64,000 bases of DNA from Setoptus koraiensis. Its lineage: Eukaryota; Animalia; Arthropoda. Below, in pieces: positions 1 through 64,000 of this stretch (position 1 is its first letter; each line of letters starts with the position of its first letter). The stretch spans positions 18,166,001-18,230,000 of the forward strand of contig CM106585.1 in the NCBI GenBank assembly GCA_048013815.1, written 5' to 3'. The notes beneath the pieces are model-generated. The model was not told the origin of the DNA. It searched no databases and saw nothing but the letters and a program-made list of their open reading frames with translations. The position numbers and the translations under genes are program-made.

Positions 1-1039
1 CAAAATCGACAAAACTTACCGCCACTGCGTGCCGTTCGCCAATAGACCAGATCCAGAGATTGTTATGCGCTGAACTGATACTGCCGGGCAGAGAATGAAA
101 TGTAAATATCACAAAATTCGAGTGATTGCATTCCATTCGAGAACGTCGTCGTTAGTTTGTCTCTGACAAACTCTTGTGACAATAAACATATAAACTCATG
201 TGGGCAAAAATAAATAAAAGTAATGCAACTGACTAAACGACAACGATATATCGTTATTGTATGTGTGCCATACATGAGTATGCCATATATAACGAGAACA
301 AACGCAATTAATTGCCAATAATAATCAACACTAGCTCTGATGCTGTCCACTAGCGATTGCGACCGTAACGGCTGTCGCAGTTTTAGCGCAAAAGTTGAGG
401 CCCCAGCTCGCATTGTTGCCCGAAGTGGTCCAATGAGCGCACCTAACGAACGGATGTAGCGTAACAACATGTGATACAATTATGTGTTCAAAATTGGCGC
501 GGTCGAAAGTGGTCGGCATAGAACTTACTGCGGCAGATGATTGGTGGCAAGATTTGCAAAAGTTCGCCAGCGCGCAAATTGTTCTACTCGTCTAGACAGT
601 GTTCGTTTCGGTGCTGCATACAAACTCAAGCTCAAACAGTTCGACGGAAACATCCGAGAGGCTCGAGAAAATTCGATTTGTTGGCTGGCCGGCTGGCCGG
701 TTTGTTGCACGTTTATAGGCTGAATTTAAATGTGCACATTGCACAATAGCAGCGGCAGCAGCAGGGGTAGCGGCAGCGGGGCTGGCACACGCCCCAAAGG
801 GCACGTTGATTTGCGTTGATTTCTGTGCGAGCTACTTACGTTCACTCAAGCAAAGGGGACAGGTTGGGCGCATGCGCACTGGCAGTGTAGCTCACAATGA
901 TTTAAGTAATAATATTTGCTAAAGATTCGATTCATGCCACCCCCATTCCCTGAGCCCTTGTGTCTCATACATCTAGTCAATTTGTCGTGCCATTGTCGTC
1001 GTCGTCGCCGTCGTTTCCTCTGGTGTTGCCGTAATCACA

Positions 1040-1040
1040 A

Positions 1041-1072
<32 letters not shown>

Positions 1073-1097
1073 ACACACGCACGCACACACGCATACA
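1040..1097. repeat. (CA)n/(CACG)n microsatellite upstream of sens
   Basis: Direct reading of the sequence. Confidence 0.9.
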
Positions 1098-1312
1098 CGC
1101 GCTGTCGCAGGCAGTGCCGTTCAGTTGTTTATTATTATCCGTTTATTCATTTATTTTAGCTATTATGGCAACATCAAGTCAATAAATAGATCATTTATAA
1201 TGTATGATAATTGGCAATTATCAACAAATTCCAATTGCACACACACAATTTAACAGTAGTAATTATTGCGAAAACAACAACAACAACAACAACAGCAACG
1301 ATAGTAAACAAG

Positions 1313-1814
1313 ATGCTGAATTCTAGCAACAGATTGCAGGAGTGCGGCCAGCACACAAACAGCAAGCGCTTGTCGTCTAATTTCTCCATAGATTACATTA
1401 TAAACCAGAAGCACAAGCAAGCTGCCACAATCACACCAACAACAACCGCCGCCACCAACAACCACCACCAACAATCCAGATACAACAACGGCAGCAATCA
1501 GTTGGTGGCCAACAATTTATTGCAAACAATTCCAGAGAAAAACAACAACAACAACAACAACAGCAGCAAATTGAGCGCACAAAAGGATGATCCGCTTAAT
1601 TTCACACTGACCCCTCTCATCACTACAACGCCCTCGCCATCAGCAAGCTCGGCCAATTCAGCCTCATCGAGCTCCACAAACCGGCCGCAGCAGCAGCAAC
1701 ATGATCAATCTGGCGCCTATTATCGTCAACAACAGCAACAACAACAACAGCAACAACAGAATTCCTTCTACCAAAACTGGTTGATGAACGCGCTCCAGTT
1801 GGCCAGGCTATTCG

Positions 1815-1851
<37 letters not shown>

Positions 1852-2782
1852 ACAACAGCCCACAAATGCCCTCATGGCAGAGAATTCGGTGGAATATTTG
1901 AAACATTTTCAGCAACATTTGCACATGCAACAACACATGCAACACTTAAGACAGCAGCAGCAACAACTACAGAGTTGTCATAATCAATCGTTAATTATGA
2001 GACAATCATGTCATGCGGACATTAGTAGAGACAGTGCAAAGCCAAGACATACAATTGTTGGTGCTGGCCACCATCATCATCAACACACCATTGGCAACAA
2101 TACCATTGGAACAATTCTGGGCGAAAAGGTGCAAATCCTGAAGAACATTGTTGGCTCCGACCTCACTAATGGCAATAATAACAATGGCGCAACCACTGGT
2201 GGCAATAACAACAACAACCACAACCATAACCACAACAACCATCATATCCATTCGAATAGCAACAACAACGTTAATGCTAAGATTGTCAATATTACAAACG
2301 CCGGCAATAGCAGTAGTATCAGTAATAATAATACAAGTGATAAAACTGCCAACACAACAACAACAACACCAACAACCAATTCAGGCAACAACAGGTCATT
2401 CCTTTGTTGGCAATGTGGCAAGACATTTAAGCGATCATCGACATTATCCACTCATTTGCTTATACATTCGGACACTAGACCTTATCCATGTCCCTATTGT
2501 CACAAGCGCTTTCATCAAAAGTCCGATATGAAAAAGCACACCTATATACATACAGGTGAGAAGCCGCATCAGTGTGCTGTTTGTGGCAAATCATTTAGTC
2601 AATCGTCAAATCTGATAACGCACACTAGAAAACATACTGGCTATAAGCCCTACTCATGTGATAAATGTTCTAGATCGTTCCAGCGCAAAGTGGACCTAAG
2701 ACGGCATCATGAATCAGTGCATCATAGCCAAGACAATAACTCCTCTTCTACTGATAGCAGTACAAAGATCCTGATTGATTGA
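1313..2782 (+). CDS. sens: Senseless/Gfi-1 family C2H2 zinc-finger transcription factor, intronless, ~489 aa from ATG 1313
   Basis: Four C-terminal C2H2 fingers ([29 protein letters not shown]...[18 protein letters not shown]...[19 protein letters not shown]...[10 protein letters not shown]) closely match what I recall of Senseless/Gfi-1. PolyQ/polyN N-terminus. The ORF-track start at 1211 is TTG; the first in-frame ATG is 1313. Confidence 0.93.
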
Positions 2783-5700
2783 TTGATTAAACTGATTCAC
2801 AAGTGAAAATTTAGCATTATCACAATGTATGTAATAATAACAAATTGATATAAGTAGCAGTATTAACATCATAAATGAATGAATATTGGCGCTATATCTC
2901 AACCAATACCGGTATCCAAAGACAGCCTGAAAGTTGGCCCAATTTGTAATTCACAAAAAACTAATCTAGAGCACGCACACATACAGACACACACATACAG
3001 ACACAAACACTATTGCGCCATCAAGAGTAAAATGGTCAATAAGACGATGAAGCTGAAATCAACGATAATAGTTAATTAATTTATAGCTTCCTTATCTTAG
3101 AAAACTACCAACAACATGTGGACAAGCAATTGTTTTTAAAATTGTAACAAATTGGCAACAATAAAGTAAATGTGCTCAAAGCGTAATGTCCACGAATGAA
3201 ATGAAATACATTTATTAATTGGCTAAAACCATTTATTTACTATTAACCAAGTCAACCACAACGCCATGTTACATGCAAGATGGCGTGCCTTGAATTTTTC
3301 TAGTAGGCATATCACCTTATAGGTCAATGATGAGAAATGTATGCATATAATTTAAGATCTATTTCAATCAATATTACGCAATCTAGCAGCACACGTGACA
3401 CAGTTTGGTCGTCCAATAGGTTACATGTCTAATGCGTTATTGATGCATACCTATATAGGTCAGAATTTCAACCTTGTTATTGGTTGCGGTCTCGAAAATA
3501 AATAGCGAGATGTCTGGATTTTAACAGCAGCATATAAGTACAATAACAATAACAACAAAAACAACAACAACAGCAACAACAACGAGAATAGCGTCGCCTC
3601 AACGAGGTATACGATTTGGTGTTGATTGTTTAAATTCAACGTGACATTTGCGGTTGCTGTTGAGTCACATTATTTGCTTACTTGCTATGTCGTTGTTGTT
3701 CTGATCTAAATCTATTCACGTTGACATTTGCAAGTTTACATTGATCATCTTTGTAATTCGTCGTTGTGGTCGTTTGGACCATGATATTACGCTATATTAC
3801 GTGTAAGCGTCTCTATTTGTAACGCAGCATAACTAATCGACTGGCAACTGGCAGTTGCAGGTAGTTTAGTAATTTGGCTCCATGTTCTTGTGTTGGTATA
3901 CAACAACTACCGCTCTATTTATTTTGTTCCATTCTGGTGTGTCTTCCATTGTTGCAAAAGCGTGTGTGTTTGTTTATTCTAATAGAAGTAGTAGATTTAG
4001 CATTTGCAACAAACAACAAGCAGAATAAGCAAGAAAAACAAGAGACAACACGAACATAGACACAAAGTGGGGGACACAATGTTAAGTAAACCACATACAT
4101 AAATGACAATAACAATGATTAAATCAAATTGTTTGCCGTCTCATGTAATTGTCTGTAGTGTTGTTTTACTCGACAACCAGACATGAATCAATATTAGCTA
4201 AACTCACGATAGCAAGTGACTAAACAACGACTGACAACACACACACACACACACACACACTGTATGTGACATACTCAGGTGATCCGCTGCAAGCTCGCCA
4301 TTGTAGTATCAACTTGATTCGGGCACGACAAAATGGCCTGTCGAAATAATACAGACAAACACGGCTTCGCGACTGCTGGCTGCTTGGGCTGGCACACATG
4401 GCAATCGTCAATCAACTAATAGACGACGATTTGCCCATAAATCAATATGGTCGCGATAATATCAGCGACAACGCCAATGACGGCGACAGCATTCTTGGCT
4501 TGTTAGTACGCATATAGCCCACATTTGAGACTAGCCTATATGCGGAACACCAGTATCAACAATACCTATCACTACCACTATATGGCTACCAAACAACTAT
4601 AGGCAACACCTACAACAGCAACAACAACAACAGCGGCAGCAGCGATCTAGCCATCTCTGTGGATCCGCGTTGGAGTCCAGATGGGCCCTTTTTGCGCTTC
4701 GCGTCTCCACTGACTGGGTTGGAGTGCCAAATAGCATGGAGGCTGGCACGTGCTGCGGCCACCGGGATACGTTCGGTGTTGAGCGTTCAGTGTGACCAGA
4801 GTACATGAATCATTGATGAGCAGCAAGCGAGCAAGCGTGGGTGTCATGATTATATAATCATAATCTCTATCGCTCTTTTTCTCTTGTCAACGAACCCACT
4901 AACACGCTTCGTGGTATGAGAGATGTGTGCTAGTATTATTATCATTATTATTATTGATGACTGGTAACGCGCGCGAGTTGTTGCCTGTTACTGACGGAAA
5001 GCATATCACACCGCGCTTGATTGATCAGACAGACGCACACACTAATCACACTGGCAATTTTGTCACCTCATCATCTATCCGGTCCCTTGAATATAAATAT
5101 AATAACTACTTAGGGGCTGTTGGTCGTGCCAGTCGACAGAGTATTTGTTGTTGCAACAATAATCGAGTGTGACCCAGTTAAGTGGGGATTTAGATTTAGA
5201 CAAACCGACCGCCAGAGATAATCTCTCTCCCTCTCTCTCTCGCTCTCGTTTTGGTCAGTTTGAGTGTTTTCTAACACCTACACAAAGCTGTAAGCTCTCG
5301 CTGGCAAATGACCAACGGTCAGCCTGCTAATTACTGCACAGTACATGGTCGCCACACCACCAAACGTCCGGCTGAATGGTGGGTTCTTTTTGCGCCATCA
5401 ATAAAATCTGCTCTGTCATTTGTAAATCTCTGGTGATAGATACAATGGCGCGACCTGATCCATTGGACACGAGCTGCTGCTGCTGCTGCAAAATGCTGTC
5501 TGCAGTCCACTTTTGCGCCGTTTGACTGATGGTCGCAGAGTGAATGTGTAACAATTGAGTTGTTCGCTACTTAGTGATTCATGGCACACACCGCTAGCAC
5601 GGACAAGTCTGTAGTTTGCTGTAATTTGTAGTCAGTAAGGTGAGTGTTGCCATTGTTGGCCGTTTTGGAGCCTCTTGTGCAAGTTTGGCTGCACCAGTGC

Positions 5701-8322
5701 GCCCAAATTTGCACCTAGGGCTAGTGCCGGCCGACAGGCCAAAGCTCAGAATGCGGAACCCAAAACTCAAGGCTCAAGGCGAAACATGGACCAAGATAAT
5801 AAAAGATGTAAATTGATTTGGGTGGCGCGCGCGTATTTACTCTCAGTTTGGCAGTCCTATGAGTATGGACAGAGCGACAGACTATTCTATCGAGCCTGTA
5901 AGTTACGATGTTGTGTGTGTTATGACATTAGGCCCTTTGTGTTATGACACATACAGTCAACAACATTTGAATAGGTAATAAACTATCCAACTCACATTTG
6001 TGCCCTGCTCTTTTGCTCTTATATAACCTAATAGAATTAACAGTTTAGCAGCTCTGCTGGCAAACTCTTGGCACACTGTTGTTGGCCACTGACCACTTTG
6101 AAAGACCACCAGCTCTCTTTTGGGGCTAGTCGGGGTCGGTCGGTGCCAGCCAAAGTGGCGTCGGCGGGTTTTGGCATCGGCCAACGTGATGACCAGACAA
6201 AGCAACAAAGAAACGTTACGAACCATGTGCTGTAACAGTCGCATAGGTGAGCATCTACATTCAGTTTGAGATTTTTCAATCGATGCTGTGCAAATTAGAT
6301 CAAACAACATCTTTACGACCTAAGTGTCTGATTGGCCTTTGTGTGTCTGATCATTAACACTACTCAACTGGAGACACCGAGGTTACTCAGACTCGCAACT
6401 CCCTCAATAAAACACACGTTGCGTAACATACGAATTGATCATGATAAGATTTGGCCCAATGAACGACGTCTCTATAGCAGCAAACTAACGGCAATCGTGT
6501 GTAGTGGGGCCAAATTGGTAATGCCACATTAATCAGTGTGACTGTATATAGTTGCGGTGACGGTGCATCAACACCACTACACTATCACACTATCGTGTTA
6601 GGCTAACAAATAATCAACAACAACACGCTAAATTAGTCACACTTAAAGCTGGCCTGATTGCTCACTATTGCTCTCACATTGAATTGCTCTTTCGAAGAAT
6701 AGATGTGGCATTCGAAAGTGCAAACGTCCGTCCGCGTTGTTTGTGACCCACAAGAGAGTGTCCACTCGCTGTCGCGTTATTCGTATGTATCTATACAGTA
6801 TGTACCGGTATAACATGTACACAATCATATGGGATAATTTACAGTTATAGAAACAATTTTTGTCACATACACCACCTCTGCAAACAACAACTAATAATGT
6901 ACTGATGTTCGCGTACACTGGTCGCTGATGCAAACATCAGCGACCAGTATACAATCATCGTAATTGTGCGCCGTCCGATAAGTGTCCAACGGTGATTAAG
7001 GGGCTCCATTTGACATCTCCCCCCCCCCCACAACTCTAGATCGGCCGTTGCAGCACCCATGATAATGGTCAGAATAACGGTACCGTGATCAACACTGCCG
7101 CTCCGACGACGATGACAACTGCCATGATGATAAACACTTAGCTGGGATGTATGCTGCCACCATCTCGCAACCAACTATTACCGTGCAGTTGTGAGCTAAT
7201 GAATGGACACCCACGAGTGTCATTGCAGTTCAATGGTCAACCTGATTGTTACTCTAGTTTTCGATCGACATTGACATAATACCACTGAGAGAGAAAGAAA
7301 GAACACACACTCACAAATTAGTGTTGCCAGAGTCTGCTCTCTCTCTCTCTCTATGGTGGCAGCATTCAGCTAAGGTCCCCCCGAATTGAAAACTTGCGCT
7401 TGTGTAATAATGTCAGTGGTTGTTGTTGTTGCGCTCTTGTTATTGTTAATTCTCCCTCTCTCTCTCTCTCTCCCTCACTCTTGTTCTTGTTGCAATGCTG
7501 TTCAATTCACACTTGAGAGGGCAGATTGGGGCCAGCAGTTATGTGTCTAACGATGCACATGCAACCATTCAATACTAAAGCATTCATTTGGGATTACAAG
7601 TTTACATAATGATGCCATGATGCCTCCACTATATATTATGGCCTCTTTTGCACACCTATACCTATGCTTGCAGTATGGCCAATTCGGCTAGAGCGACGCG
7701 ACAAAAAGCTCTGATATTCATCATCGAAAAAGGCCGCGCTGATAGAAATCGTTGCTTATGCTATAACGGAGACAGAGTGTGACAAGCAGCCAAAGTACTC
7801 ATATTGGCCATTATGCTGCCAGAGTAACATATTGTACACAAGAGACAAATTGGTGCATATCAGCAACAAACTACCATTACCCATGGACAAAAACTCGGCT
7901 TAGATCAATATACTGTAGATGAATGCTCATAAATTTGAAATTCAACTTGCGAGTACAGAGCACGATAGCATTTTTTCTCCCTCATTCTCTTTCTATGGTT
8001 GTACACTTGCTATTCCTATCATCTGCCACAAAGCACGACAAGTGGTGAGGCGAATCGGCATATAGTGTTTAGCTCGTTTAGGTCAAATGTCTAGTAAGAG
8101 AATTGATTTGTGACATGTGACTAACAAAACTGGCGATTCAGCCGGCTTATATTGTGCGTTACATCGCCATATACAGTGGTGATATTGGCTGCAACTGATC
8201 TCCCAGTTACAACCGATGCCTTGCCAAAAACAAAGTAGCGGCTGGTAAAATGTACCTGGTAGCAATAGTTGAACAATACGCAGACTCTAAATGTGTGTCA
8301 ACGTGAGCTATTTTTTTTTTAT

Positions 8323-8891
8323 TTAAGCTGTCAATATACAGGCACCGCCAGCTTCTTTGATTTTCTTTTCTGCCCTGGCACTGAACAGTCTGGCCTTAAC
8401 GATAAGTGGTTGCTTGGGCAACGATCCTTTACCCAAGACTTTGAAGTATCCGTGTTTAACTAAATCTAACACAGGTGCCTTCTCCTCTTTCGTGTCGGTC
8501 ACTGTGACTTTCTTCTTTTTAACAAGGGACCACAATTTCTCGACATTAATTGTTGGACAAAATTCTTGCAGCTTGTTCTTTCTTACGTGGTAATTCCTCA
8601 TACCGACTTTACCGAAGTAACCTGGATGGTATTTATCAAAGTTGATACGGTGATGATGCTGACCACCGGCGTTACCACGACCACCAGGGTGCTTGCGGTG
8701 TTTGCCAACTCTACCGTGACCATGGCTTACATGTCCGCGTAGTTTTCTTGTCTTACTAAATCTGGTAGGCTACAAGTGAGATATGGAACAGTAGGTAGTA
8801 GATAGAGTAGAAATAAAATTAGAATCGAGTGGTCAAATGCCAATATAGAAATAGTCCCTATTTTATTTCATCCAGCATTGCTACATACCAT
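8323..8891 (-). CDS. RpL27A: 60S ribosomal protein L27a (uL15), 149 aa; exons 8891-8889 (ATG only) and 8769-8323
   Basis: The frame upstream of the tracked ORF reads [61 protein letters not shown]. Intron 8888-8770 (119 nt) runs ATG|GTATGT...TTGTAG|CCT. Joined length is 450 nt. Confidence 0.96.
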
Positions 8892-9555
8892 GATATGATC
8901 TTAATTTTATATTCTAAGAGACACTATCCAATCCGATAGGAGTGAGCTGCAGTGTGTTTTAAATTAGAAGGAGTTGTAAATTATTAGGTAATCCTAATCT
9001 GATCAATAATAATGTCAATTTATTAATATATCCTGGCTCCAATATCCACGGTCGGTCGGATGAAAACTGCCAGCATGCCGGTGATGGTTGAACGAATGCT
9101 GATTTACACAGAGCGTGCTCTACACAGATCAACGTGAACAAAATAAAATCATGTTGCTCACTGCGATAAACCGAACAGTGCAAGGCGGAAATCATGAGCG
9201 AGGGGAAACAACACATGTGCACGATCGGTTACCAGCCCCTTTGGTTAGGAAGAGCGCCAAAATTCAAACGCTCTAAAGGTAACAGAATGTCAATAACGAA
9301 AGTAAAGCATGTTGAGCATGTGAGCCATAAATGCACGTTATTTATCTGTTGTAACCAGAAGAATCAAAACGCTACTCGTGGATCTTGTGATTTACTTACA
9401 TTGTATATTATAATCATTTTCAATGAACCAAATATAAAACATCGGCGCTTTATCAGTATTATACATCTATCAGGAATATAATAGACATTAACGATAAACA
9501 ACAGCCAATTGTGTTTAGAAAGCAGTAAATAATTTTTGCATATCGATCATTTTAA

Positions 9556-11022
<1,467 letters not shown>

Positions 11023-12106
11023 TGAATTCCGAAGTTCACCTTAACAGTCCATGTATATATGAAAACGAAAAATCAGTAAAATCATTGGCTTCTCGTCGAC
11101 AAGTCGAATCGCTCGAGGTGCAACCTGCCCACGTCCTTCTCAATTTTGATACATCAGACATCTGTAACGTATTGTAATGTTAATTCAGTTGGGCAAGTAG
11201 TTCTAATCTGTTTGAGTGTGTCGAATGTGTACAACCTAACCAAAAATTTCAACACAGATATCTACTAAAAATCGCCGCTCGTCTTATTTCATCTCCAATA
11301 ACAACTTGCTAGGTGCAAGTAAAGAAAGAAGTGTTTCTCTTGTTGCTTATTAGCCCGCTTGTTTGTTGGTATAATAATTCAACTTTTTAGTGTGCGTTAG
11401 AGTTTCGGGTGTTGCTGATGTAATAAAAAAAAACGTACGTTAAGAAATTTCGGGCGTCAAATGATTATATATATATAATGTACAACTAATCTATACATAA
11501 CAATGACTATGTGTCATCTGTATTTTTGCCAGAACAGACTAGGAAGTTGTAACCGTAGAGTTATACAAACTCACAATCTATATAATTCAACGACAGAAGA
11601 ATAATATCAGTGGTGATAATAAATTCTGATGATTGGATCTATGTTAGATTGTTATAAAGTAATCTGACACAGTTTATATATCAACTCAACCTACTATTGA
11701 CTCATCTACACTATCAACAAGTTTCGTGCGCATCGAATGTTGTATTTTAATATATAATACCGCATAATTATAGTATTTATCATCGTGTAATTAGATAATC
11801 GTACAATCGCGAATCGATCAATAGTGATCATTCATGACAGTCAACATGTGGGACGATAAGCAAATGATTTGTTGTCAACTCATTATCAATGAGTATAACC
11901 CAGATAGAATGATGTGAAGTTACTCCAGTTTTGATGACGACCTAGAATCATCTATCTAACGAGTTGAAACGTCGCTTCGACTGTAAATATACTCACTTAG
12001 AAAACGGACAAGTTCTTGGGTAGACTATTCAACAAGTGTGATGCTGATACAACTAGAATAAATAAAAAAAATAACAGTCCTAGCATATCATCTGGGTATA
12101 TACAAA

Positions 12107-13286
12107 ATGATGGATCCAGAGAAAAAAAGAGTTCTCCTGATGATAAATCCGATTGGCGGTCAGGGAAAGGCAATGCGAATTTACAAGAAAAAGGTTCTGC
12201 CTATGTTAGTTGATAGTAATATTGGACATGTATTATTTATAACCAAACGCGCCAACGATGCTAGAGATCTACTCAAAAATACTGATACCAATTTAAAATT
12301 ATGGCGATCCATAGTAGTTTTGTCAGGCGACGGTCTATTCCATGAAATTATAAATGGATTGATGTCTAGAAGCGACTGGAAAGAAGCCATGATGACTCCA
12401 CTAGGTATCATACCCGCAGGCTCAGGTCAGTTCGAATGACTCAGTAATTCTATAATACATAATTATTACATCATTCCCACCATAAAGCTTACTAAACATA
12501 TATATTGTGATGTGTATATTTTAAGGCAATGGTCTAGCCCACTCCTTAATTAATCACGACTATCCAGATATTTCCAATAAGGATTACATCACTCTATCCA
12601 CAGCTAACATAATTCAAGGTCGTACAAGTGATGCTGACCTAGTTCGAGTTTGCTCCAACTCCGATGTCTACTGGTCATTTCTTTCATTCGGTTGGGGTCT
12701 ACTGGCCGACATTGACATTGAATCAGAGATGTTCAGAATGTTGGGAGAACTCCGGTTTACTCTATGGTCCATTCTCAGGGCAATCTGTTTAAAAACCTAT
12801 CGGGGCAAACTCTCCTATCAATTGCTTGAGGACGACCAAACAAATGTCGATAACAATATCAATACCATTTCCAATGACAATAGCCATGAATCTAATATTC
12901 CAACAAACAATCCAAAACCAAGCTCTCTAGTCGAGTTGGAAGACGACTTCGTATGTGTATACGCTGCATACCAGACTCACCTTTCTTCCGATGTCAAGAT
13001 GGTGCCTAACGCGAGATTGTCCGATGGTAACATAGCTCTATTATATCTCAGAGGTAACCTCTCTAGTTTACAAATAATTAATTTTTTGACTTCTATTAAG
13101 ACTGGGTCTCATGTCAATTTACCATATGTGACCGCAGTGAAAGTAAAATCCTTCACATTGGAGCCCCTAGTCAAGAGTCGTATAACGGTTGATGGTGAAT
13201 TGATACCTTGGGATGGTGGTCCAATATTTGTTGAAGTTAAGCCTAAATTAGCCAAATTTATATGCAAGCGAAATAATGATATGTAA
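12107..13286 (+). CDS. SPHK: Sphingosine kinase, 359 aa; exons 12107-12425 and 12526-13286
   Basis: Motifs NPIGG, SGDG, GSG|NG, DIDIESE and TVDGE. A 100-nt GTCAGT...TTAAG intron (12426-12525) joins the two tracked ORFs in frame (1,080 nt). Confidence 0.92.
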
Positions 13287-13391
13287 AGAAATAATCACAC
13301 CAAAAACGAGTAGATGGATTATCTATGATTGAATTTCTCATATTTGTTGTATTAAAATGTATTTTCGGGCAAAACTATAGAATTGGATTAT

Positions 13392-14189
13392 TTAATTCAG
13401 AAAGTTGTTGTACATAGTTTGACCATAAGATTCAATGTATTTCAGTCGTTTCTGTTTACCATTTAGAATAGCCTGCTTGAATAGTTTACAATATAATTCT
13501 ATAGACTCTGGTGTATCATCATTACCAGGCACGGGGTAACTAATCAAGGTTGGATTACAATTTGTATCAACGATTCCAATGCTAGGTATTAGCATTTTGG
13601 CAGCATTTTTCACACCTGTATGTCTGACGAGTTTATTGTCGAGTGTGCTGAAAAATATGAAAAGATCTGGCAATCTAGTGACTGCACTGAATACTCTTTC
13701 TGAGTTTGTGAATGCTCCTTGACGCCAAGTTCTACATTGAGCATATTCGCCGCATTCTAGTGCGGTCTTTTCAACTATTCTGCCGGTCTGACGTGACTTG
13801 TTAACAAATAATATGATTCCCGCTCTGAAAGCTATATGCGCTGTAACGTTTAGAGCTTGTCTCATCAAAGTGACAGTCTTATCTAAATCTAAAATGTGTA
13901 CACCGAGTCGCTTGCCGAAAATATATGGTCGCATGTGGTCATTCAAAGTGCCTTCGGTATGGCCTAGATGTACACGAGCTCTGAAGAGATCCTCCAATTT
14001 GACTAATTTATTGGTCTCGAAATAGTCATCGCTGGCAAATGGGTCAGGACCGCACAAAGTATCGGCAGCAACTTGGGCATTCTGAGGCTCAGCCTGGCTT
14101 AGATTGAGATTGGTCCTGGATTGGCTAATCAACGGAGTTACTAATTGTTTCCTTGGCAGCTTAGCTATCTTAGTCAGCAAAAGTGACAT
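13392..14189 (-). CDS. MRPS2: Mitochondrial ribosomal protein S2 (uS2m), intronless, 265 aa
   Basis: Basic presequence-like N-terminus followed by the uS2 core: LFRARVHLGH, YIFGKRLGVHILDLDKT, LPDL, IPSIGIVDTNCNP, YPVPGNDD. Confidence 0.94.
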   Translation of the reverse strand: MSLLLTKIAKLPRKQLVTPLISQSRTNLNLSQAEPQNAQVAADTLCGPDPFASDDYFETNKLVKLEDLFRARVHLGHTEGTLNDHMRPYIFGKRLGVHILDLDKTVTLMRQALNVTAHIAFRAGIILFVNKSRQTGRIVEKTALECGEYAQCRTWRQGAFTNSERVFSAVTRLPDLFIFFSTLDNKLVRHTGVKNAAKMLIPSIGIVDTNCNPTLISYPVPGNDDTPESIELYCKLFKQAILNGKQKRLKYIESYGQTMYNNFLN

Positions 14190-15016
14190 GGTTGCTTATT
14201 TGTTTAATTGGCTATAATTATAAAATAAAGAACAGATAACGGAGTGCGATTGCCTGGGTTTTCGAGTGATAAAGTGGCCATGAGGCATTTCTGTGCGTGC
14301 TCTATATAAAGTTGTGTGATTAGATCATGGTGGCGACGCGCTCATACCGAATAACAACTGCGTCAGTGTGCTTTCACATGAGTCAATTCAGCATACACAG
14401 AAGCGCCTCTCTCGGACTTAGATTGCACTGCGAATGAAAAATCACGTGCATTGCAGGGCGCCCACGTTGAAACGTAATGCTATTCTTGTCAGCTGGTGTT
14501 TGTATCAATTGCATCACACATGCTTCATGTATCGGAAAGCGCAAGCAACACGCATCCAACCAAATGTGTGCACCTGTTTTTTATCATTTTGTTGCTGTTA
14601 TTACTCTTTTTGTTTACCACATTTTTTTTATTTTATTATTTCTCTTTTGTTATAAATACATATTGATCCAACATTCGTTCAATCGTTCAGTTTGAGGATT
14701 CATTAACAAGTCTTTCTCAAGATATACTTAAGTTATTATGATCGGTGGGCCCGTCTAGTAACTATTGGCAACAAACTACTACCGCTACTGCTATGATGTG
14801 GTGCCAATAACACAACTATTTCATTGTTGTTGTCATTTTATCACTAACAAATATTTTACTGTCAGCCACCACAACCGAGGCACAATTATTTGTTTGTACA
14901 ATCAATAGAGGCATCATTTATCCAATGAGATTCGAACCATAACACACCTCAGAGAAACAATCAGCCAACTATTACACATACACACCCATAAAGCCTGTAT
15001 ACACTTGTAGATCGAA

Positions 15017-17237
15017 ATGAAACATCAATGTGATAAATTTCATGTGTTTGCTGATAATGACGAGTCCATAAAGTAAGTAGTTATGAGCGGAATTCTTCCT
15101 CATTAATTAACCTATATAGTCTGATGATTGAGGCCTGTCTAACTATCATTTTGCTTACTATTATTACCACAGGAAAGCGCTGGAATGTGTTGAACGAGCA
15201 TCTGTTGACAAGTTGAAAGTTTGTGTTGTGTCTATTATTGGTAGGACACCCATTGATTCCACGGTCAAGCAAGACATAATAAACTCGTTGCTTGGTAGAA
15301 AAACAACGCGTGGCAACTCTAATATTAATTATTTCACAAGCTCCTCCAACACCACAGCCAACCAAAATCAACCAGCTAAGGGAGGCAGTAGTGACCCGAC
15401 AGGTGGCGACAACGCTGAGAATGACGGTCCAAATTCATTAGAGAACAATCATGTACAACAAAATACCAGTAGGCAGTACGAGAATCAAGTTATTGGTCTG
15501 CTCGACACTAAGGCTAGTGTTATCATATTGCAATTGTCGTCATTTATGGATTTGAATCAACTAGAGTTTCTAGTATCTAATCAGAAAAATTTTTTCAATG
15601 ACGAAACTATTCTACACAGCTGGCCTCAACTAAATCAGAATCTTGTCAAGACACTGCTCATTTTATATCTACTATCGCACATTGTAGTTATTTATAGTCC
15701 TGAACCTAGCTTTGATGCCCAATCTATACGCCTATTCCGTGTCTTGGAGGATCTGAGAAAACGTTCCCAACCTAGAGTTTGTGATTTACTTGGAGTGCTC
15801 GGTGCACCGCAAATGTTTCCACAATTTTGGATCAAATCGGGCCGCCTATGTTGCCCAAGAACATTGTTTGTATTCGATGCCACACATTATCCTAGTAACA
15901 TAGACATTTGTCAAGCTGAACGCAACCTAGAGGACCACATCTATAAACTATTGAGGAAATCAGGTATAATAAGTAAACACAACAATGACTCTTGCTCACT
16001 ATTTTGTCTACCACCGGGAGACAATTATGTTTTTCTTGTCACAAAAAAAGATCTAATATCATGTAGAAACAAAACTCTCAGGAGCGAAAAGAAAATATTT
16101 GATATCAACTTTTATAGCAGCCTTTTGATGCAATTGTCCACAAAAGATGAACGTGATATAGGATATCCGTCTACTTTGATTGAGCACCTAAATCAACACC
16201 AGGACCAATCGCACGACGAAGACGCAGAGCACCTAAAATCCAGTCTGTTGTCATCGAGCAACACCAAATCAACTAATATTAACAAACACCAACAACACGC
16301 CTCTATGAATGGGAGTAATAGATTTAGGAAATTTCTTAAGCTACACATTGATCAAGCGCTCAGAGCTACTGTAGCTACCTCTGAACATGGATCTTCTAAT
16401 AAATCTTTGACGGCCGGACCTCAAACAAGACAGGCAGCTTTTACATTGCCAAGAACTGATAACTTCTTAAAGACCTTGATTAAGATCAAAAATTTGCTAT
16501 TTCCGACGTTTGACAGCGCCTCAATCGCACCACAACAAGACAATTCAACTGAGGCCAACTGTGATATATGGCTCGTGCCAGATGAACGCCGTTTCGTTGA
16601 TATATATGATTTATTCGACACTGATAGAGTCTTCTCTGAAATACATTGTATTAAAGTGTATAATGCTTCAGTAGAGTTATACATCAGAGGAAATCCTAAA
16701 GTATACGACAGCAAATATCATCAAGAGAAATCTGATCTCGCGAAAAAATTTTACGCCATACATGCTAGAGGGAGCTCCTATCATACTCATTTAAACAAAT
16801 TGGCGGACCAATGCGAAATTCTTTGGAATGATGGCCATAGACTGTGCGAGGCAGTTGGATGTTTTCTGTTCAGCGAAAAACGCAACTCCGCTTGTAATAA
16901 TCCTTTGCACAATCAATCTCTATCAATTAAAACAACTGTACACAATGGTCCCAAGTCTAAGCAGCACCACCACAAAGACTCTACATCAACCAACACTAGT
17001 AGTATATTGAATCCCCACACTACTAAGGTTTCTCATGATGAATCCGGCAAGAATAGCAACAAACAGAATAAATCAGCGTTTGATAGTATGCACATAACAA
17101 GAAATCAAGCTGGCATCAGATTCACTACTTCGTGTGAATGTGGACGCAAACAGACGTTTGTCATAACTCCCAAAGATAAAAAGAAAAAGTTGGAAAGAAT
17201 CGGTATTGAGAAGATAAATACTTGTACAGATTTTTGA
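15017..17237 (+). CDS. SMG8: Nonsense-mediated decay factor SMG8, ~706 aa; exons 15017-15072 and 15173-17237
   Basis: KVCVVSIIG, LYLLSHIVVIYSPEPSFD, GRLCCPRTLFVF, HARG...CEILWNDGHRLCE and CECGRKQ match SMG8 blocks as I recall them. A 100-nt intron (GTAAGT...CTAAC...CACAG, 15073-15172) links to an in-frame ATG at 15017 (2,121 nt). A further upstream exon is possible (TTGTAG at 15005-15010). Confidence 0.85.
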
Positions 17238-20200
17238 TCACAATAATAATGGACAAAATTGATAGAAATTTGAGAAGCTGTCAGATTTCAAGTTTGGCAA
17301 GAAAAGTTAATATTTCCATTAATAAACTATAATCTATAACTCATACATGATTTGACTCCTATTTTGTTGCTCAGTTCGGTTACAAGTCACTGGTAGATGA
17401 GTTTATAGATAGATAGGTAGTTGGCGAAGTCAATATTTACAGATCAATTTATACAATCAATATGTCGCCATGTTGACCTGAAAAAGCTCGTCAAAGATAC
17501 GATAGCCTCAGTCACTTAGACTGTTGCTCTTAGATAAACTTGGGATACAAATTGTATCAAACAATCAGTAGTTAATACTTAGTCTTGCCAACAATGTAAA
17601 ATAGAGACTCATATATGAAGCATATAGTTGAGATTGAATTGCGTAAGATAATGAGCGAGTTGGTCAGATGACTAGATTTGCCACAAGTGCTAAACGTGAT
17701 TTTGATTATATTACATAATACAAAATGCTCACATGAGTGGATGTAACAAAGTATTTGCCGATTGTCAACACAGTTTCTCGTTTAAGTATATCAGATTAGT
17801 TGCTATTCAAGGTATGTCTTAGGGTGTTCAAAAAGTAATGTGATAGGCAGTTATAAAGTTGCAACAATTGTTGACATTCTCATTCAAACGTATGAAACAT
17901 TTGCACTGTACTGTATTTGTATGAAATACTTTGTAATTGCACTTTACATTAGAGAGGGATACAGCGTGAGATAATGAGCACTTGTACACTTTCTTGTGTT
18001 TCTACAGTGCCATTTCCTGGTGAGCTGCTCATTAACCGCGAAGACTTCAATAATCAGTGTGAAGAATAGGATTTGAGGCGTCTCGATTTGACAAGACAAA
18101 TTGGCAAGGAAAGCAGATTTGGTGTTAGTTGCCACTGATTTAGTGCAAGAGCTCACACAATGAGATTACGGAGCTCGAATTCGTTGATTATGAGGAAGTG
18201 ATAATGATGAGAAACGAATTCATTTTGAATCAACTGTATTTAGTCGCACTGTCTCATAAGTTTTGCGACACCCTGCTAATGGTTTTTTTTCATTATTAAT
18301 GTTGCCGCAATTATGAGTCAAGATAGAGATAGCAATAATGAGAATATAAATACGTCTACAATTTGAGAAGGACGAGAAAGCGAGGTATGTACTCATGTGT
18401 TTGTGAATAATATGATTTGAAAAGCATCTGACAAGATATAAGTATGATGAATTATGTAACTAGACTATCAAATCATTTCTGGTCTCTCAGTGATTGATTT
18501 CGCGATCAACTAGGTTACTTTATTAGATCAATTAGTTTTGTTGTTCAAATTACATTTGATTCACTATTGAACAAGGCAAAAATTCACTTGGTATTTGGCA
18601 GTGCAGACAATCGTCATTTATCATTTCAACATGTCGCCTCATCAACTTCAAAGGACAACAAAGGCGCCAAAATGGTGTTCCACTGACAATAGACGTAGAA
18701 AAGTATATTGCGGATATTCTCAACAATCAACAGGTTTTCGAACAAGAAAAGAAACAAACTCATATATATGCAGCTGTAGAGGCCAAGATGAATCTATGTT
18801 TAAAAGTCTAGATCATCTCGTAGAGATGCATGCTTTTTAAAATATAAACGGAAGAAAAAAAAATGCAAATGCAACATCTAATTGAATTGATAAGAATTGT
18901 AATATTATGTTAGCAGGTAGTATATAAGATACAAGTAAACTCTGGTAGTTAGAATAAACAAATAAATAAAAATGATTATATTTCCCATAACTTGTTTTTC
19001 GTATGGCCAGAATAAAATTTACTTGTGTAATTTTATCCACCTTTATCAACAATTACTGTTCCAGTTTTGTCTTATCAATTCATTCAAACGAAGTAGCCAT
19101 CGACAGATCATGTAACAGTGGTCAATAGGCAATCGATCGCCGCCTAGTATTGATAATCGTATTCATGTCCTAACACTCGATCATTGACAAGGTCAGTCAG
19201 GTCAATTGGACTACTATTACAGTTCACTCATTATGAGTGTGTATTGTGAAACAAGAAATATACCAAGAACGTGACTTATCGCCCCTAGACATCGTTGTTA
19301 TTGGCCAATGTAGAGTTCATGCTCTTAATAATAATACCGATAACGACAGGTTTAGTTTGGGCATTATTTATCAGAGATCTATGTCATCGAGACAGTTAAC
19401 TCGACACCAGCTTCAGTTCATACGGTCTGTGGATAAAAATGTTGTTGTTGTTGCACGAAATAATGCTTCAGCATGATTTCAATTTACACGCTGTATACGT
19501 TATACGCTAGAGATATTGTTGAATTGGAATCTAACTTTTGCTCCTCTTCCTGACTTCAAGATAGCTCTATTATTTGTCCAACTAACCATGGCGTTGAACA
19601 TTGCTATAAATGCATGTTCACGAAAATTGTGTGATAGTTGATGCTTGAGCACACAATCCTTTTACCTCTACTCTTACATAATGTATGTTTACGTGACATT
19701 CAATAATGACGCCATAATAATAGCGTCAATAGTAACGCTGCTACATGCATTATCGTCTTCACTTCACATAAATGTTTTTCCTCTAACTTCTTCGGCGCAT
19801 AACTGCTTCTCACACAATACTTGCATGAAAATAACATGGCAGCATCTAACTAGATATCACTCAAATACATATTTATATATAGAGATATATACATAAGTAT
19901 TGACATTGATGTGATTGGGTAATGAAAAAACTCGGGTTAAGTCACCTTCGGTGCTTTAACACATACATTGCATGCAGGTGGTGGTGGTTCAAGAGAGACA
20001 TGGAAGAGAACAATTATTCAAATGTCTGAGAAGAAGATTGTTGTGCAAATTTGGGCCACCTCATTCGCCTGGAAGCTGGCTCAACATTTGTACCTGTAAA
20101 CACGCCATAAGTAGATGAGTAACTGCAGCAACGACAACGACAGCAACAACAACAACTACGACCACTGCTATTAGCATTAGTTCATGAGAGTATGTGGCCA

Positions 20201-22262
20201 GATAGTCTAGTAAGTCTGTCTTGTCCTTCAATAGGAAATAATCGTGTATATTATAAGCTTTATTGCCTTAGTTGATGAAATTTATACAAGTCAAAGTTTA
20301 AGTCTCCAGTGTACGTATATTTTCTCTCTCTGTCTCTCCTCTCGAGAATCAACCACCACCTACTACTACCTGCGCAATCTTTGATAACCATTGATAACAG
20401 TATTAACAACAAGGCCGCTGTAGTTGAACACTAAGCGAAGATGACTCTCTAATGGATAGTTAGTGTTCACTTCAAGATGATGCAAGCGACTCTGCCATCA
20501 ATTTGCTTCAAGACGATGTGGACGACTGTCATGGGGGTTGGATGGAGGCTTCATTAACGACGGCGATTGTAGAGATCTAGAGAGAAAAGAGAAGATGGCC
20601 AGAAAAAATAGTTGCCTCCAGATTATATGGTTAACCATTGTCTCTGTTGCATGATGGCAAGTTGCTCTGTTTCTATTTCTGTTGTTGCCGTTATTGTTGT
20701 TGTTGCTGTTGCGTTTGTTGTCGATTTTGATCTTGTTGCTGTTGCAACTTAGAGCTAGTTACATACGTACACACAACAATAGTTGAGTGCTGAGTCTAAA
20801 GTGGCTGGTCAGTTTCGGATTCATCACCAGAGGGGGCAGCAAAGTTCATATCGCAGAGGTAACTGTAATGTAACGGCATCTAGCAGCGAGAACAACAAAA
20901 ACTAACTTACTTCAACAACTTGCGATAGGATGAACGTCATCACCGCTTGTCTGTCTTTTATCCCACCCTAAACTTTACTGTACTAGTCACTACCACTAGA
21001 CCATGCCGTCAAGCTGCCCCGTCCACCTTTGCTCCAGTGGGTATTTTGTGCATGTGTGAGTGTGTGCTTGTGTATGGAACAGCTATCCAGAGCTAGCTCG
21101 ATCAAACTGCTGCAACAATACAAGATCTGCCGTTGTTGCTGTCGTTGTTGTTGTTGCTGCTGCTGCTGATGCAATGGAAACAACAATAATGCAGCACAAT
21201 ATCAGTGCTGTGTAGTGGTCAATGGCATAGAAAAGGGTACACATTGCTGCTGAATTGAAATAATGCTGCAAAGAGAGGGGGCTCTAGTCGGAGAACAACA
21301 ACAGCGACAGCGACAACGACGACAACAACAACAAAAAAGAACCAAGGCGAAAAAATACTGGCCAGACTAATGAGAAAAGGGCTAGCTTAGCGACGCAATA
21401 GAGCAAGAGCTTGCAACAACAAGGACGACAACGGCGACAACGTTTGCAAAATCTGTCTTGACTTGATTTACTGGCAAAGTTGGTTGCTAAGATACACCTG
21501 CTGTTGTTGCTGCTTTGGCCGTTGCTGACGACGACGACGACAACATTGAGACAGAGAGCGGGTAGAGAATAGAATAATATTCGCGATAACGTTACGGTCA
21601 AGGTTTGTTGTTGTTGCTGTTGCTGTTGTTCTGTTGCCGAGAGAGCACTTTTGGTATACTTTTAGTATTCAACGAAACGGCAACAACGACAGTATTTCTC
21701 CAGAAAAATACAGTTAAATTTGTGCAAATCAAGCCACATCTAATCGAGTAGCAAGTGCCACGTTACAATCAGTCTGTACTGATAAATTTCTATAAATATC
21801 AATGGCTAATAATTAGCCATGATTGGTGTGCAGTCAAACCTATTTGCCGCTGTTAACCTAATGCCATAAGTGCACAGTGCAGTGTGATGGTGTTTGCACA
21901 GTTAGTTGTTGGTAGTGACATATCGTCGGTGATGGTGAGAATTTGCTTCAAAAACAATTGGTATAACGCCGAAAACAAATCGCAACATTTAATTTTAATA
22001 TATACAGATCAAGAGTAATGTCAAGCAGTCACTCATGAGTGCAGGTATTAGTAGTCAGTATAAACAAAATTATACACTTTTAAGTATTCGTTTACAAACA
22101 ACAACAACAACGACAGTCACCACGTACACCAGCCAATTATCAATTGGTCGCTGCCTTTAGCCGTAGTGCCACAGTATAGGGTCTCCCTTCGCACAATATA
22201 ATTCTCCCTTAGTATTGTGTTGTGCTTTTCTGTCGAATATTGACGGAGGAGAAATAGCACAA

Positions 22263-22545
22263 CGTACACACACACACACACACTCATACACACACACACA
22301 CTCACACACACACACACATACACACACACGGACATACACTGGAGCGCATACACACAGACACAGACACACACACACACACACACACACATACTCATACCAA
22401 TGGTGGCAAAGGTGGCGCAAATGAGAAGCAGTCTGGCAGCCCAGCACACATAAAAATTAAATTTGCCTTTAATGGTGAATACACACACACACACACACAC
22501 AGAAAAACACACACACACAAACACACAAACTCACTTACACATACA
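22263..22545. repeat. Interrupted (CA)n microsatellite cluster upstream of PLXDC
   Basis: Direct reading. It generates spurious HT/VC-repeat ORFs. Confidence 0.9.
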
Positions 22546-23263
22546 CTCACTGTGAATTAGTTAGTGGATACAGATAATAATAATTAATATCGAATCTCAA
22601 GAAAATTTCAACCAAATTGAGATTTCCACAAAGAAGCAGCCAATCGAACGTATAGAAAATAATCGTCGAGAGGTCTCGTCGTTGTCGTCGCCATCGTCGA
22701 GCACATTATAGGTCGAATATCTTTTTCGAACAATTTTCAGTCGAATGCACTGCAGCGATCGATAATCAAAATTCGATCACAGACAATTCGATCGTCGTCA
22801 GCAGCCAACAGCGTATTGTGTCTGCACATTACGTCCATAACAACAAAAATCATTGATCAATTAAATTCTAAATGGAATCCTATCAAACAATGAATACTAT
22901 TGCAAAACAATTTCTACTATTGATTATGGCCAATTAACTGTTTTACTGCAAACTTCGCTACCAATGCAAGTCAACACTGTGAATCTCATTAGAATAAACT
23001 ACCAGCGCACAGGAATATTCGACCACAGCATTTACTAGAATCTCTCGGAATCTTTAAGAATCCTTTTGGAGTTGCAACAATCAACAACTACTACTTATTG
23101 ACTAATACTATTATCATCATCCTCATAGAGACAATATATAAATATATATAAATACAAGCATAGCTGGTGTTACTGTACATCGCACGTTGGTTTCGATTAC
23201 ACATTATTTACCTTAAGTATATATCCAAACTATATCAATTTGTTTGTTTCAACGGTCATAACA

Positions 23264-26139
23264 ATGATCATGAGTTCACATCATTATTTGGTCGTCACGA
23301 CGACCCTTCTGTTAATTTATGCAAATGGAAATGGTTGCACAAACGCAACTACCACAACTACCACCAACCAATTCGGATTATCATCATTAATCAGTAATAA
23401 TCAACAAACGAATCTCAATATAACCTCATCACCTTCGGCAAACTCACCCACGGCGGACATGTCATCCAACTCAAACTCATCCAGCAACAATAATGGAGAT
23501 CCAGATGATGAGATCATGACTGCCGAAAAGGGCCAAGAACCAACTAGCCCGAATGGAACTAAAGGAACGGAGGACACACATACATTCTACAAGCCAGAGT
23601 ATATCTCTAACAGCACGCGTGCCATGTCTTACTGGCTGGATTTCTCGAAATTAAATGTACAAAATTCGACTAAACACGAGATGCTGTCTAAATCACCCCC
23701 CCCCACCCCCCCCCACCCCACACACACCCCCCCCCACCCCCCCCACACCCCCCCCCCACCCCCCCAGACCCCCCCCCACCCCACCCCACCCACCCCCACC
23801 CACCACCCCCCCCCCACCCCCCCCACACCACCCACCCCACCCCACCCCCCCCCCACACCCCCCCCCCCCCCCACCCCCACCCCCCACCCCCCCCACCCCC
23901 CCCCACACCCCCCCCCACACCCCCCCACCCCCCCCCACACACACCCCCCCCACCCCCCCCCCCCCCCCCCCACACCCCCACACACCCCCCCCCACACCCC
24001 CCCCCACCCCACACACCCCCCCCACCCCCCCCCACCCCACCACCCCACCCCACCCCCCCACCCCCCACCCCACACCCCACCCCCACACCACCCCCCCACA
24101 CCCCCCCCACACCCCCCCCCACCCCCCCCCCCACCACCCCCCCCACCCCCCCCCCACCCCCCCACCCCCCCCCCACCCCCCCCCACCCCCCCACACCCCC
24201 CCCCCCCCCCCCCCACCCCCCACCCCACCCCCCCCCACCCCCCCCCCCCCCCCCCCCCCCCCCCACCCCCCCCCACCCCCCCACCCACCCCCCCACCCCC
24301 CCCACCCCCCCCCCACCACCCCCCCCACCCCACCCCACACCCCCCCCCCACCCCCCCCCACGCCCCCCACACCCCCCCACACCACCCCCCCCACCCCCCC
24401 TCCCCCCTCCCCCCACCCCCCCCCCACCCCCCCACACACCCCCCCCCCACCCCCCCCACCCCCCCCCCCCACCCACACACACCCCCCGCCCCCCCCCCAC
24501 ACCCCCCACACACCACCCCCACCCCCCCCCCACCCCCCCCCCCCCCCCCCACCCCCCCCACCCCCCCACCCACCCCCCCCCCACCACCCCCCCCCACCCC
24601 CCCCCCACCCCCCCCCTACCCCCCCCCACACCCCCACCACCCCACCCCCCACACCACCCCCCCCCCACCCCACCCCCCCCACACCCCACCCCCACCCCCC
24701 CCCCACCCCCCCCAGCCCCCCACCACCACCCCCCCACCACCCCCCCACACCCCACCCACCCCCCCCACCCCCACCCCACACACACCCCCACCACCCCCAC
24801 CCCACCCCCCCACCCCCCCCCCACCCCCCCCACCCCCACCACACACACCCCCCCCCCACCCCCACCCACACCCCCCCCCACCCCCCCCACCCCCCCACAC
24901 CCCCCACCCCACCCCCCCCCACCACCCACCCCCCCCCACCCACCCCACCCCCCACACCCCCCCACCCCCACCCCCCCCACCCCCCACCCCCACCCCACCC
25001 CCCCCCACCCCCCCCCACACACCCCCCCACACCCCCCCCCCACACACCCCCCACACCCCCACACCTCACATCGACGCGCCGCGCCAATTAAACTGACATT
25101 CGACTTTCCTTATTACGGACAACCATTGAGGAATATTATTATTGCAACCGGGGGGTTCTTGTACGTTGGCGAACATCTGCATCATTGGCTGGCCGCGACA
25201 CAAAATATCTCACCATTGATGGCCAATTTTGATTTGAGCACCAGCAATGATTCTGATATACATTACTATGACGATGGCAAATCACTGACGGTTCAATGGC
25301 AAAATGTTCAAATGAAAGATCACAAGCCAGAAGGAAATTTCTCGTTTCAAGTCACTCTCAACAAAACAGGAGATATTATTTTTGTCTATAAACATTTGCC
25401 CGTGACTATCGACAAGATACCAGAAGATGAGCATCCCGTTAAAGTAGGCATATCAGATGCATTCTTAGTTGACAAGGTGGTCTTCTTCATCAGGCGGAAA
25501 ACTATATACGATTACCATCGCATAAATCTCAAAGAAAATTTTGAAATAACAAATCAAACAGCAATAATACTTAAAGCTTTACCTACTTGCAATCAATATG
25601 ATTCATGTGAAACATGCTCAAAAGCTAATTCTACTTTGGGCTGCATTTGGTGTCCTACAGTCAACAGATGCTCGAACGGATATGACAGAAAAAGGCAAGA
25701 GTGGCTACAAAATCATTGCGATATCCTCAAGTCATCCGATTGCTCCGCTAAGGCTGAACCTTCAGCTTCTGTCAAAATTTCAGGTTCTCAGACACAAGGT
25801 AAGAGAACTTGCATACGTAATAGAATGCTTCCTTTCTTTCTGTTGTCACAATTCTAACCTTATTCTCGATTTACATTACTCATTTTTATTTTACTAGAAT
25901 CAGCTAACCAAAAGCTTGTTCGTGATATAGATACGGAGCCCCGTTCAGGCGATGGAAGTACAGCTTTTGCCTCACTCTTGATGCTTGTTGCATTAACTTC
26001 TGGTGTCGCTCTATGGGTATTCTATGCATACAAAAACCCACAAACTCCCTCTGGTCAACTACTAATTAAATATCGCCCCGGCAACTGGAGATGGCAAGCA
26101 ACCGAAACCCGTTATACTGCTGCATCCATTCATATGTGA
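23264..26139 (+). CDS. PLXDC: Plexin domain-containing protein (PLXDC1/2-type single-pass receptor), 467 aa once the C/A insert is removed; segments 23264-23696, 25070-25798, 25898-26139
   Basis: Signal peptide, then HEMLSKS|HRRAAPIKLTFDFPYYGQPLRNIIIATGGFLYVG...LMANFD...HPVKVGISDAF, a PSI domain (PTCNQYDSCETC...CIWC...RCSNGYDRKRQEW), a transmembrane helix and a YAYKNPQTPSGQLLIKYRP tail. Intron 25799-25897 is 99 nt, GTAAGA...CTAG. As assembled the gene is frameshifted by the insert. Confidence 0.9.
23697..25069. repeat. 1,373-bp irregular (CnA)m low-complexity tract interrupting PLXDC, flanked by a TCAC direct repeat
   Basis: Almost only C with isolated A, plus a handful of G/T; I found no AA dinucleotide. 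TCAC occurs at 23693-23696 and 25066-25069. Confidence 0.97.
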
Positions 26140-26977
26140 GAGCAATCAAATATTTGCATCTATCATAGAGCTTCGCTCACAAGTAATATTGTTGGAAATT
26201 GAATCGGAAATGAAAGAATCTTATTGTGAATATTAAAGTGGAATCTTAAATAAAATTATAAATATATATAATATATATATATATACGTATGTATATATGG
26301 TATATCTATCTGCATAGAATGATTGCAAAATATAATAAGGAGCAAATGAACAGTAAGTCACTAAGGAACTGCTAGATGTTTCCATGGCTGAATTGTTATT
26401 CCAATCAATTATTTCCACCTACATCTATAGAACTTGTTAAGATGAGAATGAGTTACAATTTAGTGCAAGTGCGATTCTTGGGTTCAAAAGAAATGAATGG
26501 CTACTTCATCCCTTATTCTCGTCATTGATAAGAGGCTGCCGCTGATATAAATAACTTCTTCCGGTGATCATCTTGCAAATTTCTTATGTGTGGGCATTTG
26601 TGAGGTAGATTGAGCCTTCACGGAGTGCAAGTACTTATATTGTTGTCTCTGATAGCTAAACCATAATGTTTTGGGATTGATATATACATAAAAGCAGGCA
26701 TACACCAGAAAAAACACAGAGCACAATACTAGTTGCATCGCAACTATTTGATTTAGTAGACCTATTTTGTTTTTTTATTGCCAAGGAACTTCCAAAAAAT
26801 CTGACGTAAACTCCTAGTTTCTAAAAGAAAGTATTAATTCTAAAGAAATCAAAGCTAAACTAAATAAACGGCGATCTAAATCGCCGGCACCAAGTCTCGT
26901 GATATAGAGTAAAGGTCATCTGACAATAGAAACGCGACTTAATGCGCTACAACTGTATAGCTATGAGAGTGATCAAC

Positions 26978-27667
26978 TTAACTTTTGCACCCAGATGCCC
27001 ATTCGTATGTTCCGTCTGAGAATAAAATCTTTTTCCATATAGCAACCTGGGTTTTAACGTTTTGGAGTATTTTCATTGTGACTGAATGAGAAAAGTGTCG
27101 ACTAGTCGAGCTGACGCATATGATGATAGCCTCTTGGCCGACACTCACTACGCCTAAACGAGCTCCCAAGTATATCTTAGCATTCTTATCTATGTTATTA
27201 TTTGCAGAGTCAAGAGATGATTCTAACATCCCATCTGCTTGAATGCTTGTTCCCTTGTCATGATGGTTCCTCAACATGACGGGAATATTTGCTTTCTTTT
27301 CGTTTTGCATGCAATTAGTATCTTGTCGAAAAAGTTGCATCTTGACAATGGCGATCAATTGTTTGAATGCAAGAGGGCAATAGGCCTCGTATTCCAGAGC
27401 AATAATGGGCGAATATGCTGGAGTAGTTGCAAGAGTACGACTCGTTCTGAGATCAGTATCCCTGACGGTTCCCGAGAAGGTGTTTATGGCGCCGCAACGA
27501 AGCGATTTAACAAAGTTGATACCGTCTAGAATGTTCAATGGTTGGTCGGTCAAGACTACCCTGAATGTATCGTGATCAAACTGATAATGTTTTTCTGATT
27601 GGTGATGTAACGCGGTAGCGTTGAGACCGGGGACAATTTTGTTGTCGCTGTCGTCGATAGAAGCCAT
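26978..27667 (-). CDS. MOCS2: Molybdopterin synthase catalytic subunit (MOCS2B/MoaE)-like, intronless, ~229 aa, divergent
   Basis: CGAINTFSGTVR, ALEYEAY, RLGVVSVGQEAIIICVSS and KTQVAIWKK align to the MoaE fold. First ATG is at 27667. Confidence 0.88.
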   Translation of the reverse strand: MASIDDSDNKIVPGLNATALHHQSEKHYQFDHDTFRVVLTDQPLNILDGINFVKSLRCGAINTFSGTVRDTDLRTSRTLATTPAYSPIIALEYEAYCPLAFKQLIAIVKMQLFRQDTNCMQNEKKANIPVMLRNHHDKGTSIQADGMLESSLDSANNNIDKNAKIYLGARLGVVSVGQEAIIICVSSTSRHFSHSVTMKILQNVKTQVAIWKKILFSDGTYEWASGCKS

Positions 27668-28185
27668 TAGCCTAATGAGCAAGCAAAGTGTCAGTGATTA
27701 GATCAGTGATGGCTTGCATGAAGTTTATGCGTCATACTAATTGGTTACGTACCTGTTGTGTTGGTTGCCTAATTGTAAGACAGGAAAAAAACAACAGCAA
27801 AGTGAGGGATAGAAAGAGAAAAAAGTTTAACTTTTTCCAGTAAATAAACACATGTGTTCGCAGCAGTAGCAGCAGCAGCAGCAGGTTGTTCGTCAACTGC
27901 TCGCCCGACACAATCTGCCTCATGTGCGCTACTGGCGCTGCAGTCTGCAGATAATCTGCTAGTATTTTTGTGCGTGCGTTTGCCAGCGCAGAATCCAGTC
28001 GTGCATAGTGTGTCTGCTTGCGCGAGCGTCTCGCAGTGCATGTGCATGCTTGTGTGTGTGTTGCGCGAGCGTACTGCAGGAGAAGCGTCGGGCTGTGCTG
28101 TGTCGCAACATTGTTGGCTTCTGGTGGCACACTAACTACTATGTGCTGCTACAGCTATCACAGTAGATATCAAGTTGAAGCAAGA

Positions 28186-28232
28186 AGAGAGCGAGAGAGA
28201 GAGAGAGAGAGAGAGAGAAAAAAAGAGAGAGG
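28186..28232. repeat. (GA)n tract (GAGA-like) between the divergent MOCS2B and MARCH genes
   Basis: Direct reading of the sequence. Confidence 0.85.
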
Positions 28233-28587
28233 GAAAGGTATGGAAAAGCACTGCGTTTGTGGGGAACGTACTTATTTATGAAATTCTTGCACAAAATCAC
28301 TGAGAATGTTAAGATTTATCGGGCTTGCTCTTCGTTTTTGGTCTGGCAACAACACAATTATATAATTTATTTATAATATCGCCACGTCGAATGTGTGCCC
28401 AGGATCCTATGAGTACTTACAATATTATTATCATCACAGGATAGAGAGATACACGTCACATAGCGCGTCGTTGCTGGCACAACAATTGATCAAATCATCA
28501 TAATAATTATTATCAGCGTCAGTATTAATAATTTGTCTGGTCTATTTGGGGCCAAATCAGTCACCAGCAATTCAAACCGGGATAATC

Positions 28588-29691
28588 ATGTCTTTATCGC
28601 AGGTTGTTATTGATGGCGGATCGGACCATCCGCCATTGTCGCCCGTGTCTGGGGCCACTGCCACCAATGATGCCACCAATGCTGCTGCTGTTGCTGCTGC
28701 CACTAATATCAATGAAGCCGCTCAAGTCACACAAAGCATTATTGCGCATCCCGTAAACCGTCATGGTGACCAGGATGACGAAGACGAGGACAAAGTGTCG
28801 GTGGTTGTGGCCGGCCCAGGCGGCGAACAACCAGCCCAACAGACAGGCCAAGCAACCAGTGAGAGCAAGCAATCACAACAGCAACCAAACCAGACACGGC
28901 AACAATCATCACAGTCATCGCCACCGCCAACAACCGCAAATCAATCACGTTTTATTGATCTCAATGATGATGTGCCCACGTGTAGGATATGCCATTGCAC
29001 TGAACTCAACAAACTCATATCGCCATGCCATTGCTCCGGCTCGCTTAAATGGGTCCACCATAGCTGCTTGCAACAATGGCTCAGCGCCACAAATAGTCAA
29101 AGATGCGAATTGTGCAAGTACCAATTCAGCATGACAGTCAAATACAAGCCACTGCACAAGGTAAGCCATCATCTGACCACATAACTAGTCACATTACATG
29201 CTGTTATTACAGGCAGCCCCGTTTGTACACTCATTGCACCTAGACCTCTTATCACCCCGGCTAATCCGCCATTCTGTCGTTATTTTTTTTTCTCTCTCGC
29301 CCTACACAATACGCACCATCAACACATATCATCAATATATACATCACCACCTATTGACGCACCACGTCAACAACAGTGGGGCGCCCTCAACGCTACCGCC
29401 ACGGATAGGAGAAAACTCATTTGTAACTCAGTATTCAACCTTATTTCTATGATATGCGTATTTTGGTCCATTTATGTTCTCGTTGAAAGGGCCTCTTTAG
29501 ATGCTCGCGTCGGACAGATTGACTGGTCATTCTGGACTAAGATGTGCGTTATAACGATTGGATTTATTGGAGGAGTGATATTTCTATTTGTACAATTAAG
29601 ATTTTATTTTTCAATATTCTTGAGGTGGAGGCAATCAAATAGAATAATTGTTATCAGAAATGCCAACCTAAACGAAATTAAATTAAACTAA
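28588..29691 (+). CDS. MARCH-family (MARCH1/8-like) RING-CH E3 ubiquitin ligase, 295 aa; exons 28588-29160 and 29377-29691
   Basis: RING-CH CRICHC...LISPCHCSGSLKWVHHSCLQQW...CELCK. A 216-nt GTAAGC...AACAG intron leads to WGALNATATDRRKLICNSVFNLISMICVFWSIYVL...WSFWTKMCVITIGFIGG (two TM helices). Joined length is 888 nt. Confidence 0.92.
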
Positions 29692-30320
29692 TCAATCTTA
29701 GGATTTATATAACTACCACGCAGTTCCTCTACCTGGCCTATCACCTTACAAGCGCATAGCATTTGGATGATATTAATCAATATTTTAAACGCCATAAAGG
29801 GTGCACAAATCATTAAGGTCAATTCTATGTAGTAGCTTTGTTGCATAAAGTGATAGGCGTATAATGAGCAAAAGAATAGCTCATAAGCTACACATAGTGT
29901 AAATAGTATGATCTTACTTCCGTAGTAATATCGCATGAGTATATTAGTCTCAGAGTGTGCCGACTTATGTGATGTTTTACCCTGAACTGTTGATGAAAAA
30001 AAGTGTAACCAATGACTAGATATGTCAAGCGCTACAATCAATTGAAATAACAAATGATAATTTGGATATAGATGGCCTAGCGTCATAAGTAGACATAGTG
30101 AGGAAACGCGATCTGTTAGTTGGTCTAACATGGAACCAAACATAGTGGATTGATTGAGGAGCCTGGCAGCAAATCCATCGAAGGCGTCAAGAAATTGTGA
30201 TAATAAATAGAAGATGATGGTTTTCTCAAAATCGCTTAGCGCATAATATAGGGCTAACATTAATAATACTATTCTAATATATCCAATTATGTTTGGCACA
30301 TAAAAAAATATGTTGGCCAT
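29688..30320 (-). CDS. CDIPT: CDP-diacylglycerol--inositol 3-phosphatidyltransferase (PI synthase), intronless, 210 aa
   Basis: NIFFYVPNIIGYIR start, CDP-alcohol phosphotransferase motif DAFDGFAARLLNQSTMFGSMLDQLTDR, and DISSHW. Confidence 0.96.
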   Translation of the reverse strand: MANIFFYVPNIIGYIRIVLLMLALYYALSDFEKTIIFYLLSQFLDAFDGFAARLLNQSTMFGSMLDQLTDRVSSLCLLMTLGHLYPNYHLLFQLIVALDISSHWLHFFSSTVQGKTSHKSAHSETNILMRYYYGSKIILFTLCVAYELFFCSLYAYHFMQQSYYIELTLMICAPFMAFKILINIIQMLCACKVIGQVEELRGSYINPKID

Positions 30321-30660
30321 TTTGAGAATGTTACAAAAAGATCCTTGTTAGCTAATGAACAGCACTATTGAAATATTTGTCATAGATATAGTTATGGTAG
30401 ATGATGTGTATGCTCTACTCCTGAATGATTCCCATGTATATAATACACGATCGCATTTCCGAAATGAATGCGATATTGCACTCAAGTGTCCAATTAGAAG
30501 ACAACTAACTATACTATATAAGAGAGATGTTGCCAACGTGATATAATCTGGGTTACTGACGGACGCGAGTCTCTTGCCAAGTGATTATGACAAGCCATGG
30601 AAGAGATGATTGAAATGAGAACTAATAGATACACTTTCTAAATATCTAAAAATATAGTGG

Positions 30661-30676
30661 TCGCGGCAAATTTGAA
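30661..30676 (+). promoter_or_regulatory. Candidate CDE/E2F-CHR (DREAM-type) composite element TCGCGG-CAAA-TTTGAA
   Basis: GC element, 4-nt spacer and TTTGAA, in the divergent PIS/dynamin intergenic region. Motif match only. Confidence 0.3.
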
Positions 30677-30817
30677 AAATACTAGAGGCCGTTGTTTACG
30701 TGGGTACTAGGCGCATGCCCATAGCAGCCATTGGTGTGATTCGCGGATTCTTTTATTCCCTCATCGGATATTGTTGGCAGACACTTGACGTGTACCCACA
30801 TATACACGGGGACACAC

Positions 30818-30858
<41 letters not shown>

Positions 30859-31725
30859 CACACACAAGGCTGACGAGAACTGGCTATGCGCAAAAGGGTT
30901 GTCCAATTGGGTGCCCTTGCCAATACATTTCGCCAGACGATTATAACTGGTGTATATGCCAGGGGCCCCAGACTGGGGCGATCCGCAGTCCGCAGAGAGC
31001 AATTGTATGTGTGAGCGCGTTGCTTCGCACGAAGGATACGGTGCTGCTGATGAGTAAAAGGAAAAGGGGAAGCTTAGACACTAGAGCGGGTACTGGGGGC
31101 CCGATTCGTGAATGAAAACAGCAACCAAGCAGCCGCATCGTTTGCCAATTGAGGCGCACTACGGGTAGCGTTCCGGACTGAAGCACTAGTCACACAATCA
31201 GCATCAATATAACATATACATCGATATCAACAATATATATGTACATTATATGTGTGCGTGTGTGTGTGTGAGTACAACAACTATTGGTTCGGGGAAAAGA
31301 ATTCGGACATCGTCAAACTTCGCATAAAGCTCAAGTGCAGCCTTTAATTGGACGGAACTCCGAGATGCCGTTCCGCCAGGAGACTAGCTGATAATCTTCC
31401 GCGCAATTCGATATCGCAAGTGCTCACATGCTATCATTAGTAACAGTCGGAATTTCAGCAGATATTAATAGAATTGAAAGCAGCCAATGGATTTAAAAAC
31501 CTACGCAGTTGTTCAGTAGCAACGTTAGCGCAACTAAGCTATCGCAACAATAGACAATACTACTCGACAGAGTTGTCCTTGACCGGATACCGTGCTATTG
31601 ATTGCAATTAAAACTTGATCATATAATCACATAACCGACAGCAGACAGAGACCAGAGGTAGTATAGTCATTATATTATTGTTACTGTTATTACTGGTAGC
31701 ATAACAGGAGTCGTGTTCAGACAAT

Positions 31726-34212
31726 ATGGCTGGTTGGAGCAACGACGGAATGGAGGGCCTCATCGGGGTGGTCAACAAACTTCATGACGCCTTCACAAGT
31801 TTGGGTGTCAGTCTAAGCTTGGACTTGCCACAGATTGCCGTAGTGGGTGGCCAGTCGGCGGGAAAATCGTCCGTATTAGAGAATTTCGTTGGCAGAGATT
31901 TCTTGCCGCGAGGAGCTGGAATTGTCACTAGGCGACCATTGATATTGCAATTGTTGTTCTCGCAGCAAGAATACGGAGAGTTTGCACATTGTCGCGGAAC
32001 GAAATTCACCGATTTTGACAAAATTCGCCAAGAGATAGAAGAGGAAACAGACAGGCAAACTGGCTCAAATAAGGGCATATCGCCCGTTCCCATAAGCTTG
32101 AGAGTATACTCGCCCCATGTACTCAATCTCACCTTGATTGATTTGCCCGGTCTCACTAAGGTGCCCGTGGGTGATCAACCTGCCGACATTGAGCACCAGA
32201 TTCGCGAGATGTTGTTGACATTTGTTAGACGAGACAATACACTTATATTGGCCGTCACACCAGCCAATCAAGATCTTGCCACAAGTGACGCACTTAAACT
32301 GGCCAAAGAAGTCGACCCGGACGGCATCAGAACTATTGGTGTTATCACCAAATTGGACCTGATGGACCAGGGCACAGATGCCAAAGATATTCTAGAGAAC
32401 AAGGTCTTTCCATTGCGACGTGGCTATATCGGTGTGATAAACAGATCCCAGAAGGACATTGAGGGCCGCAAAGATATCAGGGCCTCGTTGGAGGCTGAGC
32501 GCAAATTCTTTTTATCGCATCCATCCTATAGTCATATGGCCGAACGATGCGGTACGGGCTATTTGCAACGTGTGCTCAATCAGCAATTGACCAATCATAT
32601 TAGAGATACGTTGCCAGCTTTGCGAGACAAGTTACAAAAGCAATTGTTGTCGTTAGAGAAAGAAGTGGAGGAATTTCGTCATTTCAAGCCAGACGATCCG
32701 TCGCGAAAGACGAAGGCCATGCTTCAAATGATACAACAACTGCAGAATGATTTTGAGCGGTCTATTGAGGGCTCGGGCAATTCTGCTATCAATACGGCGG
32801 AATTGTCCGGCGGTGCCAAAATAAATCGTTTGTTTCACGAGAGATTTCCATTTGAAATTGTCAAAATGGAATGCGATGAAAAAGAATTGCGAAGAGAGAT
32901 CGCTTATGCAATTAGAAATATTCACGGTATTAGAGTGGGTCTATTCACGCCTGACATGGCGTTCGATGCTATTGTCAAGACACAAATAGATAGATTACGT
33001 GAACCATCCTTAAAATGTGTCGATTTGGTTGTTCAAGAGTTGGGAAATGTTATGAGAAAATGCGCTGAGCGTATGGCACGCTTTCCGCGTCTTCGCGAAG
33101 AAATAGAAAGGATAATCACTTCGTACATAAGAGAACGAGAGGGTTTATTGAAGGAGCAACTATTGTTGCTGGTAGACGTTCAATTGGCCTATATGAATAC
33201 AAATCACGAAGATTTCATTGGATTCTCGACTGTTCAGCAAAGCTCTGATTCTAATTCATCCAGTAGTCAGCGTAAAATTGGCAATCAAGTTATAAGAAAA
33301 GGCTGGATGATTATACACAATCTGGGCATAATTAGAGGCGGCTCAAAAGGTTATTGGTTTGTGTTGACGGCCGAATCATTGAGTTGGTTCAAGGATGAAG
33401 AGGAAAAAGATAAAAAGTACATGCTGCCATTGGATAGTCTCAAAATACGAGATATCGAGGCGGGTTTTATGTCAATGCGACGCTACACATTCTCATTGTT
33501 CAATTCGGACAATAGAAACGTTTACAAGGATTCAAAATGTCTAGAATTGTCTTGCGAATCTCAAGAGGAAGTGGACTCTTGGAAAGCTTCCTTCCTAAGA
33601 GCGGGTGTCTATTTAGAGCGAGCCAGTGCCCGAAGTGAATCGAGTAATGAAAACGAGGATGGTAACTCAGGTGGTCCGTCAAATGGTCAAATAACATCGC
33701 TAGATCCACAATTGGAGCGCCAAGTGGAGACTATCAGAAATCTAGTGGATTCATATATGAAAATTGTTACTAAAACATTCAGAGATTTAGTCCCAAAATT
33801 GATTATGCACTTAATGATTAATTCTACAAAGAATTATATATTCAGCGAACTGTTAGCTGCCTTATATCAAGCGGGCGACCAGGCCACCCTGATGGAGGAA
33901 TCGCCAGAAGAGGAGCGCAGAAGACAAGAGCTCCTAAAGACTTATCACGCTTGTAAAGAGGCCTTGAAAATTATTGGGGACGTTAGTATGCAGACCACTT
34001 ATTCGCCGCCACCCACAAGAGATTCGTGGTCATCATCAAGTATACGATCTTCCCAGGGCCCACCGCCGCCAGCACCCTCGTCTATGGGCGTGAATCGAAA
34101 TGTCACTCCATCAAATCCGGGCCGGCCAAGTCCAGCACCGATCCCATCGCCGGGTAGAGCTCCGCCATCCATACCACAACGAGGAGCTCCTTCGCTGCCG
34201 CCGAGACAATAG
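31726..34212 (+). CDS. shi: Classical dynamin (shibire ortholog), intronless, 828 aa
   Basis: GTPase motifs [12 protein letters not shown] and TKLD, followed by the middle domain, a PH domain (VIRKGWM...[27 protein letters not shown]), the GED ([16 protein letters not shown]) and a proline-rich tail. Confidence 0.98.
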
Positions 34213-35757
34213 GCTCACGACAATAGGCTTACGACAACAGAGCTGCTGATTCAAAATATAACCCGACAGACTAATAATACAGATTATTATTATATCTGTC
34301 AAAAAATACTCAAGAGATATATAGCCTTTACAATGTACATCTCTTTGTTTATATCTCACTTCAACTTTGATTATTTATGCCGGAAATGTTGTAGAACACT
34401 GACGATTTGAAACGATTTAGCACCATCAATCTAGTCCACCGGCGATTGGTTACTTTAATAGTTTATCACTTATTACAGCACAGATAACTAGACTGTTCTG
34501 GCGAGGCGATAGCAAAAACAAACAAAAAAATATTTGTATTTTTACTTTGTTACGTTATTATTATCATTATTATTATCATCACTATCATCATTATTATTAT
34601 TATCATTATCATAATCATTTGAGACCTAGACAATTGACTGGGGAAGTATAAATACAGCTTGTTTGGACACATCATTGAATAGCTATTAGAATTGCAACAC
34701 TGTTGGTCGTGACGACACTTTTTCTCTTTCGATCTCGAATGGATGGTACAAAATCATAGTATATCACAAATAGCATCTAATATTTATTACACAGATCAAT
34801 CGATCTTGATAATTCTATCAATTAACATTATCAACTTGAGTCTGAAATCTATTAGACACTCATACTGTTATTTACTGAGTTAACTGTTATTAGCTGATCT
34901 GATTTGTCGCAAAGCATCGCCTTGGATGGATTTGGTAGATTGACAGTATAATAATCGTTGGCGTTCGTCTACGATCTGTCTATCGTTTTACCAGCGCGAG
35001 AATAATTATCAATTTTTGTAACGAGCAGCAATTGTTAGAGATTGATCAGCACAAATCATTGATCACAGGCTCTATAAATAAATGTACTTTATGATTAGTT
35101 TAGAAATTGTTCCGTCTGACTACAGAATAGTTGTTGTGTGAGAGAGGCAATAACAAACACTGACATTCACTAATACAATACTTCACTATCTACTAATACC
35201 TATATTTTTCTTACACATCAGTCGTTTGTTTGTTCTGATGTTTATCTCACAACATTGTCAACTAAAAATTGATTGGCTAGTTCTCACTCTCATCACTTAT
35301 TATTAATAATGTTGCTATAATACTAAATAAATACAGCAACAACAACAGCGCTCTAGTGCATCAACTGATTGTGAGACTTGTTGGCCAATCGGGTCGCAGT
35401 ATTTACAAGTGGTTGATACAGTTATAGTGGCTCGAAAATAGGTCAACAATAGAGATACTTGTGTTGCCCGACGAGTTGTTGTTGCTTGTGGGTTGTTGCT
35501 CTGAGTTGTAGTGTCTGGAAATGGGGGGAAGCGTGAAAAACAAGAGCGACTGTGTGCGCCGTTGTCCAACATTGCTGCAAATGTTGGCCCGAAGTGAACC
35601 CCACTTGAAGGTTGTTCCCGAATCAATTCGGGTCGATGACCCTGTTCTCAGGGTGCATTGACCAGATATTGGCCTCATGGTTGGGCGCGTGACCCCCAAT
35701 AGGAATGCATTCCGCACCCTGTCCGCCGTTCGTTATGTCATATTCCCGCTCGTGCCG

Positions 35758-35790
<33 letters not shown>

Positions 35791-38700
35791 CAGTCTGGCG
35801 GAAATGACTAGAGAAAGAGGTGGGGGCGAGGCTCGCCCCTCGCACCGTTTCCATGAATAACGGGATAAAGTCCACAAAATGGGCACCAGCTCCTCTGGCC
35901 GTGGGGCTGCACACTCAAATGAGTTATACTTTTAGTTGTAACTGGCTGATGCTTGCCGAAGCGACAACAAAAGTAATGTTCACCATGGTGTAGTGTATCG
36001 GAATTTGAAGCCAAGCGAAGCAACTGACAGCAACAGCCCAACAGAAACAAGCTCATCGCAGAGGTCATGAACACATGAATTGTTTTCCATCCCAACTGAC
36101 TATGACATGTAGACTGTGTCATCAGACAGGTGTCTATCTTGCACGACAGCATCTTGTTGACTCCATCAGAGGCCCAACTTTGGCCGCAACGCACCAAAAG
36201 CAATGATGAATGCCTCGCAATGTTGTCAACTTCGAACAGATAGCCGACCATCTATCATCGTATATCTATCATCCGCGACTAACCATGCCCGCAGCAAGTG
36301 CCACTATCCGGCAGTTAAACAGTGCTCCTTTCGCGCTTGTCGTTCAGTCCTTTAGCCAATATAAACTCGCAAGGGTTAATCTAGCGTCTCTGCACTCAAA
36401 CTGGCATCACAAACTAACATCACAAAAATGGCAAGCTTATCAATATTTCGTCATCGCCAGCGACAATAAGATTGATTGGCTCGCTGTTGTCTGAAAGTCA
36501 ACGGCAATCAATTTGAATCGGCCAACAAGCCGTGCATTTTTCCTTTCCGTTTGTGTGAAACTTGATCAATTCTCTTGATTGCTCTATTCCTAAGCGAGCA
36601 ACAACCTAATCAGAAATATCCGATATTATCTGCTGCATGCTCGTGTAACTGCATTAACCGCCATAAGCAATGAGCCCTAGGTTCATATCTCCACACCATG
36701 CGTGCTATCAGAGGCGCACGAATGCTGGCTGATAAATTCATTATGAGAAGCTACAAAAACGCTTTCATGACTGATTTGCAAATGAGGCGCCGCACGAGAG
36801 CATTGTCGGTGAATATATTTTTGTCTCCCATTGTTGCCATCGAACGAGCACCAACAAGCATTCACTGGTAGGGTTGCCTCTTCTGTCGCTAATTATTCAG
36901 GCTTTTCATTATTAAGTGAGGCCCCGACAATAAATCGAGTCGTTGGTTGAATAACGTGTCACGGTCGTGCTAATGGTCGCTCAACTCCACAAAGTTCATT
37001 GGCACCTATGCATCATTATGAAGATATTATCTGTGAGCTTCGCTCGGGTTTGGACGTGATTCAGTGGGTGAGGCAATCTTTTGAGTGATCGCCATTCACT
37101 TCGGAGGACACCTTTTGTTGCTGTTGTTGTCGCTGTTGTTGCACCGATGAAGCCCTATGTGGTCTATTCACCGACGTGATTTTCAGCCATCCGATTGAAT
37201 GGAGCGAGCATCAGCAGTGTCATTCGGCGCCCATTGTCATCCTCAACTGGAGAGTCGCGAGAATTCAGTCGAAAGGGAAACCACCCTTCCGACTGAATTC
37301 TTTTGTCCGTGCTAGACATCTTGAAACTACTGCCACTACACTTGTAAATGTATTCAACACTACGCCCACGTCACATGATGATATTGCGTCTCAAAGGATT
37401 GATATTCACACAGTCATAGACTTATTCGTTAATATAATGTGTTCGAGTGTACGTCAAGTGTAATTATATTTGTGTGCCAACTTAGACTGTTTCGGCTGTG
37501 TTGAATTGCCTTCAATAAGTCTGCCAATCTGATCACAAGTCAGAATAATATTGAAATTTAATCGAAGTCACATCAAGTTTACACTTGATATGATTTTGAT
37601 GATCGACACTTGAACATTTCAAACTAAGCCACCCATCGATCACGCTCCCATTGATTCAATATCCAGATGCATTCAACGATGATGCTCGAAATACTTAGTC
37701 TCGGCATCGATAGATAAAGCATATTTGCTGGCATTCTTTTTTATCATAATATGAGCATCGCGTCTAAAGTTGATCTTTGATTGCATTCAAAGCATACACA
37801 ACATTGCGGCAGTAATTGAATATTGCATAAAACAGCATGCGAAAGATAAATAGAGAGAGAGAGAGAGAGAGAGGGTGCAATGAAGTGATGAAATTTCCTC
37901 AAAATGCTCATCATGTTTGACTGATCACCAGCAACAGATAAAACGCAAGTAGATATAATAATAATAGTAATGCATGCCGAGTAAGCTAACTATACGAGAA
38001 GGGGATTAGTCGTGTGAGATTACCGTTATCGAGTGCTTATGTTGATCAGAAACACGAGCACTCCAATCGTGGATGGTCAACAATCTCCAAAGAAAGCACA
38101 AATGACCATTTGCTTACGTGGGTCAGTTATGAGCCCTGAAATGAAATTAATGTTTGCCTCTTTCACGTGCTGCAGCCCTGAGTCTATCATAACATAATAT
38201 TAGTATAAGAGGACGCATATTGTGTCGATTGGCCCCATTACGTTGCTCATTTATTTGGGTCAACAAAGAAATAGCGGACTGGTTGTTGACCGCTCATGTC
38301 CGTCCGCCAGTCAGTCATCCAGTAGCAATAGTCATTATCAGGAAGAGGGCATTATCTCTCCCAACTTATCTATGTACTTTTCAGTGTGTGTGGGGGGTTC
38401 TACATACAATAATAACGATGGCGACGACGACGTAATATGATGAGATGATTATTATAGATCAGACCACTGCTGCGTTGTTGTCAGTCGCGAGTCAGGACAA
38501 TGTTCAATATAAATTATGTAACCTCGTAAGCATCCGACAATTGGACAATTGTAAACAACTGGACAATGACCAACACAAAACTAACGAGGTTATCTCTACT
38601 ATATACCAAAGGTATTATATAATGCAGCAGCAAAAACAACAATTTGTATCTGTGCAATCATCGTTTTCATCTAGCCAGCCAGCCAGCTAGCTCGGTGGCT

Positions 38701-39993
38701 TTTGTTGATTCTAATGCTGATGCTGTGGTGATAGTAGTTATGTGGTGGAGGCCACGTATTTGCCGGCAAACCATTTTGACACACAATTAGTTTGATGGCC
38801 AGTCAAGTATCAACAATGGGCAAAAAGAGATGCAAGCTAGCCGTTTTTTGAGCTCTTTGTCCACCCCCGCTATCTATTACATAATCATAGCGCTACTGTT
38901 CCCAAATTAGTTATACAATTGCAATGAGACGTAATGTTACCATTTTTCTCACTGTCTATATAGTAACTGTCTGATTAATGAAAAACGTTTTTCGTGTGTT
39001 CGTTATTTAATGGCTAGTAATGGCTTTTATTTCGAGACTGAGCTAACATCCAACAGTCATTGTAGAACGTGACCTCAGGCGCTTACGGTGAAATAATGAG
39101 TTATCCGTTGATTATTAAGTGCTGCTATTTTCAACTGACCTAATGCAAACTCAAAAGATTCATCGTGGCTTTATGGTTGACATTTTGGTCCCTTTAAAAT
39201 TCAATGCGCATACGTTCAACAGAGTTTGTGATAAATGGCTGTATAGAAGTTTGGTCGTTCCGCGGCTTCTGTTTGAATTGAACGAGCTTCAATAGTTAGT
39301 CAACAATGTTGCGAGAGTGTCCAACGAACGTGTTGTAACAATTTTATTCTAGACACTTTATTGTGTGTCATCAATCTAGCAATACCATTATGGTGACATC
39401 TGAGCTCGGTCTAGGCACAATACAGGCAGATATGGAAGGATTTTTGCTTGAGTTATTGTTGGAACGATGCAAAATCCAGATCAGTTTTATATTTGTTTGG
39501 TTGGAACAAACGTTGGTTCGGGGTGTGGAATTGTGTGCTATGGATTTTGAGAATTGTAATTTACAATAGACATATTAAGCAATAATCGTTTATAATGTGT
39601 CAAATACTTTATAAAGGCGACACTATTCTTTTTGGCAGTCCTATTTTCGATGGTCTGATCTCATCAGCTATCGTTACAACTGAGAGGCTCAGTTATGTCC
39701 CACGGGCTGAATGAATCAATTGGCTACGAGACCATAGTGACAGTGCGAGCTCGCAAAAGTATCGCTCGTGGTCTCCGAACGATCTGGAGAAATCGGAAAA
39801 CGATGAATGGGAGGAATAGTGATAGCAGTGAACGGTCGGAAAGAAAGTAAGGAAATGTATTTCTTAGTACTGAGTACGTGTACTTACTCAGATCGACCCG
39901 CGCCGTAACCATAAACTGTATATAAAATGTAGATGACATGCTATTTAGTGATCATCTGGCAATGATATCGCTTTTTCATTTAGCGAAGCCGTA

Positions 39994-42900
39994 TCATGAT
40001 TCGGCCTCTTGCCAGTAGCGAAGATCTATATCGGGCAACATGGCGCAGGGAATTCGCTCGTTGAAGATGGGATGCGGCAAATGAAAGGCGGAACGTTGAA
40101 CATCTTCAATGTAGTCCGAATTGGAGCACAAAATGCGAGCCAGAGAGGTCTTTTTGATCTCTATCAGTTGCTCGGGCGAGAAAGAGGACGGCATCATGGA
40201 GTTCTCAAACCAGAATCTGTCCCCACGGCGCAAGTTGCTAAATTGGCGCGCTATTATACATGCAAATGTGGGACCAACCTGGGCCCCTGGCAATCGTTGT
40301 TCGCTGATGCCGCCCGAAAAGAGATCAATGTCGTCAACGTGTTTATAAAGAAGCGAATATTGATAAGCGGTAAAGTTGCTCAGGTACGGCTCCAAATCCA
40401 TGAATGAATACGCTCTGGGTAGGCCGCACCATTCTCTGTATGTATTATAGCCTGGAACTCCTTGCTCGCGAGCTGTATATATGTGTATGTTTGTGTTGTA
40501 GAGGGCGATAGGGAGAACAAAAGTGTGAGTATGTTTGATGTTCCCATTAGACCTCTGTGCATACTAGAATGGCGGCCTCTTCGGATGGGCTCGAATGAGA
40601 TGTTGCCGAGGTTTCGCCGGCAAACCGAGACCGATCCGTCAGAAGGGCGACACAAAATCGGCCGGTTCACAGCAATTCGAGCAGCAACGCTGAACACTGT
40701 ACCGATACAAGGGATATGCAGCGATCTTCGTTGCGGCAGCGCCATTAATCGCTCGATTCCCTGCGGAAATAACAGCGCTGTTTGTTTGTTTGTTCAAGAC
40801 TGCTTATTGAGACCGAAATGGAAAACGGGCCCCTTTCCCAATCTCAATGGCTCGTGGCTATTGCCCATCATCATATGGCCTGCATCATATGGCTATCCAC
40901 GGAACGGACGTGCTACAGAGAGACAGCTCAACACTTACCACGTTGTATGTTGATGGAGGGCAAATCGAAGCCAACTGGCGAACCCGGCCGCTGAAATAGA
41001 TGGCCTGATATGTCCTCGGCCAAGAAGGGGTCAAAAGATTGCGCGGGCGTATTTACAAGACCCAGCACAAACTCATCGAGGGCGCCCGGTTGAAACAGGG
41101 GCCAAGGTTGACGGAAAAGATTGCGCAATTGGTGCGTGCCAACCAGTTGGTGCCGGCTATTGTAGCGCCTCACAACGCCCTGCACAAATGTGTGACCCTG
41201 TCTGAAGGCCGCCGTTGAAAACTCGTTCGATATGCCAATGTTGACGTCAGGATCATAATGGTCCCAATAGGTGACAGCCTCGGTAAGATTGTATTGGGCA
41301 CAAATATCTGGACCAATTAGAGCGGGCAAATATTCGGCTAGTATGATGTGCTGCATTATAGCGGCTATTATATGACGCGTCTCCTGGTAGATTCGCTCAT
41401 CTGACCAATGTCCATTCAGTGATTCCAATATACCGGCCAGTCTGTTATGTTCTCTCACGTGCATTATGTGCAAAGCCGTTAATTGAGTTTGTTCGTTGAC
41501 CCTGACATCGCCGGCAATAAAGCAATACAAGTCGCTAGGTCTGTTGACACAGTCAACATCGGGATCTTGCCGCTGCGGCGGCAACAACGGCTTCAGGCCC
41601 TCTTCGCTAAAATAGTTCCAGGTTCTCATTCTACCACCACGGTACTCTCTCAATTCTCTGGCGTCCTCAACATTTGTGCCGTAGATGAAATTTGCATCGA
41701 TGCTGCTAGTGATGGCATTCAGTTGTGCCCTGGGCCCCAACACACAGTTGGGCCTAACGGCGGCCAGGGACCTCTTGAATTCCAGACATTGGATATTGTG
41801 TCGGGCGTATTTGGGGTCATCTGGTGCCACCCTTATGGGCAAACAAAGCGAATGATCGTTGTTGGGGCAACATTTCAGGTTGTGTCCGCTAGATTCTGAT
41901 GTGTCCGACGGTGTGTTTGTGTGATAATTTGCGAATGACGTGTTGTAATCATGAAGCATGAGCCGCCAGAGTTCATGTGGGCCCCATCAAAGATCGAGCG
42001 TCGTCGAGATGCAAAGTAATAAATTAAAATAAATTAAAGTATTGTAAAGGATGTTGTTCGCATAGGATAGATAATGATGATTGAATAACAGCACTAGTTG
42101 AGTTGGCATTGTCTTTGGAAGGGAAGGGGAAAGAACCCAAACCGTTTTTTAAGCTTTGGCGCCAATGCAAGCGTTTGAATTCAACACGTGGCGCACCACT
42201 GCAATCACTGCAGTGGCCTATAATACAAACATTGCACTGTAACAGAAACGGGAATAACGATCTCGTCACAACACCCATGTGAATACGTAATGCATTGCGT
42301 AATATATAGACTATATAAAGGCAAAATAATAATAACAATATTTATAGACTAGATGAATGTATGGATAATTCATGGGTGGCCACGAAGGCCAGGCGAGATT
42401 AAGTGGAAAAAAGAAGCTAGCTCTTTCTTCGAAACAAGCCAACCCACAAACGACCCCACAAACAGCGGCAGGACAGGCTGGCTCGGGTGGGATGGGATGA
42501 GATGGGATGGAAAAGGATAGCAAGGGTAGGTTAGAACGTGATCTGACGTGCAATGACGCAGCAACGTTGAAATTGGATATTTACCTGAGGGCGGAGTGGC
42601 CAGTGCTAGGTCATGGTCTACCAGTTGGCCCCAGCTCATTATAAGCAACGACAATTCACTAGAGGGCCGATCGTAATCTTGGTGCACCAATGACACCACC
42701 GTTCTTGCGGAGGGTAGCTCGCTTAAGTCGGCACTAGACACTCTTGGCTCGCTAACGCCGTCCGCGTAATCTGATGGCACATAACGGACAAACGGAGTGT
42801 TTGCGGCGCCCATGGTGGGATAATTCAAATTATTACAATGACCCGTAATAGATCTATAACGGTTATTTGGCATACATTCTATTTGGCGCGCAGTAGTCGG

Positions 42901-45030
42901 ACATAAATTCCACATTCTAGTTTGTTTTATATCAATCATAGGCAAACCGTTCAATATTTCATCTGATGACAAATCAAAACGATTTGCGAGAATTTCCGTA
43001 ACCAATTGATTGAGTTCACCAATCACATTCAGCGTGCCCTCGCTAGGCTCCGCGTCATCCAGATCGTCCGGCATCTGAAACTCAAGCTCGCGTTTGGCCT
43101 CCTCGAGGGCCTCATCCACGTGATCAAACGTAATGCAAACTTGATTGACGACGCCATCCAAGCCACTGGCCGAAGCCATCATGGGATCGACGCCATCAAC
43201 TAATCCGCTGTTGTTATTGTCAGCGTTGCTCACTTGACCTTCGCTGGCCGAACTATTTGCAAGGGCGTAAATGTGACCACTGGCGCTGGAAGCTCGATAC
43301 TTTGAATCACTCCAGTATCTGTTGCCACCAGCTAAGAGGCCCTCGGATTTGTCTCTGTTCAGCGGTGGCCGTTCGCGATTATGCTGATGATGCCTCTTGA
43401 AGCGTCTTCTTTGTTCACTCCGCGTGGCTGTTCCCGGCGGGTCACTGGCAGCCGCCCGATAGTTGTAGTACCTATAGCCGTCATACGGGCCGGCGGCTGC
43501 AGCGCCGGGCCTCTGGTGGCCCGCTAGCGCCGACGACAACTGCAAGCCGGAGCCAACACCCTGAACGAGGCTGTTAGCGTCGACTAGCCGCTCCAAAAGT
43601 AAAGCGCACTGATCCGAAACCGAGTAGCTAGACTGACGTCTAGTGTTGGCCTCAGGATAATGGCGCTGATGGTGTGAAGGTGACACCATATCACTAGTTG
43701 AATCTCTGGAATGCTGCCCTTGATGATGATGGCCTCTGTGTATCTTACGGAATGCAGGATGTGGGCTGAATTGTCGATGGTGAGCTCTTTGTTGTTGGCT
43801 GTAGTTGTTGTTGTTGTTGTTGTTCGGACGGCGTCTACCGTTGGGCCGTCTTGGCGGCGACGACAAATCTATCTTGTTTGCCTTTGCCACTGCATCGGCC
43901 AAGGTTCTCGCGACATCGTAGGTGCTGACAGCTGATGTTGCTGGCCTCAAGAGGAAGCTCGGAAAGTATTCGTACTTGATATCGGCATTGCTGCCAGTGT
44001 CAGTGCTAGTGGAAGGTTGAGTTGCTGCGTAGTCGCTTTCAGGTGGACTCGCGGGATCTGTGGGGCCCGTTTGCGAATGCCCGCCACTGGCTATAGTTGG
44101 CGGTGGCTCAATGTTGGAAAGGCCACCATTATCGGCTTGCTGCATGGCTGCTGGTGGATTCAAGGGCGGCGAATGATGGAATGGTCTAGTTACAACACTG
44201 TCGCGATAATCTTCATGATGATTATCATTGCGCACCCCCATAAATGGGGCCGATTTTTCTTTGGTTGTGTGAACAGTGATTAGCGAATGAACAACAATTT
44301 TTTTAGCGTCTCTATCATTGTCATTGTTTAAGCTTCTACTTTCAATTATTGTTGTTGCTGGCTTGTCGTTGGTGTTTGCCAGCGCATAGCTACTTAAATG
44401 CAAATCAGCACCGCCGGCCGTTGCACTCATAGGTGCCGGCCACGACTCAACACCACCATTCGTATACACTAACGCTGGCCCGTTATGTTCAGATTGATTA
44501 TTATTTGCTGTTGTACTGGCACTGTTTTCAATCAGATTAATCAAACCGTTTATTTTAGCACTTGCATAGCCGCTGCTGCTGGTCGGCACATAGCTATTTG
44601 CTTGCGATGGCTGCTTGATTTGTATCACACGGACAGTGTCCATGTGAGTGGCTTGATTTGAGTTTGATTCATCATTGAGCGGCGTTAATCTGTATCCGTA
44701 CAATGATGAAGTTGAGTCGGCTATCTGCTTGCTATCAACATCTTCTTGGTTCTCGCCGCCGCTGAACATGGACACAGACGGAACAAGTAGCGTGCCTATG
44801 AGTAGCGTGCAGCCGATAAGCAATATATTAAGACAGACAAATCTGTGGATTGGCATGCTTCTTTGAAATGGCTTCTGAACATTGCATGCTAATCGCTTCT
44901 TTGGGCTTCTTTTCGATTCTGACGCCAACACCGGAGCTTGGCTTGCACAGTTGCAAATGTGCCGCTGTCTCTGTTGTAGCTCTTGTTGTTGCTGCTGTCG
45001 GTTTAAATTATTACGCTGAGATATTATCAT
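39994..45030 (-). CDS. Animal heme peroxidase (chorion peroxidase/peroxinectin-like), ~1,235-1,293 aa; exons 45030(or 44856)-42585, 41895-40939, 40472-39994
   Basis: YRSITGHCNN, WGQLVDHD (distal His), GDVRVNEQ, REHNRLA, AAFRQGH (proximal His), NIQR|AREQGVPGY, DIDLFSGG and GDRFWFEN. Phase-1 introns are 42584-41896 (689 nt) and 40938-40473 (466 nt). The joined length is a multiple of 3. A hydrophobic leader follows Met at 44856. Confidence 0.92.
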
Positions 45031-47107
45031 TGCTGACGATGGGCTCTGGCGAGCTGGTTGCTGTTTGGCACTTGGCGATGGCACTGGGTTGCTGGTGGCT
45101 TTTGGCGACGATTTGCGCGACCTCAAGCTGGACGGCCTACAATCAATGGCGACAAAAATGGTTTAGATAAATGTGATTCACGAAGGCTCAAAGTAACTCT
45201 TTCTCTATCTCTCTTTCTTATATTAGTGCTATGTAACTGGACGTAACAAGTCTACTTAGCGCTCAAGTTTTCTTTTGACATTACCTATTGGGGCTCCGAT
45301 GGAATGTTCGAGTTGACGAGTCCATCACGACTCAGATCAACTCATTATTGTTGACTGTTACGCTCACTACTTGCGCACATTGACAATTATTATTGATGAA
45401 TATGCAAATTGCAAATCAGCAACCGTCCATAATGCTCCTATGGGTGCCGTATTGTGTACAATGAGTAATGAATGATGATTTAGCTAGTAATTATGATGTA
45501 TTAATTCTAAGAATGACATGAGTGGTATTAAAGTGAGCGAGTGAGAGTGGGAGAGAGGATAAGGATAAGGATGAGGATGAGAGAAAGCTTTTCGGCGCTG
45601 TCACAACTCGTCGCTGTTTGATCGCCTCTGTGGCTTCTTGACACACTGGACTGGCTCGCTGGTTTCACTCTTGTGGCCGGTATCAATAGCCACACCAGAG
45701 AATAAGTATTGCCGCCATGTACATGTGTGCGTATGCTGTCTTAGATAGGGACGGGTGAGAGAGGGACGGGGCAAATAACAGCAACCGTTGAAGAATCGTC
45801 TCGTCGATTCTATCCCAAGATAGAGAGATTATCACTGCTCTTTTGGCTCTTTTGGCTGGCGGCTACCAAGCTAACACAAAACTTAACAAACTGAGCAGCT
45901 GGTGCAAGTGTAACACGGCAACTGTAACTGGGCAACAACAACAATGAACTTCTTTTAGTGTTAGATTGGCCCCAAGTGGAGAAAGGCTCGCTCAATGATA
46001 AAGAGGGATGAATTTGAGAGCGAGATGGTGTGATTAAAAGCAAGACACAGGCGGTGCCGCTGTCGTTGTCGTTGTTGTTGTTGTTGCTGTTATTATGGCA
46101 CATACATGATTGATTTGTTGTGGACACTCATCAGATCAATCTGTGAGCCGTATCTGTTTAGCAAGCAGCAGCAGCAGAAGAATTAAAAACAGTTAGGTAA
46201 GTATCATTTATCATTTAGTTTCTTCATCAGTTATTTAGATGGCGAGTTAGCGCGTTAGCCAGTTAATTAGTCAGTTAGTTAGCTAACTGACTGGCTCAAT
46301 GGCTGGCGAGCTCGCTCGCTGTATGGCTGGCTGGCTAGACGGTTAGATTGTTGACTGATGGAGCCATAGAGGAACTGTTGAATGTAGCAATGAGCAGCGA
46401 GGCAGAACTAGTTATCAAAAAATTTGTCTGTGTGTGTGTGCGTGTGTGTCTAACTTGACTCACAAGTACAATTAAGAGAATGGCATAGATGTTAAATTGA
46501 TAGTGTATCAATTTAACAAAGAGAAACAAGTTTCTCTAAATTAACACAATTTGTCTCTTTCTTAATTGAACACAACGGTCCACTTTCTCTGTCTCTGTCT
46601 CTGTCTCCATATCCATTCTCTTTTCAATTATCTGCCATTGCTATATGTAGATATTTATTGTCTATACGGCAACAGTAGTGCCAGTGGCCTCCGATCCAAT
46701 GATGAATTGGATGTTATTGTGTCCGAATGGCACTGGCCGTCTGAATGGCACTGGCGCTCACTGGTGGGTCTTTTCACCATTTGGACATTGGCCAGTGGCT
46801 AGCATTGACTGTTTGGCTGTCTCAATCAATGGCTCGGTCGCAATCAATTATCACTTCGACTCTTTTGTTTGATTGCTCTCGTCTGACAGCTCGTCGGCCA
46901 GAGCTAAATGTTTCAAACAACAACCACGGCAGCAGCAACACAAAAACAACGCCACCACCAACAACACAGAGACAACTCGGCAAAAACCAAATTTGGCTCT
47001 CTCATCCACTCATACAACTATACACAGCTAATATATAGCTATATATAGCTGGCCGCCAGACTGACACAGGCGGCCGAATTAACAATCTCACTGTCGATTG
47101 GTCCGCC

Positions 47108-47108
47108 G

Positions 47109-47157
<49 letters not shown>
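47108..47157. repeat. (GTT)n trinucleotide microsatellite
   Basis: About 16 consecutive GTT units. Confidence 0.9.
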
Positions 47158-50100
47158 ATTAAGCTGACGCAAGTTCATCGGGCTAATCCATCGCCATTGA
47201 TATATACTGATATGCATTCATATGTATTGATGTGTATTGATATGTGTAGTGATGTGTGCATTGATATGCGGTGATTTGTATTGATTTTAAGTCCAACGAG
47301 GGCTCTTGTCGCAGCCAGATATTGATAGATAATTAGTTTCTTGTTGATTAAGTACTAGCTCGCTGTCAGTCAGCGATACACTGGCCCCCACCGACTGGCC
47401 AGTCAGCTGACTTGATACAATCAGCCTGATCAGCCTGATCAGCTTGATAGATTGCTAGACGTTTGCAACAAGATAATTAAGCGCTCATTGGAAGTGCATG
47501 CGCGAATATTGTTATTGTGTATCATTGTAATTGGCAGTGCGCTGGCATTGAATGAGATGATAGTGCACCCATTGACACGGGCATTATCTGCCAATGCAAA
47601 TTATCCATAATATTAAGTATCAATCTAGATTTCATTGTCGATGGCTCGATAAAGCCGATAAAGCCGCCATAACCGACATTAACACCGAGCGCTGCCACTG
47701 GCCACAGCCAACACTGCCCATGATCAGCGAACACAAACTTGCGAGCAACAGCAACAACAACAAATCGATCATATCCTCCTATTGATTGCGACATGCCAAC
47801 GTGATAATAATTCCCAGATTTGCCCCCATTAATACCTCCAAGCTATCCAAGGCGCACTGACAGCTGGCCAGTTAACCTGGGGCGATGCTGCCATTTGTTA
47901 CGTGTGTGTATGTGTGTAATGTCACCAGAATAGTATCAACTGAACTGGATGAGTAATCGTGCCTATGTACAGGTATCTCATCGCAGTTCAAATCGCATGT
48001 GTGAGCGTGTGCAACAAACCGTAAGAGTCATGAGAGTGACGTATATCAAATCAAGATGTTATGAGGGCCAATGTGAACAAACTTGCTGAGAAGCGGGGGC
48101 AACAATTGATTGGAAACAATCAATTGCTTATTGCAATAAATGTTGTGCAATAAGCAGCAAGTGTCGTCGTCGTGCAATCAAACTGGTTTCATGGTTCAAC
48201 ATCATCTCGCCCCCGACACAACTGTCCGATCCGACTCGCTTATCTGATTGTGCGATAGTATCAATGCAAACTCATTGGCACACTTGTACCTCTACTCGCT
48301 CTATCGGCAAATCAATAATGACCATTGATGGTCTTAAACGAGCCTTTTTCTCGAAAATAATTATATTTGATGCCTCGAGACACGCACACACACACACACA
48401 CACACATACCCATACATTGGCACAAACGGCACACAAGTCAAGACGCAGGCAAGATTGATGGCACAAACCGACGCATTAATTAGATTAGACGATGCCGATT
48501 CATTCAGCAAATCTACAAGGCCACTCTTTGTCTGCGCTATCCGTCTGCCTATCCGTTTGGGTGGCCAATTTAATTATGATGCCAATCTAATGCGTCTCAC
48601 TGCATTAGCGACGCAAAGGCCTCTCGCAAAAACCGCGCTTCCTTCATTATTAACCAATCAGCCACAATACAACGCTTGTGCGGTGTAGTAGCGACGAAAC
48701 AATCAAACTCAACCACAACCGTCGCTGCAAATGATCAGATCGCTTGCCGGGCTCATCATACACTCAACTATCTGCACCAAATTAGTTTGCGACGTTCGTT
48801 CAACTGTTTCAGGGAAAGATTGAAGCAGAAAATTGCTGGCTTCCAATTGGGAGATTAGATTAGTCGGCAACACTATCACTATAAGCTATCATTTGTCTAA
48901 AATATGACGATGATCTCTCGAACTGTCGCTGAACTTCTACGCACTCCACTTGCGACCTCTACTCAAGAAGGCCCTCCAATAATGAACGACGACTATGCAA
49001 ACGACCAAAAAGACACGCAAACAGCCATGCTTATCCACGCAAACTCACTGCCAAAATTTGCCTAGACCAACAATCAACTAACTGTGCTATATGTGATGTG
49101 ATCCGATGTATTTTGACGATCAGTTATGATCACAATGTATAAATATATTTTCTCTTTTGCGGAGGTGGCAGTAGTACAACAACAATGAACAACGCTATCG
49201 CTAAACTAAATGTGTGCTCATGTGAGTTTGTTTGGGTGTGCGTGCCTATGTTCCGTTTGCCCATTTCAAAAAGCCTATTCGCATCATTATTGATGACGTA
49301 ATATTGTTAGTGTAAATAAGGAAATAGAGACGTGCAGTTGAGAGAGCTATTAACATTTATCTGTGTGTGTGTCTCTCTAGAATTGTCACATGGTCTCATC
49401 TGCTTGCATCAAGCCAGCCACCCAGCCATTATTCAGAACCAGATCCATAACAAGGCTCAAGCTGGCTCACATAGATCAACTTTCAACTTAAAGTGGCTAT
49501 GTATGTACAAAATATAAACAAACCAGATGCTATCTGTTATTACATAATATCAGACACATGACAACGTTATTTGACCTGTGGGATTAGATGTTTACAAAAC
49601 ACAAGTTAAATAACTTATGAATCGTGCATTGGTGTACAGTAGTGATAATAATAATAATATTATTCTTATTACTGACACCGTTTTACTGTATTATGGTACA
49701 ATGCTTGTTCCAATTCCGATGAACTCGCTCGCTCTATGATTGTCGGTTTAAAGCAAGGTATTCTTTTTAGGTGAATATAAATAAAAAAAAACAAACAACA
49801 GTCGATATACTCTATCATATCCTTTGGATATTCCATTTCAGAGAACCGAACTAACAATTTGTGCCGTTCAATAATATACCACGCCCAAAGAAAACAAAAA
49901 TTGAAACATTTTTGTAAAAATAATAAAATAAAAAACGGCGCAGTAAAAAACACGATAAAACACCCATGTTTGTAAACGGCCTACATGCGCCGACGTAGTT
50001 TTAGTCGACCATTCTCTCGATGAGACCATAATATGTGATGGATATTCTACGCGAAACAACAATGTTTCGCATCTTATATATATTTTATGAACTCACTCTA

Positions 50101-50561
50101 TAGCTCTACAATTTATTAATTATGGTATGACCTATGTTGTAGTAAAAAAGTTATTACACAATAGCAATAATGTAGTTTTAGCGAAGACATCATTTCGGCT
50201 GTTACAACAATCAACTACTAATTATCTGTAAAGTTGCCATGTAGATAAACTAACTTCAATTTCAATCGTAGTCTGACGTTATCACCTAACGCAGAAAAAC
50301 CAGAGTTAGTCGTTGCGTTGATAGTCGTACAATTTGTTGTGGTGCATCCTCATGAATTTATCAATTATGTCCTTGCAATCCATTTTTCAATTTATTCCTG
50401 AATAAGATTGATACAGTTATGCCGAGTGTGGTTTCAGTACTGATTATTCTTTGCTTTTGGACATGTTACCAATGTTACACACTGTGTCCCGTACAATTAA
50501 AGTCAATCTGATTGCTGGCTGGAAGAGTCAACTGTTCAGCTTGTTGTGCGTTTGTTCCGAC

Positions 50562-51965
50562 TCAACAAGGTTGCCTTAATTGAGCCAGGCTGAGTTGAAA
50601 TGACACTGCTGAGGTATTAGGTAAATAAGCTGGCGATTGCATAAGAGATGATGAAGTTGAAGATGCAGATGAAGATGTTGATGACACTGATGACGAAAGA
50701 ATTGAGTTCTCTGATGATGATGACGATGATGAGCTAGATGACGAGCAAGATGACGCGGAAGTGGATGAAGATGAAGGAGTTGGATGCAGATCGCACAGAT
50801 TGTTCATTGCATCCAGATCACTAACGTCCCTTTGTGTGGTATTATTATTTTTTGTTCTCGTCTGTTTAATTTCTAAAGCGATAGTTGCAGTGTGTGCTAT
50901 AGGAGTAGTAGTTGTTGTTTGCGATGCTAAATCGCTATCACGACCATCTTGTGGCTCTAAATTTGCTAATGGTTCATTATTATTTCGATGCTTTTTCTGG
51001 TCAGCATCTAGTATTTTCTCACTAAAGTGAGTTGGAACACGAAAAGATATAAATTGGTTGCGTTCAGTTAGATTATCATTTAATTCAAGTAAATCAACTG
51101 GTATAGGAATTCCACCTAGATCACACACTGCTGTATCGCAGTTTTCGCTGATGTCAATGGTAGCTTCTCTAGATACAACTGGAGCATCTGCATCAACTAT
51201 GATTTTCTTATCAATGATTTGATTGCTAATATCTTCAGATTTGGAATTGATTTGTAGATTTGAATATGTTGCTGCAGAATTTGTTGGTGTATCTGCAGAT
51301 AAAGTTCTTCGATTGTCACGACTGATCGCTGATGCAGTTTCGGAGTCACTGAGATTTTTATTGTTTAGTGTAGATGATTCTTTAGCGGTAGTAGTAATAG
51401 TTGTTGTAGGAGTAGTAGTAGTAACTGGTGTTTGTTGATCATCACAACTTTGTTGCATCACTGGCCATGGATTGTAGTTTGGACATCGCCTACGATCTCT
51501 TAGTAATCTTTCTTGTCTTGTTGTTTCATCTTCCATGATATCCTTATAGTTGTAGCTGGTCAGATCCCAGCTATTTTCTTTGAGCATGTGGGCTAATTCA
51601 ATAATATATTTACCCTCTTTATATTTTTGACTAGCTTCAAATGCTTGCTTGTATTTCCAGCCCAATGTTGTTTTGCAATTATCACAATAGATGTCGGCTA
51701 CATCATGTAAGCCTGTCATTAATAGGCGCTGTTCCGCAGGACCACATCCGACATTAACTACAGAATTAAATAGGTAAGCTCTACCATGGGTACCCTGGAA
51801 GGCCGTTGATATTAGTTCGTCGTGATTAGCTAGATGGGCTCTACAGTGAATACAACTATAGATGCGATGACAATCATTATTTAGATATTCTTGATTATTA
51901 GTAGTGCTATTATTTGACCTTCTAGGTCTGGATGCATTATTATGGATCAAGCTCGATCGAACCAT
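50562..51965 (-). CDS. YPEL: Yippee-like protein (YPEL1-4 type) with long C-terminal extension, intronless, ~467 aa
   Basis: [36 protein letters not shown]...[22 protein letters not shown]...[19 protein letters not shown] closely matches what I recall of YPEL1/2. The frame stays open for 333 more codons. Confidence 0.93.
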
Positions 51966-54900
51966 TTTCAATCTCGTCAATGATTGTTTCTGTTCTTATA
52001 TCAATGTAGAAGTGTGTCTTTGTGCTTGTAGTTTTTTGATGTGTTAGCGTGAATACTATAATGAGGATAGTCTGATCTGTATGGTAAACGGCACAAGTCT
52101 AGTTTTGGCATTCACTCTATTGATTGGTGTTGTTACGCAAATTCGAGATTTATCACTGGAATAGCGAACAGTTGGTTAGACGGAGAACCAAAGAATCAGA
52201 GAGCTCGGGAAAAGTGTGTGTGGCTTTGTATTCTCGTGATAGTTCAGTTGTGGCTGACCGATTATCATAACGAAGTCAAGTCATCTACATGGACTACAAG
52301 CGCCTTGCCGCTCTGTCTTCTTGCCGAACAAAAAAATCCGCAAAAGACTGCCGGTTATGCAGTGCCAGACAAGTCAGGAGGATAAGTATAATCACGGTAA
52401 GCTGTTGTTGCAGAAATTTTTGGCAATGGCGACGCTAGAATTAAATTCATTGTGTTCCATCACTCGAAGCCAACTTCGTGTATATGAGTGTAACTTAAAT
52501 ATCTTCCCTCTGCTACTTCAATAATACCAATTCTTTGTCCTTCAGATGGCAAGTGCAATGAATGTATCTCTGGATGTTTGGTCACTGAACTCATTCAATG
52601 GGACAGGCATGTACGCTGCGATTGTTGTTGGAGGTTGAAGGTGCGTTAGTGGTTTTTATGGTGATGATTCAATTGCAGGCAGTGGTTTTGCCAACTTTAG
52701 CTGTACAGCCCGCTGTCAAGCTGTTGTTTTATGCCAATGACAATGTAAATGAATGAAAGAGGGGGACAAGTTTATTGTTAGTGAAGTTGCTCGGTCGACA
52801 ATATTGGCTTGCCAGCGCTACAGAGCTTGCAAGCATATTAATAGTTCACCACTCAGAGATAGCTCAGTTAAGAGCGTATAAGTTCGTTTGTAGTAATAGT
52901 AGGAAAAATTATGTATAAGTATGTTATCGTAGGTATTTGCATTGTTGTCGTTGCTGTATCTGATTTGGTAGGAGTGTTATGATGGCGCCAATTTTTTGTC
53001 TTTAGATTGCTGCAAATATTAGTCGCACATCAGCAAATTTAGTAAGATATTACTAACTGTCTAAATCTGAGCACCCATACATTTACGACAGTCCCTCAAC
53101 AATAGATTCTAGAGTCTGGACTCTGGAGAGTGTAGATTACGATAGATGCGCATTGTTATTACATATAGGGAAATACTGATAATTGTAATGCCGTTGTTGT
53201 TAGTTGTGCCAGTGATATCATCGTGGCAATAGTGATAGTAATGCAGCATCCAAGATATTCGGATAAAAGTTTGTACAGAGTTGTAGTGTGAGCCCGGTTA
53301 CGACATCAGTTTAGCCAATTCATTAGACGTTCAGGTCAATCGTCATAGCATCCTTGGTCTTTGATCTTAGAACACAAACTGATCCTCAAGACTTGCGAAT
53401 ATGGACGCTTTCCCAGTCACTACTCTGGTAGTCAGCTATAAACGAACTAATATGTGGCGATGGCGATTCAGAATGGCTGCGGATATTAAGTCGGAAGTAA
53501 TGGACCTCCCGGCGATGAAGCGGCTTAATGTTGTCTGCTCTCGCGTCCACGCTTAAATTGAGCTTGCTATCGCACTAATGGTATCACTCTTACAATTGTT
53601 GTTTCTTACCTTTTGTTACAATTATCCTACTTGGATGGCAATGAAATCTGGATGGAAGTGAGAATGGGTCAATCAAGGGCTCAACTATTACAACTAGTTG
53701 ATGTTTTCAATGCTTGCGTTGCTGTATGTTGTGTCTGTGTATGCCTGCGTCTGTCTTTCGGCTGCGTGCTCAACAGTACATGAGAGTATCGGTCAACAAT
53801 ATCAGACGAAAAATATCTGCTACTTCTGTATAATTCTGTATTATTCTCTTGTAGTGTGTTGTGTCGCTGCACTGTGCACTGTATAAGTGTTGCTGTTGTT
53901 GGTGTCTTTTGAAATGTTTTGCTGATCTAAATCTGGCTAATAATAACAGAGATTTGCTTGGAATATCGTTTCTTGGCTTGCAACGTGTATTGAGTGTTAT
54001 TATTAGAAAAGAAAAAACTTTTACATTCTACACTAACCTTGATCTTTCTTTGCCATGTGCTCAACGTCTTGTTGTGTGCCTCGTTCGTACGACTACTAAG
54101 TCTGATAAATGTTGTTATATCACTGTTGTTGTTGTTGCTGTTGTTGCATTTACGTGTCCGTTTAGCTCAATTTCTAATTGTGATCTTGTATAGTTTGATA
54201 TAGTCTGTCTTGTCTGTGTTATTCCAAAATGTCGAAACTATCTCACGATGACATGTTTCCAGCGTATGTGTTCTGGTGTTTGTTCGCTTGATTTGGTTCG
54301 TTGCAAATAGATTGTTGTTGTTCGAATTGTTGTTGCGAGCAGCATTGTTTGCCCATCGCGTTGTGGCGTCAGTTCCTTCTCTGTCTCTGTCTCTCTCTTC
54401 TCTTTGTGTGTAATATCAGCAGTGTATACCGAGCGAATGCTTGTTGGCGAGTGAGCGAGATTCGCTCTAGTGTCGCTTGCCCCACACTGCCATTAGAATA
54501 GTTCTATATTCCTCTATAATGGAAAAAGTCTGAGAGAGTTTGTTCGACGACGACGACGACTTGATCGCCCCCCGATGTCCACAACTTGAATACGAAAAAA
54601 AGAGCCGCTAGGCGCGCTAGTGGCGCTTTGGAATGCGCAACGAAGGCCGCAGTGTTTCGTTACGTGGTTATTGGTCGCCGATTGCAAGCGTCAGCGCACA
54701 GCGAGCAGTAGGCGGTCCTCGGGGCTGGTTCTGGGGTTGGTTATCCTGCGGACGGCACCGGGGTGCAGGCAGCACTCGCGTCGCAACAACGAGGCAGGGT
54801 AGCGCCGCCCTCGCGGATATTTCGGCATCGATATTTTAAGCATCGGAAGGGTCTCACGCAGCACACTTGCAAGCGTATGCGGTCGTGTGCAGTCGTCGAC

Positions 54901-55578
54901 TCGCACACACTCACACACAAACAAAAACAACAAGAGATAAAATGTGTGCGCCTGAGCGTGCGTCTCTCTCTCTCTCTCTCTCTAAACATCGAACATTTTA
55001 GTGCCACAGGTTTGTGCGTGTGTGTGTGTGCGCAAATCAACAACAAAGAACTCGGAGAGAGACGCACACACGGACAGACAGTTCATTACTCTAGTAACGC
55101 CACTGGCGTGTTACTGCTGCCTCTACAATGTAGAGTCTACATGTGGCACGGCTCTGCATGTAGCAGCGCAATGATCATATGATCCCTGCTGTTACCCCGA
55201 CAGCGCATTCCGTGGTGTGCCTGTTTCACCTTAAGATGTCGCTCCAGTTGATTGGTGATTGCACTTGATACATGTGGCCGCGTTGCGCTGACGCTGTTGC
55301 GAGACTCTCACAGTGAGAGCGCTCCACTGGCGGGCCCCATTCGTTCATTCGCGTTCGGCTGGCTGCATCCGTTCGATTGTCGGCTGTGAGAATCGGCAAT
55401 CGACAATTGCTTCGAATTGTGACTTATCGGCACTGCACCGGCTGCAAAGCCAATGAGCGGTCGGAACGGACGCGCGTCGGTCCAGCCGCCGATACAAGTG
55501 CCCAGTGGGACCCGTTGGCGACGCCATGCGTTCGCCACCGTGCACCATATTTGTCGCGGCCAAGTTGCAACAGCGCCG

Positions 55579-55616
55579 CGCTGCACAATCACGCCGCTGC
55601 ACAATCACGCCGCTGC
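55579..55616. repeat. 16-bp tandem repeat CGCTGCACAATCACGC x2.4
   Basis: Direct reading of the sequence. Confidence 0.85.
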
Positions 55617-57989
55617 CCGTAATGGAGTGCAATAGAGTGCTCACAGAGAGCACAAAGTGGCCAAAGTGCCTTAATATGGTCAAATGATGGTCGAAATCGA
55701 ATTAATGCGCACTGCGACCGACGCACCGAACAAGCAGCCAATGGCGGACACAAAGAGTCGAGCGACGCGAGTCTTGTTTTGTTGCTGACAACGCTCATAA
55801 TGATGACGACCAGCCAAAAAACGTGGACACCCGACAACAAAAGACGCCACCAGACGATACAACAACTTTTGCCATGTCCAACAACAACAACAACCCAAAC
55901 GGCCATTGCGCATGCCCCCGTTGTGCGCCCCCTGGCTTGGCAGTATTATGCAAGCAGGGCGCTCAGTTTGAACGCAAAACTATCCGTCGCCCCAGTCCGT
56001 GTTTTCGTTGTCGCCTGCTCGGCCGGCCGGCGAAGAGGAGCCAACTGGAGAAGTTGCGTCGGAAAAAATTGTCCCCGGCCAAGCATTTTTTCACCAATCT
56101 CACCCGCTTCCGTTCTGCGTGGATGCAACTGTTACGCAACCGGCCCGACACTCGGAATTTCACTCTGTTGCTTGCACTGTTTTGCACGCATTGCATTGCT
56201 CGGTCTCACGGTGTGCTCGCTCGCCTCGTATGCAAGTGAGACCTGCCGTCTCCTCATTAAATTAAATCACTCCTCATTAAATCACTCAACTTTGTCGGTC
56301 GCAACGGTGCCAGACTGGTTACGTTTGTTCCTGTTGTCGTCATGCCACTCACTCAATGGTTGCCTGTTCGCCTGTTTGTTGCAGCATTCGCGAATGACGG
56401 ATCAATGGCAAGGCAGGCGGCACGTCATTATTGCAAAACTAAAAACAAGCTCAAAAAGAGTTGAAACCTAGATAAATACAGCTAATTATCCGACACGAGA
56501 GCTCAGTCCAATGAGTTCCAATGAGTTTGTGTGTCGCCCCTGCGCCCCACAAGCAACAACAGTTGCCACAACAGCACCCCAGAGCACTTGTATCTCTCTG
56601 GTATTTGTGCGTGCCACCAATATTCAATCACCACAACCACGGCTTGTAACAACCACCGATTGTAACAACCACCGCTTGTAAGAGCAACGACAACAGCAAA
56701 GGCGTTATCTCGAAAGCATAATCTGTCGACAACACACAAGCCAAGACTCGTAAGCTCTCAAAGACAAGCCATTGAACGGCGAAGGCTGAGGGATATAATT
56801 ATAATTATCAGAGAGATATTGCGATTATTGAACACATGTTGCCACTTCTCGCTCATGAGCCGCCCAAATCAACAGGTTTATCGTGACTCCGAATACCATT
56901 CGAGTGGCTGTTGTTTTTGTTGTTGTCGTAGTTGTTGTTGTTGTCGTGGTTGTTGTTGTTGTTGTTGTTGTCGTGGTTGGTGCTGTTGTTGCTGATGTGG
57001 TTGTTGGGGCTGCCGTTGCGCAACAAAAGTGTTATTATAATATTGTGGAGTGGCTGCTGCAATTACTATGGCACCACCAGACGCTAATAAATTACTCGCC
57101 GTCTCGTGATTCCTATGGCATTAGCTCGAGTGATGCGACGCGTAAGCCAAGCCATATTGTAAATAACAACAACAACAACATGTTTTCTATGACAGTTGGA
57201 GGCGCGTTTGGAGTTCGCAAAACGTGCTCACGGCAAGGCCGTGCCTTGGCTCATGTAGTCAGCTCTTTTATTTTATGTCCAAGTTGGCGAGCGTTTACAA
57301 TTACAGATAGATGGAGGTGCGTATGTTGATGTTTATGTTTTGACTGAATGTTGTGCTGGTTGTTGCCGATTTCGATGATGACGATTTACCCAGTGTGCAT
57401 TCTGGAAAGCTCACTGCCATGTAAAGGAGCTGCCAGACTGGCAAGCCGGCCATTTATGAACTGACTGACTGGCTGGCTGGCAGGTTGCGCTCGCAGTTTA
57501 GTACTGTGTGTGTAATTGTGTCTACCTGAGATATACTATTACCACTACACTATTAGAATATATACACTCTGGTTGTACAGATAGTCTTGATACAGCCAGT
57601 ACGTATAATAACAACTATTACATAGTGGAGTGGCGAATAACGACTCGCCATATGACACAGTAAGGCATCGAGATATTACAGTAACGCGTATTATTTGCAC
57701 GATCGAGTATCGCGCAATCACTCAACGCGCGAAAGAACAACAAAAGTCTTCATGGAATGCCAAACTCAGCCGGCAAAAGGTGTAGTGATAAATTGAAAAA
57801 AGTTTTTTTTGTCAGCAATGTAACTCTTGTTGCTCGCTCAATTCATTGCTGCCATTCATGAGCAATCAATTAGCATGTTACCATCTCTATTACAACAGTA
57901 TAACTATTACAAACACGTACAAACAGGTATTCGAGGAGCCTCTGTCAATACTGGCTCGACAATGGCTCAACTGCGAGTGGCGCCAGGGT

Positions 57990-58068
57990 GAGTCTTGTCA
58001 GGGCGAGTCTTGTCAGAGGGAGTCTTGTCAGGGCGAGTCTTGTCAGAGGGAGTCTTGTCAGAGCGAGT
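57990..58068. repeat. 15-bp minisatellite GAGTCTTGTCAG(GGC/AGG/AGC) x5
   Basis: Units start at 57990, 58005, 58020, 58035 and 58050, in an A-B-A-B-C variant order. Confidence 0.92.
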
Positions 58069-58378
58069 AATGGCAGATTGCGCCGTTAGCTATTGCCGAC
58101 ACCAGTCACCACAATCAATGCAACATCCATGTATATTGTAACAGTGGAACGTATGTTTATTTAAAGGGCTACAACGTTATTATTTTACATTCTTTGTATT
58201 TATATATGGACTAAACTAAACTAACTATACATGCAACGCGATCGCTGGCTTGCCAGTGCATGTTACGCTGCTGCGATTTATGGTATGGTGTTTATTTATT
58301 TTAACAGCCAGCCATCAATATCGTCATTGCACAACTAACAGGTGATGCTGACCTATTGTATGCTGGCTGTTGCTCTAT

Positions 58379-60452
58379 TCAGACGTTTGTCCTCTTCTCT
58401 GACTGAAACGGTGCCTTGAGATCGACTTGATTTTGGCTTCTCGGTTGCTTAACAACTCCGGTAAAATTTTCAGCCTCTTCCATGGTGTCTGGCATCTCTG
58501 TGCCCTTTGTCTCGGGCAATCTAATCATAAGACCACCTGCCAGCCACGCCAATGCTGCATACATCAATGGCGGATATGATGCGCCTGTCAATTGGGCCAG
58601 TTCCTTGATGAATGGGGCCAATATGGAGCCTATTCTGCCTGCAATCATACATGAGTTTGCTGCTGTCTGACGCAACGTTGTCGGATATATCTCAATGGTT
58701 TGATATAGTACATTTGTGAATGCGCAAGACATGAAAAATTTTGCGCCCATCACAAGTATTCGTTGGGCCCAAATTATTTCGTATAAGTGGGCAGGCGTTA
58801 GCATGGCACACAGTATACCGATGGAGCCAAATATGAAAATGTTTGTTGCTCGGCGTGGCATAAATTTCATACACAGTATAGTTATTGCTGCCGATGGCAA
58901 CTCTGTTATGCCTGCCCAGGTAAAATCAACAAATAGATTTTTGCCACCAAAATCGCCCAATCTAAGCGCAATGCCGTAATAAATGAAACCGTCTATTGCC
59001 CAGGCCGTGTACAATATCAGCGAATATTTGCGCAAATTTTTCGTCTTGAACAAATCTAAAATGTTCAATTTGTGCTCATTTTCGCAATACTTCTTTGAGC
59101 TCATCTCCAATTCTAGCTGCTTGAATTTTGCATCAAATTGTTCCAAATGCGACTTGACACCATTGAATCTGGCCGCGTTGTGCAATACCTGACGGGCCTC
59201 CTTGTAGCGCTTGTGTGTCAATAGCCAACGGGGAGATTCGGGCAAAAACAGTATCCAAATAACGAACAACAACTCATAGAATACTATGAACAATTGAACA
59301 TGACGGAAATGTAGAAAATATTGCGTTACCCAGGGCATTGTACAATAGCCAATGACCCAGCCCAACGAGCCCAATGTCGATATGTGCATTCGATACTTCT
59401 TGCCCACCCATTCAATCATGATTAAATATGAGGTGGACGATCGGCCCGCGTTGCCGAGACCCAATAGAAATCTAAACAATAGAAACATCTCCATTGAGCT
59501 GGCCGTGGCACAACAAAAGCCCGCTATTACCTCTATGAGGGCGCCACACAACAGACTTTTGTAGCGGCCAAATCTGTCAGACAAATAGCCAAATATTAGA
59601 AAGCTAGCTATAAATCCCGAGAAGTATAGAGATTGCGACAACGATATAAGCCAGCCGCGCTGACAAACCAAATTCCACTCCTCTATAATGGTAGATATCC
59701 ATGGTCCCGTATTGTACTCATACGAGCTACAATATGGTGCAACCGTGCCACCGGAAGTGCCGCCAACGGCGCTAAAATTGCTTGGGGTGCATTCTTTGGT
59801 CAGCTGCGACGGACGGTCGTAACTTACATTGTAATGTTGGCCGTGTCTATAATTTCGTTCAGGTGAATAGAAGAATGTCGTGAATATGTTGGCAATTCCC
59901 TTGTCGTTGGCCAAGCGACTGTGATCACTGTGATAGACCAGATGATTGGCTGATGTTGCCGATACATTTGTAGATTCTTGCCTACACCGATAGTTGATAA
60001 ACTGAGTCGGTGCATAAAATGATACTCCTAGATTATTGTAAGCCGATGTAACACTGTTGAATGTGTGTGGTTGGCAAGAAATATAACATAATTACAATTA
60101 TGAGCGACACAAACAAACGGACAAGCAAAGTTAGAATGCTCGCAATTAACTCAGAATCGAGATGCTGCTTCGTCCCAGATCGAGCTATTTACCCTATGAG
60201 TATTTTGAACATGAATATATAAAATTGATATTTGCCCCAGTGGCCGATGAGATCAGATATTTGCATAGGCTCGTCGGTGGTTGTTTTTGTTTCTATTGGA
60301 GAACTGCCCAGACAAGTGCTGTTGTTTCTTTTGTCTATGATCATGTGATCACTTGATGAGAGTGCTCTCTCTAAGTTGTAACTCTTTGTCTTGCTGCCTG
60401 GACTAGCGGGCAAACCATCGCCGTTATAAGACATCCTGTGCTCGCGTCCCAT
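58379..60452 (-). CDS. SLC22/Orct-like organic cation transporter (MFS), 644 aa; exons 60452-60193 and 60053-58379
   Basis: GHWGKYQ, TIIEEWNLVC, GYLSDRFGR, LPESPRWL, EIYPTTLR and LPETKG motifs. A 139-nt GTAAAT...AACAG intron (60192-60054) joins the ORFs in frame (1,935 nt). Confidence 0.93.
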
Positions 60453-63400
60453 GGTTACAATGAATCAAACTGTTGCTCTAATGTTCATCTAATGACATTT
60501 ATACTCTTATATTCCTCTGAGATATGAGATACTTTCGCTGCTACTACTTTTACTATAATTATTATTGTGTTGTTATGCAAATGGGCGCTTGTTCTTTGGT
60601 GATTAATGGATATCACGGCGTTGAATATCACGATCGATGCGCTTGGGCCGATTTGAATAATGACGATGCCAGTCGTTGACAACTAATTATCGCATGCATA
60701 AATTAATATCAATAATCGGGCATGGATTAACAGCCAACACCGGATGGTAATCTATTGCTGCTGCTGCTACTACTACTACTATTATCGATGATCATACTGT
60801 CTGATGCATGTCGTGACTCACTACTGACTGATAGAAAATGGATCATTATGGCTTATAAATGGTTTCCATTACTCGCGTTTGTTTTACTCGCAAATGTATT
60901 GCCTCGATCACTCGATTAGAAACAACAAGTGCAGACGAGGAAAAGAAGAGGAGAGAACCGACAAATCGTCTAATTATTATCATTATTACATTGCAACAAG
61001 CAATGCCGTTCTATACAAACACATTCATTAAAATTGAATGATACACATGAACAAATTGGCACAACTGTGGCATGAATATACTCTAACTAAACATTACTAG
61101 CTTGAGTTACACACAATTTCTAGCGCAAAAGATGGGCCAACACATACAATTAAGTCAAGAAAGAGCCACGTTTATTTGGAGCTAAGCACGCCTAGATATC
61201 ATTGTCTTGCAATCATCATCAAGTTGTTATTATTGTTTACGGGTCTATCATGGACGATTAATTATAACTGATAATGGTGACTCTACAAGAGATCACTTCT
61301 TTGATATACTCTTAACAAATTATCCAAATCATTCTTTCTCGTTTAGCTCGCAATAATAATGTGGTAATAGATCACCACAGTCCACATGTCCAAGTCATGC
61401 TGCAGAGGTGACAGACGACGACGACGACGATGATGTTGAGATCATCAGACCTCGTTGTTACAATATTGCACAATATCGCATATCCATTATCTTCATTCTG
61501 TTGAAAATATTCGACAGACTAGTCGAGATGAATTGGTAGTGATAATTGATTGCAACTCTCTCATTAGATTATGTCGTCGATACTGGTTTATTTTCTATTG
61601 CAATTGATATTAATCTCAATGCCAATCATACTATACTGACACTATGAATTAGTAGAAATTTTTTCTATCAAAATGCTGTATCGACATGCGTCTGTGTTCA
61701 ATTATAAATAAATATCGGCAGCTTATTATCATTGTTGAGCTATAATGTGTCTCATCTCTGATAGCATACATACATGTCTGAGGGCTGCAAATGTACGCTT
61801 GATTGCACTGGACTAACCTGACCCAGCAATCTTAAGATTCTCGGGTCTGTCTAGATGTTCAGTCTTACTGAAGCTCAGCATGCTCATTCTGAATTAATTG
61901 TCGATAGCGATTCACAGCTTTTGTTGCATTTGTCATAATGTAAATATGCCAAAAAATGCTTTAATTCGACAATAACAATAACTAATCTCAAATGGTATTG
62001 CTAAACCGCTACAATTGCACAGACCGACAAATTGATTATGACACCATGTATAGTGTGTATGCAATAGCATGCATTATAAATAAATCCATATCGAGTCGAA
62101 TCAAGTCAGTGAAAAAGTTGTGAGGTAGCTTAAATGATGATTATCTGTCATTCCAGTCTGGGTACAATTGCGATTGAGCAAACACTGAAACGGTCAAGGT
62201 GTGTATCAAGACAACTGATGACACCCTATAAACTTTACATGAACGAACTATTCATCAAGTATCAAGTATTCTCCTTATTCATGTTACAGCATTAGAAATA
62301 GTTAATTAATGACTAATTGTTAAATGGATATAATTGTTCAAAGGCTGATTCGGCTGGCTTGTATTGTATATGTATAGTGCGCTAGCATGTCCACCCAAAA
62401 CGAGTCTAGTTTGTCAAAACGAAATCGGCAAACTTTTCGTTGAAACTTGTGTCTAGACTGGTGTTGCATAATGTGTAAAGATTGACATGGCGCAACAATC
62501 TTTCGATTGATAGTACGAAAGGAGAACAGCACTTACTTTTCTGGACGGCGGGTGTGTCTTGCATTACGTAGTAGTGGGTGGTATACAGTACAGAGGCTAA
62601 TTAAGACTAAATTAAGACTAATGAAAACTTTGCTTATTAAATTATCAGTTTATTAATTATTTAAATTTCAAGTTAATCTTTTGAATTTGGACCATTAATG
62701 GGTGACTGAGCAATCGGACGAGTAACTTCCCCGGCATGAACGACAGCCATCTTTATGTCGGGGAAAGCTGAGAAAAAGTCAAAAGTGTCCGACCACTACT
62801 GAGAGATGTCGATAAAAATGCTCCAACAAGTAACAGACAACTTGTACGAGATAGTAGTCGCTGCTGAGATTTTCAGTCATGATAACTAGCATGGTACTAT
62901 GAGGCTGTCTTCCAGTATTCGCATGTATCTTGATTTGTTGCCGGCAATCAGTCAGACACTATCACATCCCATGATGTGAAACCTGTGGCTTGTCAGATTG
63001 CAATATTTCGTATGAGATATACAATGCGACTCTTTTGCGACGACCTCAGTAGATCAAACGAGAGCTGGTGACCCCAGTAATTGAAAAATTCATCATTCAT
63101 ACCTGGACAACACCAGACAGGGAAAGGTGGTCAAGAGTTGGGATATCATTTAATCATTACTCACAAGATTGTCAGATAAATTGCGTTTAAATTGCCATTC
63201 CTCTGAAGTGTTTTCTCTTCGAAGACCAAGACCGAGTTCAGTTTTGCCGGTATCCCATTCATTCATTTCCATGCAAGTCAACGATGCTAGCGTATTTTAT
63301 AGCGGAGATAATTTGCAAGGTCGCCATAACGGCAAGATTATTTCCACCATCGTTGTTTGCTTGCATGCAACTTTGTACCGGCAGCGACATCTGAAAAGAC

Positions 63401-64000
63401 GTTTGCAATCTAAAATTTGATTAACAAAATTTCGCACCATATTATTTGAGAAGACGAACCCTTTGCGAACTTCCTCCATGGCCACATTAGTCTATAACGA
63501 TCAGTATAAATCGACCATACTTTTCATGGGGTATAATTGCACATTCCAGCCTTTGGGCTTCACCAGAAGAAAGCCCTCTCTCTTTTTTTTTTTTGCAAAC
63601 TCAAACAGATAACCCTCCCGGTCGTCGCAACAATCGAAGAAAACGAGAGAGCGACTTCGGAGATTGTCCAAAAAGAATGTTCAAACAGCAAACATACGGT
63701 TTGGTCTGTCTCAATCTCTCATTTATTTTTATCTACGATGTTTAATAACAATTAAGATTATTTTGATATTTTTGACTATCTATAATTTACGTTGAAACGT
63801 CTATCAATTGTGTGTGTGGAATTATTACGTACGTGCACATGTCAGATTTGATAAGATCAATGGTTAAATTTGTCGATATCATATTTGAGTACTTGTGTAG
63901 AATTGCCTTTCGATTCCATGTACACACACATATTTTAGCTTCATTTCCTATTGTTCTACATGTAATAGCAATTAGTTGTGATTGTTTTCATTTTCCCTCG

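What the first reader, a model, noticed from the sequence alone, without database searches (positions are those of the whole stretch)
23693..25069. 1,373-bp CnA tract inserted cleanly into the PLXDC reading frame between TCAC direct repeats
Seen: left flank ...ATG CTG TCT AAA TCAC, right flank TCAC ATC GAC GCG.... Removing 23697-25069 gives TCT AAA TCA CAT CGA CGC GCC = SKSHRRA, restoring the conserved LS.xHR.A...FDFPxYG region. The insert length is 2 mod 3 (frameshift), has no GT-AG ends on the sense strand, consists of C-runs separated by single A, and the downstream CDS has no stops. Inference, most likely first: (1) a long-read or gap-fill artefact; (2) a recent real insertion of untemplated or telomere-like (TG-run) DNA at a break with a 4-bp duplication, resembling the irregular C1-3A telomeres of yeast; (3) a non-canonical intervening sequence excised at RNA or DNA level through the direct repeats. 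If real it would be an extreme G-quadruplex/i-motif element and possibly a trace of the repair process behind intron turnover.
Basis: partly seen in the sequence, partly recalled or inferred. Interest (0 to 1): 0.85.

Follow-up and report, generated by a model that had tools for sequence, protein, structure and literature searches.

The report
Probable junk-read insert in mite gene
A 1.4-kb stretch made almost only of C-runs and single A's splits an otherwise perfectly conserved mite membrane-protein gene; it is most likely junk from one noisy long read kept by the assembler, but the read-level test could not be run.

Summary
Window 23697-25069 is 1,373 nt (C 1150, A 215, G 4, T 4). It lies between two TCAC copies inside exon 1 of a plexin-domain-containing (PLXDC-like) gene of an eriophyoid mite. 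Removing it restores an intact 467-aa protein.

A genomic contig of a related species (about 90% nt identity, same neighbouring gene) is uninterrupted and has the identical 17-nt junction. Both halves of the exon are under strong purifying selection (dN/dS 0.16 and 0.02). The tract is therefore very recent or not real.

Inside the tract, unit order is random. There are no internal repeats beyond shuffled controls and no AA (33 expected). C-run lengths are flat from 2 to 10 and then drop sharply (18 runs of 10, one of 11). It lacks the TT of eriophyoid T/G telomeres. No other such tract is in the window or in the scan's notes on this genome.

The genome fits Setoptus koraiensis. That assembly used noisy PacBio CLR reads, Flye, short-read polishing and a pool of more than 100,000 wild mites.

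Best reading (about 0.68): junk from one read, retained by the assembler.

The parts
23264..23696 (+). PLXDC-like gene, exon 1, 5' part (ATG, signal-peptide-like start, up to the left TCAC)
   Evidence: ORF and translation. It aligns to the N-terminal parts of eriophyoid homologues P0121, P0004, P0005 and P0122. dN/dS is 0.16 against L001.
23693..23696 (+). left copy of TCAC
   Evidence: The blastn match to L001 ends here.
23697..25069 (+). C-run/A tract, 1,373 nt; its last four bases are the right TCAC copy (25066-25069). On the minus strand it reads as T followed by G1-10.
   Evidence: Composition and run lengths. TRF finds no clean period. The tract is absent from the related species' contig L001.
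25070..25798 (+). PLXDC-like gene, exon 1, 3' part (conserved domain plus PSI domain)
   Evidence: Pfam PSI match, E = 4.5e-07. It is 98% identical to P0121 and 75-81% identical to many eriophyoid proteins. dN/dS is 0.02.
25799..25897 (+). canonical 99-nt GT-AG intron of the same gene
   Evidence: GTAAGAGA...TTTTACTAG. Splicing it out gives an open frame through to the conserved C-terminus.
25898..26139 (+). PLXDC-like gene, exon 2 (transmembrane segment, cytoplasmic tail, stop)
   Evidence: tblastn of P0004, P0122 and P0005 reaches 26136. The translation ends ...RYTAASIHM*.
26978..27667 (-). neighbouring MoaE/MOCS2B gene, used as a synteny anchor
   Evidence: Translation. The same gene follows the PLXDC exon on contig L001.

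Best explanation
The tract is not part of the mite's normal gene. Most likely one noisy long read carried a kilobase-scale burst of spurious C base calls with occasional A calls. The assembler took that read as the backbone of its draft contig. Consensus polishing and short-read polishing fix small errors, but they could not delete a 1.4-kb block that no other read shares. On this reading the real locus is ...TCTAAATCACATCGACG... without interruption and encodes an ordinary 467-aa PLXDC-like membrane protein.

Shown here: the anatomy of the tract, its random internal order, the intact and constrained gene on both sides, and the uninterrupted state in a related species.

Inferred: that the tract comes from a single read, and that the window belongs to the Setoptus koraiensis assembly.
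For: 1. The composition is essentially two letters. Unit order is random: lag 1-7 autocorrelations of run length lie between -0.09 and 0.10, and the longest internal repeat is 32 nt against 37 +/- 3.5 nt in unit-shuffled controls. TRF finds no clean period. This looks like a stochastic process, not a satellite grown by duplication.

2. It is unique. No comparable tract exists elsewhere in the 64 kb. Word searches of the scan's 1,687 notes on 536 windows of this genome found none.

3. It is not the lineage's telomere repeat. The tract has 0 AA (TT on the G-strand). Eriophyoid telomeres are TTTGG/TTTGGTGTTGG (PMC11879100), and this genome's are noted as TTGG-type (unchecked).

4. The gene is flawless apart from the tract. 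Against L001, dS is about 0.4, with dN/dS 0.16 upstream and 0.02 downstream.

5. Genomic contig L001 from a related species is about 90% identical downstream and carries the same MoaE neighbour. It has the junction uninterrupted, and the blastn matches stop at window 23696 and 25066.

6. The genome fits Setoptus koraiensis GCA_048013815.1 on five points.
   - The gene is eriophyoid, and the best named hit is a phytoptid.
   - The genome is in two pieces.
   - The piece holding this window is at least 21.7 Mb long.
   - Three runs come from one 2025 sample.

7. That assembly was made from PacBio Sequel II CLR reads with Flye 2.6 and one polishing round, then NextPolish with Illumina reads trimmed of homopolymers longer than 10 bp. 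The DNA came from more than 100,000 pooled wild mites (PMC11920263). A null allele of a constrained gene is unlikely to be the majority allele in such a pool.

8. C-run counts fall from 18 at length 10 to 1 at length 11. The threshold equals the paper's '>10 bp' trimming value and, from my memory only, a maximum homopolymer length of 10 in Flye's polisher. This suggests the letters were shaped by software.

9. Also from memory only: in Sequel II chemistry C is the brightest base signal and A the next, which would match C far above A, and A far above T and G, for a stuck bright signal.
Against: - No read-level test was possible.
- No same-species contig or protein could be found by other routes.
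- The TCAC duplication includes a T, and T is rare in the tract (4 in 1,373 nt). A simple burst of junk calls does not predict this. It looks like a target-site duplication or a microhomology join. I can only suggest that polishing at the tract's edge produced it.
- The total lack of AA and the flat 2-10 run-length distribution are not what independent base-calling noise would give.
- Eriophyoid telomeres are themselves irregular T/G-only DNA.
- Earlier notes report real break-repair scars in this genome (unchecked), so an unusual repair product is not absurd.
- The identification with S. koraiensis, the Flye limits and the dye-brightness order are inference or memory, not tool results.
Confidence: 0.68

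Rival explanations
1. The tract is a real, very recent germline insertion, polymorphic or fixed in the sampled population. About 1.37 kb of T(G1-10) DNA was made at a double-strand break, for example by an aberrant telomerase-like or other poorly templated polymerase. It was then sealed back into the chromosome with a 4-bp duplication, inactivating the PLXDC-like gene.
For: - TCAC is duplicated at both borders, with a T that is rare in the tract.
- There are strictly single A's and a bounded run length of 1-10, as a short template with slippage would give.
- Eriophyoid telomeres are irregular T/G-only repeats (note).
- Earlier notes describe real templated inserts and duplications in this genome (unchecked).
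Against: - The G-strand has no TT, so this is not the lineage's telomere unit.
- No second copy or source sequence is known.
- The insertion would knock out a gene with dN/dS 0.02-0.16 that shows no other defect.
- It would also have to be the major allele, or a lucky backbone read, in a pool of more than 100,000 mites.
- The sharp cut at run length 10 coincides with a threshold in the paper's read trimming.
Confidence: 0.2
2. A real but different sequence lies here, such as a long G/C-rich or homopolymer-like tract or a rare or somatic variant. Noisy reads and polishing rendered it badly, so something real exists but the printed letters are wrong.
For: - The cut-off at run length 10 suggests software shaped the letters.
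Against: It faces the same problems as the real-insertion reading: a knocked-out constrained gene and no counterpart elsewhere. A kilobase-scale homopolymer in an exon has no precedent that I know of.
Confidence: 0.07
3. The tract is a non-canonical intervening sequence, removed from the RNA or from somatic DNA through the TCAC direct repeats, so the gene still works.
For: - Precise removal between the TCAC copies restores the frame.
- Runs that look like RNA hold 0.92-0.99 of the sampled words of the stretch just downstream of the tract (25070-25860), so that part is probably expressed.
Against: - There are no GT-AG or AT-AC ends.
- The gene's own intron is a canonical 99-nt GT-AG intron.
- L001 and the other three close relatives read have no intron at this site.
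- The composition is unlike any known intron or eliminated-DNA class.
- The RNA junction was not observed.
Confidence: 0.03

Closest known systems
Retained single-read junk in noisy long-read assemblies (spurious-pulse insertion bursts in PacBio CLR reads; large backbone-specific insertions that consensus polishing does not remove)
   Same: The tract is a unique, kilobase-scale, two-letter, order-free block inside otherwise accurate sequence. The likely pipeline (CLR reads, Flye, short-read polishing) is of the kind where this can happen.
   Different: I could not show that only one read carries it. The TCAC duplication, the lack of AA and the flat 2-10 run-length distribution are not textbook features of such junk. 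I found no paper describing this exact C-run/A pattern.
Interstitial telomeric repeats inserted at double-strand breaks by telomerase (described in primates and rodents; named from my own knowledge)
   Same: A G-rich, T/G-only block lies inside unique DNA, with intact flanks and a few duplicated or microhomologous bases.
   Different: The unit is T followed by G1-10, never TT. Eriophyoid telomeres are TTTGG/TTGG-type (note). At 1.37 kb the tract is also far longer than typical inserted telomeric blocks.
Irregular telomeres made by template slippage (yeast TG1-3, Dictyostelium AG1-8; named from my own knowledge)
   Same: There are variable G-runs separated by one fixed base, with no higher-order periodicity.
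   Different: The run range is 1-10 with a flat distribution. The location is interstitial and inside an exon. The organism is a metazoan with a different telomere unit.
Spliceosomal intron
   Same: It interrupts an exon, and removing it restores the frame.
   Different: It has no splice-site dinucleotides and no counterpart in relatives. It is 14 times the length of the gene's real intron and has a two-letter composition.

Membership tests
Long-read sequencing or assembly artefact | Absent from most or all independent reads of the same sample | not testable with these tools
Long-read sequencing or assembly artefact | Unique block with no homologous copy or source elsewhere, and absent from relatives | tested here: met
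   There is no similar tract in the window or in the scan's notes on this genome. It is absent from the related species' contig L001.
Long-read sequencing or assembly artefact | The assembly was made with a method that can retain single-read blocks | tested here: inconclusive
   The candidate assembly used CLR reads, Flye 2.6 and NextPolish. That the window belongs to it is inferred, not shown.
Telomerase-made interstitial telomeric insertion | The repeat unit equals the species' telomere unit | tested here: not met
   The tract has 0 AA/TT dinucleotides. Eriophyoid telomeres are TTTGG/TTTGGTGTTGG, and this genome's are noted as TTGG-type (unchecked).
Telomerase-made interstitial telomeric insertion | Intact target site with only a few bases changed or duplicated | tested here: met
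   Only TCAC is duplicated, and the flanks are collinear with L001.
Spliceosomal intron | GT-AG (or AT-AC) termini and splice-site consensus on the sense strand | tested here: not met
   The tract starts CC and ends AC, or starts TC and ends CC if the borders are shifted by the TCAC repeat. The gene's true intron is GTAAGA...TACTAG, 99 nt.
Spliceosomal intron | The spliced junction is seen in RNA while the intron is present in DNA | not testable with these tools
Transposable element insertion | Target-site duplication | tested here: inconclusive
   There is a 4-bp TCAC on both sides. However, CAC is expected from the tract's own composition, so only the T is informative.
Transposable element insertion | Terminal repeats, coding capacity or other copies | tested here: not met
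   The composition is two letters, the only ORFs are low-complexity read-throughs, and there are no other copies.
PLXDC (plexin-domain-containing protein) gene, the host gene | PSI domain, the conserved N-terminal domain and the C-terminal transmembrane tail, with full-length similarity to named PLXDC1/2 | tested here: met
   Pfam PSI match, E = 4.5e-07. It is 75-81% identical to eriophyoid PLXDC1 and 52-59% to other arthropod PLXDC1/2. The rejoined product is 467 aa and ends YTAASIHM like its relatives.

The most novel reading that the evidence does not exclude
The tract is real germline DNA. A mite with irregular T/G-only telomeres would have healed an internal break by synthesising 1.37 kb of T(G1-10) repeats and re-joining the chromosome with a 4-bp duplication. 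This would leave an extreme G-quadruplex/i-motif block inside an exon and a fresh null allele of a conserved gene. It would be a direct trace of an unknown, poorly templated repair synthesis.
Probability: 0.2. Interest if true: 0.7.

Novelty: not a real feature. Interest (0 to 1): 0.15.

Why it matters
If the tract is an artefact, the matter is practical. The public assembly carries a false 1.4-kb block that breaks a conserved gene model. Automatic annotation would lose the PLXDC-like gene or split it, so the locus should be corrected. Other kilobase-scale two-letter blocks in this assembly should be screened in the same way.

If the tract were real, it would be an unusual case of kilobase-scale, near-untemplated G-run synthesis during break repair in an animal germline. 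It would also be one of the most extreme G-quadruplex-forming tracts known inside an exon.

Tried and rejected
- **Same-species contigs by protein search.** Three homologous-protein searches used the conserved domain with a long length range, the 242-aa piece, and the 100-aa N-terminal piece. They found only other species. The nearest, P0121/L001, is a related species at about 90% nt identity.
- **Exact-product look-ups.** The MoaE neighbour and the 610-aa tract-containing ORF are not on record.
- **Exact DNA patterns.** The left and right flanks found nothing in JGI metagenome contigs.
- **The repeat finder on the tract.** It gave only compositional self-matches and told me nothing.
- **Literature.** Searches for this junk pattern or for PacBio signal details found nothing usable. 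The Flye and dye-brightness arguments therefore rest on memory only.
- **Rejected: splice donor.** GTGAGG on the minus strand at the right border looks like a splice donor, but it is just the complement of CCTCAC, and the gene is on the plus strand.
- **Rejected: microsatellite expansion.** The neighbouring (CA)n arrays have a quite different composition.

Full report
**What is there**

Window 23697-25069 is a 1,373-nt block with C 1150, A 215, G 4 and T 4, in a window that is otherwise about 41% GC. TCAC stands at 23693-23696 and again at 25066-25069.

- The block consists of 220 C-runs, nearly all separated by a single A. AA never occurs, although 33 would be expected from composition.
- Run lengths are 1 (56 runs), then roughly flat from 2 to 10 (10-23 runs each). 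They then collapse: 18 runs of length 10, one of 11, one of 12, and five longer ones.
- The order of the units is random. Autocorrelations at lags 1-7 lie between -0.09 and 0.10. The longest internal repeat is 32 nt against 37 +/- 3.5 nt in unit-shuffled controls.
- TRF sees only period 1, or a loose period 11 with 78% matches and 9% indels.
- No other tract of this kind lies in the 64 kb.

**The gene it sits in**

The flanks belong to one gene on the plus strand.

- The downstream part has a Pfam PSI domain. It is 75-81% identical to many eriophyoid-mite proteins, including named PLXDC1 of Fragariocoptes setiger and Aceria tosichella. It is 52-59% identical to PLXDC1/2 of other arthropods.
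- The gene model is exon 1 at 23264-25798 (holding the tract), a canonical 99-nt GT-AG intron at 25799-25897, and exon 2 at 25898-26139.
- With 23697-25069 taken out, the gene encodes an intact 467-aa protein. It reads ...KHEMLSKSHRRAAPIKLTFDFPYYG... across the site and ends in the family's conserved YTAASIHM.
- With the tract left in, the frame runs through about 458 Pro/His/Thr codons to a stop at 25094.

**Relatives**

The nearest sequence I could reach is P0121, on a 3,994-bp genomic Logan contig (L001). That contig also carries the MoaE gene that follows PLXDC in the window.

- L001 is about 90% identical in DNA downstream of the site and about 71% upstream, so it comes from a related species.
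- Its exon is uninterrupted, and its junction TCTAAATCACATCGACG is identical to the window's two flanks joined.
- The two blastn matches stop at window 23696 and start at 25066, overlapping by the four bases TCAC.
- Against L001, dS is about 0.4, and dN/dS is 0.16 for the upstream piece and 0.02 for the downstream piece.

The gene has been under purifying selection for essentially all of its history and carries no other defect. The tract is therefore either extremely young or not real.

**Which genome and which method**

The following points all fit Setoptus koraiensis GCA_048013815.1:

- the eriophyoid affinity, with a phytoptid as the best named hit;
- two pieces, with this one at least 21.7 Mb long;
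- three runs from one 2025 sample and study.

That assembly used PacBio Sequel II CLR reads at about 496x, Flye 2.6 with one polishing round, and two rounds of NextPolish with Illumina reads trimmed of homopolymers longer than 10 bp. It was scaffolded with 3D-DNA, and the DNA came from more than 100,000 pooled wild mites (PMC11920263). This identification is an inference.

**Why I favour an artefact (about 0.68)**

A two-letter, order-free block with no known source and no second copy looks like a stochastic signal process rather than evolved DNA.

- It is not the lineage's telomere repeat. Eriophyoid telomeres are TTTGG/TTTGGTGTTGG-type (PMC11879100), and the scan's notes call this genome's TTGG-type (unchecked). 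The tract's G-strand has no TT at all.
- In a pool of more than 100,000 wild animals, the consensus should show the common allele. A null allele of a gene with dN/dS of 0.02 is unlikely to be common. Even a 'real' reading would need the assembler to have kept a minority molecule.
- The sharp cut in run length at exactly 10 coincides with the paper's '>10 bp' trimming threshold. From my memory only, Flye's polisher also has a maximum homopolymer length of 10. This suggests software shaped the letters.
- Also from memory only, C is the brightest and A the second-brightest signal in Sequel II chemistry. That order would match C far above A, and A far above T and G, for a stuck bright signal. PacBio's own read format also names 'burst' as a class of spurious pulses.

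The last two points are leads, not results.

**What speaks against it**

- The TCAC duplication includes a T, which is rare in the tract (4 in 1,373 nt). Simple junk does not predict it. It looks like a small target-site duplication or a microhomology join, and edge effects of polishing are only a guess.
- The complete lack of AA and the flat 2-10 distribution do not fit independent noise. They would fit synthesis from a short template with slippage.
- Earlier notes describe real break-repair scars in this genome (unchecked).

**What could not be done**

The decisive test is to lay reads on the locus, and it failed.

Attempts to reach same-species contigs by other routes all came back empty:

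- three protein searches;
- two exact-product look-ups;
- two metagenome DNA scans.

From the run search I can say only this. Several independent runs hold the downstream flank at 0.92-1.00 of sampled words. Some of them cover the stretch just downstream of the tract nearly fully (0.92-0.99) but the longer 2.5-kb stretch only at about 0.40, as RNA runs would. That does not show the junction.

**Verdict**

The telomere-healing reading is weakened by the absence of TT, and the intervening-sequence reading has no support. I give about 0.68 to a non-representative block derived from a single read and about 0.2 to a real recent insertion. The remainder goes to a mis-rendered real tract (0.07) or an excised element (0.03). 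Interest is low unless reads show the tract in many molecules.

Noticed in passing
window 22117-22542: A cluster of (CA)n/(TG)n microsatellite arrays lies about 0.7 kb upstream of the PLXDC start. The related species' contig L001 begins in the equivalent repeat, so short-read contigs probably break here.
   Followed up: partly
window 26978-27667 (-) and L001:3140-3814 (-): The MoaE/MOCS2B-like gene is tail-to-tail with PLXDC, and this arrangement is conserved in the related species. The two proteins differ mainly in the N-terminus and a central low-complexity insert.
   Followed up: partly
window 25799-25897: This 99-nt GT-AG intron is the only intron of the PLXDC-like gene. Exon 1 is about 1.16 kb without the tract, in line with the intron-poor, streamlined genomes reported for eriophyoid mites.
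   Followed up: partly
window 25060-25075, minus strand: Read on the minus strand, the right border is GTGAGGTGTGGGG, which resembles a splice donor. It is simply the complement of CCTCAC and is probably meaningless.
   Followed up: no
I did not examine it further or send it to any search tool.
   Followed up: no
window 7019 and 62207: The only homopolymers longer than 10 outside the tract are a C11 and a T12, so the assembly has no absolute cap at 10.
   Followed up: no
runs X10 and X11: Two runs of equal size (56 million letters) are filed under different organism labels (A and D) and hold the exon equally well (0.99). They may be one data set filed twice, or labels A and D may be the same species.
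   Followed up: no
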